Part shown: piece after piece, positions 1-64,000 of the stretch | How positions within the stretch are numbered: position 1 is the stretch's first letter | Layout: each line of letters opens with the position of its first letter | Assembly (NCBI GenBank): GCA_963730605.1 | Contig: CAVSSM010000002.1 | Span: 224,001 to 288,000, forward strand | DNA from: an uncultured Chlamydiae bacterium | GTDB lineage: Bacteria > Chlamydiota > Chlamydiia > Chlamydiales > SM23-39 | DNA length: 64,000 nt | Direction: 5' to 3' | Made by a program: the position numbers and the translations under genes | Notes under the pieces: generated by a model | Told to the model about the DNA's origin: nothing | What the model saw: the letters and a program-made list of their open reading frames with translations, nothing else | Database searches by the model: none

Positions 1-1583
1 ACCGAACGTATCGAGATAAAGCTTCCTTGAAGTTTAGCTTTCCAGGTAAGCTGTTCCTTGATCTCTTCGAGAAGCTCGATCTTGTCGATCAAGGCGCCGA
101 AATCGACATGGGAAAGCCGGTCTAGGAATCGCCAGGAGCTGATCACGGTTTTCGCGCCTGTCTCATTCACCATCTCTTCAAGATAGCGGGGGCCAAGCGT
201 CCAGTTCAATATGACCGGGACTTTACCCGCAAACTGCAAAGCGAGAATTACGAGATAGACGCCGGCAGACGCCGGCAGAAGCACTGCGACATGCTGGCCT
301 GGCAGCTTTTGAAAATGCAAACTCAAAACGATTGCAGCCCGCTTCATCTTTTTATAGCTTAAGACGCCGATTAAATCATCTCCGCAGGCGGCGAAATTCT
401 TCATCCGTTCGCAAGATTTCAAAAAGACTTCCGGAAAAATCTTGCCCACGGGCGCTTCGGGGTCGGGCCGCCCTGTCTCTTTGGGCCAATGAAAAACCCC
501 CGCTTCCCGAAATCTTCCGGTAGACCGGGAACCCTCGGCGATCTCCAAAACGCTCTGCACGGTTTCGATATCTTCAGGGTGGAGTTCTTGGACGTCGTAA
601 TTATTTGAGATGAAGACGATGAGCTCGGCGATGTTCAAAGAATCTAGTCCTAAATCGGTCGCGAGGTTCATTTCGGGTTTGATCTCGATGCCGGGGTTGT
701 TCACGATGCGGCGGATCTCCGCATAGACTTTCGCGCTCAGTTCATCCGAAATTTCGATTTCCTGATCCTGCCTTTTCTTTTTTGGCTGATATACTTTGGG
801 GATCTCTTTTTTCCACCTTCTATAAGAAACGAGGTATAATGGCTCGGTGTCGACGATTTTGCCTTTCCCATCGGGATAGCGGTTGTACCAATTCTCAAGA
901 TAGTGATTAAAGTCGAGCCTTGCGGCCTCTTTGGGAATGTCGGTTAAGCCCGCCGCGATCTCGATCTCCACCTGGCGCCGCGGGGCGAAAAAAATGGCGT
1001 TCTTTAAAATCGTCTTGATCCCATGCCAAATGACTTCAGGCAGATGCGGGGACTTTCCCAAAAGGGCGCGAGAAAAGCTGCTCCCCCAAAGTCCTGTTGT
1101 GCGCACGAGGACGATATGCGCCTCAGGACATCCCAAGACAAGGCCATGAGCTCCAGATGCCGCTCCAATGACCTCCCTTCCCGAATTCTTGAGCTTTCCG
1201 GCCGGGTAGACGACAAAGTTTTCCCCTTTTTTCAATCCTTCTCCGATCTTCTGGAGGGCGTCATTCGCTTTTTTCACTTTGAGCTGATTGATCGAGGTAT
1301 CAAAATTCGGGATAGAGACCGCTCCGACCAGCTTCATAAAGGGCTTCAGGAGGGGAAGGCGGTAAATATATTCAATGACGACAGGCCGCATCCTATACTT
1401 GGGCCAAAGGAGGAGAAAGAGAAAAAGCGGGTCCATATGGGCCGGATGGTTCGGCAGGAACAGGATCCCCTTTTGGTTGCGTACGGCGTCAAGCTGCTCC
1501 AACCCCTTGACTCGGATTTTGTACCTAAGGGCGAGGAGAAACCGGCAACATTTCGCGACGCAATTCCAAAAAAAAGTGGGCAT
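1..1583 (-). CDS. Aas-like acyltransferase / carrier-domain / AMP-binding acyl-ACP synthetase (runs off left edge)
   Basis: Hand-translated, not in ORF track: MPTFFWNC...PNHPAHMDP (LPLAT HxxxxD), YPAGKL, DLGLDSL (phosphopantetheine site), then AVLLPAS...GKVPVILNWT (AMP-binding domain N-part). Confidence 0.8.
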   Translation of the reverse strand, partial: MPTFFWNCVAKCCRFLLALRYKIRVKGLEQLDAVRNQKGILFLPNHPAHMDPLFLFLLLWPKYRMRPVVIEYIYRLPLLKPFMKLVGAVSIPNFDTSINQLKVKKANDALQKIGEGLKKGENFVVYPAGKLKNSGREVIGAASGAHGLVLGCPEAHIVLVRTTGLWGSSFSRALLGKSPHLPEVIWHGIKTILKNAIFFAPRRQVEIEIAAGLTDIPKEAARLDFNHYLENWYNRYPDGKGKIVDTEPLYLVSYRRWKKEIPKVYQPKKKRQDQEIEISDELSAKVYAEIRRIVNNPGIEIKPEMNLATDLGLDSLNIAELIVFISNNYDVQELHPEDIETVQSVLEIAEGSRSTGRFREAGVFHWPKETGRPDPEAPVGKIFPEVFLKSCERMKNFAACGDDLIGVLSYKKMKRAAIVLSLHFQKLPGQHVAVLLPASAGVYLVILALQFAGKVPVILNWTLGPRYLEEMVNETGAKTVISSWRFLDRLSHVDFGALIDKIELLEEIKEQLTWKAKLQGSFISIRS

Positions 1584-2225
1584 AAGCTCATTTTTACACT
1601 TAATATGGATTTTCCTCCACCTTTTTCTTTTGTGGATAGATATACTTAAGTATCTTAAAATAAACACGTTATCAATAAATTGGTAAAGATTTATCTTGAA
1701 TTAGTAATTAAAAAATGATATTATTAATACAAAGGATAATTATGGATGCAGTTTCAGGAATTAGAAATTTTGTAGTGAATGAATATAACAGGAAACTCCG
1801 TTTAGGAGACCTGGGGGACGGCCTGTAGAAAACCTCCCTGCATCTCAACCGGAATCCGAGCCGATCCGCGAAGTTGCCTCTAGCCAATTAAATGCCCAGC
1901 CTATAGTTTAAAAATAGTCCTTAACCTAGGAGAGAATGATGGAAAACAGAATCCCCGGCGACATAATCCGCGTCGTCGACCCATCGAGGGCGTGTCTTGA
2001 AGGCGCCGATTTGATCAAATGGAACACGCCCGATACCTTTGGCGCCCCTTTAACAGTGCTCACGGGAAGGACGCTGAGAGGCGAGCGTTGGGAAACTGGC
2101 GAGAAGTTCTCCTTTTCGACGACCCCTACTGATGAAAACGCCAGAGGGAAAACCCAGCTTCTCGGGAACCGCACCCTGCTCAAACCGCAAGGGCCCCAAG
2201 CGCCAAATCTAGGCAACCACAGTAA

Positions 2226-2261
2226 ATGAGAAAAACCCGAATCTTTCGATTCGGGTTTTTT
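2226..2261 (-). terminator. Intrinsic terminator after RRM gene
   Basis: aaaaacccgaatc-tttc-gattcgggttttt hairpin flanked by A/T runs. Confidence 0.7.
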
Positions 2262-2289
2262 ATCCCAAAAACTTTTTGACTTTTCGAGA

Positions 2290-2712
2290 CTAGCGGTTGT
2301 AGAACCCGCCGCTCCGATCGCGATCTCCGCCGCCGCGATATTCGCGACGCTCGCCACGATCTCCACCACCCCATCCTCCACCACCTTCGCGGCGCGGACG
2401 GAATTCACCTGCCGGACGCTCGCGGCGCTCGCCCATTGGACGATCGCGCTGCTCAGTGCGCGCCCAGTCGATGACTAAAGCTTTTCCTTGAAAAGGTTGG
2501 CCGTTGAGAGCTTCTTTCGCTTTGCCTGCGGAATCTGAAGAGTCCATGCGGACAAAGGCAAATCCACGAGATCTGCCAGAGAAGCGATCCATGACAATTT
2601 TCACATCTTCGACTGTGCCGAAGCTGCTGAACAGCTCGCGGACTTGATCTTCGTTCGCGTCGAAGTTAAGATTGCCTACATAAAGTTTTTGAGTCTGTGC
2701 TTGTTGATTCAT
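2290..2712 (-). CDS. RRM RNA-binding protein with Gly/Arg-rich tail
   Basis: KLYVGNL (RNP2) and RGFAFV (RNP1) motifs. Confidence 0.95.
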   Translation of the reverse strand: MNQQAQTQKLYVGNLNFDANEDQVRELFSSFGTVEDVKIVMDRFSGRSRGFAFVRMDSSDSAGKAKEALNGQPFQGKALVIDWARTEQRDRPMGERRERPAGEFRPRREGGGGWGGGDRGERREYRGGGDRDRSGGFYNR

Positions 2713-2897
2713 TTAATCTCCAAAAAATAAAATAATCCCTAACTGTATCTTACGGCCAAAACCTTTCATTGGAAATGCTCAGAGAAAGACGTAGACAAGA
2801 TCAGGACAGGTTCCTAGTTTAGTAAGAAGGCAGGCGTTCCTACCCTCTTATAACACCCATTGTACCGCGTTGCCCCAATGTTGTAAAGTAGATTTGT

Positions 2898-3296
2898 ATG
2901 AGTTATCCCGATGAAAAACGAAAGCTTGAGGAGCGGATGGAGCGTCTGGGGATCCGAGAGGAAGATCTCGTCGAAAAGTTCATTCTCGGCTCGGGTAGCG
3001 GAGGTCAAAAGATCAATAAGACCTCTTCCTGCGTCTATCTGAAACACCTGCCCACCGGCATAGAGGTGAAATGCCAAAGAGACCGTTCGCGCGAACTCAA
3101 CCGCATCAAAGCCCGGCGCGAGCTGTGCGATAAGCTCGAAGAGATCCTCTTTCAAGAAAAGAGTAAAAAGCGGCAGGCGATCGAAAAAATCCGGCGGCAG
3201 AAAAGGCGCCGCTCCCGCCGGGCGCAAGAAAAAATTTTAGCTTCCAAGAAACACCGCTCTGAAATCAAGAATTTAAGGAAACGGAATCAGGAATAG
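2898..3296 (+). CDS. Peptide chain release factor-like protein (ArfB/YaeJ-type ribosome rescue)
   Basis: GSGGQKINKTSSCVYLKH with GGQ motif; basic C-terminal tail. Confidence 0.9.
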   Translation: MSYPDEKRKLEERMERLGIREEDLVEKFILGSGSGGQKINKTSSCVYLKHLPTGIEVKCQRDRSRELNRIKARRELCDKLEEILFQEKSKKRQAIEKIRRQKRRRSRRAQEKILASKKHRSEIKNLRKRNQE

Positions 3297-3313
3297 GATA
3301 TACTCGCCGGCCT

Positions 3314-4153
3314 ATGCAATATACGCTGCCGAAACCAATGACCGTCCGAGAGACGCTTGCGTGCCTTTATCCTGACAGCTCGCGGCGGACTCTCCAAAAC
3401 TGGCTGAAACGCGGCCGGTTTTCCGTAAACGGAATCCGTCTGAGCCGAGAAGATACCCCTTTAGAAACAGGGCAGGTCTTTTCTTCGCAAGTAACTTGTA
3501 AAGCTCCGAAGGTTCCCGGTTTGAAAATCCTTTTCGAAGACCGGCATCTGATTGTCATCGAAAAGCCATCTGGCCTTTTGAGCGTTCCCCTCGATGAGGG
3601 CGATGGGCAAAAGGACGCTCTTGGATTACTGAGGGTTGGGCTGCAAACCCCCTCGATTTTCGCCGTCCACCGGATCGACCGCGATGTCTCCGGGGTCTTG
3701 GTGTTTGCCCGAGGCAAGGAGTCGGAAGAACGGCTGAAAATTCTTTTCGAAAAGCATGATTTAAAGAGGCAATATTTTGCGATCGTCGAAGGGCGGATGA
3801 GAGATGACGTTGGGACTTGGCAAAGCCATCTTTCCGAACTTTCTTCTTACGACGTCGTCCCCTCTTCGGACGGGAAAGAGGCGATCACCCATTTCAAAGT
3901 GCTGCGCCGATCCATGAAATTCACCTATCTTCGAGTCATTCTTGAAACAGGGCGCAAACACCAGATCCGCGTCCATTGCCAAATGGCTGGCCATCCAGTT
4001 CTTGGCGACGAACGCTATGGCGCCCGCGAAAATCCGATCCGCCGCATCTGCCTCCATGCCGTCCGTCTCGAACTCGTCCATCCCTTTACGGGACGGCCGC
4101 TTGTTTTCAACTCCCCGCTCCCAAGCAGCTTCAAAGCTCTCGGCGCTTACTAA
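3314..4153 (+). CDS. RluA/RluD family pseudouridine synthase
   Basis: KPSGL, VHRIDRDVSG, TGRKHQIRVH, GDERYG motifs. Confidence 0.95.
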   Translation: MQYTLPKPMTVRETLACLYPDSSRRTLQNWLKRGRFSVNGIRLSREDTPLETGQVFSSQVTCKAPKVPGLKILFEDRHLIVIEKPSGLLSVPLDEGDGQKDALGLLRVGLQTPSIFAVHRIDRDVSGVLVFARGKESEERLKILFEKHDLKRQYFAIVEGRMRDDVGTWQSHLSELSSYDVVPSSDGKEAITHFKVLRRSMKFTYLRVILETGRKHQIRVHCQMAGHPVLGDERYGARENPIRRICLHAVRLELVHPFTGRPLVFNSPLPSSFKALGAY

Positions 4154-4157
4154 GATC

Positions 4158-4820
4158 TTAGAGCGGGAGGGAGCGGCGCGATTTGGCTCTATCCCAATCC
4201 TGGGAAAACCGATTGACGCTCTCTACAGTCAATGGGTTGTTCTCGATCAGGCTATTAAAAATGTCTTCCTTCAACGTGACTGCGTGGGCGCCCATCTCGG
4301 TAAGCTCTTTGATTTGTTCAGGAGAGCGAAGGGACGCTGCGAGAAGCTGCGAAAGAAAAGAATACCTCCGCAAGAGGCCCAGCATCTCGCGGATCGCATT
4401 GATCCCATCGATCTCGGCTTCGCAAATCCGTGAATAATAGGGAGCGATATAGGAAGCTCCGGCCTTGGCAGAGAGGAGCGCTTGATTGACGTCGAAGACC
4501 GCAGTAGCCATCGTGGGGATTTTACCTGATAAGGCGTGGATGGCCATGAGGCCGTCTTCCGTCACAGGGATTTTCACGATGATTCGTCCGGAAAATAGAT
4601 GAAGCGCTTCCGCTTGCCGGATCATTGTCTTGGCGTCATTTGCAGTCACTTGCACTGCGAGCGGCCCTTTTTGGATCTTGAGGAGAGCTTCGATTAGGTC
4701 TTCCAGGGGCAGATTGCATTGGGCCACGATCGAGGGATTCGTAGTCACTCCGTAAAGGATTCCCATTTTTACCGCTTTCTCAATGATCGGAAATTCAGCG
4801 GTATCGAGCCAGATTTGCAT
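4158..4820 (-). CDS. Transaldolase / fructose-6-phosphate aldolase family
   Basis: LDTA, GVTTNPS, VKIPVT, YIAPY, LAASLR motifs. Confidence 0.92.
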   Translation of the reverse strand: MQIWLDTAEFPIIEKAVKMGILYGVTTNPSIVAQCNLPLEDLIEALLKIQKGPLAVQVTANDAKTMIRQAEALHLFSGRIIVKIPVTEDGLMAIHALSGKIPTMATAVFDVNQALLSAKAGASYIAPYYSRICEAEIDGINAIREMLGLLRRYSFLSQLLAASLRSPEQIKELTEMGAHAVTLKEDIFNSLIENNPLTVESVNRFSQDWDRAKSRRSLPL

Positions 4821-4871
4821 ATTTCCCCGACTTATTTTAGAATAGTTGAACGCTTTCAGTTTGGCCTAAGT

Positions 4872-5507
4872 TTGAATTTTGAACAATTCTTCAACATCTT
4901 CATCGCGCTTCTCGTTATCTCCAATCCCCTTTCAGCACTTCCGGCTGTTTTGAAAATCACTCGCAATCAAACCCTTGGAGACAAAAAAAAAACGGGACTT
5001 GTCGCCGCTTTTGCCGTTCTCGTCATCCTTCTTATTTCGACATGGGTAGGGACCCCGCTCCTTATAGTCTTAGGAATCAAGATTCCCTCTTTCCAAGTGG
5101 CGGGAGGCGCCATTATTTTCATGATGGCGATGTCGATGCTGAACGCGGAAGAAAGCCCCATCAAACAAACCGCCGAGGAGCAGAAAGAAAAAGTCAGAGG
5201 AGAGGAAGGGGCGATCGTGCCGCTTGCGATTCCCATCATCGCTGGGCCCGGATCCATTAGCACGATCATCGTCACCGTCAATGAATTTCCGGGCATTTAC
5301 AACCTACTTATTTTAAGCGTCGCAGTGATTCTAGTCTCTCTTTTAATGGGAATGCTGCTCTATTTCGCGAGCAACTTGGAAAAGCTGCTCGGGCAGTCAA
5401 GGATCAATATCATCAATAGACTGGGAGGTTTGATCCTCGCCGCGATCGCGATCCAAACCCTTGCAAACGGACTACTCGGGCTTTTTCCCAGACTTGCAGT
5501 TCCTTAG
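4872..5507 (+). CDS. MarC family membrane protein
   Basis: NPLSALP, FQVAGG, IVPLAIPIIAGPGSI, RLGGLILAAIA; TTG start inferred. Confidence 0.9.
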   Translation: MNFEQFFNIFIALLVISNPLSALPAVLKITRNQTLGDKKKTGLVAAFAVLVILLISTWVGTPLLIVLGIKIPSFQVAGGAIIFMMAMSMLNAEESPIKQTAEEQKEKVRGEEGAIVPLAIPIIAGPGSISTIIVTVNEFPGIYNLLILSVAVILVSLLMGMLLYFASNLEKLLGQSRINIINRLGGLILAAIAIQTLANGLLGLFPRLAVP

Positions 5508-5515
5508 CATGCTAT

Positions 5516-5854
5516 TAACCTGAGTTTTGGGTTCATTTGCCTGAGCTTCAATTTCTTTCGGCATCTTTTTGACTTTTCGCCTCGGCAAGATGCTCGTCCC
5601 GATATTGCTCTCGGCTCCAAAGCGCAAAAATATGCTCGAAATATCCTTGAATCTCATAGACTCGACTTTGTACAATTTTTGGCGAGCAGATCCAGAGGAA
5701 GCGCTCTGCAATTTTTTTCTTTTTTTGCGAAATTCATAGCCGAAGGCACTATTTATGAGCAAAAAAAGGAAAAAAGGGCCAGCGATTCTCTCGGAGATGC
5801 CGTCACAAAATTGTACAAAGTCGAGATAGACAAATGAACCCAAAACTCAGGTTA
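5516..5854. mobile_element. MITE family A, long copy
   Basis: Perfect terminal inverted repeat TAACCTGAGTTTTGGGTTCATTTG; shorter homologue at 41795-41963. Confidence 0.85.
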
Positions 5855-5933
5855 TTATTCATTCTTCTGAAAAAAAACTTGAATTTGCTATCGAATTTTC
5901 TTACTCTGCGGATACCCACCATAGGTATCCACA

Positions 5934-7001
5934 ATGAAATGGTTGTGCTATTCGGCCCTTGCGGCGGTCGCGCTTGCTTTGCCCCTCTTTGGAGATAAAC
6001 AGAAATTGCCCCCCGAGAAAGTTTCCAAAGTAGAGCCGCCGCCGTTCGATGCGGATCTCTATCGCCGCGATACCCAAGTGTTCTCAGTCGATGCCGCATT
6101 CCTCTATTGGGGAGTGCAAGAAGGAGCGCTCGATTATGCGATTCAGATGAAAGAAAGCGGATGGGGCCCCTCGGAATGTTTCGCTCAAGGTAACTTCAAA
6201 AATGCGACCTTCAGTGGAAATCCTGGATTCCGGGCAGTTCTCCGATTTTTCCGGGCTCCGAGGTATTGGGAATTTTGGACCGTGTACACGCGTCTGACCG
6301 CAACCGGTACGCAAATGGCGGAAAAACCATCTCCTCCCGGGAATTTCTTAACGGGAACGTGGCCTCAGATCTTTTCGAACCCGATGGCTTCGGCCAAGAG
6401 CACCATCCATATGAACTACAATGTGGCGGATCTTTTGATCACCCGGGTGTTTTTTCCAAACCCACATCTACGGCTCCGGATAACGGGAGGCGGCTCAGTT
6501 CCATGGATCAATCAATTCTGGAAAATCCTCTATGCAGATTGGATGGGCTTCCAAACGAAGATTGCCAACCGCTGGAGTTTCATAGGGGGAGGTCTCAAGA
6601 TGGGTACGACTTTCGACTGGTATTGGTTTACCGATATCTACATGACAGGCGGAACCACCTTGGGAGCGTTTTTGGGCTCCTACAAAAATTCAGCGGTCCA
6701 GAGAACGAACTTCCAGCCGCCGAGTCCAGGCTTCAATCCAAATCTACCTGTCCGCGATGCCCATTTTAGCGATGTGCGGCCTGCTTTCCTAGCCCAATTT
6801 TATTTAGGGCCCGCTTACGAAAAGAACTACACGAACCAACGTTTTGAACTCTTTGTCGGATATGAGCTAGCTACCTGGCTGAACCTCCAAGAAATCTACC
6901 GTTCTACCAGCGGAGCGCCGTCCGATGCGAAAGAAACGCGGATTAACACGGGCGCTCTCGCCCTGCAGGGATTGACAATGCGCGCAACCCTCGACTTTTA
7001 A
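5934..7001 (+). CDS. Lpg1974/MOMP-like outer membrane beta-barrel protein
   Basis: Signal peptide, FLYW..EGALDYA, GYE..WLN, terminal LQGLTMRATLDF. Confidence 0.85.
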   Translation: MKWLCYSALAAVALALPLFGDKQKLPPEKVSKVEPPPFDADLYRRDTQVFSVDAAFLYWGVQEGALDYAIQMKESGWGPSECFAQGNFKNATFSGNPGFRAVLRFFRAPRYWEFWTVYTRLTATGTQMAEKPSPPGNFLTGTWPQIFSNPMASAKSTIHMNYNVADLLITRVFFPNPHLRLRITGGGSVPWINQFWKILYADWMGFQTKIANRWSFIGGGLKMGTTFDWYWFTDIYMTGGTTLGAFLGSYKNSAVQRTNFQPPSPGFNPNLPVRDAHFSDVRPAFLAQFYLGPAYEKNYTNQRFELFVGYELATWLNLQEIYRSTSGAPSDAKETRINTGALALQGLTMRATLDF

Positions 7002-7241
7002 AAAAAAATATACACAGAGATCACAGAGCGCTAGCGAGAAAAAATGCCTCGCGCGCACCCCCGTTTCTTTAAGTCCTGAACAAAAATTGCAGCCGGACAC
7101 CCTCTTAGAGGCTCTTAATATATTAATTAAAAATTTAATTTAATAGTTTTTTGCACCGACCAATAAACTATTGACATAAATTGATATTTTTTGTAAAATT
7201 GTGAAAATATTTAAAACATTTTAATTACAAGGATTGTTTAT

Positions 7242-8465
7242 ATGACATATAATCCCGTTATAGGAATTGGAACCGGTGCACCAGGAATGGGAGCCGCTGC
7301 CCCCCAAGATTTTTTTTCACCATTGCCCGAGTTGCCAATGGAGCTCATCCAGTCATTCTTAGGTCCAAAAAGCAACGATGCCCTCTCGCGGACAAATACA
7401 AGACTACGCGCGGTTTCATGCCCTTTTAGAGCCGCCGTTCTTCGCTTTGAATACAAAATTGCAGAGAACAAACCCATTACCCTACAAGAGCTAATAGAAC
7501 TAAAAAATCTCAATCCGGATTTTTCAAGTAGAATACCATTCAAACTTGATTTATCAAACAGCAATATTTCTGATGTCGGGCTGCAAGAGCTTATTGTATG
7601 CTTTCCTAATATTATTGAAATTAATGCACAACACTGTCAGGGTTTAACCGATGCCGGGCTGCAGCACCTGGCACATTTGAAAAATCTCACAAGCCTCGAC
7701 TTGACAGAATGCACCCAGGTCACCGACAACGGACTGCAGTTCCTGGCAAGTTTGATAAATCTCACAAGCCTCAGCCTGGAGGGATGCTCCCGGATCACCG
7801 ACGTCGGACTGCGGTGCCTGGCAAGTTTGAAAAATCTCACCACCCTCAACCTGGCATGGTGCCGCCGGATCCCCGACATCGGGCTGCAGTGCCTGGCAAA
7901 TTTGCCAAATCTCACTAACCTCAGCCTAGCACAGTGCACCCAAGTCACCGACATCGTGCTGCAGAGCCTGGCAGGTTTGATACATCTTACAAGCCTCGAC
8001 CTAGAAGGGTGCCACCAGATCACTGACGGGGGGCTGCGGCACTTGGCAGGTTTGATAAATCTCATAAGCCTCAACCTGACATGGTGCCCCAAGATCACCG
8101 ATACCGGGCTGCAGTACTCGGCAAGTTTGAAAAATCTCACAAACCTCAGTCTGAAGGGGTGCAACCGGATCACCGACAACGGACTGCAGTTCCTGGCAAG
8201 TTTGATAAATCTCACAAGCCTCAGCCTGGAGGGATGCTACCAGATCACCGACGGGGGGCTGCGGTACCTGGCGGCAGGTTTGGCAAAGCTCACACGTCTC
8301 AGCCTGAAGGGGTGCTTCCAGGTCACCAACATCGGACTGCAGCACCTGGCAGGTTTGGCCAAGCTCACAAGCCTTGACCTGTCAGAATGCCAACAGATTA
8401 CTGACGCCGGGCTGCAGTGCCTGGCAGGTTGTCGTATTATCCGATTTTTCGGTGTGTTCAGATAA
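7242..8465 (+). CDS. F-box/LRR (FBXL-like) effector
   Basis: LPELPMELIQSFL F-box-like motif plus many ~25-aa Cys-containing LRRs (ITDxGLxxLAxLxNLTSLxL). Confidence 0.88.
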   Translation: MTYNPVIGIGTGAPGMGAAAPQDFFSPLPELPMELIQSFLGPKSNDALSRTNTRLRAVSCPFRAAVLRFEYKIAENKPITLQELIELKNLNPDFSSRIPFKLDLSNSNISDVGLQELIVCFPNIIEINAQHCQGLTDAGLQHLAHLKNLTSLDLTECTQVTDNGLQFLASLINLTSLSLEGCSRITDVGLRCLASLKNLTTLNLAWCRRIPDIGLQCLANLPNLTNLSLAQCTQVTDIVLQSLAGLIHLTSLDLEGCHQITDGGLRHLAGLINLISLNLTWCPKITDTGLQYSASLKNLTNLSLKGCNRITDNGLQFLASLINLTSLSLEGCYQITDGGLRYLAAGLAKLTRLSLKGCFQVTNIGLQHLAGLAKLTSLDLSECQQITDAGLQCLAGCRIIRFFGVFR

Positions 8466-8494
8466 CTCTTTGAAACGGTAGCAGCGATCGCTTG

Positions 8495-8557
8495 AGAGGG
8501 TGTCTACAAAGTGAGGGTTCGTCGAGTTTTTGGAACCTCACTTTGTAGACACCCTCT
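8495..8557. repeat. Long palindrome / minimal MITE between convergent genes
   Basis: agagggtgtctacaaagtgagg ... cctcactttgtagacaccctct; ends resemble those of element 20854-21143. Confidence 0.7.
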
Positions 8558-8577
8558 AACCGCCGCGCGGTATAATT

Positions 8578-10395
8578 CTATCTCTTCGGTTTTGCAGAAA
8601 AAGCGCCATAGGGCTGCACTAGCAAAACCTCCTCTACTTTTTGAACCTGGTCCATCAAGAACCGAACCGTGTATCCCGCCAGCGATTTGACCGAAAATTC
8701 GTTTTTCGATTCGGGGACGAGTTCATAGCAGGGCTGCCCGGGAACAAGGGCGCAAAGGACCCCTTTGTTCAAAACGATCTCTACGATATAACCGTAAATT
8801 TCATAAACTCCCGTAAATTGCTTCAGATAGGCTTGCCCCGACAGGGATTCGGATGCTAACTTCCTGAACACCACATCGCCCGACTTTGGCTCGAAAGGAA
8901 TGATGAGCTTCTCAATTTCGCCGCTCACGCCGTTTTGAAAAGAGATCTTCGCTCCTTCGCGTGTGCGGAACATGTCTTGAGCTTCCTCGGAAATGACAAA
9001 CACGTCGTAATGCCAATGGTCGAGTAGGCATTCGAGGCCGTTCATAAAAATGGAGAGCTTTCCGTCCTTCTCCGTGATCGTGAGAGTTCCGTACCCCTCA
9101 TGGGAATACTCGCCGGCGTAGTCCTCGATCGGATGTGAGGGGTGCGTCCCCATTTTTTGCGCAAGGCCATCTTTTTTCATCGACTCGGCTTTAGCGTTCT
9201 TTGTTTTTTCAAGGGCGTCGACCCCTTCTTGCAGCCAATCGATGTATGGCAAACCGAGGAGGCTGTCGATGATTTGAAGGGATAAATAGCGAGGCAGAGT
9301 CGAAAGATTCTTGTTCGAAAGCACAATCATCCCAAGATCGCTTTTTGGCAAAAACCCGATGACCGAAGTGAAGCCGTCGACCCCTCCGTCATGGCTGATG
9401 TAGTAGTGTCCCCGGTAAGTTACAATGTTCCATCCCAAGCCAGTCGTAAAGATGGGCGATTCGTTCGTTTCGGGAGTTCCAGGGACGATCATTTGAGGGG
9501 TGTGCATCTCTTGCAAAGTAGCCGGGCTGATCAAAGATTTCCCTCCAAATAGGCCGCCGCTGAGATGGAGTTCTACCCATTTCGCAAGATCGATGACGCT
9601 CGAATTGATCCCTCCTGCAGGAGCGATCAGGCTAATGTCGCGAAACGTCATCCTTTTCAATGCGCCATCCTTTTTTTCCAAATAGGGCACTGCGAAATCG
9701 ACTTGCCTTTGCATGTCAGCGATCCTGAAACTGGTATGGGTCATTCCCAGAGGGCCTAGAATCCGCTCGGCGATGAGGTCTTCCCAGGACCTTGCCATCA
9801 AATGTTCCATGGCAAATCCGGCGACGAGATACATGAGGTTGTTATATTGATAGCGCTCCCTAATATCGCAAGAGGGTTGCAAATGCCGGAGGCGGCGCAT
9901 AACCTCCATCCGGGTCAAGGTGGAAGAATTATACCACATCAAATCATGCTGGGGCATGCCTGATCTGTGGCTCATGAGATCCCTCATCGTCAAATTCAAG
10001 GTGGCATGGCCGTCCCAAAGGCGAAATTCCGGATAGATATCGATGATCCGCTGATCCCAACGGATGCGCCCTTCGTCGACGAGAGTCCCGGCAAGAAACG
10101 AGGTAAAGGCCTTAGAGCAGGAGCCGATCGAATAAACAGTTTCGGCGCTCGCCGGAAGTAGGTTCTCCGCATCCCGCCAGCCGAACCCTTTAGCGTAGAC
10201 GAGCCGCCCTTCCGAGACGATCCCCAGAGATACTGCGGGCACTTGGAAATCTTTGAGCGCCGTGACGATCGCCGGCTCGAGTTCCTGCATGAGTTGGCCG
10301 ATCCTTTTTGCTTTAGGCGAAGAGGCATCGAGCCAGTCGAACTCTCCGGCATAGCAATGCGCAAGCGTCGCAACGAATAAAAAAAGGATTTTCAT
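8578..10395 (-). CDS. Serine hydrolase, beta-lactamase class C-like, with DUF3471-like C-terminus
   Basis: SCSK (SxxK), YNN, HDGG motifs; signal peptide. Confidence 0.9.
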   Translation of the reverse strand: MKILFLFVATLAHCYAGEFDWLDASSPKAKRIGQLMQELEPAIVTALKDFQVPAVSLGIVSEGRLVYAKGFGWRDAENLLPASAETVYSIGSCSKAFTSFLAGTLVDEGRIRWDQRIIDIYPEFRLWDGHATLNLTMRDLMSHRSGMPQHDLMWYNSSTLTRMEVMRRLRHLQPSCDIRERYQYNNLMYLVAGFAMEHLMARSWEDLIAERILGPLGMTHTSFRIADMQRQVDFAVPYLEKKDGALKRMTFRDISLIAPAGGINSSVIDLAKWVELHLSGGLFGGKSLISPATLQEMHTPQMIVPGTPETNESPIFTTGLGWNIVTYRGHYYISHDGGVDGFTSVIGFLPKSDLGMIVLSNKNLSTLPRYLSLQIIDSLLGLPYIDWLQEGVDALEKTKNAKAESMKKDGLAQKMGTHPSHPIEDYAGEYSHEGYGTLTITEKDGKLSIFMNGLECLLDHWHYDVFVISEEAQDMFRTREGAKISFQNGVSGEIEKLIIPFEPKSGDVVFRKLASESLSGQAYLKQFTGVYEIYGYIVEIVLNKGVLCALVPGQPCYELVPESKNEFSVKSLAGYTVRFLMDQVQKVEEVLLVQPYGAFSAKPKR

Positions 10396-10467
10396 GAAAG
10401 CCCCCCGATATTTCCTTTTTAAGGTGGGCTATCTTAGTTTAGCGTAAAGATAAAAACAAAGAACTTT

Positions 10468-10614
10468 TTACATAGAATTGAGATAGCTCAGAATGCCTGT
10501 CAAGATCAGCCAGATCGCGATGACATAGTTCAAAATCGCGGGCCAAACCAAGATGATAACGCCGGCGACGATCGAAAGCAGAGGATGAAGAACGGTATGT
10601 GTAGACCACTCCAT
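10468..10614 (-). CDS. Small membrane protein, DUF3096-like (48 aa)
   Basis: Hand-translated MEWSTHTVLHPLLSIVAGVIILVWPAILNYVIAIWLILTGILSYLNSM; GAAAGGAG RBS upstream; below ORF-track cutoff. Confidence 0.75.
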   Translation of the reverse strand: MEWSTHTVLHPLLSIVAGVIILVWPAILNYVIAIWLILTGILSYLNSM

Positions 10615-10734
10615 AATGAAGGCTCCTTTCTTCTCGGATACTAAATGGGTCCATTGCCGTCATTAAAAAAAATTATATTGCAAAATTATCTGAGATGATG
10701 TTAAAAGTCCCTCTATTTTCAACCTGGTGGGTCT

Positions 10735-11403
10735 ATGCGAATCAAATCGGTTTTCCTTTTTGCCCTATTCTTCTTATTGTCGGTTTATGGGGAGGTTGTT
10801 GTGAAGGAATTGAGCGGCAAGCCGAGGATCTACCTGTTGCCGAATTTCCTGACGGATGCAGAATGCGATCACTTGATTGAACTTTCCAGAAGGTTCCTGA
10901 CCCAGTCGACCGTGGTCGACGAGGAGAGTCCCGGCGTTGGGAAATTGGACTCGAGGCGATCGAGCAAGGGATATTTTTTGACGGCGGAAGATAGAGACCG
11001 GAAGGTGAGAAAGATCGAGCAGCGGATCGCTGATGTGACGGAGCTGCCGGTGGAAAATGGAGAAGCGCTCCACGTCCTCCATTATCCGAAAGGGGCCGAA
11101 TACCAGCCACATTTTGACTGGTTTAACCCGGACACCCCAGGCGGGGCCGCTGCCATGAACAACCGGGGCGGGCAACGGGCAGCGAGCGTGATCATGTATC
11201 TCAATACACCGCTCGCGGGGGGAGAGACGGTCTTTCCATCGGCGATGGCCTCGGTCACGCCGAAAAAAGGGGACGCAGTCCTTTTCTATAATATCTTACC
11301 GAGCGGGGATGTCGACCCTTTGACCCTTCACGGCGGAGCTCCTGTCCTCGAAGGGGAAAAGTGGATCGCGACCAAGTGGATCCGCATCGGCGTGTTCCGT
11401 TAG
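10735..11403 (+). CDS. Prolyl 4-hydroxylase-like 2OG-Fe(II) oxygenase
   Basis: HFD, GGQR, GGETVFP, LHGGAPV..GEKWIATKW; signal-like N-terminus. Confidence 0.92.
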   Translation: MRIKSVFLFALFFLLSVYGEVVVKELSGKPRIYLLPNFLTDAECDHLIELSRRFLTQSTVVDEESPGVGKLDSRRSSKGYFLTAEDRDRKVRKIEQRIADVTELPVENGEALHVLHYPKGAEYQPHFDWFNPDTPGGAAAMNNRGGQRAASVIMYLNTPLAGGETVFPSAMASVTPKKGDAVLFYNILPSGDVDPLTLHGGAPVLEGEKWIATKWIRIGVFR

Positions 11404-11405
11404 AT

Positions 11406-12045
11406 AGAACTGACGCATTAAAAAAATCAAAGAAGAATAGACGGTCGGGTTGCTTCCGTGCGCAGATCGCCGCCTGCTACGCGGCGGCCTTGTTCCGATT
11501 GTAGTATTTATTAAAATTTTAATAAACATACGCTCTATAATCAAAAAATCAGAGCCTTTATTTCATCATAAAATAAACTGAATGTTCTTATTCCACAGCA
11601 TTTCGTAATCGATATTTAAAAAACGCTGCTGCGTAGCAGGCGGCGATCTGCGCACGGAAGGGGCCCGCGAAGCGGGAACACGTGTGCAGCCGATGGCGGG
11701 TTCGGACAAAGAGCAATCCGCGCCGCAAAAGCGAGGAGGCGCACTCTGTGCGACGCACGAGCAAGGCGCGCCCCTAGGGGTCCCCGACGATGCATCATCG
11801 TTGGGGAATGGGGGTAGGGAGCGCTTCTGCCGCCGCGAGCAAGGGGTCCCAAAAAACGCATCGTTTTTGGGGTTCGCGTGGCAGGCGGCTATGCTATACC
11901 CGCGCGATCGGTGCTCGAAGTCCCAATCCCGCCACCTGGGCGTGCGGGGGCGGAGCGGAAAGGGGCCCCAAATCGTTTCGTTTGGGGAAAGTCCGCGAAG
12001 CAACTCGACCGTCTCTGGTTCTTTACCATTTTAATGCGTCAGATC
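11406..12045. mobile_element. Large composite MITE-like element
   Basis: Imperfect ~50-bp TIR (ctgacgcattaaaa..agacggtcgggttgctt / aagcaactcgaccgtct..ttttaatgcgtcag), inner IR ~11453-11489 vs ~11625-11661, and the cccaaaaacgcatcgtttttggg module. Confidence 0.7.
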
Positions 12046-12117
12046 TGTTCCGTTAGATAGAACATCTTCTTGGGAATCGGCGAGATCTGATATGATAGCT
12101 CGCTCAAAGGAGCTTCC

Positions 12118-13272
12118 TTGAAACATAAGTCGATCGTCTTATCAACCGGCATGGCCATGTTCTCCATGTTCTTCGGCTCGGGGAACCTCGTATTCCCCCT
12201 AGTCATAGGACAGTTAAGCCAAGGACACTATCTGGTTGCGGCCGCCGGCATTATTTTGACGGGCGTCCTCGTCCCCTTCCTCGGCATCCTAGCTATGCTT
12301 CTTTTCGACGGGAATCAAAAAGAATTCTTTTTGCGTCTTGGAAAACCAGCCACATTCTGGTTTCCCCTCCTCGCCATCTCGATCATGGGCCCCTTCGGAG
12401 TCTTGGCCCGCTGCCTCACGGTCGCGCACGGCGCCTTCCGCCTGATTCTCCCCGAGATCCCTCTTGCGGCTTTCAGCCTCGTGGCTTGCGGGGTGATTTT
12501 CCTCTTAAGCATTAGAAAAAGCAGGATCGTGCAGATTCTCGGCTCTATCCTCACCCCGCTTTTGATCCTAAGTCTTGCCGCGGTGGTCTGTTTTGCGATG
12601 GCTCGAGTAGACTTTCCCGTTGTTGCAGGGAGGGCGGGATCGGCCTGGACGAGCTTCAAAGAGGGAATCTTCCAGGGATACCAGACGATGGATCTCCTGG
12701 CCGCCTTTTTCTTCTCGGCTTTCATCATCAAGCATCTTAAAAGCCAGAATGCGATGCAGGAAACTCCCGCAAGGCCCCTTTCCGTCTTTTTGAAATCTTC
12801 CCTGATCGGCGCAAGCCTCCTTGCAGCCGTCTACTGCTTCCTCGTTTTGATCGGGGCCATGTACGCTCATGAACTAGGTTCGGTCCCTCCCCAAGAGATA
12901 CTCGGTTTCATCGCTCAAAAATCCCTGGGGCCCTTAGGGGCTCCCATCGTCTGCGCCACCATTATCCTCGCTTGCATAACGACGGCTGTCGTTCTGACCG
13001 TTCTTTTCGCTGACTTCCTTCGCATCGAAATCTCCAAGGAGCGGATTTCTCCCGCCCTTGCCCTTGGAGCGACTCTCGCAATCGCCTTTTTGATCTCAAC
13101 TCTCGAATTTTCAGGCATTGCCAAGATCATTGGGCCGATCCTCGAAATCTGCTATCCTGCATTGATTGTCATGGTTGTGTTGAGCATTTTTCAAAAGCTC
13201 TGGGGATGGAAATCGGTCCGTGGGCCGACCGCTGTCGCCTTCCTCATTAAACTCATTTCGCTCGGAATTTAA
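12118..13272 (+). CDS. brnQ: BrnQ branched-chain amino acid transporter
   Basis: FSMFFGSGNLVFP, GYQTMDLLAAFFF, LACITTA motifs. Confidence 0.92.
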   Translation: MKHKSIVLSTGMAMFSMFFGSGNLVFPLVIGQLSQGHYLVAAAGIILTGVLVPFLGILAMLLFDGNQKEFFLRLGKPATFWFPLLAISIMGPFGVLARCLTVAHGAFRLILPEIPLAAFSLVACGVIFLLSIRKSRIVQILGSILTPLLILSLAAVVCFAMARVDFPVVAGRAGSAWTSFKEGIFQGYQTMDLLAAFFFSAFIIKHLKSQNAMQETPARPLSVFLKSSLIGASLLAAVYCFLVLIGAMYAHELGSVPPQEILGFIAQKSLGPLGAPIVCATIILACITTAVVLTVLFADFLRIEISKERISPALALGATLAIAFLISTLEFSGIAKIIGPILEICYPALIVMVVLSIFQKLWGWKSVRGPTAVAFLIKLISLGI

Positions 13273-13287
13273 AAGGCGGGTTAGTAA

Positions 13288-13686
13288 ATGCTTTGCCCTT
13301 GCTCTACCGGTCTCGATTATGACAAGTGTTGCGAGCCTTATCACATGGAATGGACTATGCCTCCCACGGCGCTCGCCTTGATGCGCTCCCGCTACTCAGC
13401 CTACGCTCTCGGCCTCGTCGATTATATTATCCAGACGACGCATCCGGAAAATACACGAAAAAAACCGGTGGACGAGATCCGCCGGTTCTCCCAGGAGACC
13501 CAATTCGTCAAGCTCGAGATCGAGGGCTATGGTGAGGATTGGGTGGCCTTCACCGCTCATCTGGTGCAAGGAGGGCATCCCGTCCTCCTGAAGGAGAAGA
13601 GCCGATTCGCCAAACTCAATGGCAAATGGCTCTACCTATCAGGCGTCGCCTTAACGGAAGCAAAATCCCGCGACGCCAAGGACTAA
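13288..13686 (+). CDS. ychJ: YchJ family SEC-C protein
   Basis: CPCSTG...CC.PYH, LMRSRYSAY, EKSRF..W.Y..G. Confidence 0.92.
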   Translation: MLCPCSTGLDYDKCCEPYHMEWTMPPTALALMRSRYSAYALGLVDYIIQTTHPENTRKKPVDEIRRFSQETQFVKLEIEGYGEDWVAFTAHLVQGGHPVLLKEKSRFAKLNGKWLYLSGVALTEAKSRDAKD

Positions 13687-14844
13687 AGCGACAAAGACGG
13701 GCGCTCTGAGGGGCTTTACCTGGTAGAATGCGTAGGCGATATTCAAAAGGCAGAGGACGATCAGCCCGGGATAGAGGATTTCGAGGATAGGTCCCATGAT
13801 GCGGAGGATCCCCGAAAAGCCGAGGTTCGTGACCGCTGCCGTAACACCTAACGTCATGGCAAGTGAAGCTGTTGGAGAAATTCGGCCTCTGAAGAGATCT
13901 TGCCTCAAATAGTTCGAGAACACGGCCGCAAGAGAGATCGCCGTCGTCAAGCAGGCAAGAAACACCGTGGCCGCTGCGATGATGCCTCCCCATGGACCTA
14001 AGATCTTGATCGAGATGGCTTGCAAAAGATCTTCGGGTTGGACGTGCGGTAACTTCGCGCTGTGATGCGCTGAGAGCCAAGTGAGGCCAATGTAAGAGAT
14101 CGCCAAAAGTCCTGCGGCAACCAAGCTCGCCCCTGTCATTTTGCGCCGAACGAGCTGTTCTGTCGATGCATCAGCGCCCATCCCCGCAGCCAGGTGAGGC
14201 ACCACCATGGTGGCAAAAAGAAGCGCGGAAATTAGGTCCATCGTCATATATCCTCCCCGCAGGCCTTGCATGAAATGGAAAGCGGCCCCGTCTGGAACTT
14301 GCGGGGCAGGGGGTGCGACGACGATGCCAACGACCACTAAAACCCCAAGCGAGAGGAGAAATATCGGCGTCAGAACAACGCCCAAGAGGGCGACGAGCCT
14401 CTGGGGACGATAGACAAGGATGAACGAGAGCGCCGCGATGAAGACGCTCGCTACCGGAAGGGTAGCCCAAGAAAAATATCCTTTGATACTCGCGTGCATC
14501 AGGGTAAAAAGCCGGGACATGCAAAGAGGGCCTTGGGCGATCTGGAGCACGAGCAAAAGACAAAAGGCGGGGCCTTTGCCGAGACGCTCCAAAAACCGAT
14601 GGAGGCTTCCTTGGTAAAACATCATTGAAATCAAACCGAGAAGAGGAAATGCGACTGCGGAAATAGTGAATCCGAAGAGGGCGGCTGGGGTTTGAGATCC
14701 GGCCGATTTGCCGACTAGGAGAGGGAAAATCAGATTTCCTGCGCCAAAGAACATGCAGTAAAGAGCCATGCCTGTAAAAAAGATGCCGGCGCGCTCCTTG
14801 AGTTTCTTTCGGGGTTTCTCATGAATTGTTGCGGTTGTTGCCAT
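13651..14844 (-). CDS. brnQ: BrnQ family transporter, second paralogue
   Basis: MFFGAGNLIFP, GYMTMDL, LACLTTA motifs. Confidence 0.9.
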   Translation of the reverse strand: MATTATIHEKPRKKLKERAGIFFTGMALYCMFFGAGNLIFPLLVGKSAGSQTPAALFGFTISAVAFPLLGLISMMFYQGSLHRFLERLGKGPAFCLLLVLQIAQGPLCMSRLFTLMHASIKGYFSWATLPVASVFIAALSFILVYRPQRLVALLGVVLTPIFLLSLGVLVVVGIVVAPPAPQVPDGAAFHFMQGLRGGYMTMDLISALLFATMVVPHLAAGMGADASTEQLVRRKMTGASLVAAGLLAISYIGLTWLSAHHSAKLPHVQPEDLLQAISIKILGPWGGIIAAATVFLACLTTAISLAAVFSNYLRQDLFRGRISPTASLAMTLGVTAAVTNLGFSGILRIMGPILEILYPGLIVLCLLNIAYAFYQVKPLRAPVFVALVLGVAGFCFR

Positions 14845-14931
14845 AAAGTCTCCTTAAGCAGTTCTCCCGCCGGAGCTTCTTTGGTCTTACTTGGGTTTTT
14901 GGGATCTTGAGAAGGTCAGGCGAGAAGGGGG

Positions 14932-15039
14932 TTAGGTTGAGCCAGCGGTGCAACCCGTGGACACGCCCATCCCCGTTGTGGAGTTACCCACGCCGGCTCT
15001 GAAACTGGAGGTGGAATTGGCGTTCCCGTTATGCATCAT
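14932..15039 (-). CDS. Candidate leader peptide (35 aa, Ser/Thr/Gly-rich)
   Basis: MMHNGNANSTSSFRAGVGNSTTGMGVSTGCTAGST* lying in the 5' leader of brnQ2. Confidence 0.35.
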   Translation of the reverse strand: MMHNGNANSTSSFRAGVGNSTTGMGVSTGCTAGST

Positions 15040-15068
15040 CAACTCAAGGCCATTGCCTGATGGTAGCC

Positions 15069-15097
15069 ATTCTAACACACACACCCCATATCGTCAA
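15069..15097 (-). promoter_or_regulatory. Sigma70/sigma66-type promoter for the brnQ2 leader
   Basis: TTGACG-N17-TAGAAT on the minus strand. Confidence 0.65.
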
Positions 15098-15105
15098 ACC
15101 CCCCG

Positions 15106-16122
15106 TTAGCCTTTTCGTTTTTTGAGGGTGTCCTGAAAAAATTCGATGGCAAATGCAGCAACTTCGCGATGGAGCTCTTCGCGGTCGCAGCAAGGGGGAT
15201 CGCTTTGCAGCGGTTTATTGAGGATGACTTTTCCGGTGTCGGTAACCCGGTTTAGAAGAGCATAATGGGAAATTTCTGCCCTGAGCATTTTTAGTTTTTT
15301 TGGGACCAAGTAGTGGATGATCTGAAAGGCGTGATCTTTAAAGGGAAGCACCTCGTCGCCAATGGCAGCGACAAGCCCGATCGGGGTTGTGATTTGTTTC
15401 AGCGAATCGGGAGTGTAAACGAAAACCGCGGGGCAAAGAAGAAGCATCGCCTTGATGCGGGGATCTTTGTACGACCTTGCGGCAGGAGACAAATCAAAGC
15501 GGTCGATCAGCTTCTCAGGCAGGGCGCTCCGGGTTAATTTCAGGGCAGCTTGCTTCACTCTGGCATTCTGGGCTTGTCCGCCGGCTAAAGCAAGGCCTGT
15601 CATCCCTCCCATCGAATATCCGATAAATCCGATCCGGTTGAAGTCGATGTCGGCTTGAAAGAGGTTGTCTTTTTTCAACTGGTTGAGAAGAAATGTAAAA
15701 TCAAGAGGCCGGTTCCAAAAACGGAGGCTCTCCAAGATATCGGAATGAAATCGCATGTCCCCGTAATGATCGACCGCCGCGACCAGGTAGCCCGCCTGGA
15801 CCAAACTTGCCGCAAGCCAGCTCGTTTCGCGCCGTCCTCCACAATGGCCATGGGATACGAGGATGAGAGGATATTTTGCCTTCGCTTTCAAGAGAGGCGC
15901 GTTGCGTACTTCCTTGGGATGCACCCAAATATGATCAGCCGATTCATCGATGGGCTTCAGGGCCGCGGTAGGATACCAAAGCTCGACGACGACAGGACGG
16001 TTGCGGGACGTGTCTAAATAGTCGATCGTCCGGACGCCGAGCGATTTCTCTGGATGCGAACGGTGCATCGCAAGAAGAGGCTGGCAAAATGCGAGGACAA
16101 GGAAAAGAAAAATCCTGACCAT
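15106..16122 (-). CDS. Alpha/beta hydrolase (dienelactone hydrolase/PAF-AH-like)
   Basis: YPLILVSHG, GYSMGG nucleophile elbow; signal peptide. Confidence 0.85.
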   Translation of the reverse strand: MVRIFLFLVLAFCQPLLAMHRSHPEKSLGVRTIDYLDTSRNRPVVVELWYPTAALKPIDESADHIWVHPKEVRNAPLLKAKAKYPLILVSHGHCGGRRETSWLAASLVQAGYLVAAVDHYGDMRFHSDILESLRFWNRPLDFTFLLNQLKKDNLFQADIDFNRIGFIGYSMGGMTGLALAGGQAQNARVKQAALKLTRSALPEKLIDRFDLSPAARSYKDPRIKAMLLLCPAVFVYTPDSLKQITTPIGLVAAIGDEVLPFKDHAFQIIHYLVPKKLKMLRAEISHYALLNRVTDTGKVILNKPLQSDPPCCDREELHREVAAFAIEFFQDTLKKRKG

Positions 16123-16136
16123 AAATGGAGTTTAAT

Positions 16137-16838
16137 TTATCGGGAGATTGGCAACAAGGCTACGACGCGTGAAAAGGCTTCCGTGGCGTCCCTCAGCTTG
16201 GGAGGCAGACAAAGGGCATAGGCGCCAGATTCTGGGATGAGGTCGAGGTGGGCAAGGTTTTCGAGGATGTATTTCCCCGCTCCCAAAATGCATTGGTGAA
16301 CTGGGAATGCATCGGTGTTCGAACCATCGGGCGATAAGGTGTCGATCCCAATGCCGGCGACTTTTTTGCGAAGGAGGAGTTTGGCTGCGTCTTCGGAAAA
16401 TCCCGGAAAATGCATTTTGCCTGCAACGTCAGGATTGCGGAAGCGTTGCGGCTCGGTCCAAAACTGCTCCCATCCAGTGCGAGCGATCACGAGAGCGTTT
16501 TGCGGGATGGAACCGCACCGCTTTTCATACTCTTCGATATCTTGAGGAAGAACAAAGAGATCGGGATCCATTCTGCTCCTCAGGTCGAGAACGCAGGCCG
16601 GAGTGAACAAGTTCTCGATCTCCAGATCTCCAATGTTTTTGCCGCCAGGGACAAAATGGCTCGGCGCGTCCATGTGGGTCCCCACGCCAGCATGGCTCTT
16701 GATATTTTGGACGCGAAGACCCTTTTCATAGTCCAATTTAACTTCGAGGCGAAATCCGCATCCTCCCGACCACGTAGGCGCCCCTTCATGCAAGGAATGA
16801 GTCAAGTCGACAAGGCGAAAATTTTTTAAAACATCCAT
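16137..16838 (-). CDS. Cyclase / kynurenine formamidase family
   Basis: GTHMDAPSHF, GIDTLSPD, ILENL. Confidence 0.92.
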   Translation of the reverse strand: MDVLKNFRLVDLTHSLHEGAPTWSGGCGFRLEVKLDYEKGLRVQNIKSHAGVGTHMDAPSHFVPGGKNIGDLEIENLFTPACVLDLRSRMDPDLFVLPQDIEEYEKRCGSIPQNALVIARTGWEQFWTEPQRFRNPDVAGKMHFPGFSEDAAKLLLRKKVAGIGIDTLSPDGSNTDAFPVHQCILGAGKYILENLAHLDLIPESGAYALCLPPKLRDATEAFSRVVALLPISR

Positions 16839-17698
16839 GAGCTGAAAAAGCGGACCGTTTTTTCCCAGGCGTCGGTTTTTGCCCGCTCATTATCGCGCGG
16901 ATTGCCGCCGAAGGCAAACCAAATTTTCGCGATCGGGTGCAACTCGGCGACGCCCTCCGTTGACGAGATGCCGTGGCCTGCCCTTGGATAGCTCAAATGA
17001 ACGCAGGAGATCGATGAACCCTTGGCTTGCAGCCTCTCTTGAATCAGCTCTGCGAAGAGAGTCGATGGCCACATTTGGTCATCTTCGGCCGAGATGAGGA
17101 GCAGCGGGCAATCGATTTTTTCCACAGGGATCTGCGATGCGGCGAAAGCGGCTTTGTCTTTCATCCCTTCGAGAAAAAAAGGAGTCAAGGCTAAAGCCGA
17201 CTCGGGAGTTTGGCCGAGGAGAGCACCGCTCGGAACCCCCGGAAAAGGAGCGCTAGGTCCAAGCGGCCGGCCCCGGTAGACCCAAGCCGGAGCGGGGCTT
17301 TGGATCGATCCGTAGATCGCGCTCGTCGGAACGGTCGCAGCGATCGCGGAGAACTTGGCAGGAAAAGTCGATCCAAGGAGAAGGGAAAGCTCTGCGCCGC
17401 GGGATACTCCCCATAAAGCGATCCGCCTCGGATCGATAGAGGGATGACGCATCGCCCAGTCGATCGCCTTGTCGAAATATTCGAGAGGGATTTCTTGCAG
17501 TGATGGAGGAAGTCCAGGGGTTCCGAAATAAGCGAGGCTGAGCGCCGCAAAGCCAGAGGAAGAGAGCTTTTCGGCTCTCGACTCATTGATCCCTCCCCGA
17601 AACCCTCCCAAAGTGATGATGAATGGATGGGGACCTTGTTTTTCGGGGAGATACAACGCGCCGACAAGGCCGAAATCTTGTACAGGTATCCGGTGCAT
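16826..17698 (-). CDS. Acyl-CoA thioesterase / BAAT C-terminal domain protein
   Basis: LAYF, PLEYF, GVSRGAEL, IPVEKI, DDQMWPS, YPRAGH. Confidence 0.88.
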   Translation of the reverse strand: MHRIPVQDFGLVGALYLPEKQGPHPFIITLGGFRGGINESRAEKLSSSGFAALSLAYFGTPGLPPSLQEIPLEYFDKAIDWAMRHPSIDPRRIALWGVSRGAELSLLLGSTFPAKFSAIAATVPTSAIYGSIQSPAPAWVYRGRPLGPSAPFPGVPSGALLGQTPESALALTPFFLEGMKDKAAFAASQIPVEKIDCPLLLISAEDDQMWPSTLFAELIQERLQAKGSSISCVHLSYPRAGHGISSTEGVAELHPIAKIWFAFGGNPRDNERAKTDAWEKTVRFFSSWMF

Positions 17699-17763
17699 TT
17701 ATAAGATTATCGAAAAAATTACGACACTCGTCAAGAATCAGTCTTTGGTTTATGGGAAGGGGT

Positions 17764-18657
17764 ATGGCCAGTCGAGAATACGAAACTTTTTACGGGGATG
17801 CCTTTTCCAAAAGGACAACCTCCCTCACTCCTTTGGAAGAAACGAGGGAAAACTTTGCAGCGTACTTGTTGGAATTCCCACCTGAGCCCGAGGTGCGCTT
17901 CGAGCCTTTTTCCATCGGCGAGCTTCCTGGAGCTTGGGCTTTTGCCCCCGAGGTGAACCGCCGCAGGATTCTTCTATTTTTTATGGCAGGTGGTTTTACC
18001 GCGGGATCGATCGAGTCGCATAAAAACCTAATCGGAAGGCTCTCCGCCGTAGCTGGCGCCGCCGTCTGCGCTATCCAGTATAGGCTGGCTCCCGAACATC
18101 CCTACCCCGCAGCTCTCGACGACGCCTTGACCGCATACCGGTGGCTTCTGCATCATCCGTATGCCCGCTCGAAAATCCTCTTCAGCGGCATTTCGGCAGG
18201 CGGCGGGCTGTCCCTATCGCTCCTCCTCCGACTCAAACTCGAAAAGATCGCGATGCCGGCGGGCGCCCTTGTCTTTTGCCCTTGGTTCGATCTCAAATTA
18301 AGCGGCGAAAGTTATAGGTCAAATAAAGAAAGAGACCTTCTTTCAACAGAAAGACTTTCTTGGTGCGCTGAAAAATACGCTGCTGGCAAAGATCTTGCAG
18401 ACCCGCTTCTTTCTCCCATTTATGGAGATCTTAGCGGACTGCCTCCCCTCTTCATCCAGGCGGGAACTAGAGATCTTCTTTACAGCGACGCTACAGAGCT
18501 CGTAAAAAAGGCTGAAAAGCAGGGAGTCTCGGTCACTCTCGACGTATGGCCGGATATGATCCACGCCTGGCAGATTTGCGCTCCACGATTTCCAGAGGCG
18601 CAAGAGGCGCTCGAGCGGGCCGGAGAGTTCGTGGACAAACTGTTCAAACTTCTTTAA
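17764..18657 (+). CDS. Alpha/beta hydrolase (Aes/HSL-like esterase)
   Basis: YRLAPEHPYPAALDD, GISAGG, MIHAW; HGGG motif appears as MAGG. Confidence 0.88.
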   Translation: MASREYETFYGDAFSKRTTSLTPLEETRENFAAYLLEFPPEPEVRFEPFSIGELPGAWAFAPEVNRRRILLFFMAGGFTAGSIESHKNLIGRLSAVAGAAVCAIQYRLAPEHPYPAALDDALTAYRWLLHHPYARSKILFSGISAGGGLSLSLLLRLKLEKIAMPAGALVFCPWFDLKLSGESYRSNKERDLLSTERLSWCAEKYAAGKDLADPLLSPIYGDLSGLPPLFIQAGTRDLLYSDATELVKKAEKQGVSVTLDVWPDMIHAWQICAPRFPEAQEALERAGEFVDKLFKLL

Positions 18658-19808
18658 AGGTAAATCCGCGGAAGCCGCTCGTTGAGCGATGCGAGCATTT
18701 CGTGGGGGATTGAATCGGCGTAGCGCGAGAGCTCAGAGAGAGTGATCTCATCTCCCCCCTGTTTGCCGATGAGCACCACAACATCTCCCACATAAGCTTC
18801 CCCTTTGCCGATATCGACCATGAATTGGTCCATGCAGATCGTTCCCGCGATGGGAAAACGCTCGCCCCGAATGAGCGCCGCGGCCTTTCTAAAAAGGCAC
18901 CTTCGGTACCCATCCCCATACCCCACGGGCACTGTCGCGATCCGCGTCTCTTCTTGCGTCCGATACGCATGGCCATAGCCGATTCCCGCCCCTTTTTGAA
19001 CGACTTTGAAATAGGAGACTTTTGCTTTCAGGCTCAAGGCTGGGGCGATCTCGCCTGCCGGATCAGTGTTGCCGTCGGGATAATAGCCATAGGCAAGAAG
19101 GCCGGGCCTTACCATATCGAAATAGGAATCCGGATAGTAGGCCACTCCTCCCGAGTTGGCCAGATGGCAAAGAGGGACGCGCCCTTTGACCTCGGCTGCA
19201 ATGGAACGAAACACCTCGATTTGATAGAAGGCAAAAGGATCGTTCGGGACGTCGGATGTGGCCAAATGGGAATAGATCCCTAGGATATCGAAACATCCCA
19301 GCCGTTCGACAAAAGAGAGAAGCGAGAGGGCATTTTCCGCCCGCACCCCGGTGCGCCGCATCCCTGTGTCGATTTCGATATGGACCTTGCATTTTCGGCA
19401 ATCCTTTCCCCTTTTTTTCGCTACCAGTTCCGCCTTGTACTTGGAGCTGATCGAAAACTCGAGATCGAATTCGATCAAATCCCCGATCTGGTCCTCATGA
19501 ATGGCGCCGAAAATCACGATCGGAATGGAAATTCCGGCTAGCCTGAGCTCTACGGCTTCTTTCAAACAAGAGACCCCGAGCGAATCGACTCCGGACTCCT
19601 CGGCGATTTTTCCCATCCGGCAAAGCCCATGTCCATAGGCGTTGGCCTTCACCGGAAGGCAAAAACGGCTCTTTCCAACGATCTTACGAACGCGCGCGAG
19701 GTTTTTCCTAAATTGCCCCGTATCGATCTCGATCCAGGCCGGATGGGCGCATACAGGCCGTAAATGTGTGACGACCCGGTTGCCCTCGATCATTTTCTGC
19801 AACGTCAT
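18654..19808 (-). CDS. alr: Alanine racemase
   Basis: VKANAYGHG, DTGMRRTG, VRPG, GYGDG, ICMDQ. Confidence 0.95.
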   Translation of the reverse strand: MTLQKMIEGNRVVTHLRPVCAHPAWIEIDTGQFRKNLARVRKIVGKSRFCLPVKANAYGHGLCRMGKIAEESGVDSLGVSCLKEAVELRLAGISIPIVIFGAIHEDQIGDLIEFDLEFSISSKYKAELVAKKRGKDCRKCKVHIEIDTGMRRTGVRAENALSLLSFVERLGCFDILGIYSHLATSDVPNDPFAFYQIEVFRSIAAEVKGRVPLCHLANSGGVAYYPDSYFDMVRPGLLAYGYYPDGNTDPAGEIAPALSLKAKVSYFKVVQKGAGIGYGHAYRTQEETRIATVPVGYGDGYRRCLFRKAAALIRGERFPIAGTICMDQFMVDIGKGEAYVGDVVVLIGKQGGDEITLSELSRYADSIPHEMLASLNERLPRIYL

Positions 19809-19947
19809 GATCTCAGCATAGACTATACCTCGCGCAGGAAGGTTTTGTGAATTTTGACTCTGCGAGCTAAAGCATAATCGATTCGCATTTTGAGCATACT
19901 GCTATTTTTGAAAAAATTGAACAGTCTGATATCATGCCCCAATCCAT

Positions 19948-20427
19948 ATGGAAGAGCTAATTGGCATCCTCGAAGAAACCCCATGGTGGGTTTTTGTGGT
20001 CTTCTTCTATTTGGTTGTGATTGGCGTAAAGGCGCTGCAACCAAGTACAGTATCTATCTATAGACTCATTATCCTACCCGTTATCCTAACGGTCTGGGGG
20101 CTCGTAGGCATCAAATGGAGCCTCTCTCCCCTCCTCGCATGGGGTGTTTCTGTTGCCCTGGGAATCGGCCTCGGCTGGCTTTTTGTCCGCAAATGGAAAA
20201 TCCGTTACGACCGGAGGCGCGCCACTCTCCATCTTCCGGGCACCTGGTCAACCCTTGTCTTTGCGCTGACGTTCTTCGGCATCAAATACTTCTTCGGGTT
20301 CTACAACGCGACCCATACTGAGATCCCCTTCGAGTTAATGGTCGCAGAAAGCGCTGCCGCTGGCGTCATCGCGGGAATGTTCCTCGGGCGTCTTGCCTTC
20401 TTCTGGAAAAGGTACGAGGAAGTGTGA
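19948..20427 (+). CDS. Membrane protein (DUF6622/CcdC-like)
   Basis: TPWWV, LPGTWSTL, multiple TM segments. Confidence 0.65.
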   Translation: MEELIGILEETPWWVFVVFFYLVVIGVKALQPSTVSIYRLIILPVILTVWGLVGIKWSLSPLLAWGVSVALGIGLGWLFVRKWKIRYDRRRATLHLPGTWSTLVFALTFFGIKYFFGFYNATHTEIPFELMVAESAAAGVIAGMFLGRLAFFWKRYEEV

Positions 20428-20437
20428 AACTAAATCA

Positions 20438-20731
20438 TCAAGTAGAGAATAAATCTTCGTAGAGTCTTTTCGCGAAAAGCTGCACCTTTTGACTCAATAC
20501 GGCTGCATTTTGGTTCTGGTCGAAAAGACGGAGATCCTTTTCTTTGAGCCGCACGCGATTCATGGCATTTGCGGCGATCCATTTATGGATTTTGTCGATC
20601 GTGTCGGCCAAAGCGGATTCCGTGATCAGCAGATCTTGGTCTTCCCATTGCTTTCTTAGCTTTTCTCTCGCGCGCTTCGTCTTGATGCTCTCCGGAGCGA
20701 TGCGGCTCCGCTTCTCCTGTTTGCTTTGCAT
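20438..20731 (-). CDS. Hypothetical protein
   Basis: ORF with GGAGG RBS before MQSKQEK. Confidence 0.6.
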   Translation of the reverse strand: MQSKQEKRSRIAPESIKTKRAREKLRKQWEDQDLLITESALADTIDKIHKWIAANAMNRVRLKEKDLRLFDQNQNAAVLSQKVQLFAKRLYEDLFST

Positions 20732-20853
20732 GCGACCTCCAGTCACCGATCTCATCCTAGTAAAAAATCCTTTAAAGATCCAGTGGAAAGAAGGTTCATT
20801 TAAATCTGGAATTTAATACCCGCACTCTTTAGAATTATCGGCTAACTCTCTCC

Positions 20854-21143
20854 GAGACTGTCCACAAACTCAGGCGGCAACAAGTGGCTGAGCGAGACGC
20901 ACGGGGTCCCCCCCACCGACGCATCGTCGGAAGGGGTGTGAAAGCCAGATCGAAAGAGCGAAGCTCCGGTTCGAGAGAGGAAGACATTCTTGAATACGAA
21001 GGATTCCGAGCGAGAATCGATATGGCTGCGGAAACGCGAGAAGATCCAGTGGACCTTCGCAGCGCAGAGCAGATGAGCGAATGCGAATCGGCCCGGAGGG
21101 AGTCGCAGCCAGCCAATTGTCGCCTGAGTTTGTGGACAGTCTC
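20854..21143. mobile_element. MITE with GAGACTGTCCACAAACTCAGGCG ends and family-B interior
   Basis: Perfect 23-bp TIR; interior nearly identical to parts of 33290-33640. Confidence 0.85.
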
Positions 21144-21269
21144 TGAGGTGCGCTACGGAAAAAGCAGCCAAACACACAAATTATTTAATTACAAAAATTA
21201 TAATTTTTTTTAAATTGAAAGATTATGATTTTTCTGTTACAATGATTGCATTCTTAATAAGGGAAAAAC

Positions 21270-23401
21270 ATGGCATCCATAACACCAACTAAAACTTACG
21301 AATACAAATTTCAGTCGCCGGCCCAAAGTTACATTGGTCAAAACAGCAGACAGGATCTTCCTAAGCAAAATTTGAACGGTAGAGTCAACGCTCTTCCTCC
21401 AAAAACGAATCGAATTCCGTCGTGTGGGTCACACCGGTTTGTTATGCAACTCTGATCCTAGCCGCCGGAATGGGAATGATGGCTTTGTTGGGCAATCCAG
21501 GTGCCAATCCAACTCCTAATCCTAAACCATCGCCAACTCCAACTCCCATGCCTAATCCAACTCCAACTCCAAAGTCATCGCCATCTCCAACTCCCATGCC
21601 TAATCCAACTCCAACTCCAAAGTCATCGCCATCTCCAACTCCCATGCCTAATCCAACTCCAACTCCCAAGTCATCGCCATCTCCAACTCCATCGCCAACG
21701 CCGTCTCTAACTCCCCTCTCTCCAGATGCTAACGCCAACATCGGCGTCTCCGTTACAACTTTCAATTCCAAGCTCGATGCCACTTCTGAGAACGACATCA
21801 ATGCAAGAATATATAAGTTGGGCGGGGACAATGTAGGTTCTATGAATTCCTTCGGATTCCCTTCGTATAATCAGTCGCATTTTTGCTTAGTTGAGGGAAA
21901 TGCCTCTACATTTCCAACTCTAGAATCAAGCGCATCTCCAACACCGGTTCCTTCTTCGAACTCACTACTAGTACTGTCGCCGATAGCATCGACTACCGAG
22001 TTCCCGATTTCGAGTGAGCCAAACCCGACACCGATACAAACACAACAAACGCAGTGGACCAAGAATGTCTTGGGGGTAATCCTTCCTGAATCCCTCGGGC
22101 ATGATGTGACACTTGCGCCTTGTGCAGCAAATGTAGCTGCAGTAGCCATAATTCCAACTCCAACTCCCAAGTCATCGCCATCTCCAACTCCAACTCCAAC
22201 TCCCATGCCTAATCCAACTCCAACTCCCAAGTCATCGCCATCTCCAACTCTCATGCCTAATCCAACTCCAACTCCCAAGTCATCGCCATCTCCAACTCCC
22301 ATGCCTAATCCAACTCCAACTCCCAAGTCATCGCCATCTCCAACTCCCATGCCTAATCCAACTCCAACTCCCAAGTCATCGCCATCTCCAACTCCCATGC
22401 CTAATCCAACTCCAACTCCCAAGTCATCGCCATCTCCAACTCCCATGCCTAATCCAACTCCAACTCCCAAGTCATCGCCATCTCCAACTCCCATGCCTAA
22501 TCCAACTCCACCGTCGCTATCGCCAATGGCTCTAACACCCGTGCCAACGCCGGAGGCGAAGCCATCGTCAACTCCGGTAGAGCCAACAAAACAAAAAGAA
22601 GAATCTTCCTTCACAGATCCTCGGCACGTTTTTATAAAGGAGACGGCCATGAATGGCGATCCCTTTTACATGGACCTCATTGTAAGCTACTGGAAAGAAG
22701 GGACCATTTCTTCTTCAGACGAAGAGAAATCTGTCATTATAAATGCTTTTCACTCAAATCTCTTAAAGCAAGCCAGGCAAGGCTACCCTATCGCTATGAA
22801 TAGATTACAATCCCTTTGGAAGGATGGGACGCTTTCCGCTTCAGAAGAAGAAAAATTGTCCATCAGGACTGATTGTAATGCAGTCACACAGCAGAACTTT
22901 GAAAAACACCTCAAAGTAAATGCCATGAATGGCGATCCCTTTTACATGGACCTCATTGTAAGCTACTGGAAAGAAGGGACCATTTCTTCTTCAGACGAAG
23001 AGAAATCTGTCATTATAAATGCTTTTCACTCAAATCTCTCAAAGCAAGCCAGGCAAGGCTACCCTATCGCTATGAATAGATTACAATCCCTTTGGAAGGA
23101 TGGGACGCTTTCCGCTTCAGAAGAAGAAAAATTGTCCATCAGGACTGATTGTAATGCAGTCACACAGCAGAACTTTGAAAAACACCTCAAAGTAAATGCC
23201 ATGAATGGCGATCCCTTTTACATGAACCTCATTGTAAGCTACTGGAAAGAAGGGTTCATTTCCTCTACAGACCAAGAGATAGCCGCCATCAGAGACGCTT
23301 GCGACCGGGCAAGAGGGAAAAAGTATTCCAAACCTTGTATTTCTTCTTCAGATGAAAGGGAATCTACCATCAGAGATGCTCACCTGGCAACCTCAATGTA
23401 A
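21270..23401 (+). CDS. Pro/Thr/Ser-rich repeat effector-like membrane protein, apparently frameshifted near 21420
   Basis: ORF 21270-21455 overlaps ORF 21422-23401; one hydrophobic segment; 16-aa and 92-aa repeats. Confidence 0.65.
21500..21700 (+). repeat. 48-bp tandem repeat, block 1 ([16 protein letters not shown])
   Basis: Near-identical units visible in DNA. Confidence 0.9.
22153..22510 (+). repeat. 48-bp tandem repeat, block 2 (about 7 units)
   Basis: Near-identical units visible in DNA. Confidence 0.92.
22646..23253 (+). repeat. 276-bp (92-aa) tandem repeat, about 2.2 copies
   Basis: gccatgaatggcgatccc recurs at 22646, 22922 and 23198. Confidence 0.92.
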
Positions 23402-23676
23402 AACGATTTTTTAAATTTTTGTTTAAAACCTAGATCCCTCGTGAGTGAAAAAACGGCTTGATAGAAATTTCGCTCGACGTGCGATCAAGCCAAGATTTGA
23501 AAACAAGTAGTTGCAAAATTGAAGATATATTAAAGAAAATATTTAACTTTATGATTTATTTAAAATAAAAATTAATTATTTAAATTATTTATTTTAATAT
23601 ATTCTGGATAATTTTACTTGGCATAATTAGCAAAAACATGCTATAATCCATGCGAATTTAAGGGGAAAATCCACGT

Positions 23677-25515
23677 ATGTCAACTTCAACCATCTCTCGC
23701 CGCACGGCGCCGGCTCCCGCTATAGCAAAAGGGCGGTCGTTGCAAAGCATCTCCCTCTCCGATCTCCAAAAAAGGACGGCTGCAGCTGCGAAATTGGAAA
23801 GCATCTTTAATGGGATTAAACCGGGACAAAAGCTCGGCAATGCTGGAGTTTATTTGGATAAACTCAAAAGCCTCGAAGTTCAAGCCATCCAAGATTATCG
23901 CAAACTCTTTGATCCCAAAATAACCGTGACCGAACCGGTCAAAAAAGCGCGCGCCGCTCTCGAACAGCAAGTCGCTGTCTTGCGGAAAGCGATCGCCGCC
24001 GCAAGGTCGGCCAACGTCATCCCTGCGGCTCCGCAGGAGCTTCCTTGGTCGGGACAATTACGGGATGCGAAAGATACCCCTCTTCATTGGGCGGTGAGAA
24101 AACGGGACTATCAGACAGCCCTCCTCATCAGAGAGCAAATGCGCCTCCGAAGCTTGGCAAGGATCTGCCAACACTATGCGGGAACCGTCAAGAATGGGCA
24201 GATCTCCGCTATCCTGAAAAAACAAGGGTTTGCGCCAAAACTGATCCTGGCGCTCGAAAAACTCCATATTCTCAACTATAAGACGCTCGATGCCAAAACG
24301 CTCCAGAAAATCTGCGCAGATGCGGAAGTCGTCAAAGTTGTCCAAGACCCCGATTTCCGGAAAATCTTCGCCGATCCAACCGCGATCGACGTGTTCAACG
24401 GCCTTGATATTCTCATGTATGAAGACTCTCGCGGGCTGAATCCTCTCGATGAGGCAGAGCTGCAGCAAGACACGAATATGAAGAATCTTCTCCGCTTTCC
24501 CCATCTCGTCATGAACAAGGAACTGAACAATTTATTCTGGGGCCGCATCAATGAAATCAGGGGCCGCATCGCCGAGGCGCGCCAAATCGATCCGGACACC
24601 CTCTCGGACATTTGCAGAGCCGCCTATCTCGGCGATATGGATCAGCTCATAACGGAGACCGACTTCAACGTGAAAGATGAAAAAGGATTGACGCCGCTCC
24701 ATTACGCCCTTTTAGGAAGCCAGGAAGAAGCGGTCGTCTTTTTATTGAACCGCTGCGACAATTATACCCTCACTCCGCAAGGTCTCTCCTACTTCGATTA
24801 TGCCCTCTTTTCAGGACATCCCGGCATGGTCAACCTCTTCGAGAAGCTCAACATTCCATTCCGGCTAGGCGGGGACCGAGAAAAGTTCAGTTATCTCCTC
24901 GCAAGCGGCACCGCCGACCGAGGATTGGCTATGATGGCCCGCTCCAAAGATCCCATCGGCATGGGAGGGAAGGACCAAGACTTTTTGGGAGGCAATCTCA
25001 ATGCCCTTTGGGCCGGAACCGCTCTTTTCAACCGGGCTGTTTTTGGGGTCAATCCTTCCACTCTTAACCTCAGCTGGCCGCCCTATATAAGCACATCTTT
25101 CGAATCTATATTCTATTCATTCAATCACCACATTGTGGGAGTAGGTCAGGTTTTCAAGCTTCTTCCCAGTTGGGCAATCACGCCCGCTGCCGCAACCGTT
25201 GATCTCGTCAGGACCGTGTCGCTGTGGGCCGCTCCCCTTTATTTGCTGGGCAGCCAAGCAGCAGCCCTAGCGCAGGTGGATCTGCCAAAACTCTTGAACG
25301 ACCGCGGCCTCGGTACTGCTCTAAAAGCTTGGGGCGTGGCGGGACAAGTTTTCTCCGTGATCAGATTATGGGCAGCGATCAAACCCGTGATCGATCGAGT
25401 GCCCGCCTATTACGAGGCCTATGCAACCCGTCCGAAACAAGTGAGGAAAGCCCTTGCATGGGATGTTTTCAACATCGGAACTCAAGGCTTGATGACGCTC
25501 AGCGCTTTCGCCTAA
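23677..25515 (+). CDS. Ankyrin-repeat effector-like protein with hydrophobic C-terminus
   Basis: DTPLHWAV, GLNPLD, GLTPLHYAL; Ser/Thr-rich N-terminus; AT-rich upstream region. Confidence 0.8.
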   Translation: MSTSTISRRTAPAPAIAKGRSLQSISLSDLQKRTAAAAKLESIFNGIKPGQKLGNAGVYLDKLKSLEVQAIQDYRKLFDPKITVTEPVKKARAALEQQVAVLRKAIAAARSANVIPAAPQELPWSGQLRDAKDTPLHWAVRKRDYQTALLIREQMRLRSLARICQHYAGTVKNGQISAILKKQGFAPKLILALEKLHILNYKTLDAKTLQKICADAEVVKVVQDPDFRKIFADPTAIDVFNGLDILMYEDSRGLNPLDEAELQQDTNMKNLLRFPHLVMNKELNNLFWGRINEIRGRIAEARQIDPDTLSDICRAAYLGDMDQLITETDFNVKDEKGLTPLHYALLGSQEEAVVFLLNRCDNYTLTPQGLSYFDYALFSGHPGMVNLFEKLNIPFRLGGDREKFSYLLASGTADRGLAMMARSKDPIGMGGKDQDFLGGNLNALWAGTALFNRAVFGVNPSTLNLSWPPYISTSFESIFYSFNHHIVGVGQVFKLLPSWAITPAAATVDLVRTVSLWAAPLYLLGSQAAALAQVDLPKLLNDRGLGTALKAWGVAGQVFSVIRLWAAIKPVIDRVPAYYEAYATRPKQVRKALAWDVFNIGTQGLMTLSAFA

Positions 25516-25596
25516 TCAACGCGTGTTAATAAATTTATTTTCCGAAAAATTTGCCGCATGTATTCTTGCCGTTCACGAAAATTCGAGCGGCGTGGA

Positions 25597-26538
25597 ATGA
25601 TGCTTTTGATTTTCTTTATCTTCGTTGGCTCCCTATTCGGCGTCGATTACGACTGTGCCATCGTAGGGACCAGCCCAGCGCCGCTCTTCGAAGCGCTCTA
25701 TAGGCACTACTCAGGGGAGCGGGTGCTCCTCCTTGAAGCGGCCCATGAATGCGGCGGGGCTTGGAAATCGATCGATATCTGTGGGATCGCTCACGTCGAT
25801 ATGGGGTGCCATGAGCTTAATAGCCCTCCGGAACTTACCCAATTTTTAGAACAATACGCCGGCTGCCGCATGATCTCATGCCACAAGAGTGTTTACTTCT
25901 CGAAGGGATGTTTTGAACTCATCGGCAACTTACTCAAACGAATCAAGGACGCCGGCATCCCCCTGTTGACCGTTTGCCGAGTCGAATCGGTGTATTTGGA
26001 CCAGGATAAAAAGGTAGCCTTCCTCAAAACGCAAATGGGAACATTCACTGCCCGCAAAATTGTGGTTACTCAGGGAAGCTCCTTTGAAATCGACGGGATC
26101 GGCAGGGAAAAAGCCTCTCAAAAATTCTATCATCTTTACCTCTTGCTCCAAGATCCAACTCCAAGCCGCTTTTCCTATCAAGAGGGGACGGTGCCAGGAG
26201 TTATGAGGATGATGAACTTGACTCCGTTTCTTGGGCTAGCAGAAACCGGCCGGCAGCTCATCGTCTTGCAAACTCGCTCGGATACAGAGGTCCATAAAGT
26301 GAATTCTTTCGTCTCGGGTCTAAAGCTTGCCAGTCTGATCGACCCTGGAGCCTATTTGCTAAAGGCCGAACCGTATGTTTACGAACAAGGGCCTCCTTTT
26401 CCAATGAACCAGCTGAGCCAGAACCTGAAGATGTTCTTCGAGATGCTGAACGCATCCCATTTCAATGCGATTGCCAGTTATATGCCGAAATGGAAAATGA
26501 TATTACCTCCTTACGTGGAAGGACACCTATCCAAATAA
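25597..26538 (+). CDS. FAD/NAD(P)-binding domain protein
   Basis: YDCAIVGTS, LLLEA...GGAWKS, DMGCHE Rossmann-like motifs. Confidence 0.65.
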   Translation: MMLLIFFIFVGSLFGVDYDCAIVGTSPAPLFEALYRHYSGERVLLLEAAHECGGAWKSIDICGIAHVDMGCHELNSPPELTQFLEQYAGCRMISCHKSVYFSKGCFELIGNLLKRIKDAGIPLLTVCRVESVYLDQDKKVAFLKTQMGTFTARKIVVTQGSSFEIDGIGREKASQKFYHLYLLLQDPTPSRFSYQEGTVPGVMRMMNLTPFLGLAETGRQLIVLQTRSDTEVHKVNSFVSGLKLASLIDPGAYLLKAEPYVYEQGPPFPMNQLSQNLKMFFEMLNASHFNAIASYMPKWKMILPPYVEGHLSK

Positions 26539-26562
26539 TTCCCGTTTTGCGATCCTAAACTC

Positions 26563-27183
26563 ATGGATCTTCTCTTTTTCTTCAAGGGGGCCGCTCTTGG
26601 TTTTGCCATAGCGGCTCCCGTCGGGCCGATCGGCATTCTCTGCATCCGTAAAACGGTCCAGTTCGGAAGATTCTCGGGGTTTTGCTCAGGGCTTGGAGCC
26701 GCGGTCGCAGACGCGATCTATGCGATCATCGCCGCCTTTGGGCTGACATTTGTCTCTGACTTTCTCATCCAGGGGCAATTTTGGCTTCGGCTCGTCGGAG
26801 GAGCCTTTCTGATCTATCTTGGACTCAGGACCTTTTTCGCCCACCCCCATGAACCCCACGTAACGGCCACCACCCGCAGGACGCTCTTTTCCGATTTCCT
26901 TTCGACCTTTTTGCTGACCCTCACCAATCCCTTGACGGTGCTCTCCTTCCTCGCCGTGTTCGCGGGGCTTGGGCTGACCACATTTTCAGGAAGCTACGCG
27001 AGCGCATCCTTACTCGTGCTTGGAGTCCTTCTCGGCTCGACGTTATGGTGGCTGATCCTGAGCGAGGGCGTCACCCTTTTCCGTAAAAAAGTCAGTGAAA
27101 GAGTGATGGGCTGGATCAATCGGATCGCAGGCATCTTGATCATGATCTTCGGGCTTCTCGCCTGGAGCAGCGTCAGCTGGTGA
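26563..27183 (+). CDS. LysE family translocator
   Basis: IAAPVGPIG, GLGAAVAD, LTLTNP. Confidence 0.92.
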   Translation: MDLLFFFKGAALGFAIAAPVGPIGILCIRKTVQFGRFSGFCSGLGAAVADAIYAIIAAFGLTFVSDFLIQGQFWLRLVGGAFLIYLGLRTFFAHPHEPHVTATTRRTLFSDFLSTFLLTLTNPLTVLSFLAVFAGLGLTTFSGSYASASLLVLGVLLGSTLWWLILSEGVTLFRKKVSERVMGWINRIAGILIMIFGLLAWSSVSW

Positions 27184-27201
27184 TCCTTCAGATCTAAATG
27201 G

Positions 27202-28008
27202 TCAATCGTCCATGTAAGGAATGACCAAGGGAGCGCAGTAGTGGCATCCCATGTCTAGCGTTCGGATTTTTTGCATCTCTTCTTTGGATAAGCGAAAATC
27301 GAAAACGTCCAGATTGGCCTTGAGATGTTTTAGGCTCGATGCCTTCGGGATGGCGGCGATGTCTTGCTGGACAAGCCACCTGAGCGCTACCTGGGACGCG
27401 GTTTTGCCGTGGGCTCTTCCGATCTCTCGCAACACCGGATCTTTTTCTAAAGCGCCTTTTGCAAGAGGCCGGTAGGCCACGATTCCGATGCCCTGTTTCT
27501 TGCAGTAAGCGGCGAGGGCTTTTCGTTGCAGATAAGGGTGCATTTCGATTTGATTGGCAAGGATCGGAAACTCTAGAAAATTCCTGAGATGATTCCGGAC
27601 GAAATTGCTGACGCCGATGGCGCGGACAACCCCAGTTTCTAACAATCGGCACATCGCTTTGAGAGTCTTTCCCATGTCCACATCTGGATTTGGCCAGTGG
27701 ATGAGAAGAAGATCCAGGTAGTCCGCCTTTAGCTCCTTCAAAAACCGGGCTACCGCTTTTCGTACTTGGCTTGGCGCAAGGTCTTCTTGACGGATCTTCG
27801 TCGTAAGGAAAAGCTGTTCTCTTGAGAAGCGCCGGATGGAGCGGCCAATAGCCTCATGGTTTTCATAGTAATCGGCGGTGTCGATGTGGCGATAGCCAAG
27901 ATCCAAGCTCTTCGACAGAACCGACTCGCATTCTTTGCCGCGGAGCCTCCAAGTGCCAAGTCCGATCAATGGGATCCCTGTCTTTTTCTGGATGGGGGCG
28001 GGTTTCAT
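27202..28008 (-). CDS. Aldo/keto reductase
   Basis: GYRHIDTA, DLLLIHWP, IGVSNF, NQIEMHP, IPKAS. Confidence 0.95.
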   Translation of the reverse strand: MKPAPIQKKTGIPLIGLGTWRLRGKECESVLSKSLDLGYRHIDTADYYENHEAIGRSIRRFSREQLFLTTKIRQEDLAPSQVRKAVARFLKELKADYLDLLLIHWPNPDVDMGKTLKAMCRLLETGVVRAIGVSNFVRNHLRNFLEFPILANQIEMHPYLQRKALAAYCKKQGIGIVAYRPLAKGALEKDPVLREIGRAHGKTASQVALRWLVQQDIAAIPKASSLKHLKANLDVFDFRLSKEEMQKIRTLDMGCHYCAPLVIPYMDD

Positions 28009-28013
28009 GCTTG

Positions 28014-29783
28014 TTACAATATTCCTTTAGATAGAGCTTCTAGCTCTTCGTAGAGACGATCGATCTCTTTTTGACGATGGCCTAAAGAGCGGAGCAGTTC
28101 TGGAGAATGGTCGCCCTCTTCGAGTGCTTTTTGGGCCGCTGTTTGCTCCGCTTCGAGCGCAATGATCCTCTCCTCGCACTCCTTGATTTTTTTCTCGCTG
28201 CCCTTTTTAGGAGGCATCGTTTGCCTGCGGGCGGCAGGCTTGGCAGCTTTGGGAGGAAGAGCATTGGTCGGCGGCGCCTTTTTTTTCTCCTCTTCCCAGC
28301 CGATCTTCTCCAAGAAAAGATCGTAATCGCCCAAAAAGGAGATTTGCCTTCCCTCTTGACAGAGGATGATCCGGTCGAGTTTGAGACGCCTTAAGATGAG
28401 CTCGCTATGGGTGACGATGACCACGGTGCCGGCAAAATCTTCGAGGGCGTCGATGAGCGCTTCCACCGATTCAATGTCAAGATGGTGGGTCGGCTCGTCG
28501 AGCAATAGGAGGTTGCAGGGTTTCGCGAGGATTTTGCCCAAGAGGACCCGGCTTTTTTCCCCGCCGGAGAGTACCGAGATCTTTTTCATCGCCCTGTCTC
28601 CGCCAAACAGCATCTTTCCGGCAATCCCTTTGACTTCGGTCAAATTGAGCTTCGGGTTGGCAAGGGCAATCTCCTCTTCGACTCTGTGATCCGGATTGAG
28701 CCTGCCGATATGAGTCTGGCCAAAATAGCCTACTATGGTGTTTTCTGAGAACTCCAGGCTCCCTTTTTGCGGGACTAAATCGCCGGCGAGCAGTCTAAGG
28801 AGAGTCGACTTCCCCCGGCCGTTCTTTCCGATGATGGCGATCCGCTGCTTCTTTTCCACTTCGAGAAAAACCCCATCGATCAAGGGAGCCTCGGTGTAAG
28901 AAAAATGGATATCCGACATGTCGAGCATCTTTCTTCCGGGAAAAGGGGCTTCATGGAAATGAAACGTAAGATGAGCTAAAGCGTTCAATTTTTCGAGAAC
29001 CGGCTCCCTTTCCAACATCTTTAGGCGGGATTGGGCTTGGACCGCCTTGGTCGCCTTTGCCCCGAACCTCTCGACGAAGCTCATCATATGCGCCTTTTTT
29101 TTCTCCGTCTTGACGCGGGTTCTTTCGTGGACCTCTTCCTCGAGGAATACTTTAGCGAAAAAATCGATCGAGGATCCTTGGATCTTGCGCACCTTGTTTC
29201 GGTGGATTCCCATCGTATGGGTGGAAACTGCGTCCATGAATTCGCGGTCGTGAGTAATGAGGATGAACTCCCCTTTCCACTGCCTCAAAAACCTCTCGAG
29301 AAAGCGGATCGAAAGGATATCGAGGTAGTTTGTCGGTTCATCCAAAAGAAGACAATCGGGCTCAGAAACCAGGACCTTTGCCAGGTGAAGCCTGAGGTGA
29401 TACCCTCCCGAAAAATCGGCCGGATTCTTCTCGAGGTCAGGTTCTGTGAACCCAAGTCCGAAGAGGATCTTTTCCGCCTTGTAAAGATGCTCGGCTTCCC
29501 TCTCGGTCAAGCCGAGCGCCGCTTCTTCCAACAAAGTGGGCTGGGTAAAGCGGATGTGCTGCTGCAGGTAGCCGATCCGGTAGTCGTTCGGGATCGAAAT
29601 CGCCCCCCGGTCAGGTTCCATTTCCCCGACGATCAAACGGAAAAGGGTCGATTTTCCAGAGCCGTTGCGGCCGACAAAGCCGCACCGCTCCGCCCGCTGC
29701 AATGAGAAGGAGACGTTCTCAAAAAGAGGCTCCCCGGAAAAAGAAAGGCTGACATCATCCAATTGAATCATAGATTGAATCAT
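28014..29783 (-). CDS. ABC-F family ATPase
   Basis: Two Walker A motifs (GRNGSGKST, GKNGRGKST) and two LLLDEPT; no TM segments. Confidence 0.95.
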   Translation of the reverse strand: MIQSMIQLDDVSLSFSGEPLFENVSFSLQRAERCGFVGRNGSGKSTLFRLIVGEMEPDRGAISIPNDYRIGYLQQHIRFTQPTLLEEAALGLTEREAEHLYKAEKILFGLGFTEPDLEKNPADFSGGYHLRLHLAKVLVSEPDCLLLDEPTNYLDILSIRFLERFLRQWKGEFILITHDREFMDAVSTHTMGIHRNKVRKIQGSSIDFFAKVFLEEEVHERTRVKTEKKKAHMMSFVERFGAKATKAVQAQSRLKMLEREPVLEKLNALAHLTFHFHEAPFPGRKMLDMSDIHFSYTEAPLIDGVFLEVEKKQRIAIIGKNGRGKSTLLRLLAGDLVPQKGSLEFSENTIVGYFGQTHIGRLNPDHRVEEEIALANPKLNLTEVKGIAGKMLFGGDRAMKKISVLSGGEKSRVLLGKILAKPCNLLLLDEPTHHLDIESVEALIDALEDFAGTVVIVTHSELILRRLKLDRIILCQEGRQISFLGDYDLFLEKIGWEEEKKKAPPTNALPPKAAKPAARRQTMPPKKGSEKKIKECEERIIALEAEQTAAQKALEEGDHSPELLRSLGHRQKEIDRLYEELEALSKGIL

Positions 29784-29821
29784 GGTATAGAAAAAACAGG
29801 AGAAAAACCAAGGGGAAAATC

Positions 29822-30166
29822 ATGAATCTCAAACGAATCATCGGTATTGTAATCTGCATCGGAGGGATCGTTCTGATCTTCGTTTCCAACTACATCAAAA
29901 ACCAAGTCGAGTCGGGAAAAATGCAAATCTCGAGCGCGGAGAGCCAAGTCAGCCAAGGCAAGACTCTTTTCGGCTTGAATCCCGTCTCGAAACAAGTAGG
30001 AAACCAAGTCTTTTTCAATTCGGCTGAAGAGCAAATCAACGCCGGCAAGAAGGATGTCGCCTACTATGAATCGCTCGCAAGCCAGCTTCAGATCGCAGGG
30101 ATCATCGCAATCGTAGTAGGGCTCGGGATCGTCTTCATCCCCTTTCCCAGCCAAAAGAGGAAGTAG
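29822..30166 (+). CDS. Small two-TM membrane protein
   Basis: Hydrophobic termini; GGGG RBS-like sequence upstream. Confidence 0.75.
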   Translation: MNLKRIIGIVICIGGIVLIFVSNYIKNQVESGKMQISSAESQVSQGKTLFGLNPVSKQVGNQVFFNSAEEQINAGKKDVAYYESLASQLQIAGIIAIVVGLGIVFIPFPSQKRK

Positions 30167-30175
30167 GTTCAAGAG

Positions 30176-30331
30176 ATGGTGATCAGAAAACTCTCGACTG
30201 GGCAATACCGGCTCTATTCGCGCAAAAAAAATCCTAAGACGGGAAAGCGGAGGAATTTAGGCACCTTTTCAACGCTCTCCGCTGCGAAACAGCATGAAAG
30301 GGAAGTCCAATTCTTCAAAAGACGCGGCTAA
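30176..30331 (+). CDS. Small basic hypothetical protein (51 aa)
   Basis: Hand-translated MVIRKLSTGQYRLYSRKKNPKTGKRRNLGTFSTLSAAKQHEREVQFFKRRG; resembles a widespread small-protein family from memory; below ORF-track cutoff. Confidence 0.7.
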   Translation: MVIRKLSTGQYRLYSRKKNPKTGKRRNLGTFSTLSAAKQHEREVQFFKRRG

Positions 30332-31626
30332 TAGAGTTCATTCAAATTTAAAAGAAAGGCCTTCATTTTTTCCTTCACCAATTTGGAGTCGGCGCATTGG
30401 CTGACCAAGACGGCAAAGGTAATTTGATCCGTATATCCCGCATAGGTCAAGAGGAGGGACATGGAGCCCGATTTTGCCCTCATGCCGCTTTTCTGTTGAG
30501 GGAGCGATTCAAAAAAAATGGAGAAGTGGTCCGAGCTTTTCATTTTGAGGAGCATCTGGACCAGTTGTTTGGCGGTGATCAGGTTTTTTCTGGAAAGACC
30601 CGATCCATCGGCTATTTTGAAGCCGCCGAGTTCAATGAACTCTCTCCAAAAATCAGTTACGGCTCTGATCCCCGCGGCCGTTGAGCCTTCGCCCTGCACG
30701 GCCAGGCCCATTTGCTTTAAGAGATGCTCGGCATAGAGATTGACGCTCTTTTGATTTGTCCAGTGGACGATCTCCCCGATGGTCGGAGAGGATGTGACAT
30801 GGAATGCCATCCGTTTTTCTTGGCAGCTCAGCTCTTTGCGTTCTAGACGCACGCCTGCCTTTTGCAGCGCTGCCTCGAGAAAATCAGCGGCAGCCTGAGC
30901 GGGGTCAGGAATGGCTCCTTTGATCGAAAACTCAGGCAAGGCTGCAGGGATTGTCCCGCGGATAAACTGGCGAGGAGAGAATTCCGATCCATAAATACAA
31001 GCCTGGTCGCCTGAACCCGCCGGGCCGGTCTTTACCTCGTTTTGAAAAACGACCCCTGTCAGGGGAGGCTCGGTGCGTAAGATCAATGCAGGATCGCCCA
31101 CCTTGACGCCCGGCTTGAAGACGAGAGAATAACTATTCTCATGGAAGGAAAGGGCAGAAGATCCTGCGCCGTAGTAATTCCCCAAATCTTCCCAGGACCA
31201 GCTAGGGACTGCGAGGGCTTTTTCCCATCTGCTTGCATCTCCTATGACCTTCCCTTCGATTCTCCGTATCCCCAGTTTTAGGACCGCATCTTTCCATGCC
31301 GCAATTTGTTTTTCCCAGGGAAGCGAACCGGAGATCCGATCCGAACCGAGGCTTGGGTCCCCTCCTCCTTTGATGTAGAGATTGCCGTGAAGGATCCCGC
31401 CCTCGATCGAGCCGTCGTATTCCAGAAGAGTTGAGAAGCGGCTCTCGGCTCCGAGGATATGAAGAGCCGCGCCGGTCGTCGCGATTTTCATGCAAGAGCC
31501 GGGGGTCAGGCTCAAATCGCTGTTCTGATCGATCAAAACTTCTTGGGTATCGGTTCGCACGGCATAGACGCTGACGAGGGCGTGGTCAATCGTTATTGCT
31601 GCGGCGAGGAGCATGGGGAGCAACAT
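30328..31626 (-). CDS. dacB: D-Ala-D-Ala carboxypeptidase/endopeptidase (PBP4)
   Basis: SCMK, GGGDPSLG, SVN, DGSGLSR, KSG motifs. Confidence 0.93.
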   Translation of the reverse strand: MLLPMLLAAAITIDHALVSVYAVRTDTQEVLIDQNSDLSLTPGSCMKIATTGAALHILGAESRFSTLLEYDGSIEGGILHGNLYIKGGGDPSLGSDRISGSLPWEKQIAAWKDAVLKLGIRRIEGKVIGDASRWEKALAVPSWSWEDLGNYYGAGSSALSFHENSYSLVFKPGVKVGDPALILRTEPPLTGVVFQNEVKTGPAGSGDQACIYGSEFSPRQFIRGTIPAALPEFSIKGAIPDPAQAAADFLEAALQKAGVRLERKELSCQEKRMAFHVTSSPTIGEIVHWTNQKSVNLYAEHLLKQMGLAVQGEGSTAAGIRAVTDFWREFIELGGFKIADGSGLSRKNLITAKQLVQMLLKMKSSDHFSIFFESLPQQKSGMRAKSGSMSLLLTYAGYTDQITFAVLVSQCADSKLVKEKMKAFLLNLNELY

Positions 31627-31715
31627 ACCGAAAGGTTACGCGATTCTTTGAAAACCCTTCAAGGAGAGCCTAAAAATTTTTTGCCTAGATTTGACCGATG
31701 ATTGAATCCTAGAAC

Positions 31716-32636
31716 TTAAAAATAAGCGTTCAGGGAAAAAAGGCCGTTGATAAACTGGGGCGTGTTCCTTCCCGCCGCTGTAAACCAGATCCCTCCGATC
31801 AATCCAAGGTTCTTTTTAAAATTATACTCGAGCGCTGGAGCCAGGCTGAATTGCTCAGTGGAAGGAAGCCCGGCAGGGGCAGTCGTGCGGCCGGAAAATC
31901 GGCTTCGGTCTCGGTGTTGGTAATGAATGTCGCAGGCCAGAGCCCAATTTAATGAGAGGTTGTATTGGACGGCAATATCGACAAAGAAGATGTTGCCTGG
32001 ATAGGCTGTTCCCCGAGTTGTATGGTCCCCGCCATAAAAGCTAAGTCCTTTCACGGAGGTAGGCGTCCCGACTCGATATCCTGAATAGAGACGGGCTTCG
32101 AAGTAATGATTTTCGCTCACTTGCCATAGTTTCGAGGAGACGAAGGCTAGCTCGGGATACCAGCAGCCATTGCCGAAGGCATCGGTTCCGAGTTTGCTTA
32201 GGCTCAACTGCTGATACTTGCCGCAAGGGATCGAGGCCCCGACGATCAACTTGATGGCAACCCAAGGATCGTCGATGTCAGCAGTGAGAAGCTGGAAGTT
32301 CAGATTGCAGACGAGATCCTCAAAGCCGGTGGAGCTTTTCCCTTGGGTGGTCTTATAGCTGACTATGGGGAGAGTTTGCACATCCAGCCAAGACGTTACT
32401 CCTGCCCTGAAACGGGTGCGGAGATGGACGTTGTAGAACTTGGGAGCCGATTTCTTTTTCCATTCCGAATCGTAGAAACCGACATCCACAAAGGTATTGA
32501 AGAAAGACTGCAAGAGAAAGTGACCCGGTTTAACTGTATATCCCGAAGGGGAAATGAGGGGACCGGTGAACCAGGGCGGATTCAGCCCTTCGAAATCAAT
32601 GTTTTCGGTCTCTTCTTCGTCAGCAAGAAGCGGCAA
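31716..32636 (-). CDS. Outer membrane beta-barrel / transporter-like protein (start uncertain)
   Basis: PPWFTGPL, GKYQ, SLAPALEYNF, terminal Phe. Confidence 0.7.
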   Translation of the reverse strand: MPLLADEEETENIDFEGLNPPWFTGPLISPSGYTVKPGHFLLQSFFNTFVDVGFYDSEWKKKSAPKFYNVHLRTRFRAGVTSWLDVQTLPIVSYKTTQGKSSTGFEDLVCNLNFQLLTADIDDPWVAIKLIVGASIPCGKYQQLSLSKLGTDAFGNGCWYPELAFVSSKLWQVSENHYFEARLYSGYRVGTPTSVKGLSFYGGDHTTRGTAYPGNIFFVDIAVQYNLSLNWALACDIHYQHRDRSRFSGRTTAPAGLPSTEQFSLAPALEYNFKKNLGLIGGIWFTAAGRNTPQFINGLFSLNAYF

Positions 32637-32674
32637 AGAAAATAGGACAAAAAGAAGGGAGATTTTTTTCAGTC

Positions 32675-33680
32675 TCAGAGCAGCTCAACCTCTCCTGTCT
32701 GGAGATTGTAATAGGCGGCTTCGATATCGATTTCTTTCTTTTTGGCCAGCTTGCCCAACTTCCCAGAACGGAAGAGAAGATCCTTCATATGAAGGGCATT
32801 GGCTTTGATCGCTGCTTTGAGAACCCCTGCGGGATCATGGTCTTTCGCCCCTTTAACCGCGGGGCCAATGATCAGAGCAAGGGCAGGGATCTCTTCCGTT
32901 TTTCCTTGAATGACGGCTTTGATCGCCCCGCAGTTTTCATGTCCGAGAACCAAGATCAAGACCGATTTCAAGGCAAAAGTGGCGAACTCGATGCTTTCCA
33001 ACTCGAGGGGGCCGATGACGTTTCCCGCCACTCGGACAATGAAGAGATCGCCGATCCCCTGATCGAAGATGATTTCCGGAGAGACCCTCGAGTCGGAGCA
33101 TCCGACGATCACGGCAAAAGGAGTTTGCTGTGCAAGGGTCGCCTCCCTTCTCTCCGAGGTCCGGTTCGGATGCTCTAACTCATCGTTCACATACCGCTGG
33201 TTCCCTTCCAGGAGACGGCTCAAGGCCTCTTGAGGAGAGAGGTACGCCCCAAGAGCTGTGCTGGCAAATAGGATAAGACCTAGCGTTACTACCCCGCTAT
33301 TCAAACAGGTGACAAATGGCGGGCTGCGGCTCCCTTCGGGCCGATTCGCTTCGCTCATCTGCTCTGCGCTGCGAAGGTCCACTGGACCTTCTCGCGTTTC
33401 CGCAGCCATATCGATTCTCGCTCGGAAGCCTTCGTATTCAAGAATGTTCCCTCCGGACCGGTTCACTTCGTTCGCCTGCTCCGCACTCCGAAGATCCACT
33501 GGACCTTCTCCGTGTTTCCGCAGCCTCGCTCGAAGCGCTTCGCTTCGATCTGGCTTTCACACCCCTTCCGACGATGCGTCGGCGGGGACCCCGTGCGCCT
33601 CGCAGCGCCATTTGTTGCCACCTATTTGCATAGCGGGGTAGCAGGATTCTCAAGCTGCTCTCTTTGCTACACAGCTCCAT
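32675..33680 (-). CDS. Beta-carbonic anhydrase; signal-peptide region interrupted by a MITE
   Basis: CSDSRV, RVAGN, GHENCGA; removing 33292-33640 restores ...LRILLVTLGLILFASTALGA. Confidence 0.88.
33290..33640. mobile_element. MITE family B
   Basis: TIR taccccgctat..aggtg..acaaatggc / gccatttgt..cacct..atagcggggta, bounded by TA. Confidence 0.85.
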
Positions 33681-33812
33681 ATGTCGATTACTTATAGTAA
33701 GTAAAAATTTTTTTAAAGACATTTTACGAATTTCCGGAGCAAAAGATGGCCTTGAATTAAATCGATTCACCATCTAATATGACTCCGATTTAAGGGAAAA
33801 AAAGGATTGTCT

Positions 33813-34271
33813 ATGGCAGTTTTGATCGATGCAGTCAACAGTCAAATTGAATATTCAGTTTATGAAAATCAGTCCAAAGAGGCCAAATACAAATTGGCAT
33901 CTCAGTGTGAAGCTATAAAAAAAATTGCAATTGTCGCCGCGATCGTATCTCCCGTTTTTGCGTTTTTTCTTCCGACTGCGTTCCGCTTAGTGGCATGTCT
34001 TGCGATCGGACTCGTAGGCTACGATATTTTCAATATGGCTGACAACCTGGGCGATGCGGCTAAATTGTCTGCGGAAGGGGGAACTCCTGTAGATGGGTCT
34101 AATATGGAAATGCTTGTGGAGTCGACCCTAATAGCGAAGCCGCTCTACAAGAAAATCGCAAGCCAAGCGGACTCGCAAATGGATTTGCCGCAGGAATCAT
34201 CAAATTTAGCTCCTGTCGATGCTCAGGAAGAACAAGCTGAAGTAGAAACGAACCTAGAACCTGAATTCTAA
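33813..34271 (+). CDS. Hypothetical protein with bilobed hydrophobic segment (Inc-like)
   Basis: IAIVAAIVSPVFAFFLP-TAFR-LVACLAIGLVG hairpin; acidic tail. Confidence 0.6.
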   Translation: MAVLIDAVNSQIEYSVYENQSKEAKYKLASQCEAIKKIAIVAAIVSPVFAFFLPTAFRLVACLAIGLVGYDIFNMADNLGDAAKLSAEGGTPVDGSNMEMLVESTLIAKPLYKKIASQADSQMDLPQESSNLAPVDAQEEQAEVETNLEPEF

Positions 34272-34489
34272 GACGGTTTTATCCCTGGACACGAGAAAAA
34301 CCCAGTCCTTGATGACTAGGATGAATCGTGCCTTTAAGCCTGAGGCGATTCTTGCTGTTCGACATACCGCCGACTCACAGCGAGTGGCGTGTTTCCGTAG
34401 TCTTGCCTTTGGCAATGTCCCCCTCCCCAGGGGGCTTCGCTCGCGGGACGCACTCGAAAATCCCTCGCGCATTAAATGGCCAAAGTCCA

Positions 34490-35125
34490 GTTGAAGAAAA
34501 CCTCATCCCCAACGAGAAACTGATCCCTATCAGGAATATCCAATACGGGACAATCGGCAAAATATTAGTCCCATTTGCAGAGCCGCCTCCAAAAAGAATC
34601 TCTTTTCTCCATGATCGCATCGCCGCTTTTTTTGATACCGAATGCACCATTTTAACTCTTTATTACAAGGGCGAATCAGGGAGATTTTCCAAGGACTCAA
34701 TTTTGGACGCTTACCTCCAAGAACGCTCTATGCTCGAAGCGGGATTTGGAGAGCTATGCCCTCCCCTATCGCCCCCGTCGTACGCTCAAGACGGATCTCT
34801 CATTTCGTACGTTGGGCCTGTCGGCTATAGTTGGCCGAACGACCCCTTTGCGAAAGGCTCCTATTCTTACGTGGCCGCCGGCCAAGAAGCCCTGCTGACA
34901 GCCGCTCAAGAAGAGGAGGGAGAAACCGTAAAATCTCTTTTTGCTCCCATTGACCAAACGCTCTTTTTTGCAGGAGAACATGCCTCTATTTTAATGGACG
35001 TAGGTGGGACGATGGAGGCCGCTTGCGAATCGGGAGAGAGAACCGCTCGCATGATTGAGAAAGTTCTACGTTCGTTTGCATCCATGTCATTCTTCCCATC
35101 AGCCATCTCCAGAACCCGATTCTAA
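34490..35125 (+). pseudogene. C-terminal fragment of flavin-containing amine oxidase
   Basis: WPNDPFAKGSYSY, LFFAGEH, GTMEAACESG; N-terminal GxGxxG domain absent. Confidence 0.75.
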
Positions 35126-36610
35126 CCTTTTGGAAGTGGGTTTCAAGATCAAAATCAAGCAAAGGAGGACAAAAAGTCCCGCTAATATCCATCCCATGAG
35201 ATAAAAAACATCATCGAGTGCAAGCGATGCAGAGCGCCGATCGAGAAAATGATTTAGCTCGGCCAAAGGATCTCCCGGGACGTGGAGCGTTTCGACCTTT
35301 TTAAAAAAAACCTGCGTCGGGATCGATGTCCAGTTGAGCTTCTCACCGAGCCTTTCATGATAAAAGACCGATCTTCTTTGCCACGCGATCGTAAAACCTG
35401 CGGCCCCAAGGGAAGAAGCGACACTCCGAAGGCACTGGAAAATATTGAAGCCGTCAATCCAACGTTGAAGCTCGCAGCGCTCCGAGAGCATTTTAAAAAT
35501 CGGAGGCAAAAATAGAGCAATGCCAAACCCTGCGAGGATCCTTGAAAAGGCGATGCGGCCAAAATTAATTTCGGCGTCGAACAGGGTCGTGTAAAAGCAT
35601 GAGATCCCTAATAGAAAAGTTGCCAGAGCAATGAAAATCAAAGGATCGATCTTGCCCAGCCTCTCTTGAATGATGAAGCGGGGAAAAAGCCCTGCAATTC
35701 CCATCGTCCCAAGCAAGACCCCGATCCAAATGGGAGTGAACTCGACATCGAAGGTCAGCCAAATCGAGAGCAAAACAATGATCCCAAAATAGACGGCAAA
35801 AAGAAGAGTGAGGCAAACCATCGCAATGGCAAATACCGGGTCCCCAAAAAGACGGAGATCGACCGAGGGCGCCTCATGGTAGAAACTTCTAACCAGAAAA
35901 TAGCCAAAGCAAGGAAGGCCTATCAAGACGGAGGCCACGAGAATGGGAGAGCGGACCCAATCAAGCTGCTGGGCCGTGGTCAGAGCAAAAGCTAGGAATG
36001 AGATCCCAACCGCATAAAAACTCCAACCCACCCAATCAAACCCAAGGGAGAGTGGCGGGATTTCGACCTCTTTGAAATAGACGAATAGGGCCAGCGCCAA
36101 AAGGGATGCAATTAGGGCATTGCCCAAAAACGGGGCGCGCCAATGAGAGAGATAGGCGACCGTTCCGCCATAGGCGGCTCCAATGACAGGAACGACAACG
36201 AAGATCGTAATGAAGATCCAAGAGAAAACGACTTTTTTATCTTCAGGAACCAAGCAAGAAAAAGTATGGGACAAAAGGGCATAAAAGGGGCCAGATGCTA
36301 GCCCCATCAAAAACCGGCCTGATATAAAGAGGAAATAGGTGGGAGCAAGGCCAGTGAAAAGAGCGGTTAATGAAAACGCCATCATACAATAGACAAACAA
36401 ATTGGGGATGTTGAAACGGGCGCCAAGAGGTTTGGCCAAAGGGATCGTAACGGCAGCTCCAAAGCCGTAGAAGGCAAGGCCGTACACGGTGACGTACCGG
36501 TCGCCGCCAAGATCTCCCACAATGTACGGCGAGGCCAATGCTGTGATGGTAAAACTTTGGACAATCATAAAGAGAGAGGCATAAAGGGAGACGATGAGGG
36601 AGCGAGTCAA
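35099..36610 (-). CDS. emrB: DHA2 MFS efflux permease (EmrB-like)
   Basis: Multi-TM MFS; QQLDW, VDLRLF, WQRRSVFYHERL; in operon with emrA. Confidence 0.85.
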   Translation of the reverse strand: MTRSLIVSLYASLFMIVQSFTITALASPYIVGDLGGDRYVTVYGLAFYGFGAAVTIPLAKPLGARFNIPNLFVYCMMAFSLTALFTGLAPTYFLFISGRFLMGLASGPFYALLSHTFSCLVPEDKKVVFSWIFITIFVVVPVIGAAYGGTVAYLSHWRAPFLGNALIASLLALALFVYFKEVEIPPLSLGFDWVGWSFYAVGISFLAFALTTAQQLDWVRSPILVASVLIGLPCFGYFLVRSFYHEAPSVDLRLFGDPVFAIAMVCLTLLFAVYFGIIVLLSIWLTFDVEFTPIWIGVLLGTMGIAGLFPRFIIQERLGKIDPLIFIALATFLLGISCFYTTLFDAEINFGRIAFSRILAGFGIALFLPPIFKMLSERCELQRWIDGFNIFQCLRSVASSLGAAGFTIAWQRRSVFYHERLGEKLNWTSIPTQVFFKKVETLHVPGDPLAELNHFLDRRSASLALDDVFYLMGWILAGLFVLLCLILILKPTSKRLESGSGDG

Positions 36611-37866
36611 TCGGAGTCCTTTGGCATTGGAGGCGCTAAGAGATTTGCGCTGTTTTGCGAAAGAGCTTCTTGAATCAGCGATGGGATGGTCATGTGGATT
36701 TGGGGAAGGGAGAGCGCCTCCACACTATATTTGAGTAAGTTCGGATCGAGGTTTGCTGAGATGATCTCCTCGATGCACGCCTTGTCCCCTTCCTCTTCAT
36801 CTCGATAAATCCTCGTGCTATAGGTCGGCGAGCCTTTTCCGGTGGTCGGCAGGTAGGAGCCCCCAGTCGTTAGATCGACGGTCACTTCGGAAGAAAGGCC
36901 GAGGCGCAAGGGATGGCTTTTGAGCTCTTCGGAATCGAGTTCGATCCTGACAGGAAGGCGCTGTACGATCTTAATCCAGTTTCCGGAGAGGTTTTGGGGC
37001 GGCAATAAACTTGTGACGTTGCCTGCGACAGCTGGAAGGCCGACGATTTTTCCATGGAAAACGACCCCTTTCCCATAAAGGTCTACAGTGATTTTCGCCC
37101 TTTGGCCGATCCGCATCCGTTTCATTTGCGTTTCTTTAAAATTGGCGTTGATCCAGATCTGGTCCATGGGTACGACGCTCATGAGAGGAGTCCCTTCCTT
37201 GATCCACATCCCTACTTGGATCGCCCTTTGGGCAGCGATTCCCTCTGTGGGCGCAAAGAGGCTGCAGCGTCGTAAGTAGACCCATGCGTCGCGGAATCGA
37301 TCTGCAGCCCCTTTGACGAGCGGATGGCTCCGGATCGAGGTGTTTTGGACAAGAGACAGGGCTTTTTCGTAGAGGGAGCGGAACTTTTGCAGCTCATGAA
37401 AGCTCTTCCGCAAAGCCGCAACGGCGTGCTCATACTCCTCGAGAGATACGGCTTGGGCCGTAAGAACGCGGAGCCGATGCTCGAAATCCTGGGCATCGCG
37501 GATGAACTTCGCTTTTATAGCTTCGATCTGGGACCTATAGGCAAACACCTCGTGGAACATCTCGCAGGCCCTTCTTACCGTTTGAGCCAAGTCTTCTTTT
37601 GCTCGATCGAAGGCAATGAGGGCATCGGTCCGGTCCAGTTCGACAAGGACCTGGTTTTCCTTGACAAGGTAGGTATCGTCGGTATGGATTGCCGTAACGA
37701 ATCCGGAATGCAAAGGAGTGAGATATACCTGGTTTCCCTCCACATAAGCGTCATCGGTCCAAGCGACCCCTTTCCAAAAAATCAGCCAATATAAAAATCC
37801 CAAAAGACCCACTGCGAGGCAAATGGTCCAAAAATAGAGGGAAGCTTTCCTCCTTTTTTCCATCAT
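36607..37866 (-). CDS. emrA: EmrA/HlyD membrane fusion protein
   Basis: TDDAYVEG, ANFKETQ, LLPPQNLSGNWIKIVQRLPVRI. Confidence 0.93.
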   Translation of the reverse strand: MMEKRRKASLYFWTICLAVGLLGFLYWLIFWKGVAWTDDAYVEGNQVYLTPLHSGFVTAIHTDDTYLVKENQVLVELDRTDALIAFDRAKEDLAQTVRRACEMFHEVFAYRSQIEAIKAKFIRDAQDFEHRLRVLTAQAVSLEEYEHAVAALRKSFHELQKFRSLYEKALSLVQNTSIRSHPLVKGAADRFRDAWVYLRRCSLFAPTEGIAAQRAIQVGMWIKEGTPLMSVVPMDQIWINANFKETQMKRMRIGQRAKITVDLYGKGVVFHGKIVGLPAVAGNVTSLLPPQNLSGNWIKIVQRLPVRIELDSEELKSHPLRLGLSSEVTVDLTTGGSYLPTTGKGSPTYSTRIYRDEEEGDKACIEEIISANLDPNLLKYSVEALSLPQIHMTIPSLIQEALSQNSANLLAPPMPKDSD

Positions 37867-37877
37867 TGCCGTCCTAT

Positions 37878-38125
37878 TAAGCCGAGAGGGAAATAGGTGC
37901 CAACAAATGGGTTAGCGAGGCAAAGAAAAATTGAAGCGGGCTTACCCGCGTTCTTCGCGAGGCTGCGGAAACACGGAGAAGGTCCAGTGGACCTTCGGAG
38001 TGCGGAGCAGGTGAACGAAGTGAACGGGCCCGGAGGGAACATTCTTGAATAAGAAGGACTCCGAGCGAAGATCGATTTTTCAAAGCCGCAGCAAGCCATT
38101 TGTCACCTGTTGAACTCGTGGGTTA
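37878..38125. mobile_element. MITE family B copy inside the 3' end of the OMF gene
   Basis: aaataggtgccaacaaatgg ... ccatttgtcacctgtt ends; interior shared with 33290-33640; TA-bounded. Confidence 0.8.
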
Positions 38126-39542
38126 ATAAATACCCTCCGCCCACCGCTTTGACTAAGGCGATCGCCGCTGCATATCGGCTATAGGCAAGGTCGAGGTCCT
38201 CGAGCTCTTTTTGCAAAAGTTCTTCTTTTTGCTCTAGGGTATTCAATGCATTATCGAGCCCGTATTTCAAGCGAAGCTCGGAAAGAAAGAGACGCTCGGA
38301 CGCCTGTTTTACGATCGATTCTTGGGCGTCCTTATTGGCAAAAACGGCCCGGGCATTGGCGAGGGTGTCCACTACTTCGCTCGCGCTTTTCAAAACCAAG
38401 TCATTGTAAGCGAAAACAGCGGATTGGAATTCCGCCCGTTTTGCATCAAGGATTGCCTGAATGTCCCCTGCCGTATAAACCGGAAGGGAGAGAGAGGGCG
38501 AGAAGAGATTCTCAAAGCTCGATCCATTGAAGAGCAGATTGTAAATCGTGCTGCTTAAGCCCACGATATTGGCCAGGTTGATGCTCGGGAAAAAATTCGC
38601 CCGCGCCGCTCCCACTTCATGGGCCAGCGCTTCAACTCTCCAGATTTGGGCCATGAGATCGGGCCTCCTCACAAGGAGATCGATGGAAAGATTTTCCGGA
38701 ATAGTCAATATCGGGGCGATGAGAGGAAGATCTGCCTCCACAAAAAGGGGCTCGTCGGGGCCTCTTCCGGCTAAAATATTGATGAGATGCCGGTCGATCG
38801 CTACCTCTTCGGCGATCGAGTTCATCCATTGACTCGCTTCTTCGGCCCTTTCATTGGCAAGAAGCACAATCCTTGCGTCATCGAGCGCCTCATCGAGAAG
38901 AAGCTGCCTGAGCAGCGCGAGTTTCTTTCTCACCTCATAAAGCTCTCGGTAAATTTTCTCCTTAACGAGATTCGTTTTCAGGGCAAAATAGGTCCTGGCC
39001 AAAGAAGTGGCGGCGATAAGCTCGGCTTGGGCAAGTTCTGCCCTTTGAGATTGCTCAAGGCTTAAGTAGGCCCTGAAAAGATTGCGGTATTTGTCCCAGA
39101 AGTCAAATTCGTAGCTAAAGGACAAGGTCAGATCGATGATTTTGGCAAAATGGGGAAAGGAGGGATTGTAGGCGCGCTGGAGCCCTTGCTTGCTGACGAA
39201 ATCCCAATCTCCATCCGCATCAAAGTTGACCAAAGGATAGAGTTTCGATGCTGCGCTAGTTGCCCTCTCTTTTGCCTGCTCGATCTTGAAGCGGACATTT
39301 TGTATCGATGGGTTTTGGGCAATAGCGAGCGCAATCAGTTCATTTAATTCGCTTAACCCAAACTCCTCCCACCAAGCCACTTTCGGCCAACCTCCTTGAG
39401 AAAAAAAAGGCGTTTCCAAACTTTGGCTCACCGACCTCTCCAGGCTCGGCTCTGCAATGAGGTTTTTTCTCTGCTCTTCTTCAGACATCCGAAGGCACGC
39501 AGAGAGAACGAATAAGATGAGAATAGAATTTTTTCTCAGCAA
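38103..39542 (-). CDS. NodT/TolC outer membrane efflux lipoprotein
   Basis: LSAC lipobox, WWEEF, RRPDL, KAVGGGY. Confidence 0.92.
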   Translation of the reverse strand: MLRKNSILILFVLSACLRMSEEEQRKNLIAEPSLERSVSQSLETPFFSQGGWPKVAWWEEFGLSELNELIALAIAQNPSIQNVRFKIEQAKERATSAASKLYPLVNFDADGDWDFVSKQGLQRAYNPSFPHFAKIIDLTLSFSYEFDFWDKYRNLFRAYLSLEQSQRAELAQAELIAATSLARTYFALKTNLVKEKIYRELYEVRKKLALLRQLLLDEALDDARIVLLANERAEEASQWMNSIAEEVAIDRHLINILAGRGPDEPLFVEADLPLIAPILTIPENLSIDLLVRRPDLMAQIWRVEALAHEVGAARANFFPSINLANIVGLSSTIYNLLFNGSSFENLFSPSLSLPVYTAGDIQAILDAKRAEFQSAVFAYNDLVLKSASEVVDTLANARAVFANKDAQESIVKQASERLFLSELRLKYGLDNALNTLEQKEELLQKELEDLDLAYSRYAAAIALVKAVGGGYLLTHEFNR

Positions 39543-39595
39543 AGGGGGAACCTATCCTCTCGAAAGGGATCTTCCCTCTCGATAAGATATTTTTT

Positions 39596-39859
39596 TTATC
39601 CCTTCAAGAGCGGAAGCAAAATAGCGATTCCGAGATTGATCAAAACGATGGATGTGATCGCGACGTAGAGCTTATTTTTTTGGTTGGCGAAGAGAATGAT
39701 GGAAAGAGCGACCCGAATGACTGGTATGCACAAGAGCACAAAAACCCCAAAAGAAGCCCAGGAGCCCTGGGGAAAAATGAGGCCCATGAGAAAAAGGGCG
39801 GCGCTGGCCAGGACACCGATTCTCAAAGTAAGTGCAAGGATCGTATTAAAATGTTTCAT
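39596..39859 (-). CDS. DUF1634-like membrane protein
   Basis: LRIGVL, LLCIPVIRV; coupled to the TauE gene. Confidence 0.8.
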   Translation of the reverse strand: MKHFNTILALTLRIGVLASAALFLMGLIFPQGSWASFGVFVLLCIPVIRVALSIILFANQKNKLYVAITSIVLINLGIAILLPLLKG

Positions 39860-40688
39860 AGCCTCTCAAAATCATCTCGATGGCGAGAAGGAAAATAATA
39901 AAAATAAAAAATAACCTTAAGGTCAGATGATGGAGATGCGAGAGGAGCCTGGTTCCGAGAAAGGAACCGAGGAGGATGCCGACCACGGTGGGGGCGACGA
40001 TCGCCGGTTTTATATACCCTGCGGCAAAATAGGTGCCAGAGCCAGCTGCGGCTGTGACGCCGATCATGAAGTTACTCGTAGCGGTGCTGACTTTGAAGGG
40101 AAGACGCATCGCCCAATCCATTCCAATCACTTTTAGGGCTCCCGAGCCGATTCCAAGGAGTCCGGAAATGATGCCAGCCGCCAGCATAATGAGCTCGCCC
40201 ATCCACCACCGGACGCCTGCGTAATGAATGTGTTTTTTGAGGGCCGGATCAAAATAGCTTCCTTCCAATTGGAAGATGCGGGTGGTTTTATCTGGATCTA
40301 GTTTCGCGAGGTTTTTTCTAAAAATGGCCGCTAGGCCCGGGATGATGGAAAAGAAAAGGATGACGCCAAAGAAGATAAACATGAGACCGCGAAGATTTTG
40401 CGAATAGAGGATTGTCGCAAGGATCGCGCCTAAGATAGCGCCGATCGTCGTTGCAATTTCCAGCGATATACCGATTTTCACATTGGTTAAGCGATCCTTG
40501 ATGTAAGCGCTCGCGGCTCCGCTAGATGTTGCGATGGTGGCGACAAGGCTCGCTCCCGCGGCGTATTCAATGGGAATTTCAAAAAGGAGGGTAAGCGTTG
40601 GAATGACAATAATCCCACCCCCCAGCCCGCTTAGACTCCCAATGAAACCAGCCGCGACACCCATGAGAATGAGATAGACGTCGGTCAT
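39846..40688 (-). CDS. Sulfite exporter TauE/SafE family
   Basis: GLGGG, IATSSGAA, GIGSG, STATSNFMIGVTAA. Confidence 0.92.
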   Translation of the reverse strand: MTDVYLILMGVAAGFIGSLSGLGGGIIVIPTLTLLFEIPIEYAAGASLVATIATSSGAASAYIKDRLTNVKIGISLEIATTIGAILGAILATILYSQNLRGLMFIFFGVILFFSIIPGLAAIFRKNLAKLDPDKTTRIFQLEGSYFDPALKKHIHYAGVRWWMGELIMLAAGIISGLLGIGSGALKVIGMDWAMRLPFKVSTATSNFMIGVTAAAGSGTYFAAGYIKPAIVAPTVVGILLGSFLGTRLLSHLHHLTLRLFFIFIIFLLAIEMILRGYETF

Positions 40689-40725
40689 ATCCTCATTGTA
40701 GGCAGAGATCCATTAATCACTACTT

Positions 40726-41625
40726 CTATTTCCTCCAAGAAAGCGGAAGAAACCCATGATTCTCGAGAAATGCGGTGACCGCCTGAAAACGATTCTCTAC
40801 AGTGGCATCGTCAATGGATCCAAACCAAATACCCCACTTGTCATCGGTGGAGGAAATGGCTTGATAGCTTCTTAAAGATAGGACGTAGGAAGAGGAATCG
40901 TTCAATGTAATCAGATAGGTAGCTCCAACCAGCTCTTGTGGGATTGCGTCGCAATTTAGCTCAACTGCATGTAAATGATCAGGATGGCTTTGCACTAAGC
41001 CATCTAAAATTGCGAGCTGCTCACTCGAGCGGAGACCGCGCCCCTTTTTTGGGTATACTGTATAGAGAAAGCCTCCCTCTTGAAGGTAGTCTCGAATGAT
41101 CTCGGGCCGTTTTTTGACTGTAAGCAATCGTTCTGGATCGTTCTGGATGGCAGAGTCTATAAGGCCTAGGGATATCTCTTCATTCATACAAAGAGGCGTG
41201 GCTGGGGCAGGAGTATGAATGATGCATGTGCATCCAGCAATTTGTTTCGTTTTAAGCCAATAGACAATCGCTCGCTCAAAATCGGCTTGCGCGTTCACAA
41301 AGATGGGCCGCTCATCCGCGTCAGTTCCTTCGCGAATCATCACTGAAGTGACGCTTAAGGTACTGAGCATCTCGCAAATAGATTCTTGAAAGGGGCTGTT
41401 TGCTGCCCGGGTAAATGTCTTGACGCCTTCTATGAACAACGGTGAAGCGATCTGGGTTGGAATCGGGTGTGATGCGGCCATCCGAGGCATAGCCGATAAA
41501 ATGACGAAAATCCCCCATTTTATGAGCCCCAAAAAGGGTTTATAGCCCGCCAAAGAGCCGCTGCTCGGCTGCCCTCCCCTGCTGTCCGCCTTGGGGCTTT
41601 TGTCCGGTCCTATAGATACATGCAT
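40726..41625 (-). CDS. Hypothetical protein
   Basis: Long ORF with GAGGAG RBS; no family recognised. Confidence 0.7.
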   Translation of the reverse strand: MHVSIGPDKSPKADSRGGQPSSGSLAGYKPFLGLIKWGIFVILSAMPRMAASHPIPTQIASPLFIEGVKTFTRAANSPFQESICEMLSTLSVTSVMIREGTDADERPIFVNAQADFERAIVYWLKTKQIAGCTCIIHTPAPATPLCMNEEISLGLIDSAIQNDPERLLTVKKRPEIIRDYLQEGGFLYTVYPKKGRGLRSSEQLAILDGLVQSHPDHLHAVELNCDAIPQELVGATYLITLNDSSSYVLSLRSYQAISSTDDKWGIWFGSIDDATVENRFQAVTAFLENHGFLPLSWRK

Positions 41626-41794
41626 ATGATCTCTCCTCTTGGAGGGGCGGTTATAACAGCTGCGAGAGTAAATGTGAAGCAATTTTTTAGACCCTTTTGG
41701 GTTGTAACAATCAGGTAGTTAGGGTTATGCTGTCTCTCAACGTCAGAGTCGAACAAGATTTCTTCCCCCGTATTATTGGAAATGTTATGAATAC

Positions 41795-41963
41795 TAACCT
41801 GAGTTTTGGGTTCATTTTTCTATGAGATTCAAGGATATTTCGAGCATATTTTTGCGCTTTGGAGCCGAGAGCAATATCGGGACGAGCATCTTGCCGAGGC
41901 GAAAAGTCAAAAAGATGCCGAAAGAAATTGAAGCTCAGGCAAATGAACCCAAAACTCAGGTTA
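41795..41963. mobile_element. MITE family A, short internally deleted copy
   Basis: Same TIR as 5516-5854; interior matches the reverse complement of ~5516-5658. Confidence 0.88.
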
Positions 41964-41971
41964 CTAGTGGG

Positions 41972-43192
41972 ATGAAGTACCTCCTTCTCATCATTGTGAT
42001 CTTTATTGCCGCCTGCATTGAGACTGATATTTACCTACCGGCTTTTCCCGATATGATGGCCTACTTTAAAACGACCGAAGCAGAAATCCAACGCCTCCTC
42101 ACCTGGAACTTTGTCGGCATCTGCCTCTCTGGCCCCTTGTACGGCCCCATTTCCGATTCCTTTGGCCGAAAAAAACCTCTCTTGGCCGCGTTAGGACTCT
42201 TTTTGATCGGAAGCCTTCTGACTGTATTCGCGCAAAGTTTTAGCCAAATGCTGCTCGGGCGCTTGCTCCAGGGATTGGGCAGCGGCGGCTGTTTTACCCT
42301 GGGCACGGCGATCCTCTTTGACGCTTTCCGCGCCGAAAAAGCGATCAAGGCCCTCAATCAGCTCAATTTAATCATCCCCTTCATTATGGCCCTTGCTCCG
42401 ATGCTCGGCGGCGCTCTCAACCATCTCTTCGGCTTCCGCTCGAACTTTTTAGCCATCGCCCTCTTTGTCCTATTGAGTTTGGCGATTTGTTTACTCTATT
42501 TCGACGAGAGTTTGCCTCGGGAAAAAAGATCCCCCTTTCAAGTAAGGAAGGTCTTGAGAGATTTTAAAGAGGCTTTTACGTGCCTGCCTTTTTGGCAGTT
42601 GACCGTGATCATGAGCTTTATGTTCGCAGGCTATCTGGCATTTCTCTCAGGCACTTCAGTTCTATTCGTTGTCGAATTTGGGTTAGCCAAGACCTTATTC
42701 CCCTTTTTCCAAGCTGCCATTCTCTTTGCTTGGCTGATTGCAAGTCTCACATGCATGCGGGCCATTGCCCGTTTTGGCATCCAAAGGCTCAAACAAGTTG
42801 GGACAGCCTTCATCGTAATAGGAGGGCTTGGATTGGCCTTAAGCGCTATTTTAGCGCCTATCAACCCCTATTTTTCTACTGCTGCCATGCTCTTCTACAC
42901 CTTCGGCTGCAATTGGACGATCTCGTTTTATTTTCCGGAAGGAATGGAACTGCTTCCCCATATCAAGGGGGTTACCGCAAGCCTTATGACGAGCGCGCGC
43001 CTTCTTTTTGCCGCCTTGATCGTGGGATTGGCCAGCCACCTCTACGATGGAACGATTTTCCCCATCGTCTGGGTCATCCTGGGAATCTTGGGCGTGATTC
43101 TTCCCACCATTCTCTTCTATGAGCGGTGGCGCAAGACCCAACCAATGGCGAGCCAAGCTGAAATTCCCTCACATGCGCCAAATCACCCGTGA
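41972..43192 (+). CDS. Bcr/CflA (DHA1) MFS efflux transporter
   Basis: DIYLPAFP, YGPISDSFGRKK, GRLLQGLG; ORF-track N-extension comes from the MITE. Confidence 0.92.
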   Translation: MKYLLLIIVIFIAACIETDIYLPAFPDMMAYFKTTEAEIQRLLTWNFVGICLSGPLYGPISDSFGRKKPLLAALGLFLIGSLLTVFAQSFSQMLLGRLLQGLGSGGCFTLGTAILFDAFRAEKAIKALNQLNLIIPFIMALAPMLGGALNHLFGFRSNFLAIALFVLLSLAICLLYFDESLPREKRSPFQVRKVLRDFKEAFTCLPFWQLTVIMSFMFAGYLAFLSGTSVLFVVEFGLAKTLFPFFQAAILFAWLIASLTCMRAIARFGIQRLKQVGTAFIVIGGLGLALSAILAPINPYFSTAAMLFYTFGCNWTISFYFPEGMELLPHIKGVTASLMTSARLLFAALIVGLASHLYDGTIFPIVWVILGILGVILPTILFYERWRKTQPMASQAEIPSHAPNHP

Positions 43193-43197
43193 TGATT

Positions 43198-43515
43198 TTA
43201 CTCGTGGGCGATCTTTAAAATGATGATGCAAGCAATAATTAACAGAATGCAACCAACCCGGATTGGACCGTGCGATTCCCCTAAAAAGAACATGCCAAAT
43301 AACAGAGTCCCACATGCCCCGATCCCAGTCCAAACCGCATACCCGGTGCCCACTGGAATCGTGCGCAAAGCATAACTCAGTAAAACAAAGCTAACAGCCA
43401 TGGCAGCTCCTGTAAAAATGCTCGGCACTAACTTGGTGAACCCTTCAGTAAATTTAAGTCCAACAGCCCAACCGATTTCGAAAAAACCTGCTATGATAAG
43501 AGCGAACCAATGCAT
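43198..43515 (-). CDS. sugE: SMR family transporter (Gdx/SugE-like)
   Basis: EIGWAVGLK, IPVGTGYAVWTGIG. Confidence 0.88.
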   Translation of the reverse strand: MHWFALIIAGFFEIGWAVGLKFTEGFTKLVPSIFTGAAMAVSFVLLSYALRTIPVGTGYAVWTGIGACGTLLFGMFFLGESHGPIRVGCILLIIACIIILKIAHE

Positions 43516-43569
43516 TTATTCTTCCTTTGCATAACGACCAATCATAGTAACATATTGGTTGAAAAAATT

Positions 43570-43770
43570 TATACTCAAAGAATATGAAGAATCGGGAATA
43601 TAGCAAGGCTGCGGACACTTGAAAAAGCTCGGGGGTTCGAGCTTTTTCTAAGGAAAGCAGCCCAGAATTTGAGCCAGGCTTTGCCGGCGCCGGGTCCGGG
43701 GTCCCCAAAAACGCATCGTTTTTGGGGTGGGGCGCCGCCAGAAACCGATTCTTCATGTTATTTGAGTATA
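43570..43770. mobile_element. MITE family C
   Basis: TIR tatactcaaa.aa.atgaagaatcgg at both ends; carries the ccccaaaaacgcatcgtttttgggg module. Confidence 0.8.
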
Positions 43771-44015
43771 AGTGGTAAATTAGGCAAGCTGAATAGAGAG
43801 GGAACTTTTTGAAGAAATTCACATGCAACAGGGAAACTCTTTCTTTTCGAGAGGAGCCAGAAGATCTCCTGTACCACGAAAGAGGTTGTGTTCCATTTCA
43901 GATCTTTGATCCTTTCTAACGTCTCAATGGCATCCGCATGATGCTCATCGTCAGCGTTAAACACCGCGACCATGAACCCAGTATCGATGAGAATCTTTTT
44001 TGAGAATGCGAACAC
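43758..44015 (-). pseudogene. Truncated PIN/VapC toxin
   Basis: ILIDTG..VA..NADDEHH, VVQE; only 85 aa, with the stop lying inside the MITE. Confidence 0.75.
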
Positions 44016-44024
44016 GGAACAGCA

Positions 44025-44228
44025 CTACTCTTTGTGCAAGAGATCTTTGTAATTCGTGCTGGTAACTCCCGTTCCCGTCAGACATCCTATTAAGCCGGAT
44101 TTCTCCAAAATAGAGATTTTGGACATCGCAGTCCTTTTAGGTCTGCGACGCATTACCGCCTTCTTTTTTATCCTTCGAGCAGCTCTTTTCTTCGATCGAA
44201 CCGCTCTCTTCTTATTACGCACAGTCAT
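44025..44228 (-). CDS. Putative antitoxin for the PIN gene
   Basis: Basic N-terminus, LEKSGLIGC...STNYK; immediately upstream of the PIN gene. Confidence 0.6.
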   Translation of the reverse strand: MTVRNKKRAVRSKKRAARRIKKKAVMRRRPKRTAMSKISILEKSGLIGCLTGTGVTSTNYKDLLHKE

Positions 44229-44361
44229 ATCATGCTCACTTACAATGATTATTCGAGAAAAGCTCTCAGCCCTCAACGGGCATTATTTCCATGAGACTGC
44301 CTATCATAGCAGGCAGCAACAACAAATGGCACTCTAAAATGGGAGCGTCTGCCATTTGGAA

Positions 44362-44967
44362 TCAAAAAACCTCCAAATCAAGAACATCCAACTTCCCATC
44401 ACCGTTTAGATCAGTAGCAGACAAAGTGCCCTTGTTTTCATGAATTTCATAGAGCAATTTAAGATATTTACCAGCCACTAAACGCGGCAGCTCATCTTTG
44501 CGCTCTATCCCGTACCATTCATAGATCCCTTTGCTACCTTTTGAAGAGTTGCATCGACGACATGCCCAAACATGATTTTCAGCCGTATCCGTGCCATTTT
44601 TCACACGAGGAACAAGATGATCCCATGAGAGATTCTCTGTCGATCTACAATATTCGCAGCAAATTCCATCACATGACATCTGCATTTTTAGTTCTCTCAG
44701 AGCTGCGCTCATTTTTATCTCTCCAGACGCGAGCATTGTCATCTTGCTCATGATGAATCCATGACCATGAATCCCGGAGGATGCAGCAATGATCTTTGCG
44801 TACTGGTAAAAGATCAGATCTTTGATATACCGCGCCCGCTTAGGTTGTGTGAATTTTGACAGCAGATTTTTGGCTCCAGTAGCATTGCGGAGATCGAGTC
44901 CAACTTGCACAATGTTAACGAGATCGAGCAATGCGCTGGAGCAAAAAAGATGCTCAACAAAATTCAC
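44362..44967 (-). CDS. HNH endonuclease (start uncertain)
   Basis: CEYC..DHLVP..G....N...AC..CNSSKG. Confidence 0.85.
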   Translation of the reverse strand: MNFVEHLFCSSALLDLVNIVQVGLDLRNATGAKNLLSKFTQPKRARYIKDLIFYQYAKIIAASSGIHGHGFIMSKMTMLASGEIKMSAALRELKMQMSCDGICCEYCRSTENLSWDHLVPRVKNGTDTAENHVWACRRCNSSKGSKGIYEWYGIERKDELPRLVAGKYLKLLYEIHENKGTLSATDLNGDGKLDVLDLEVF

Positions 44968-45012
44968 TCAAGATAAGCGGGCGCGGTATAGTTTTAACGG
45001 CTGAAGGAGGCA

Positions 45013-45612
45013 TTATCCCCTGACAGTTACGTTCAATTTTTTCGGCTGGTTCGTCTCTTGGTCAACTAGCGTAATGGTAAAAGTAGGTTGATATTCATTC
45101 ACAGGGACGAAAAGCAGCTTATTGAAATGAGAATGGCGAAAAATAATCTGATCGCGCGCTACTTTCGCACTGAAATCATTATCTAAAGCTTCATTTGCTT
45201 TAGCAGATTTTACACCATCAACAATGGCTGGAATAGCTAAAGGCCATAGAAAAAGAGCCCCGACACCGTAACCAGTTGCCCTTCCAACAGTCGATGTGTG
45301 AACTTTATCCGCTACCTCTTCTGGTGTAGCAAAGGACACACTAACTCGATTTAAAGCAAAGAGGTAATCTTTTTCAGAGCTATTTTGAATGTATAACTGA
45401 ACGGGCTGATATCCTTCTGCAATTACATCTCTATCCAAATACTTTTTACAGTCAGCCTTGTTGAAGGCCTTAGCTCCGATAAAAACGCTGCCTGCGCCAA
45501 TGATGATTTCAGAAGCAAGGCTGTTTAATGGTGATGCACTGTAGCTTGCGCATCCTGACAGAAGGAGAAGCATTGCTAAAACTGCAATAAAAGGCAGAGA
45601 AATTTTACTCAT
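45013..45612 (-). CDS. Hypothetical lipoprotein
   Basis: LSGC lipobox. Confidence 0.75.
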   Translation of the reverse strand: MSKISLPFIAVLAMLLLLSGCASYSASPLNSLASEIIIGAGSVFIGAKAFNKADCKKYLDRDVIAEGYQPVQLYIQNSSEKDYLFALNRVSVSFATPEEVADKVHTSTVGRATGYGVGALFLWPLAIPAIVDGVKSAKANEALDNDFSAKVARDQIIFRHSHFNKLLFVPVNEYQPTFTITLVDQETNQPKKLNVTVRG

Positions 45613-45873
45613 AAGACTCCATAAAATAATGAAAGACTGAATGATTCTAAACAAAAACAAAAAAGATGATCAACTCAAATAAATTATTTCCATTTGAACT
45701 ATTTCCATTTTTGAAACAGTTGCTTCCAGGATGAGTTTCTGGCTTATTTTTTAAATGCCTTGAGAGCAGAAGGACCTGGGACGCCCTCTCGCAGCGCTCC
45801 GCGCTTGCTGCCGGGCCGGCGATCTAGCGCCCTGCAGGGCGCTTCGATTCGAGTCCTCCACGGAAGCCGCGCA

Positions 45874-45923
45874 GGGGGCGGGCGGACTAGAACCGCCGAA
45901 GACCGAAGTCGGGGGATTTACAG
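45874..45923 (-). repeat. Divergent tRNA-Tyr 3' half (distal att copy)
   Basis: Matches 56312-56361 except for T-arm region substitutions, four of them forming two compensatory T-stem pairs. Confidence 0.85.
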
Positions 45924-46154
45924 ACGGATGGAATACAATCTCAACCAATGATTATTCACGCTTATCAACTTGAAAATCAGAATATTGATCACAATAAAGA
46001 GTTGACGACTATTGTTAAAAATTGGGTAAAATAATCTATTGCTGTCCCATTTTTGTCCCACCAGCCCCTGACCTCTCCCTCTTGCTAGGCCCAAGATTCC
46101 AAAGGAAATTTTGCGCATAGCATTTACACAAAAACTCTAAATGAACTAGACTAA

Positions 46155-46164
46155 TGACTAGTCA
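46155..46164. promoter_or_regulatory. Palindromic operator candidate upstream of Phd-VapC
   Basis: TGACTAGTCA inside actag/accag repeats. Confidence 0.5.
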
Positions 46165-46181
46165 GACCAGACCAGGTGAAT

Positions 46182-46478
46182 ATGAAAACTAAACCTTGCT
46201 CAAGAAGAAGGCTTAGCCATCGCAAGAGACATAAAAAATGGCAAGTCCAGGAAGCAAAATCAAAGTTTTCTCAATTGATCAAGGAAACAGCTTCTTCTGG
46301 ATACCAAACAATTACAAAAAATGGCGAAACTGTTGCCTATGTTGTTTCTAAAGAAGACTTTGAGATGTATTTGAAGCCTCAGAAATCGCTTCTTGAAGTT
46401 TTAGACCAATGCCCGTACCCAGAAGTCGATTTCGATACCAAGCGAAGAACGGATACGATTAGGGAAATCGATTTATGA
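46182..46478 (+). CDS. Phd/YefM antitoxin
   Basis: WQVQEAKSKFSQLI...QTITKNG. Confidence 0.9.
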   Translation: MKTKPCSRRRLSHRKRHKKWQVQEAKSKFSQLIKETASSGYQTITKNGETVAYVVSKEDFEMYLKPQKSLLEVLDQCPYPEVDFDTKRRTDTIREIDL

Positions 46479-46915
46479 CCTATCTACTCGATACATGTAC
46501 GATTTCTACCCTGAGAAAGAAAGGAACTTCTGAAGGAAAGAAATTAAGAGAGTGGGTATCAAGGATGGAAGATCGTTTTTTTTTCATAAGCGTTTTGACA
46601 ATTGGCGAACTCCTATTCGGAATTTCCAAATTGAGTGAAAAAGAAGAGAAAATAAAAAACGCTTTGCAAAATTGGCTCGTGGGCGACCTCATCCCTAGTT
46701 TCGGAAATAGAATTTTGTCTATCGATCAACAAATTTGCTCTATTTGGGGTGATATGACCGCTCAGGCGGCTAAAAAGGGAGTTATTCTCCCAATGGGCGA
46801 TGCCCTAATTGCTGCAACTGCGATCAAATATGATCTGATTGTCATCACCCAAAACACCAAACACTTCAAATCTTCTGGAGCTCGTCTTTTCGATCCTCTC
46901 ATCCACCATCCATAG
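46475..46915 (+). CDS. vapC: VapC PIN toxin
   Basis: YLLDT, ISVLTIGEL, DALIAATA, TQNTKHF; ATGA overlap with the antitoxin. Confidence 0.92.
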   Translation: MTYLLDTCTISTLRKKGTSEGKKLREWVSRMEDRFFFISVLTIGELLFGISKLSEKEEKIKNALQNWLVGDLIPSFGNRILSIDQQICSIWGDMTAQAAKKGVILPMGDALIAATAIKYDLIVITQNTKHFKSSGARLFDPLIHHP

Positions 46916-47041
46916 AAGTTCATGCGGAATTTGATACGCTTGAAGAGGACTTTCTGGCCGCGCTTGTCCACGATTTAGTAGAGGATGTTCAGCCTTCACC
47001 AGCGATCGGACAGGTTCTTTTGAGCGATCTCAAGATCGGTC

Positions 47042-47305
47042 TTATTCATCAACCCTTTCGTTCAGAGGATCAGTGCCCTCGGCGATCGACAGCATCTCAT
47101 AAACCTTCTCGCTGATGGCCTCTATTCCGTAGGCCCATGAGCGGAGAATATCTTCTTTTTCATCATCGGTCTTCGTCTGGAACCAATCCCACGTATCTTT
47201 TGGACGAAGAGGGCGAAAACGTCCTTCACCAGCAAATAGCTCCTGTTCTAGAAGATTTTGTAGCAGCACGGCAAGCCTGCCGAGATCCTCAATTCGTTGT
47301 CGCAT
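47042..47305 (-). CDS. Hypothetical protein
   Basis: 87-aa ORF with AGGAG RBS. Confidence 0.6.
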   Translation of the reverse strand: MRQRIEDLGRLAVLLQNLLEQELFAGEGRFRPLRPKDTWDWFQTKTDDEKEDILRSWAYGIEAISEKVYEMLSIAEGTDPLNERVDE

Positions 47306-47452
47306 CGTCGTCGACTCCTAGGGTGATAACGTTAATGCGTGGATTCACGAGTTCCCTCGTTTTAGCGTCTTTATGGGACCTTTCCAAGCGGGTTTCAATT
47401 TTCTTGTGGCCTCATTCTTCGCAATGGGCATAAGACCGTCCCAATGGTCTTT

Positions 47453-48715
47453 ATATTTGTTCAGGGGGTATAGCAGGGCTGGCTAAAAATGGTGGGGGCC
47501 GACGAACCTGTTTTCCAGGCGCCTAGGGCTTCCACAAGATAATCTAAACATTTCTTCCCCTGATGCTTCAGGGTAGTTACAACAGTATTGGTCCTCTCGA
47601 TGAACCGATCGCCACGTTCGCTTTTGGAACCGTAGCTAACTCTACGGGTAATCACGATCCCTCTTAGATCCCTTTCAGCCTGATTGTTCGTTGGCTCTAC
47701 GCCATCTCGAGTGGCAAAAATCCACAGATTTTGCGCCCTCCGCAAGAGAGCTCGGGCGAACCGTTTGAGGGAGGCGCTATGCTTGCCTTTCGTAGATGCA
47801 ACCAGTAGCCCATATGCAAAATCATCTCGGTACTGCCTGCTTTTGCGTCTAAATGAACGCCGGCTTCTCCGTTTTTCCCGGTAGTCTCGCCAGAGTTCGA
47901 AGATCGTTTTGAGATATTCTAGCATCACTTGGCCCCACTCGCCATCGAGACCTGCTCGCTCGGCAAAACGCTTTATGTCCCGTTTGAGATGAGCAAGACA
48001 GAACTGATGTGGCCACTGGAAGCGATAAATTGCTAACCTGTCAGTAACGAAGGCTACACGTTTTGTTGCAGTAGTGCCTAATAGGGCATCTCTGCATTCG
48101 GCTCCTCTCCCTTCCTGGATCTTGTACACGGCCCCGGATGCAGTGGACATAATCCATACAAATGCTCGTTTTCCCCAGCATTTCCAACCTGTTTCTTCAA
48201 CATGTTTTGTTTCGTTACTACCATGCACCTGCTTTTCGATCTCTTCGTACGATGGCTTAAGAGCGGCTGACATACGATTTTCTATATTGCTCTGGGTTCC
48301 AACTGCTGCTCGAAGATCGAGCCCTTCTTGCAGGATGCTTAATGCAATCCGACGGCTTAGTCGGCATGTACCAGTCAGGAACCCCATGAAGGCAGACAGT
48401 CGTGTTCCAAATGCCGATGGGCCGACATGGCTGGGAAGTGGGGCTACCCCATCTTTTTTCTTGGGGGCATCATTCTTGCCTTTTTGGTCCGTTGAGGGTG
48501 GCTTGGAACTGTTTTTGGAATTGAGGTTGATCTGTTCTTTCAAACGGGCATTTTCTTCACGTAGTCTGGAGTTTTCGACCTTGAGCGAGGCCACCTCACT
48601 ACGGAGCAATCGAATTTCTGTGAGCAGCTCTTCGTAACTGGCGTTCATGCTGTTCTAGCTTAGCATGTTGGCGAATATTCACCTAAAAAATTTGCTATAC
48701 CCCCTGAACAAATAC
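47453..48715 (-). mobile_element. IS66-family single-ORF element, probably defective
   Basis: TIR tatttgttcagggggtatagc at both ends; no matching TSD seen. Confidence 0.85.
47461..48648 (-). CDS. IS66 family transposase
   Basis: NSKNSSKPPS, QFCLAHLKRD, EPTNNQAERDLR; Zn-finger segment seems missing and DET reads EET. Confidence 0.88.
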   Translation of the reverse strand: MNASYEELLTEIRLLRSEVASLKVENSRLREENARLKEQINLNSKNSSKPPSTDQKGKNDAPKKKDGVAPLPSHVGPSAFGTRLSAFMGFLTGTCRLSRRIALSILQEGLDLRAAVGTQSNIENRMSAALKPSYEEIEKQVHGSNETKHVEETGWKCWGKRAFVWIMSTASGAVYKIQEGRGAECRDALLGTTATKRVAFVTDRLAIYRFQWPHQFCLAHLKRDIKRFAERAGLDGEWGQVMLEYLKTIFELWRDYREKRRSRRSFRRKSRQYRDDFAYGLLVASTKGKHSASLKRFARALLRRAQNLWIFATRDGVEPTNNQAERDLRGIVITRRVSYGSKSERGDRFIERTNTVVTTLKHQGKKCLDYLVEALGAWKTGSSAPTIFSQPCYTP

Positions 48716-48859
48716 AGACGACCAGTTAAAACTCTAGGCTTGGTAGAGGGGTACATATCGAGGATGTGTTGGATATTACTGTCCCATGAGAGATCCCTTG
48801 GGAGCTTAAAATATACCGAATTTTATCGCGAATTTCGGCCCGTTTTTTCATAGGGAATT

Positions 48860-49426
48860 TGGGGGCGGCCAGACGCCCTCGCGCTGAGCTGCTTCGCAGC
48901 TCATGCTGCCGGGCCGGCGATCCCCCGCGGTTTTTGCAGAGCAAAAAACATCGACGGGGGATTCGAGTCCGCCACGCGACACGCGCAGGCGTGTCGCTCG
49001 CCCCCAAAAAGCAAAAAGCCCCGCGTGAAGCGGGGCTGCTTTTTGGGGGCGGCCAGACGCCCTCGCGCTGAGCTGCTTCGCAGCTCATGCTGCCGGGCCG
49101 GCGATCCCCCGCGGTTTTTGCAGAGCAAAAAACATCGACGGGGGATTCGAGTCCGCCACGCGACACGCGCAGGCGTGTCGCTCGCCCCCAAAAAGCAAAA
49201 AGCCCCGCGTGAAGCGGGGCTGCTTTTTGGGGGCGGCCAGACGCCCTCGCGCTGAGCTGCTTCGCAGCTCATGCTGCCGGGCCGGCGATCCCCCGCGGTT
49301 TTTGCAGAGCAAAAAACATCGACGGGGGATTCGAGTCCGCCACGCGACACGCGCAGGCGTGTCGCTCGCCCCCAAAAAGCAAAAAGCCCCGCGTGAAGCG
49401 GGGCTGCTTTTTGGGGGCGGCCAGAC
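48860..49426. repeat. 184-bp tRNA-linked tandem repeat (3 full units)
   Basis: gggggcggccagac starts at 48861, 49045, 49229 and 49413; units look identical by eye. Confidence 0.95.
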
Positions 49427-49465
49427 TCGAACTGGCGGAGACCGAAGTCGGGGGATTTACAGTCC
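49412..49465 (-). repeat. tRNA-Tyr 3' half copy (att)
   Basis: Identical to 56311-56364. Confidence 0.95.
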
Positions 49466-49719
49466 GCCTAAATCCAATTTAACCCCATCCCTACCAATAC
49501 ATATCAACATAACAATCAGAATCTTGCAGCATTTCTTGGGCTGTTAAAAATTGTTTTGAATTGGTAGCTATTGAACCCTGCTGTCCCACCAATGCCCCGT
49601 GACGCTATTAAAGAAGACTTGAATAACAAGCCCTTTTACGTTACCCTTATTGAAGAAAACTTGAATAACGCTCGATTTTCCAAGCCGTTATTCTCGGATG
49701 CTTGAATAAGGAGCTCTGC

Positions 49720-50853
49720 ATGAGAAGCGGCAGATACATTACACAGCCCAACCAGTATAAAGCATTCATTCCAACAGACCTTCCTCCCGAGCCCCCCATC
49801 CGGATAGAAGGAGAAATGCACGGCCTCCTCACCGACGCCAACATTGCCATTGGAAAACTAGACACCATGGGCTATTTGGCACCGAATCTAAGCCACATCA
49901 TCGCCATGTACGTCCGCAAAGAAGCACTCCTCAGCTCTCAAATCGAAGGAACGCAAGCCTCCTTCGAGGATATTTTTGAATACGAAAGCCAAATCCCCGT
50001 GAAAAACGTGAATGACGTCGAAGAGGTCGTCAATTACATCAAAGCTCTGAACCACGGTATGCAAAGACTCAACGACTTCCCTATGAGCATACGTCTCATT
50101 AAAGAAATTCACGCCATCCTCTTGGAAGGAGTGCGCGGAAAAGACAAAACACCGGGCGAATTCAAAAAAAGCCAAAATTGGATTGGTCCAGCCGGGTCCA
50201 CTCCAAGCACAGCTTCTTTCATTCCGCCACCACCAAAAGAGGCGATGGATGCCATGGGACAACTTGAGCTTTTTCTACACAAAAATTCCAGTATTCCACT
50301 ACTGATCAGCTGTGCGCTTATCCATTACCAGTTTGAGACAATCCATCCCTTTCTCGATGGCAACGGCAGGTTGGGCAGGCTCCTAATCACCTTCTATCTC
50401 TATTGGAAAAAGGCTCTTCAACATCCTACGCTCTACCTCAGTTACTATTTCAAAATACATCGCCAAGAGTACTACGACCGCCTCAACCTCGTCCGCGCCA
50501 AAGGCGATTATGAGCAATGGGTCACCTTCTTTCTCCAAGGCGTCATTTGGACTTCCAACTCCGCCCTACAAACCATCAAAACCGCCCTCCAGCTCCAAGA
50601 AACCCACAAAAAGCGACTCATCACAGCCAAACTCTCTACCCCCTACGCTATTGCCCTCCTTGATTATCTCTTTGAAAAACCCCACCTTTCCATAAAAGAC
50701 GCAGCCACCCACCTCAAAACCTCTTATCAAAGCGCAAAAACGCTCATGCAGCAACTTGTCTCTCTCGAAATCCTCAAAGAAATCACTGGTAAACGCCGCG
50801 ACAAACGCTATAGCTATTGGGAATATTTAGACCTGCTGTCAGAAGGGACATGA
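49720..50853 (+). CDS. Fic family protein
   Basis: HPFLDGNGRLGR, EALLSSQIEGT; AAGGAG RBS; upstream ttgaataa repeats. Confidence 0.95.
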   Translation: MRSGRYITQPNQYKAFIPTDLPPEPPIRIEGEMHGLLTDANIAIGKLDTMGYLAPNLSHIIAMYVRKEALLSSQIEGTQASFEDIFEYESQIPVKNVNDVEEVVNYIKALNHGMQRLNDFPMSIRLIKEIHAILLEGVRGKDKTPGEFKKSQNWIGPAGSTPSTASFIPPPPKEAMDAMGQLELFLHKNSSIPLLISCALIHYQFETIHPFLDGNGRLGRLLITFYLYWKKALQHPTLYLSYYFKIHRQEYYDRLNLVRAKGDYEQWVTFFLQGVIWTSNSALQTIKTALQLQETHKKRLITAKLSTPYAIALLDYLFEKPHLSIKDAATHLKTSYQSAKTLMQQLVSLEILKEITGKRRDKRYSYWEYLDLLSEGT

Positions 50854-51015
50854 ACAGGTTTCTTTTGCTGTCCAATGAATCACAAACTCCGTTTTCCTAG
50901 CTTAGCAGCGCGAAGGCAGCCGATCCGGTTGCTAGTCCGGCATAGCTAAGAGCGCGCGCAGGCGTGTCGCTCGCCCCAAAAAGCAAAAAGCCCCGCGTGA
51001 AGCGGGGCTGCTTTT

Positions 51016-51066
51016 TGGGGGCGGCCAGACTCGAACTGGCGGAGACCGAAGTCGGGGGATTTACAG
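51016..51066 (-). repeat. tRNA-Tyr 3' half copy (att), with adjacent terminator
   Basis: Identical to 56311-56361; ~50953-51015 matches the end of the 184-bp unit. Confidence 0.95.
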
Positions 51067-51552
51067 GCGCGTTACATTCTGAGTTTGCCAACACGAGGAA
51101 AATGATAGCAATAAGAGAATTAAAAGTTTAGGTTTCTCTGATGTTTGCTGATTTTTGCTATCCATTCTGATTTGAGCGTATCCCTTGCACTAAAATTGCA
51201 CCGCGGCTCTCGATAGGTCTGCTGATTCCTTCAATGGGAGCCAAGGAGAATGAGACAATCAGAAGACATAAATCTGAAATTGAAGCAGATCACGAGGATT
51301 TTCAGTCCTCCTAAGCCGCTTCCGGCCGTTGCCTTCAAATTCCTTCAATCAACCAAAACAGCCAAATTCTATAGGAGAAGTCGGATGGAAAGCGAGAAAT
51401 TCCGATAATCGAAGCTGATCCCGAACTAGTAAAGGGAATTGGCAATTCCGGCATTTTTCCGGGAAGAACAGCCTTTTCCTTAATCCTAGGGATATAAGAG
51501 GTCACTTTTCATTGATGCACCATTTGAAAAAAAAGTTTATCAGTATACATAA

Positions 51553-51570
51553 ATTACCAATATTGGTAAT
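51553..51570. promoter_or_regulatory. Perfect 18-bp palindromic operator candidate
   Basis: ATTACCAATATTGGTAAT just upstream of the toxin gene. Confidence 0.6.
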
Positions 51571-51598
51571 GATGTATTGCATGCATGATACCTGCCTA

Positions 51599-51952
51599 AT
51601 GAGACCGTTGCTCTGGATAGGTTCCTCTAAGAAGGATCTCAAGGAAATGCCTGTAGGCGTGCGAAAGGAAATTGGCCACTCGTTGAGAGAACTTCAGAAG
51701 GGAAGAGATCCGGGGAACACCAAGCCTCTTAAGCATCTTCATGAACCAATATCAGAAGTGGTCGTAGACGAACGAGAAGGGACTTTTAGGGCGGCCTACA
51801 CTGTGGAGTTCAAGAACGTCGTAGCTGTATTGCACGTGTTCCATAAAAAAAGCAAATCGGGCATTGCTACGCCGAAGAAGGAGATCGATTTGATTCTCCA
51901 AAGGCTGAAGCAGGCGAGAGTCGATTATCATGAATGGAAGAGGGAAAAATGA
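51599..51952 (+). CDS. RelE/ParE (Gp49-like) toxin
   Basis: WIGSSKKDL, FRAAY, VLHVFHKKSKSGIATPK. Confidence 0.9.
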   Translation: MRPLLWIGSSKKDLKEMPVGVRKEIGHSLRELQKGRDPGNTKPLKHLHEPISEVVVDEREGTFRAAYTVEFKNVVAVLHVFHKKSKSGIATPKKEIDLILQRLKQARVDYHEWKREK

Positions 51953-52311
51953 AAGAAAAAGATTTTGTCACCACCGATAATGTTTTTGACGATCTCGGCT
52001 TAGATGATTCTGTCGAAATGATTACTCGATCAGACCTGATGTCGGAAGTTGTTAATCTTATCCGAAAAAGCGGTCTTAGCCAGAAGGAAATCGCTGGAAT
52101 TTTAGGGATTAGCGCTCCTAAAGTATCATCTCTTATGACTGGTAAAATCAATGATTTCAGCAACGACACCCTTTTGAACTACCTCACGTTGCTTGGCTGC
52201 AACATAGAGATCAAAGTTGTGCCTCAACGGAGAATATCCAAGTCGGTCAAAAGAGGAACAATGACGCTGCGAAAACAAAGAGTAAGACGACGAAGTAGGG
52301 CTAGTACCTGA
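51949..52311 (+). CDS. XRE HTH antitoxin
   Basis: NVFDDLG, LSQKEIAGILGISAPKVS. Confidence 0.9.
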   Translation: MKEKDFVTTDNVFDDLGLDDSVEMITRSDLMSEVVNLIRKSGLSQKEIAGILGISAPKVSSLMTGKINDFSNDTLLNYLTLLGCNIEIKVVPQRRISKSVKRGTMTLRKQRVRRRSRAST

Positions 52312-53462
52312 CCACAAAAGTTTTCATGGGTAGAGCCTCTTCATTTTCACTCGCGCATCTGGGATAGCAAATCCCCAAAGGATCTTTGCCCGTCTAGCAT
52401 TTCTATCTGATACATAAGCGGCCACCTCTCTACCGAGAACTTCTTTTGAGCCTATTCGCCTTTTGAGGCACTGACCGCCAAGAACAGAAATTTCAATCTC
52501 TGCCATGTTCAACCAACTTGCATGTTTTGGCGTATGGCGCACCTCTAATTTCTTAATGATCCTCCTGGCTTCTTCGGGCTCAAACGTCTCGTAGAGATTA
52601 GCCAGTCGATGCGTATTCAAATTGTCCATGACAACCCTAATTTTTTCTGCCTCGGGAAAATGTTTGTCCACCAGATCCTTCATGCACTCGGCAAAATCTT
52701 TTTTTGTTCTCTGGTCTGTGACTTTTATTTCCCGCCAGCCTCCCAAGGGCTGTACAAAAACAAAGAGGTTGCTTGTTCCATTCCTTTCGTACTCATAATC
52801 TCGGCGTTTGACTCTCCCTGGCACTGCGGCAATTGGCGCCAACACATCATCTACCAATTGGACTGGTGTTTCATCAAAACACACAACGGGTTTCTTTTCG
52901 TTCAGCGGCTCCTCATATAAATCTAAAACATCTTCCATCCGACAAATATACTCGTAATCCACTTCTGGAACACACCAACTCTTTACTTGCCATGGCTTTA
53001 TTTCGTTTTTTTTAATGTTCTGCGAACCGTTTCGTCCGATATGGAATCTGTCAACTCTAGCGTAATGCAACGATCCGCAAGTAGCTGCATTGTCCAGCAG
53101 GCGCGTCCTTCGGGCGCCTCGCTGCAAGCAAGCGCGATTAAATGGGCTTTAGCCTTTCCAACCATCTTCTCCGGTCTTCCGGATCGCGCTTTTTCATTGA
53201 GTGATTGTTGTAGCCCGTGTTCACAGTAGGCTTTTCTTGTATTGTAAACGCTCACCTCGCTGCACCGTAGCAAAGAGGCAATCTCTTTATCTGGTTTCTT
53301 CTCATCAGCGAATAACAGAGTTTGCGCTCTTCTGATAATCCGCGCGGATGACTTCCCTTTTCTAACAATGTCCTCGAGTTCGCTGCGCACCTCAACTGTG
53401 AGATGAACGGACCATTTTTTGTTCATAGCTGCCTCCAAATGAAAGGCATATATGGAACACTA
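52303..53462 (-). mobile_element. IS630 family element with frameshifted transposase (53438-52998 then on to 52324)
   Basis: HTH orfA; A8 run at ~53006-53013 joins LKK to NEIKPW; DET, DNLNTH, SWLNMAEIE; ends approximate. Confidence 0.88.
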
Positions 53463-53680
53463 TTCAAACATTTTTTTAAAAACTTTAAAATCCTATGGTT
53501 TAGTTAAAGAGCCTCGCTTTGCGGCCTTGCATCCCAAGGCATTTCGCAGTAGCACAACTTGCTCTCTTTAACTCACACTATTTCAGACTGATAGGATTTA
53601 AATAAGACGACCGAATTTAATAGGTCAAAAGACAACCCTTTTCATTGAGAAGAACATCTCAAAAAAAAGAGTCGACGATT

Positions 53681-54910
53681 TTAAATGGGAGACTGTTTTT
53701 TGCCCCGCTTCGGCCTCCATCCGTGCCGCTTGTCAAATTGTGAGCATTCTTTTTTAATCAGTTTTTTAGTGCATGCTTTCTGTATTTCGGGGGCAGCTTC
53801 TTTCCATACGAGCACCCGAATGGAATCGTAAGTGCGCTGTTTTCTTTGTTCACGAGACAGTTTCAGCAGCTCCCGTTCAATTATGGATTGGACAAATTCC
53901 CTTGCCTCATTTTTTAGCTGCTGCGGCTTTTTAAGAACGGGCTCATTTAACATCTCCTCTTCAAGCAAGAGAACAAATCGCTGCACCAACCGCCATAGTT
54001 TATCTCGTGGCACTGGCGCCTTGCCCCAGTCCGCTCCAAAGGCGCTCAGAAACGACTGCAACTGCCATTGACAGCTAAGCTCATCGCAACGAATAAGATC
54101 ATTTGGGAGCGGTCCCACAGGCGTGGGCTTTATTTTGCTAAAATGGGCTATCCGGTCGAGCCAACTGAATGTAGATAACAATGAGCTATCTGTGGCTGCC
54201 TCCCAGTCCTTTTCCGTAGTCGTCCTAAGCAATACCGCGTACTCATCTTCTGGATATTGGATCTTTTGAATCACGCCAAACTTTATGTCGTGGTCAATCC
54301 TGTCTGCCCAATCATTCTTCCGGATCACTGCACTAATAAAGCTGTGTCCTAATTTATCATACAACAGACTCCCTTCCGGAGAATCAGGAAAAACTTCTGT
54401 CGGTTTTTCGACTCGGATAGGCGGCTCATCAAACGATAGACACTCTGCTACCACCCGAACCGTGGCAAAACCATCAAAAATCCTCTCATCACCGTATCTG
54501 GCAACCGAATCGCATACCTGCATAAAATCGTTACACACTCCGTGCCAAAACGAGCCCATAAAAATCAATTCGGGACGTTCACCCTTGAGATACGCTTTAT
54601 ACTCCTGTACGGCCTTGGCGCAAGGCCACCATCTGTTTACAGCAGCCTCTTCTAAAATGTTCACCTTTGACAGCAGCCAATCCATCATGCGCTGTTTACA
54701 AGCCTTCTGTTCCTGAGCCTCTTTCTCTACCGCCTTTGTTAAATCGGCACAGATTTTTGCACTGGGAGGACTCCTCTTAACCTTGTCCATCAATTTCGAT
54801 AGAAGGATTAAAAAGCCCGCTGGACTATCTGCCAATTCTAAAAGGTTAAGTGTGGGAAGAATTTGCTCTCGGAATCGATCAATTTGCACTTGTTTTACCG
54901 TTTTGCTCAT
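53681..54910 (-). CDS. Hypothetical protein overlapping the integrase 3' end
   Basis: ~409-aa ORF; no family recognised. Confidence 0.7.
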   Translation of the reverse strand: MSKTVKQVQIDRFREQILPTLNLLELADSPAGFLILLSKLMDKVKRSPPSAKICADLTKAVEKEAQEQKACKQRMMDWLLSKVNILEEAAVNRWWPCAKAVQEYKAYLKGERPELIFMGSFWHGVCNDFMQVCDSVARYGDERIFDGFATVRVVAECLSFDEPPIRVEKPTEVFPDSPEGSLLYDKLGHSFISAVIRKNDWADRIDHDIKFGVIQKIQYPEDEYAVLLRTTTEKDWEAATDSSLLSTFSWLDRIAHFSKIKPTPVGPLPNDLIRCDELSCQWQLQSFLSAFGADWGKAPVPRDKLWRLVQRFVLLLEEEMLNEPVLKKPQQLKNEAREFVQSIIERELLKLSREQRKQRTYDSIRVLVWKEAAPEIQKACTKKLIKKECSQFDKRHGWRPKRGKKQSPI

Positions 54911-55985
54911 CTGAAACCTCATCTAATAGATTGGCTTGGGTGCGTTCCATCACGTTAGCGATGTGTTTTTTGCTATAGTGACGGTAGCGGACGGTCATGC
55001 GCGGACTGCGGTGGCCGAGAATTTCCATTAGCTCGCCTTGGGAGGCACCGTTCATCGCCATGTGAGAGCAGGCTGTGTGGCGAAGGTCATGGAAGCGGAA
55101 GTCATCGATGTTGGCCTCTTTGGCGGCCTTGATGAAGGCGTGGCGGATGTCCGCGACGGGTTTGTGAGCGCCGAGGCGGCGGGCGGGGAAGACGTAGCCC
55201 TTGCGTTCCTCGCTGTAGGTTTGGCACTCGCGGAAAGTGCGTTCGATTTCATTGATGATGGGGACGATGCGGCTGTCGCCGTTCTTGGTTTCGTGAAGGA
55301 TGACTTGGCGTTGTTCGAAATCGATGTCGACCCATTTGAGGTTGGCGATCTCGCCAAAGCGCATGCCGCTGAGGAGTGCGAGCTTGACGATGGAGTAGAG
55401 GTAGGGATGGGGTGAACGCTTGCACGCGTCGAGGAGGGCGGCGATCTCTTCTTTGTCGAGGAAGCGGCTGCGTCCTTTCGATTCGCTCGGCTTGGAGACT
55501 TTGGTGACGGGATTCTCTTCGATCCACTGCCATTCTTTGACGGCGATGGTGAAGGCTTTGGAAATGGCGGCCAAGTAACGGTTGATGGTGCTGCCGCTTC
55601 GCTTGGTCTCTCGATGGGTTGTGCCCGCGAGGAGTTTGTCTCGCCCTGCAACGATATGGGAGGGCAGGATGTCGGCAAGGAGGAAATGGCCGATTTCATT
55701 GCGCCACCACATGAGGAGCCGCTTTTGCTTGGCGGCGTACTTTTCGTAACGAGGGCACCACTCGGTGATAAAGCGGTCGATCAGCTCGGCGACGTTGTGG
55801 CGCTTGGCCTCGGCCGTGCGGAAATGGCGGCCGTCGCGGATGGCCGACTCGACGTCTTGAATCCATTTCTTGGCGAGCGTCTTGGTGCGGAAGGAGGCGC
55901 GCTGCGGTTTGCTGCCTTTGATGCGCACTTCGGCATGGAAGCTCACTTCCCCGTCACTTTTCACCACTTCTCTAATCGAACCCAT
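54879..55985 (-). CDS. Tyrosine recombinase / integrase
   Basis: SGMRFGE, TKNG, FHDLRH, LGH, RY catalytic residues; next to tRNA-Tyr. Confidence 0.96.
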   Translation of the reverse strand: MGSIREVVKSDGEVSFHAEVRIKGSKPQRASFRTKTLAKKWIQDVESAIRDGRHFRTAEAKRHNVAELIDRFITEWCPRYEKYAAKQKRLLMWWRNEIGHFLLADILPSHIVAGRDKLLAGTTHRETKRSGSTINRYLAAISKAFTIAVKEWQWIEENPVTKVSKPSESKGRSRFLDKEEIAALLDACKRSPHPYLYSIVKLALLSGMRFGEIANLKWVDIDFEQRQVILHETKNGDSRIVPIINEIERTFRECQTYSEERKGYVFPARRLGAHKPVADIRHAFIKAAKEANIDDFRFHDLRHTACSHMAMNGASQGELMEILGHRSPRMTVRYRHYSKKHIANVMERTQANLLDEVSDEQNGKTSAN

Positions 55986-56310
55986 ATGACTCCAACCTTA
56001 AAGGAATGAATATAGCTCCAACTGTATTAAAGAGCAACAGGGGGATGGGCAATCCCCAATCAACCAAGCTAAACAAGACTAATAACCAACGAGATACGAA
56101 GTGCGTAAAATGCACAATACGCAATCCTTACGCAAATGAAGAAAAAAATGCGGAGAGATTGCGATCTGAAAAAGACATAAATGAGGTTGCGGGCGATGCG
56201 ATGCAGTTTTATGCGGTTTCGTTTGGCCGAGTGCGTAAAATTTGCGTAACGGAAGTGCCGGTGGAGGCACTTTTTAGGTCGGATTTTTTGGGTAATTTTG
56301 TCTATGAGAA

Positions 56311-56392
56311 TGGGGGCGGCCAGACTCGAACTGGCGGAGACCGAAGTCGGGGGATTTACAGTCCCCTGCAATTGCCGCTATGCGACACCCCC
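56311..56392 (-). tRNA. tRNA-Tyr(GTA)
   Basis: Cloverleaf with ctGTAaa loop, long variable arm, TTCGAGT. Confidence 0.95.
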
Positions 56393-56445
56393 CGGAAAAA
56401 CAAAGAGCTTAAATGTTCAAGATCTCTGCTCTCAACAAGTATTAA

Positions 56446-56517
56446 TGCTGGCGAAAGGAATTGAACCCTCAACCATCCGATTACAAGTCGGGCGCTCTAC
56501 CATTGAGCTACACCAGC
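56446..56517 (-). tRNA. tRNA-Thr(TGT)
   Basis: gctggtgtagctcaatgg...ctTGTaa...gttcaatt...gccagca. Confidence 0.95.
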
Positions 56518-56529
56518 AAAATAGGGTTC

Positions 56530-56808
56530 TTAGCCTATCAAATTTTCTGCTTTCTTCTCAAGCTCAAGCGTTGGTTTCGGCTCAGTATAATGAGACTCGG
56601 ACGGCATGGGTTTCTTAGGCGTCGCCGCTAGATGGGAATGGAAAAGAGAGGTCAATCCCAATGTCTTTTGGATCTGAGGAGGCGCGCTCCCGGCATCGAC
56701 TACTCTCCCGGCCTTATAGCGGCCGCCAATCATCGTGCTTTCGCAACATTTTTTGAACTTTTTTCCAGATCCACAGTAACAAAGATCGTTCCTACCTATT
56801 TTTTTCAT
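56530..56808 (-). CDS. SEC-C motif protein
   Basis: [19 protein letters not shown]. Confidence 0.88.
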
Positions 56809-56924
56809 ATACAGCTCAAATTCAAGATGCTATTTTAACATAGATTCACTCAAAAGTCTATAGGTAATTAATATTTTAAATTTGTAGAAACAAAGGGTTG
56901 TTTGGGATAGAATGCTTTCCGCTT

Positions 56925-57674
56925 ATGGAAATCAAACCTCCCATCGCGCGCCCTCCTTGGACAGGATTGGGAAAAGAACTCGAAAGCCTGGTACGCAAGG
57001 CGCTATTCGATTTTTCTCTCTTGGAAAAAGATGTAAAAAAGGTCGCTGTGGCCTTGAGTGGAGGCAAGGACAGCTTAAGCCTCCTCTATCTCTTGCACGG
57101 GATCCGAGGGCGAGGATTTCCCCTCTTCGACCTTTATGCGATCCATGTCGATGGGGAATTTACCTGCGGCGCCGGGATCGGCGCGGGGTACCTAGGCGCG
57201 ATCTGTTCCGAGCTCTCCGTTCCACTGATACGGCGCGAATCGACGCAGAAGCTTGAAACTTTGGAGTGTTACAGATGTTCCAGGGAAAGAAGAAAGCTCA
57301 TTTTCGATGCTGCCAAAGATGTGGGCGCTAGGGTCGTAGCCTTCGGCCACCACCGCGACGATAGCGCGCAAACGCTTCTTCTCAACTTGTTCCATAAGGG
57401 AGAATTCGCTGCGAATCTTCCCAAAGTGTTCATGCGCGAATACGGAGTGACGATCATCCGGCCCCTTATCTATATCGCAGAGGAATCGATCCGCAGTTTC
57501 GCAAAAGAGTACGGTTTTGCCAGGATCACGTGCCAATGTCCCGTTGGGCAAAATTCGAAAAGGAAAACCGTCGATGGTCTGCTACGCCAGATCGAAGAGC
57601 ATTTTCCTCATGCAAGAGGCAATCTGGCGCGCGCCGGCCTTCTCTACGGCTCAGATAAGGCCGCGACTCCTTGA
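56925..57674 (+). CDS. ttcA: tRNA 2-thiocytidine biosynthesis protein
   Basis: SGGKDS, CYRC, GHHRDD, IIRPL, CQCP. Confidence 0.9.
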   Translation: MEIKPPIARPPWTGLGKELESLVRKALFDFSLLEKDVKKVAVALSGGKDSLSLLYLLHGIRGRGFPLFDLYAIHVDGEFTCGAGIGAGYLGAICSELSVPLIRRESTQKLETLECYRCSRERRKLIFDAAKDVGARVVAFGHHRDDSAQTLLLNLFHKGEFAANLPKVFMREYGVTIIRPLIYIAEESIRSFAKEYGFARITCQCPVGQNSKRKTVDGLLRQIEEHFPHARGNLARAGLLYGSDKAATP

Positions 57675-57708
57675 ACTCTTTCCGCATTTTCGATACATTT
57701 GAGTTTGT

Positions 57709-59163
57709 ATGGAATTTCCGGTTGCCAAGCAGTATGTTTTCGTCGAGATCGCAACGTTTTTCGGCTATTTCGCAGTCATTCTCCTGATCGCTTTGGCCTC
57801 TTACCGGAAACAACAATCGGATTCCGATTTTATCATAGGGGGCCGCTCGCTGAATTTTTGGCTGACCGCCCTTTCGGCGCATGCAAGCGATATGAGCAGC
57901 TGGCTCTTTTTGGCATACCCGGCCGAAATCTTTACCCAGGGTGTTTTCTATGCCTGGGCTGCCATCGGCCTGACAGGATTTATGTTTCTGAACTGGCAGT
58001 TCATTGCGCCCCGGATCCGAACGGTCACGGAACAGCTCGGCAGCTTGACGCTAAATTCCTACTTCGAAACGCGCTTCGGAGATAGAAGCGGCGCTATCCG
58101 CGTCGTTTCCGCCCTCATGGCGGTTCTCTTCTACACATTCTACATCACCTCAGGTTTATATGCGCTCGGAATCCTGGTGGAATCGCTGTTCGGCCTGAGC
58201 TATGTTTTCGGGATCTCCTTCGGCCTTCTTGTCGTCGTGATCTATGTCTTCATGGGCGGATACAAAACGGTCGCATGGATCGATCTATTCCAAGGGTTTT
58301 TCCTCTTGGGAGTCATCGTCTTCATCCCCGCCTCCTTGCTCCTAAAATTCGGCGGGACTGGGCCTGTCCTCCATGCCGTTTCATTAAAAGGGATCTCGAC
58401 CCATTTGTTTCCCAATTTCGGTCCAAAAACACTTTGGCAAATCTTGATGATCACGGCGGGATGGGGGCTCGGTTATTTCGGACAGCCTCACATCATCACG
58501 AAATTCATGGGGATTAGCCGCGTGAGCGAAATGCACAAAGCAAAATGGCTCGGCATCAGTTGGCAATTGATCGCACTCCTTTCCGCAACCTGGATCGGAC
58601 TTGTGGGGATATACATGTTCCCCCAAGGGTTGAAGGAATCCCAAGAACTCATCCTGGATATCGTGAAAACGACTTTCACTCCCTTCTTTGCCGGGCTGGT
58701 TCTTTGCGCAATTCTTGCCGCAACGACAAACGTCATGGCCGCGCAAATTCTCGTCGTCGCTTCCAATTTAGCCGAAGACATCTATAAACGGCTTTTCAGG
58801 GCGACGGCAACATCTGTCGAACTTCTCTGGATCACTCGGGGCGGCGTCGTATTCATCTCGCTTGTCGGATTTATCATCGCCTACTTCAAGATTACGACCA
58901 TTTTTCAACTCGTCCTCTATGCGTGGTCGGGCCTCGGCGCTTCCTTCGGCCCCCTCTTGCTCCTCTCTTTATACATGAAAAATCTCAACCGGTACGGAGC
59001 TTTCGCCGGCATCCTCGTCGGCGGAGTGACGGCGGCTATTTGGCCCATTTTTAAAGACCCCCTCGGCGTTGGAGCCATGGTGGCCGGGTTCGCCTTCAGC
59101 ATCGCCGCGATCATAGGAATCTCCTATGCAACCCGCCCAAAAGAAGCTGTGATCGAGCCTTGA
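57709..59163 (+). CDS. putP: Sodium/proline symporter
   Basis: ALSAHASDMSSW, WGLGYFGQPHI, YAWSGLGASFGP. Confidence 0.93.
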   Translation: MEFPVAKQYVFVEIATFFGYFAVILLIALASYRKQQSDSDFIIGGRSLNFWLTALSAHASDMSSWLFLAYPAEIFTQGVFYAWAAIGLTGFMFLNWQFIAPRIRTVTEQLGSLTLNSYFETRFGDRSGAIRVVSALMAVLFYTFYITSGLYALGILVESLFGLSYVFGISFGLLVVVIYVFMGGYKTVAWIDLFQGFFLLGVIVFIPASLLLKFGGTGPVLHAVSLKGISTHLFPNFGPKTLWQILMITAGWGLGYFGQPHIITKFMGISRVSEMHKAKWLGISWQLIALLSATWIGLVGIYMFPQGLKESQELILDIVKTTFTPFFAGLVLCAILAATTNVMAAQILVVASNLAEDIYKRLFRATATSVELLWITRGGVVFISLVGFIIAYFKITTIFQLVLYAWSGLGASFGPLLLLSLYMKNLNRYGAFAGILVGGVTAAIWPIFKDPLGVGAMVAGFAFSIAAIIGISYATRPKEAVIEP

Positions 59164-59196
59164 AACTATAACAAGTTTTCGAGGATAATTACGTCT

Positions 59197-59992
59197 ATGA
59201 CTCGCCCCTTTTTGCTTATCACCAATGACGACGGGATCCACGCGCCTGGACTAAGGCACCTCTGGCAAGCTGTCGAGAGCCATGCGGAGTCGGCCATTGT
59301 CGCCCCTTTGATCGAAAAATCGGGGGCCGGCCTTTCGATCACGTGGGGTAAACCACTGATGCTCAATTCGGTCCATTGGGAGGGCGCCGAAGCCTGGAGC
59401 CTGAACGGCACCCCTGCGGACTGTGTGAAGATGGCTCTCTCTGTTCTTTTGAAAAAAGCGCCCTCAGCTGATCGTATCGGGCATCAACCGAGGGTCGAAC
59501 TCGGGAAGGACAGCCCTTTACAGCGGAACGGTCGGCGGCGTGATCGAAGGGGCCATGAAAGGAATCCCCGGAATTGCTTTTTCCTATTCCGACTACGACT
59601 CAATTCCTTCGCTTGAGCTGACGAAAAAGTATATTTTTCCTTTGATCCAACATTTCCTAAGCCACCCTCTTCCGCCCGGAACCATATTGAACGTGAATTT
59701 TCCCTATACCTCCAAAGAGATCAAAGGAGTGCGGCTCGCCATTCAAGGAAAAGGTCATTGGATCGAACAGCCGGACAAACGGATCCATCCCGACGGCCTT
59801 CCTTATTACTGGCTCGGGGGCGTCTGGCACACCTGCGAAGAAGAGCCCGAAAGCGATGTAGCTCTCCTCGAACAAGGGTACATCACCGCGGTTCCTCTCC
59901 GAGTTGGCGAATTGACCCATCTGGAAGCCTTTTCGACCCACAAAGAGGCGCTTCAAAAAAAATTCTATACTGCGACCGCTCAAAAAGTGTGA
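59197..59992 (+). CDS. surE: 5'/3'-nucleotidase SurE, frameshifted at an A-run near 59452
   Basis: TNDDG, GTPADCV, then in another frame VSGIN, YSGTV, LNVNFP. Confidence 0.88.
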
Positions 59993-60127
59993 AAACCGCC
60001 GAGGAAGCGGCGCAGATTTTTGTGTCCAGAACGAGGAGCGTGTTCATAGACACGGCCCGAAGTGAAGACCAAAAATATGCTGCCAAGCTGACGCCGGCAG
60101 ATTCACATTTTTTGGATGGGAGCAGTA
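59968..60127. mobile_element. MITE family D, short copy
   Basis: TIR tactgc..aaaaagtgtgaa / ttcaca.ttttt..gcagta with TA on both flanks. Confidence 0.8.
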
Positions 60128-60137
60128 TATCACGGGT

Positions 60138-60764
60138 CTATTTCGATACCCTCTTAGCACGGTCGAGCCGATGCACCGCTTCGCTTTGGGCCGCCTCGAT
60201 CAAAGAGCGCGCTCCTGGAATCTCATAGACCCGGGCCAGCTCTGCAAACAGGGCCTCCCCTGCCGCTGTCCTTTCTGCAGGCTCGGCCGGAGGGGGAAAA
60301 TGCCTGGTTTCGATGAGCAGCTCCCCGATCCGATTGAAATGTTTTTTGAGCTTTTTCGATCCCTTTTGCACATCCTCGATCGTCTCCATCTTCTTCAGAT
60401 CGCCGGTAAGCTTTTTCATCTGCTCCTCTCCTTCGCAACGGAGCTCTTTCAAGTTTGCCGGGGCGCATCCGGCAAGAAGGAGAAAAATCGGGAGGAAGTG
60501 GATATACTGCGACCGCCAAAAAAGTGTGAAAATGCCAAGGAGGCGCCCCGATTTTGAGCCAGGCGTAGCCGGCGCTGAAGCAGCTAAACTTGAAAAGTTT
60601 AGCGCCGGGGCCCCCGAAGACTCATCGTCTTTGGGGTGGGGTGGAGGCGGGCTCAAAAGCGGTGGCTGTCCGACGCCGCCACCGGGGCCCCCAAAAACGC
60701 ATCGTTTTTGGGGTGGGGCGCCGGCAGATTCACACTTTTTGGGCGGGAGCAGTATAAGTCGCAT
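60138..60764 (-). CDS. Lipoprotein with in-frame MITE insertion
   Basis: LAGC lipobox; the empty site gives MRLIHFLPIFLLLAGC. Confidence 0.75.
   Translation of the reverse strand: MRLILLPPKKCESAGAPPQKRCVFGGPGGGVGQPPLLSPPPPHPKDDESSGAPALNFSSLAASAPATPGSKSGRLLGIFTLFWRSQYIHFLPIFLLLAGCAPANLKELRCEGEEQMKKLTGDLKKMETIEDVQKGSKKLKKHFNRIGELLIETRHFPPPAEPAERTAAGEALFAELARVYEIPGARSLIEAAQSEAVHRLDRAKRVSK
60505..60754. mobile_element. MITE family D, long copy
   Basis: Same TIR as 59968; TA TSD at 60503-60504 and 60755-60756. Confidence 0.85.
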
Positions 60765-60807
60765 TGTATTTTATTCTCGCTCCACTATACTATAGTAGTT
60801 CGTTTTT

Positions 60808-60880
60808 GGGCGTATAGCTCAGTTGGTAGAGCGCCTGTCTTACACACAGGTGGTCATAGGTTCGAGTCCTGTTGCGCCCA
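60808..60880 (+). tRNA. tRNA-Val(TAC)
   Basis: Cloverleaf, ctTACac loop. Confidence 0.95.
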
Positions 60881-60893
60881 AAGACTGCCTATC

Positions 60894-60967
60894 GCGGGAG
60901 TAGTTCAATTGGTTAGAGCACCGCCCTGTCACGGCGGAAGTTGCGGGTTCGAGCCCCGTCTCCCGCG
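60894..60967 (+). tRNA. tRNA-Asp(GTC)
   Basis: Cloverleaf, ctGTCac loop. Confidence 0.95.
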
Positions 60968-61027
60968 ATTTTTTGACAAACATCATGAAGTCATTATCGT
61001 TAATATTTTAACTCTAGAAGCTGGATA

Positions 61028-61945
61028 TGCCGCAACCCTAAACTACGAACACGAAATACTTGATCCATATCGCCATCAGCTTCTTCGGAATGACGGTCGG
61101 CGCATTTTTTGCCGCATTGGCCATCCGGATTTTCTTGATTCCCAATGAGTTGATCGACGGCGGCGTCATCGGTATTTCCTGATCCTTGGCCGACTCTATG
61201 GCAAGCTCCTATATTTCCTATTTTCCTCGTCGTCCTCAACCTTCCGTTTATTTATCTCGCGTGGCGGTATATCCGCCGCTCCTTCGTCATCCACATGCTC
61301 GCTGCGATCGTGTTCTTCGCTATTTTTCTTATCGCTCTTAGAACAATCTTCCCTCATTTTCAGCTGATCCTCTCGAGGCGATCGTCATCGGCGGCGCCAT
61401 GCTGGGCGCCGGCGCCGGGACTCATCATCCGCAATGGCGGATGCACCGATGGCACGGAAATCCTGGCGATCATCATCAACCGCAAAAAAGGGTTTACCGT
61501 CGGACAGGTCATTTTCTTCATCAAATCTTCATATTTGCCGCCTATGGTTGGATTTTCAACGACTGGCATATCGCGCTCCGCTCCCTCATGACTCTATATC
61601 GTCGCGTTCAAGATGATGGATATCGTCATCGCAGGTCTCGAAGAGCTCAAATCGGTCCTGATCATGTGCTCCAAACCGGAAAAATTGAGCAAAATCATCA
61701 CCCATGAATTGGGCCTCGGCCTCACCTTCATCAAAGGGAAAGGAGGATATTCCGGAGAAGACCGCGACATCCTCTTCATCATCGTCGAACGCCTCGATCT
61801 CTCTGAACTCAAAGAAATCGTCCTGCGCGAGGATCCAAGCGCCTTCATGGCAATCGAAAATCTCCATGAAGTGGCCTACGGCCGCACGGCAAGAGTCGCC
61901 TTGCGCCGGAAGGCAAGGAGACCTTTTGCAAAAGGTCTCCTATGA
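61028..61945 (+). pseudogene. YitT family protein with several frameshifts
   Basis: FLIPNELIDGG, GGCTDGTEIL, GKGGYSG, DPSAF lie in different frames; may be sequencing errors. Confidence 0.75.
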
Positions 61946-62637
61946 GCCTTTTTCCACAGCCGTCACCCCCTCCTCTTAATCCTGGGCAAGTCCCCGATGC
62001 CTGGCGGATTTTCCGCATCATGGCCGAATTCGTCGACGGCTTCGAGATGATGGCCTCCCTTGGGCCGGCGGTGGCGATCTTCGGGTCGACAAATCCGAAC
62101 CCCAAAGATGTAAAATACTACCGGCTCGCCGAGGAAATCGCGAAGAAAATCGCTGCCAAGGGCTTTGGGATCATCACAGGCGGCGGTCCCGGAATCATGG
62201 CATGCGCGAACAAGGGCGCGCAAGAAAGCGGGGGAAAGTCGTGCGGCCTCTGCATCAGTCTTCCTGTCGCAGAAAAAGCCAACGCCTATATCGACACCCG
62301 CTACGAAATCAACTTTCGGTATTTCTTTGTGAGAAAGGTGATGTTCGTCCGGTATGCGAAGGCTCTTGTCATCCTGCCGGGAGGTTACGGGACCCTGGAC
62401 GAATTTTTCGAGGCTTTGACGCTGATCCAAACCCAAAAAATCAAGCCCTTTCCCATCTATCTCGTTGGGCAAGACTATTATAAAGGATTATTGGACTGGC
62501 TCCGCTCTACCGTCCTCGCGCAAGGCAATATCGCGAAGGGAGATTTCGATCTGATCCGCCTGACCGACGACCCAGATGAGATTGCAAACGGAATCGAAGA
62601 GCATCTCCGGCATGTCCGCCACCTCGAGAACTTCTAA
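61942..62637 (+). CDS. LOG family protein (TIGR00730-like)
   Basis: TGGGPGIM, FFVRKVMF, PGGYGTLDE. Confidence 0.93.
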   Translation: MSLFPQPSPPPLNPGQVPDAWRIFRIMAEFVDGFEMMASLGPAVAIFGSTNPNPKDVKYYRLAEEIAKKIAAKGFGIITGGGPGIMACANKGAQESGGKSCGLCISLPVAEKANAYIDTRYEINFRYFFVRKVMFVRYAKALVILPGGYGTLDEFFEALTLIQTQKIKPFPIYLVGQDYYKGLLDWLRSTVLAQGNIAKGDFDLIRLTDDPDEIANGIEEHLRHVRHLENF

Positions 62638-62642
62638 GGTGC

Positions 62643-64000
62643 CTAGCGCGCTCGCAGGGCATTTAAAATCACGATGACGTCAATCACCTCTTGCAGAAGG
62701 GCCCCGACCGCAGGGACAATCCGTCCCGCCGCGGCGATGACCATCAAGAGAACGCTTAGGCCCATTCCAAGGATAATGCACTGTTTGGCGATATAGAGCA
62801 TCCTACGGCTGACCCGGATCGCATCTTCGACTTTGGTCGGATCGTCCTCTAAGAGTACGATATCTGCGGCTTCCGCGGAGATGCCGCTGCCATGGGCTCC
62901 CATGGCCATCCCGACCGTCGCGGCGGCCAATGCGGGAGCGTCGTTGATCCCATCGCCGACCATGAGAGTTGGATGGGTTTCTTCGATTTTTTTGATCATC
63001 TCGAGTTTTTGCTCTGGCAAAAGCTGCGATGCGACTATTTTGATGCCCGCCTCCTTTGCGATCGTTTGGGCGTTGCTTTCGATATCGCCGGTGAGCATGA
63101 CCACTTGATCGATGCCAAGTCCGTATAAATGCTCGACCATCTCGGAAATGCCCGGCCGGATCCGGTCGTTTACGACAAAAAAACCAAGAGGGCGGCCTCG
63201 GTCCGCGATGAATACCAGCTGTTTCCCTTCAAGCGTAGTGCGGTCGATGATCCCTTTCCATTTTGCAAGGCAGCCCGCTCCGAGCTCTTCTTCGATAAAG
63301 AGAAAAGAGCCGACCAGGTACTCCTTACCCTCTACCTTTCCTTTAACGCCCCTTCCTGGGATTTCCTTGGGATCTGAGGGCACTGGAAGAGGCTTTGGGA
63401 ATTCGAGCGCCTTATCGACAAACGTCTTAGCCAAAAAATGAAGAGAGCTGTTCGACCGCGGCGGCCTTTTGGAGGAGATCCTCTTCCAACACGTCCTGGA
63501 AGGGGACAGTTTTTTCGATCACCGGGGTTCCGTAAGTGATCGTTCCGGTCTTATCAAAAACGACTGCGCGCGCCTGCCCGACCTGCTCCATTGGAGTGCC
63601 CCCTTTGATGATGATACCCAGCTCAGCAGCCTTATTCATTCCGCTGATGACGGCGAGCGGAGTCGCAAGAATCAGGGGACAAGGAGTCGCGACGACAAAG
63701 ACGGATAAGATCGCGGTCGGATCGCCCGTATAAAAATATCCTATGGCCGCAAATGCCAATGTCATAGGGGTAAAGACGACCGCATAGCGGTCAGCCAAGC
63801 GCTGGATCGGGGCTTTTTCCATGTGCGCTTTCTTGACAAGGTCGATGATTTTCGCGTACTGGCTCTCTTTGCTGAGTTTATCGGCTCTCATCTCGAAAGA
63901 GCCGTTGACATCGATGCTGCCGCTATAGACTCCATCTCCTGGCCCTTTTCCGCGAGCCAGCGGCTCTCCGGTCAGGGCCGATTCGTCGATTTCACAAGTT
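62643..64000 (-). CDS. Heavy-metal P1B-type ATPase (partial, frameshift near 63432)
   Basis: LTGE, TPCPL, DKTGT, MVGDGINDAPALA; starts beyond the right edge. Confidence 0.9.

What the first reader, a model, noticed from the sequence alone, without database searches (positions are those of the whole stretch)
45775..56392. tRNA-Tyr-anchored tandem cassette array served by one integrase
Seen: three copies of the tRNA-Tyr 3' half (45874, 49412, 51016), each ending near the anticodon arm, divide the region into units. Unit 1 has Phd-VapC, a small ORF and IS66. Unit 2 is about 1.6 kb with Fic only. Unit 3 has RelE/XRE, IS630, an unknown ORF and the only integrase. Every unit carries a TA pair or Fic gene just inside its att, pointing the same way. 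Known: tyrosine integrases target tRNA anticodon loops and can build tandem islands. Inference: this may be an integron-like array of small, integrase-less, TA-stabilised cassettes mobilised in trans, rather than one island.
Basis: partly seen in the sequence, partly recalled or inferred. Interest (0 to 1): 0.85.

Follow-up and report, generated by a model that had tools for sequence, protein, structure and literature searches.

The report
Stacked island remnants at chlamydial tRNA-Tyr
Three small DNA inserts are stacked behind a tyrosine tRNA gene of an uncultured chlamydia; their docking sites show that they likely came from different mobile-element families and were cut down by deletion, so the one integrase next to them is likely not the enzyme that moves them all.

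Summary
Observation confirmed; interpretation only partly. Three tRNA-Tyr 3' halves start exactly at the anticodon loop, each with an arm-type heptamer pair 137 nt upstream. The pairs differ: units 1 and 2 carry TGGGACA-type arms, unit 3's right end a GGTGCA pair, the integrase a TTACGCA pair. In relatives arm motif tracks integrase clade (23 of 28; shuffled mean 3.4), and 6 of 6 complete integrase-bearing elements have matched arms. TGGGACA arms belong to a satellite-like (int-xis-primase-terminase) family only 44% identical to this integrase, not found in this 83%-complete genome. Unit 1 holds a backbone relic of that family (orf87 plus a broken terminase start). Unit 3 is a deletion fusion that lost its likely excisionase. 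So this is tandem accretion plus deletion (CIME-like), not an integron. What survives: integrase-less units are common at this tRNA across Chlamydiota (28 of 34 examined), content varies, TA/Fic genes cap 15 of 25 TGGGACA right ends, and some pieces moved between lineages. No circles could be tested. This scan noted similar arrays on other DNA.

The parts
56311..56392 (-). intact tRNA-Tyr(GTA); attL of the newest element
56232..56249 (-). left arm pair TTACGCA.TTACGCA, 112 nt after the core start
   Evidence: same pair on both arms of the 92%-identical island of G001 and of G428
56117..56134 (-). inverted arm pair upstream of the integrase gene
   Evidence: same layout in autonomous relatives
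54879..55985 (-). tyrosine integrase, 368 aa, catalytic residues present, predicted N-terminal three-strand arm-binding fold; TTACGCA clade
53681..54922 (-). 413-aa ORF at the position held by a 360-380-aa ORF in related islands; function unassigned
   Evidence: no family hit; C-terminal part 40% to the ORF after a G147 integrase
53486..53608 (-). leader of the lost xis-like gene; the deletion junction falls at its start codon
   Evidence: 82% to G001 island 7988-8111; junction
52301..53485 (-). IS630 copy lacking its 16-bp terminal repeat on the integrase side
   Evidence: five other full copies at 99.9-100% identity carry it; loose contig ends at 53486
51512..52311 (+). Gp49/RelE toxin + HTH_37 antitoxin pair (likely starts 51593 and 51949)
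   Evidence: 75% nt homologue in G001's tRNA-Phe-type region
51274..51464 (-). nested tRNA-Phe-type right end: TCCCGGA.TGCCGGA pair 159 nt before a Phe anticodon loop and decayed Phe 3' half
   Evidence: a pair at the same 159-nt spacing in 4 of the 12 other displaced Phe-type sites listed
51186..51203 (-). right arm pair CGGTGCA.TAGTGCA, 137 nt before the Tyr core; family differs from the integrase
   Evidence: same spacing in own tRNA-Met and tRNA-Lys islands
51016..51066 (-). att copy 3 (anticodon loop + 3' half)
50955..51015 (-). start of a tRNA-linked hairpin repeat, nearly identical to the one after att copy 2
50869..50881 (-). degenerate TGGGACA-type left-arm remnant of unit 2 (weak)
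   Evidence: inference
49702..50853 (+). Fic (SoFic-like) gene
   Evidence: 90% aa homologue next to a TGGGACA right end in G120
49582..49599 (-). right arm pair CGGGGCA.TGGGACA of unit 2, 137 nt before the core
49412..49462 (-). att copy 2
48858..49411 (-). three identical 184-bp tRNA-linked hairpin repeats, each ending in about 15-17 nt of the tRNA 3' end; lie between att copy 2 and unit 1's left arm
   Evidence: (fold z about -8), no credible Rfam match
48780..48798 (-). left arm of unit 1 (degenerate first heptamer + TGGGACA), at the usual distance once the repeats are subtracted
47454..48714 (-). IS66-family element, 22-bp inverted repeats, no target duplication seen
47042..47305 (-). orf87, backbone gene of autonomous TGGGACA elements
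   Evidence: 55% to the ORF between terS and terL of the G219 element
46915..47049 (-). broken, truncated start of a terminase-large-subunit-like gene (two stops)
   Evidence: 56% over 37 aa, E 4e-6, to G219 terL
46176..46915 (+). phd-vapC pair
   Evidence: 95.4% nt to G001 against 81% for host genes
46043..46060 (-). right arm pair TGGGACA.TGGGACA of unit 1, 137 nt before the core
45874..45923 (-). att copy 1 = ancestral host 3' half (different T-arm allele)
   Evidence: 49 of the first 50 nt identical to the intact tRNA-Tyr of G001 and of the closest contig L248
45775..45873 (-). older, diverged tRNA-linked hairpin repeat
   Evidence: orthologues in G001 and L248

Best explanation
The locus is likely a stack of three integrative elements of different integrase families that would have entered the tRNA-Tyr anticodon loop one after another and were then cut down by deletion, leaving att-bounded, TA- or Fic-capped remnants that are predicted to move only with a matching helper integrase, not with the resident one. 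Steps. Shown: each copy starts at the 7-nt loop with an arm pair 137 nt upstream; the arm motifs differ between units; the outermost copy matches the tRNA allele of the closest relatives; unit 1 keeps both TGGGACA arms plus a backbone relic; unit 3 joins a TTACGCA left part to a foreign right part at an IS630-end/xis-start junction. Inferred: each arrival restores the tRNA with its own 3' half and pushes older units outward (order 1, 2, 3); the N-terminal domain reads the arm motif, so this integrase would not assemble on TGGGACA arms; deletions remove integrase and replication genes and sometimes an att, fusing neighbours; TA genes beside the right arm likely resist loss; a passing TGGGACA-family satellite-like element would be able to re-mobilise units 1-2 in cis or in trans.
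For: Arm pairs at 137 nt at displaced atts here and in relatives; the exact TGGGACA-pair + core pattern in 17 of 401 genomes, reversed control 0. Nearest-neighbour integrase shares the arm motif in 23 of 28 cases, shuffled mean 3.4, max 13. Six of six complete integrase-bearing elements in other genomes have matched arms (G001b, G428, G399, G219, G225 at tRNA-Leu, G026). TGGGACA integrases are 44-45% identical to the resident one; none of that type was found in this genome, best 58% with TTCCCCA arms. Unit 1 relic. Unit 3 junction. At least four integrase clades sit at chlamydial tRNA-Tyr (TTACGCA, TGGGACA, TGGCACA, TTCCGTA), and junctions between neighbours often join different families. Fusion across an att also seen in G017 versus G236. 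The same process is described for Streptococcus CIMEs of 1.2-13 kb (PMC7563491, passages) and Dehalococcoides ssrA islands (PMC3146451, passages).
Against: No integrase fragment in any of 24 integrase-less units by a sensitive HMM, and backbone remnants in only 2 of 28: cleaner than random decay predicts. Arm specificity is a correlation across related proteins (same score for N-terminal, catalytic and whole sequence), not a binding test. Unit 2's left arm is barely recognisable. The three youngest 3' halves are identical although assigned to two families, which needs gene conversion or local origin. The genome is 83% complete, so a cognate integrase could be unassembled.
Confidence: 0.72

Rival explanations
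1. One reading: an integron-like array in which the single resident integrase excises and inserts all units in trans.
For: All units share the same 7-nt core and 137-nt arm geometry; the integrase is intact; mixed-arm units exist in relatives (G001a, G002b), which relaxed arm reading could also explain.
Against: Arm motifs differ and track integrase clade; unit 3 lost its xis-like gene and own right arm; integron-integrase model scores 51.8 bits against a cut-off of 265; no attC-type RNA family; most arrays in relatives have no integrase in them.
Confidence: 0.07
2. A standing family of non-autonomous cassettes: TGGGACA-armed, TA-capped units are maintained and spread as such, mobilised in trans by rare helper elements; unit 1's relic only records how one member arose.
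For: 16 of 17 genomes with the exact right-end pattern show no cognate integrase, which was seen in 5 of 401 genomes; the left-arm/cargo junction without integrase is 92.5% identical between G017 and G236 (different families; host gene 61%); G017's integrase-less array sits at a non-tRNA site among housekeeping genes; TA/Fic first in 15 of 25 such right ends versus 3 of 18 others.
Against: G236's contig has no housekeeping anchor and could be misbinned; shared right ends (G225/G435, 91% versus 66%) could have moved while still autonomous; most integrase-less left ends lack the inverted arm pair of autonomous elements, which may be needed for integration; one search scored only 4 candidates per genome; no circle seen.
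Confidence: 0.15
3. Units are dead relics whose present turnover is driven by homologous recombination between the tRNA halves and hairpin repeats, with no further site-specific activity.
For: Unit 2 is flanked by 93 bp of perfect identity plus 19 bp more; 184-bp repeats amplified threefold; att alleles within a genome are often identical.
Against: Arm pairs stay at a fixed 137 nt in many lineages, which drift would erode; integrations at secondary sites (G001 at the end of an rlmD-like gene, G017) keep core geometry.
Confidence: 0.06

Closest known systems
CIMEs and tandem accretion at att sites (Streptococcus; PMC7563491 and PMC5704250, passages read)
   Same: Decayed elements that keep attL/attR but lack recombination genes, 1.2-13 kb, stacked with an integrase-bearing element at the target gene; cis-mobilisation needs an integrase that recognises the outer att sites.
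   Different: Parents here look phage-satellite-like (int, xis-like, primase, terminase), not ICEs/IMEs; several arm families share one tRNA; TA/Fic genes cap the right end; transfer route unknown.
Dehalococcoides ssrA genomic islands (PMC3146451, passages read)
   Same: Multiple tandem islands behind one RNA gene, separated by direct repeats; 15 lacked the integration module and were proposed to be CIMEs.
   Different: Serine recombinase module and a T-loop site there; tyrosine integrases at the anticodon loop with paired arm sites here.
Tycheposons / PICI-like elements of Prochlorococcus (bioRxiv 10.1101/2020.12.28.424599, passages read)
   Same: tRNA-anchored elements with xis, primase/helicase and terS; successive arrivals push older ones outward and leave partial tRNAs and remnants.
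   Different: Not tested for homology to tycheposon hallmark genes; host is an uncultured chlamydia; one parent carries a large-terminase-like gene as well.
Integrons (IntI, attI, Pc, attC; features recalled)
   Same: Array of small units next to one tyrosine recombinase.
   Different: Integrase is lambda/HP1-like with an arm domain, far below the IntI cut-off; sites are tRNA halves with arms; units come from several families.
TA-stabilised composite island CGI48/GI21 of Shewanella (PMC8978831, abstract and outline only)
   Same: A TA pair helps keep a composite tRNA-anchored island.
   Different: Stabilisation was measured there; here it is only inferred from position.

Membership tests
CIME / tandem accretion | att-bounded unit at the target gene, in tandem with an integrase-bearing element | tested here: met
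CIME / tandem accretion | no integrase or transfer genes in the unit | tested here: met
   HMM search of units 1-2 empty; families
CIME / tandem accretion | derived by deletion from an autonomous element | tested here: met
   unit 1: orf87 + terminase start; unit 2: only arm family and a degenerate left arm
CIME / tandem accretion | parent is a conjugative or mobilisable element (ICE/IME) | tested here: inconclusive
   parents show primase, helicase, terminase hits; relaxases were not searched for specifically
CIME / tandem accretion | cis-mobilisation shown with a neighbouring element | not testable with these tools
   needs excision/transfer assay; contigs at depth 1-5 showed no joints
Integron | IntI-type integrase | tested here: not met
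   TIGR02249 51.8 bits versus cut-off 265; best solved-structure hit HP1 integrase
Integron | attC sites between cassettes | tested here: not met
   boundaries are tRNA halves with arm pairs; no such Rfam match
Integron | one recombinase compatible with all cassette ends | tested here: not met
   by arm-motif comparison only; no biochemical test
Integron | common promoter Pc driving promoterless cassettes | tested here: inconclusive
   6 promoter-like sites versus 10 expected by chance; TA/Fic genes point toward the tRNA, not away from it
PICI-like / phage satellite (parent elements) | int - xis/AlpA-like - primase/helicase - terminase small subunit | tested here: met
   G219, G399, G001 islands; xis identity is a lead only (Atlas 0.89)
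PICI-like / phage satellite (parent elements) | induction and packaging by a helper phage | not testable with these tools
   no helper known to me for these hosts

The most novel reading that the evidence does not exclude
Across Chlamydiota, TGGGACA-armed, TA-capped, integrase-less cassettes are a live non-autonomous family that rare terminase-bearing satellite elements move in trans, even between host families; several integrase families share one tRNA anticodon loop but stay orthogonal through a readable arm code (YRVK in the second strand with TGGGACA, HAEV with TTACGCA, FRVQ with TGGTGCA). This would imply an unknown, probably phage-like vector among intracellular chlamydiae and offer a set of orthogonal integrases for one site.
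Probability: 0.22. Interest if true: 0.72.

Novelty: new member of a known kind. Interest (0 to 1): 0.4.

Why it matters
As it stands it is a well-resolved chlamydial case of a known process (tandem accretion and decay), and it corrects the one-integrase idea with a test anyone can repeat: read the arm pair 137 nt from each att. It shows tRNA-Tyr as an order-wide landing site for small TA-capped units and points to satellite-like parent elements with terminase genes in environmental chlamydiae, for which my searches found no paper. If the arm code and trans mobilisation hold, it gives a route for gene flow in intracellular bacteria and candidate orthogonal integrases.

Tried and rejected
Excision junctions in public runs: two lays on 7 soil-metagenome runs gave short contigs at depth about 1-5 and no att joints; no power, not evidence. 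An 11-nt direct repeat at 51264/56173 as alternative island ends: rejected because the 92%-identical G001 island ends at a Tyr att with a TTACGCA pair. A special non-autonomous left-arm lineage: rejected, the motif after TGGGACA is also in the autonomous G225 element. GIY-YIG nuclease linked to the hairpin repeats: motif scan empty. Rfam: only tRNAs above gathering score; the RRE and ycf2 rows are far below cut-off. Promoter scan below chance. Further att or arm pairs left of 45775: none with the patterns used. The careful integrase tree did not finish; only the quick tree was seen. G028's 12-kb repeat was dropped from unit counts because it duplicates whole tRNA-Thr/Tyr genes; G323b gave no att. 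Look-up of earlier findings by place gave nothing. No paper supplements were opened.
Full report
Observation. The window lies on contig C2 of a 2.2-Mb, 83%-complete genome. Its integrase's closest relative (92%) is in a record titled Chlamydiae bacterium, which matches same-genus genome G001 in contig length and position. tRNA-Thr and tRNA-Tyr are at 56445-56518 and 56311-56392 on the minus strand. Three displaced 3' halves lie at 51016-51066, 49412-49465 and 45874-45923, each starting at the anticodon loop.

Arm sites. Every displaced att has a pair of heptamers, period 11, starting 137 nt before the core: TGGGACA.TGGGACA (unit 1), CGGGGCA.TGGGACA (unit 2), CGGTGCA.TAGTGCA (unit 3). The integrase's own left arm is TTACGCA.TTACGCA at +112. 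Such pairs occur at 3.4e-4 per position in this genome. Arm sites bind the N-terminal domain of such integrases (PMC11963761, passages). The model of this integrase has a three-strand sheet plus helix at residues 2-50, and the whole model aligns with lambda integrase over 362 columns. Among 33 integrases to which I assigned a motif by eye have a motif shared with another; the nearest neighbour has the same motif in 23 of 28, against 3.4 on average and at most 13 in 2000 shuffles. Related proteins are not independent, and the score is the same for all domains, so this shows clade tracking, not binding. Six of six complete integrase-bearing elements in other genomes have matching left and right motifs, as do the own-genome tRNA-Asn and tRNA-Lys islands. 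TGGGACA arms go with the integrases of G399, G219, G228 (at Tyr-type atts), G225 (tRNA-Leu) and G210 (two copies); the first four are 44-45% identical to the resident enzyme. None was found in this genome.

Unit 3 is a fusion. G001 carries the same integrase on an intact 8.2-kb island (int, 85-aa ORF, primase-like gene, small terminase-like ORF, cargo) with TTACGCA pairs on both ends. In the window, homology runs to the base before that 85-aa ORF's start codon and then enters an IS630 lacking its 16-bp terminal repeat; five other copies, 99.9-100% identical, keep it. The lost ORF has no family hit; the nearest named Atlas clusters are HTH_17 and excisionase at 0.89, a lead only. The right part is foreign: RelE/XRE lies next to a TCCCGGA.TGCCGGA pair 159 nt before a Phe anticodon loop, a spacing seen at Phe-type sites in relatives, followed by the GGTGCA pair.

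Unit 1 is a remnant. With the 552 nt of repeats subtracted, it has a TGGGACA left arm at the usual place. orf87 is 55% identical to the gene between terS and terL of the autonomous G219 element, and is followed by a broken start of that terL (56% over 37 aa, E 4e-6). The IS66 shows no target duplication, so an IS-adjacent deletion is possible. Unit 2 has only Fic, a TGGGACA-type right arm and a doubtful left-arm trace. The outermost att matches the intact tRNA allele of G001 and of the closest contig found (93% nt in host genes), with the same hairpin element behind it, so it is the host's old 3' half. That contig has none of units 1-3 and a different 2.5-kb integrase-less TA unit.

Relatives. 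I examined 34 att-to-att units from fetched loci, chosen partly by kinship and partly by arm pattern or integrase, so not a random sample: 6 hold an integrase, 28 do not (0.9-14.1 kb, median 3.2 kb), and 2 of the 28 hold backbone remnants. A sensitive HMM over the first 28 units found four whole integrases and no fragments. The exact TGGGACA right-end pattern is in 17 of 401 genomes, control 0; only G399 among them showed a cognate integrase (4 candidates scored per genome). Scored by hand, a TA or Fic gene is first inside 15 of 25 integrase-less TGGGACA right ends, all pointing inward, versus 3 of 18 ends of other families; one unassigned pair was counted as no. Signs of transfer: G017/G236 share the left-arm/cargo junction at 92.5% and TA genes at 93-98% against 61% for a host gene; G225/G435 91% against 66%; phd-vapC here versus G001 95.4% against 81%. 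G236's contig lacks a housekeeping anchor. The own tRNA-Met locus on C7 is an ordinary tandem array with whole or broken integrases in its units.

Mechanism. Most likely (0.72): successive integration at the anticodon loop by elements of different arm families, then deletion, with TA genes favouring retention and re-mobilisation only by a cognate helper. Against it: remnants are rare in relatives, specificity is untested, and the three youngest 3' halves are identical. Rivals: a standing trans-mobilised cassette family (0.15), the single-integrase integron-like array (0.07), recombination between repeats only (0.06). Public runs could not test circles.

Comparison. It works like CIMEs formed by accretion (PMC7563491 and PMC5704250, passages) and like Dehalococcoides ssrA islands (PMC3146451, passages); the parents resemble PICI-like tycheposons (bioRxiv 10.1101/2020.12.28.424599, passages). 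TA stabilisation of a composite island is shown in PMC8978831 (abstract). It fails the integron tests. Searches (listings only) showed no paper on these chlamydial arrays; subscription papers and supplements were not seen. Earlier notes of this scan describe similar arrays in other lineages; they are not independent support. Integron features are recalled, from no call.

Verdict. Real, well bounded, a new member of a known kind; interest 0.4. The boldest open reading, a live trans-mobilised family with an arm code and a phage-like vector, has probability about 0.22.

Noticed in passing
window 48858-49411, 50955-51015, 45775-45873; G000 C2:404868-405203 (137-bp x3 after tRNA-Ser), C10 after tRNA-Ser, C6 after tRNA-Met, C1:442939-443098 after tRNA-Leu: Family of tRNA-linked hairpin repeats, each built from an inverted copy of its own tRNA's 3' end plus shared hairpin modules and ending in a direct copy of the 3' end; z about -8; also behind tRNA-Tyr and att copies in many relatives. 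How they spread is unexplained.
   Followed up: partly
L226 (G219), L123 (G399), L042 (G001), L148 (G428), L228 (G225): Satellite-like 8-11-kb elements in Chlamydiota with int, xis-like, primase/helicase and terminase-like genes; G219 has both small and large terminase hits but no capsid gene was seen.
   Followed up: partly
integrase N-termini: Second-strand residues follow the arm motif (YRVK-TGGGACA, HAEV-TTACGCA, FRVQ-TGGTGCA, YRAR-TGGACCA), also in the 55%-identical G210 enzymes: a possible recognition code.
   Followed up: partly
L042:6299 (G001); L049:8332 (G017); G225 C2:1378323; L208, L216 (G210): Tyr-type elements at non-tRNA secondary sites, one at the 3' end of an rlmD-like gene whose last codons mimic the anticodon arm.
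   Followed up: partly
G000 C7:195000-218400: Tandem array at tRNA-Met with GGTGCA and TGGACCA arms and whole or broken integrases in the units.
   Followed up: partly
window 43761-45660: Accessory genes beyond the last att (lipoprotein-like ORF, HNH, PIN-type TA); the TA has a 76% homologue inside a tRNA-Tyr unit of L248, so this may be an older unit that lost its att.
   Followed up: partly
window 41792-41966, 43569-43771, 44826-44990: Three kinds of MITE-like inverted-repeat elements with 37-86 genome hits each; two interrupt the PIN and HNH genes.
   Followed up: no
G000 C1:2770-9350: Second TTACGCA-clade element (55% integrase) with frameshifted xis-like and primase genes and no tRNA called nearby.
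   Followed up: no
L079 (G028): 12-kb duplication bounded by two complete tRNA-Thr/tRNA-Tyr pairs.
   Followed up: no

Follow-up and report, generated by a model that had tools for sequence, protein, structure and literature searches.

Tandem Fold-Back Repeats Behind a tRNA-Tyr Fragment of an Uncultured Chlamydiae Bacterium Point to a Cross-Phylum Variant of the tRNA-Linked Repeats

Introduction

The closest described systems are the tRNA-linked repeats (TLRs) of Escherichia coli, with which papers of Egan and Landy in 1978 and of Rudd in 1999 are reportedly connected. Other systems also involve tRNA ends or folded DNA strands. Islands with a tyrosine integrase that insert at tRNA genes duplicate a fragment of the tRNA as attL and attR, and the attC sites of integrons and the attP site of CTXphi are folded single-strand attachment sites.

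In the main text of PMC8144298, the TLRs of E. coli are described as carrying an 18-19-bp copy of the 3′ end of the gene upstream. Twenty-two of them are counted there, and they are said to have been without known function or origin since 1978 (PMC8144298). The three TLRs of rRNA operons, which are located behind the 5S rRNA (RrA/B/F), are transcribed, processed at the repeated end, and bind Hfq/CsrA (PMC8144298). The words "inverted" and "mobile" are absent from this main text. Raised coverage at tyrT/rttR under stress is reported in a mobilome preprint (10.1101/2024.07.17.603846), where such RNA-gene signals are ascribed to RNA/DNA duplexes, not to circles, and the mode of action is called unknown.

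Structure of the Repeat Array

The window, i.e., the whole stretch of 64,000 nucleotides from an uncultured Chlamydiae bacterium (genome G000) that was analyzed here, contains a tandem array for which the initial annotation had given three 184-bp repeats. This was borne out by Tandem Repeats Finder (TRF), which returned a period of 184, 3.1 copies and 100% matches at 48858-49426. The array and the parts of its unit 3 are the following:

48858..49426, minus strand: tandem array of 3.1 x 184 bp, 100% identical (TRF)
49411-49228, 49227-49044, and 49043-48860, minus strand: the array units
49386..49404, no strand assigned: bidirectional terminator-like hairpin of unit 3 with A- and T-tracts
49367..49374, minus strand: acceptor 3′ strand and discriminator of tRNA-Tyr as an inverted copy in unit 3
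49344..49365, minus strand: hairpin H1 of unit 3, with a 9-bp stem and a 4-nt loop, framed by A and GT
49330..49341, minus strand: inverted T-stem strand and T-loop of unit 3, corresponding to the genus-typical allele and not to the resident one
49243..49329, minus strand: core of unit 3, consisting of hairpin H2 (49289-49329) and stem H3 (49243-49282)
49228..49242, minus strand: final 15 nt of the resident tRNA-Tyr as a direct copy in unit 3

On the tRNA strand, a unit thus consists of an A-tract, the terminator, a T-tract, the inverted acceptor, A, H1, GT, the inverted T-stem/T-loop, H2, H3, and the direct tail. The 22-nt H1 splits the inverted copy of the tRNA 3′ end at the acceptor/T-stem junction, and H3 carries a purine-rich 4x4 internal loop in unit 3. 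As annotated initially, the final 15 nt of tRNA-Tyr close each unit on the minus strand, and the terminator and the four hairpins named at that time were all found in the units. The "T-loop-like" element noted on the plus strand is actually part of the inverted tRNA 3′-end copy.

With RNA or DNA parameters, the inverted arm is predicted to pair with the direct copy, and H1 to branch at the acceptor/T-stem junction. Folding of a 193-nt unit, the check which had been proposed along with the repeats, gave results far better than those of 200 shuffles, with z = -8.1 for the minus strand and z = -9.0 for the plus strand. Each array unit scored 126.6 bits with the covariance model R1, the unit being part of the R1 training set.

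One whole unit and the right junction (49225-49465) are contained in unitig X1 from public soil runs, and the left junction is found in the public unitigs X4 (48787-48996) and X2 (48686-48884), in each case with zero differences. The unit is therefore no invention of the assembly; this support covers a single unit and the junctions, and the triple copy number is as assembled.

Location in a Stack of tRNA-Tyr Islets

The array lies in a stack of tRNA-Tyr islets, in which the following features were identified:

56311..56392, minus strand: intact tRNA-Tyr(GTA) with no element directly behind it
54879..55985, minus strand: tyrosine integrase of the tRNA-proximal island (PF00589, 1e-38)
51016..51066, minus strand: second identical 51-bp att copy
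50954..51015, minus strand: truncated unit with terminator, inverted acceptor, and half of H1, broken at the H1 tip
49702..50853, plus strand: Fic-family gene, carried by the islet that lies between the two identical att copies
49463..49590, no strand assigned: islet arm similar to 45926-46060 and to the arm of a relative, with the common motif TGTCCCA
49412..49462, minus strand: 51-bp att copy from the anticodon loop to the 3′ end, identical to the intact gene, with the array behind it
47454..48714, minus strand: IS66-family element with 22-bp terminal inverted repeats, inside the array-bearing islet
46176..46915, plus strand: Phd/YefM-PIN toxin-antitoxin pair, cargo of the islet with the array at its left end
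45874..45925, minus strand: distal diverged att copy with the genus-typical allele, probably the original chromosomal tRNA 3′ half
45775..45873, minus strand: divergent unit starting inside the H1 loop (R1, 62.8 bits)

The tRNA linkage of the array, as annotated initially, holds insofar as the array adjoins a tRNA-Tyr 3′ half, but this is the att copy at 49412-49462, located 6.9 kb from the intact gene. The tRNA-Tyr call of ARAGORN at 49412-49487 corresponds to this att copy, and Rfam makes no call there. The 51-bp core was found only at 49412, 51016, and 56311. Behind the middle att copy lies the array, behind the upper one the truncated unit, and behind the distal one the divergent unit. The latter, a copy already suspected in the initial annotation, reached its R1 score although it is absent from the training set. 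A Gp49/HTH pair and IS630-like ORFs are also among the islet cargo between the tRNA-Tyr copies. The arm bearing TGTCCCA is a putative integrase arm site.

Several other repeats and mobile elements were observed in the window. A 165-bp element with 33-bp terminal inverted repeats is located at the start of an HNH ORF (44826-44990), and the unitigs of several runs stop at both of its ends, as expected of a MITE. The unitigs show other insertion contexts for the IS630-like element with two ORFs at 52301-53486, and other contexts together with an internally deleted form for the IS66-family element. Coding-type tandem repeats are located at 7655-8430, 21502-22510, and 22646-23279, with listed periods of 75 bp (possibly leucine-rich repeats), 24/48 bp, and 276 bp. 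A short motif containing CATAGA is found repeatedly, directly behind the ends of tRNA-Tyr or tRNA-Leu or behind the last direct copy (window 56290-56310; loci L013, L015, L102, and L365-L368).

Related Elements in the Own Genome and in Chlamydiota

In the own genome, a generic scan gave 12 core matches at 8 loci, which are neighbored by the ends of Tyr, Leu(CAA), Ser(GGA), Ser(GCT), or Met(CAT) tRNAs or by island ends; R1 finds 11 matches. A pattern scan of GTDB returned 60 loci, about half of them matching by chance within GC-rich coding sequence. Those relatives that the pattern scans name belong to the Chlamydiota. Together with 4 loci of relatives, 64 loci were available, of which 30 passed the strict core (4 of these being duplicates). 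ARAGORN places a tRNA-Ser, -Leu, or -Tyr upstream in 26 of these 30, and the other 4 lie at contig edges. A restriction to the class II tRNAs (Ser, Leu, Tyr) was considered and rejected, as other tRNA types also bear the element.

Covariation, on which the initial annotation had made its reading depend, was found. In an alignment of 27 sequences, 93.6% of the cells were paired, compared to 73.0% in shuffled (0 of 500 shuffles reaching the observed value) and 33-43% in slid alignments; the structure had been set by eye on the same 27 sequences, and the motif used for choosing them fixes a few of the core pairs. Two-sided changes occur in 20 of the 33 pairs. The covariance-model search of Chlamydiota that had been suggested gave R1 matches in at least 15 of 151 genomes, distributed over 3 of 27 families, a count which is a floor, with 20 candidates scored per genome.

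All 25 loci examined outside the own genome adjoin a tRNA, a tmRNA, or a 3′ fragment thereof (23 by ARAGORN, two by eye). They add Phe and tmRNA as targets, each element having the arms of its own target. One array consists of seven units.

A second triple array, with a period of 137 bp, was observed in the own genome behind tRNA-Ser(GGA) at L002:9795-10194 (G000:C2 404794-405193). A further unit at L004:6885-7011 (G000:C2 134884-135010) lies 12 kb from tRNA-Ser(TGA), apparently displaced by a serine-recombinase island; L012 and L065 have the opposite order, in which the unit comes first and the island after the direct copy. In some units, extra hairpin modules are nested in the inverted T-loop or in H1 (L024, L032, L042, L048, and L051). 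A different GC-rich fold-back element with common ends and no R1 match is located behind tRNA-Arg(TCT) (L007) and tRNA-Leu(CAG) (L008) of G000.

Related Elements in Other Phyla

The pattern of H1 with the inverted T-loop matched at least 120 loci (about 390 estimated), and a variant of it at least 119 loci (about 210 estimated). Among the matches listed, most loci belong to Patescibacteria, Elusimicrobia, Betaproteobacteria, and Chlamydiota. Nearly all tRNA types are served in Patescibacteria, Elusimicrobia, and Burkholderiales, and the arms usually match the neighboring tRNA. Among the matches listed, 126 of 188 distinct motif hits have the end of a tRNA or tmRNA less than 95 nt upstream, comprising about 20 tRNA types; the other 62, which include fragments, contig edges, later array units, and chance matches, were excluded from the arm counts.

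In 119 of the 126 listed loci, the inverted T-loop variant is that of the cognate tRNA (permuted mean 21%, maximum 31%, 300 permutations), the pattern fixing the general T-loop and the inner H1 stem and not which T-loop variant occurs. The mean number of matches, compared to permuted pairings, is 4.0 of 5 versus 2.8 in the T-stem, 5.8 of 8 versus 4.1 in the acceptor, and 12.3 of 15 versus 8.8 in the direct copy. At least 14 of 15 positions of the direct copy match in 62 of these 126 loci, and the copy begins at position 57 in 69. The frame A-[22 nt]-GT is kept in 103 and is located in 96 of these 4-5 nt from the inverted T-loop, i.e., at the junction or one base from it. That the left arm could be the tRNA's own 5′ strand, as a degenerate direct duplicate, was considered and rejected, because the arm follows the reverse complement of the T-loop variant.

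With the core-only pattern, at least 121 loci were found (about 1200 estimated). A tRNA lies within 260 nt at 60 of the 80 core-only loci examined, and 42 of these 60 have a direct copy of at least 15/17. Cultured Burkholderiales are among the core-only loci with a direct copy. There the direct copy comprises 17/17 positions from position 57 plus CCA, and R1 gave E-values from 9e-9 to 8e-3 on the nine Burkholderiales loci tried. In Paraburkholderia, Burkholderia, and Cupriavidus, the duplicated segment includes the terminator. The word "convergent", used initially, understates the case for a module that is part of a family spanning several phyla. The H1 pattern had 0 matches in viral contigs, the unit matched no phage record, and a search of plasmid records gave one match of 26 nt.

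Comparison with tRNA-Linked Repeats and Attachment Sites

The array shares several properties with the TLR/RtT repeats of E. coli (178-bp rttR units, tyrT-tyrV, RF00391): it is gene-less, capable of tandem formation, located behind a tRNA, and its units end in a copy of the tRNA tail that begins in the T-loop. Regarding position, the units lie behind the tRNA-Tyr 3′-half att copy, and 25 of 25 as well as 126 of 188 related hits adjoin tRNA or tmRNA ends. The tail comprises 15 nt here, where the gene has no encoded CCA, and 18-19 in RtT. The initial annotation had pointed to tyrT/RtT, and this link is right and even closer than stated: at the E. coli tyrT locus (L504), every RtT unit contains a direct 19-mer that begins within the T-loop, and an inverted copy of the tyrV T-arm is also present in the RtT units, with 19 of 24 positions and three times. 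The layout is therefore common to both. The T-loop in the inverted T-arm copy of RtT is altered, a form also observed in L028, L090, L432, L443, L446, and L454.

However, the inverted copy of RtT is not split by an A-[22 nt]-GT hairpin, the core of RtT is unrelated, and the family described here spans several phyla. RF00391 had 0 matches in G000 at the gathering threshold (the E. coli control being positive), R1 gave no match on the E. coli RtT locus at E<=1, and Rfam found no family over the units at the gathering threshold and, at E<=1, only tRNA parts and sub-threshold matches. Judged by sequence and layout, the array module is a cross-phylum and strongly conserved variant of the TLR class with a core distinct from that of RtT. 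No account of the family was found in the literature covered, in which subscription papers are thinly represented, so that Rudd 1999 or the supplements of PMC8144298 may mention the inverted copy. In contrast to a MITE, there are no terminal inverted repeats common to all copies; the termini vary with each tRNA.

Like tRNA islands, the element duplicates a tRNA 3′ end, and the array sits in an islet stack and travels with islet ends. It differs from them by its size of 100-190 bp, the missing integrase, the extra inverted copy, and a junction in the T-loop, compared to the anticodon loop of the local islets. The units might nevertheless be secondary or decoy attachment sites, or folded single-strand sites in the manner of attC or CTX attP, for integrases that target tRNAs. 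The folded strand, as modeled, would rebuild the duplex tRNA tail and thus a duplex target with side hairpins; units are located at att copies here and in the relatives G030, G124, and G142, and L012 and L065 have a serine-recombinase island after the direct copy. Yet the local att cores comprise 51 bp from the anticodon loop, and the units hold only the last 15 nt, so that the bank of decoy sites offered in the initial annotation is unlikely as far as the local islets are concerned. Most of the cross-phylum loci lie amid housekeeping genes with no integrase nearby, and the Ser(GGA) array runs straight into nrdR. By eye, neither attC-type R/L boxes nor a dif-like site were seen in the units, and no recombinase partner was found. 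Taken as a whole, a role as attachment sites is improbable.

Search for a Partner Enzyme

As far as described in passages of PMC3733652 and PMC3116915, REP, BIME, and REPIN-RAYT elements are also short GC-rich palindromes with near-perfect, freely varying stems, which are non-coding, patchy in occurrence, and form tandems. The family described here differs from them in its strict association with tRNA/tmRNA 3′ ends, its target-specific arms, its few copies per genome, and the absent co-occurrence with a Y1 transposase: Y1/RAYT (PF01797) does not track with the element, being present in 7 of 15 carriers and in 54 of 135 other Chlamydiota genomes, and it is absent from two single-contig element-positive genomes. 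The foot of H1 consists of GT followed by tRNA-derived bases, and no fixed tetranucleotide in the manner of the REP tag GTAG/CGTC was seen. The tRNA passages of PMC3733652 deal with protein genes only, and elements at tRNA ends are not described in the accessible text of PMC3184786 and PMC3733652.

The Y1-type content of G000 is limited to a weak IS200/IS605-like remnant, its sole GIY-YIG match is a 608-aa frame away from the units, and 12 integrase matches were found in this genome. Among the 723 ORFs within 5 kb of 80 loci, 35 clusters occurred in at least three loci; judged by eye, none of them was a recognized transposase, integrase, or reverse-transcriptase cluster, and they consist of housekeeping and membrane proteins. 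Three equal-scoring 445-aa reverse-transcriptase frames, which are identical genes, were observed on C1, C4, and C8 of G000 (L362-L364) and are probably group II intron copies.

The missing partner gene, both in the tracking of PF01797 and among the 723 ORFs, agrees with an origin without any dedicated enzyme or function, in which the units would be neutral products of host replication switching templates at tRNA-terminator hairpins. In many cases the inverted arm is an exact continuation of the terminator palindrome, and the mirrored T-loop mutation of L054 (see below) fits such switching as well. This origin has little probability for the family, however, as the A-[22 nt]-GT hairpin is fixed at one position over about 20 tRNA types and several phyla, and the three-way core is conserved. 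A fixed H1 frame together with a conserved core makes independent origin by local switching impossible.

Signs of Movement

At the tRNA-Ser(GGA)-nrdR locus, three units are present in G000 and one or more in G006. The spacer is plain in G002 and G005, and G001 carries an insert of another kind. The sequence right after tRNA-Tyr or tRNA-Ser(TGA) in element-free loci is the sequence found after the last direct copy in element-bearing loci, which makes the distal copy the likely original tail. In Paraburkholderia, two paralogues of tRNA-Leu each have their own tail and terminator duplicated.

Two inverted arms lag behind their location. The inverted arm in the window agrees in 20 of 20 positions with the allele of three out of four congeners and in 18 of 20 with the resident gene, and the T-stem of the congeners' allele, with which it agrees, is also retained in the distal att copy. 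The Ser(GGA) units of G000 bear an inverted arm of the Ser(TGA) type next to a local direct copy, and they are nearly identical over about 85 nt to a unit of G003 at Ser(TGA).

The nearest neighbor of a module was located at the same tRNA of another genome in 12.5 of 40 cases (5.2 by chance) and in the same genome in 7.0 of 40 (1.3 by chance), the kin in these statistics not being independent. Similarity is thus enriched in the same genome as well as at the same tRNA across genomes, so that much of the inheritance is vertical, which speaks against frequent movement. The absence of the element in congeners could be loss rather than gain.

Truncated units are often broken at or near the H1 loop (window 50954 and 45873; L055, L056, L057, L060, and L096), and the H1 loop is a candidate nick site. 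At L054:1955-2120, an att fragment has a mutated T-loop, the inverted copy next to it shows the mirror image of the mutation, and H1 stands at the tip of a perfect palindrome.

DNA or RNA

The loops GNRA, cUUCGg, and C(GNA)G are types which differ in their stability as DNA and as RNA. Among 96 tetraloops of the family, 3 are GNRA and 0 are cUUCGg, and C(GNA)G triloops were counted 22 times on the tRNA strand and seven times on the other strand; by their sequence, the loops look DNA-like rather than RNA-like. In H1 and H3 of the 27-sequence alignment, 139 two-sided changes stand against three one-sided ones, which likewise favors DNA. A.C mismatches exceed G.T on the tRNA strand (23 versus 13 and 12 versus 5). 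The G.T share of the outer H1 pairs in the cross-phylum set (6/141) is not far below that of tRNA stems (60/862), a point in favor of RNA.

Alternatively, the module could be maintained for an RNA. Read-through from the tRNA promoter would yield a folded trailer, cleavage of which at the duplicated tail would release a small RNA like RtT or RrA/B/F or tune tRNA 3′ maturation, and the copies at att fragments would be passive passengers. The strong covariation (93.6% paired) and the topology of acceptor stem and T-stem with a single side arm at the junction are in line with this. The one-sided changes in the closing stem (seven cells) are G.U on the tRNA strand, the orientation of the element always follows that of the tRNA, and the rRNA-operon TLRs of E. 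coli are processed at the repeated end according to the main text of PMC8144298. Against an RNA speak the scarcity of RNA-type tetraloops, the excess of A.C over G.T, and the patchy occurrence with truncated, nested, and seven-fold tandem forms. Moreover, the unit in the window has a core junction in place of an intact T-loop, its discriminator is engaged by the inverted arm, and it does not encode CCA. The RNA trailer is the foremost alternative to the DNA reading, and considering both sides we find it rather doubtful.

For the three copies in the window, transcription from a tRNA promoter is unlikely in view of the sequence, because the att copy lacks the 5′ half, nothing resembling a promoter was seen near the units, and each unit has a leading terminator. 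The tRNA-like structure proposed in the initial annotation is upheld by the covariation and the acceptor-stem/T-stem topology, but its processing into a tRNA-mimic RNA is unsupported for these copies. A mimic matured by RNase P and CCA enzymes, as suggested there, does not fit a unit that has no T-loop, free discriminator, or CCA and that lies with its leading terminator behind a promoter-less att copy.

Discussion

Taking these results together, we lean toward reading the array as a gene-less fold-back element of the TLR type in three tandem copies, i.e., a non-autonomous DNA insert which goes in behind the 3′ ends of tRNAs, with duplication of the tail from the T-loop on. The single strand of such an element would fold by pairing of its inverted arm with the tail copy. 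The unit could be copied in by nick-and-template-switch or by strand transfer near the T-loop positions 57-59, and its insertion would leave the old tail downstream. The inverted arms may later be aligned to the local tRNA by quasi-palindrome correction or by selection. The unit in the window would have come in with an integrase-dependent islet, at its left end, and the triplication may have occurred by slippage or by unequal exchange between the tail copies.

More tentatively, and with less confidence than for the array itself, the family may represent a widespread, target-adaptive mobile DNA. A conserved hairpin scaffold would be set behind any tRNA or tmRNA gene by a putative enzyme, which would open the T-loop, duplicate the tail, and add to the element a mirrored version of the local target. 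RtT would be a distant branch of this mobile DNA, and tRNA islets would ferry units between phyla.

The family provides a testable rule: the cognate tail is present both inverted and direct, the junction lies in the T-loop, and the side hairpin is fixed. The inverted copy also occurs in the RtT of E. coli. From the two inverted arms that lag behind, the order of events can be read. Cultured carriers are found in Paraburkholderia, Cupriavidus, Trinickia, and Pelomonas. The units mislead the annotation of tRNAs and islands and break short-read assemblies. A dedicated enzyme, if it exists, would target every tRNA gene via the T-loop.
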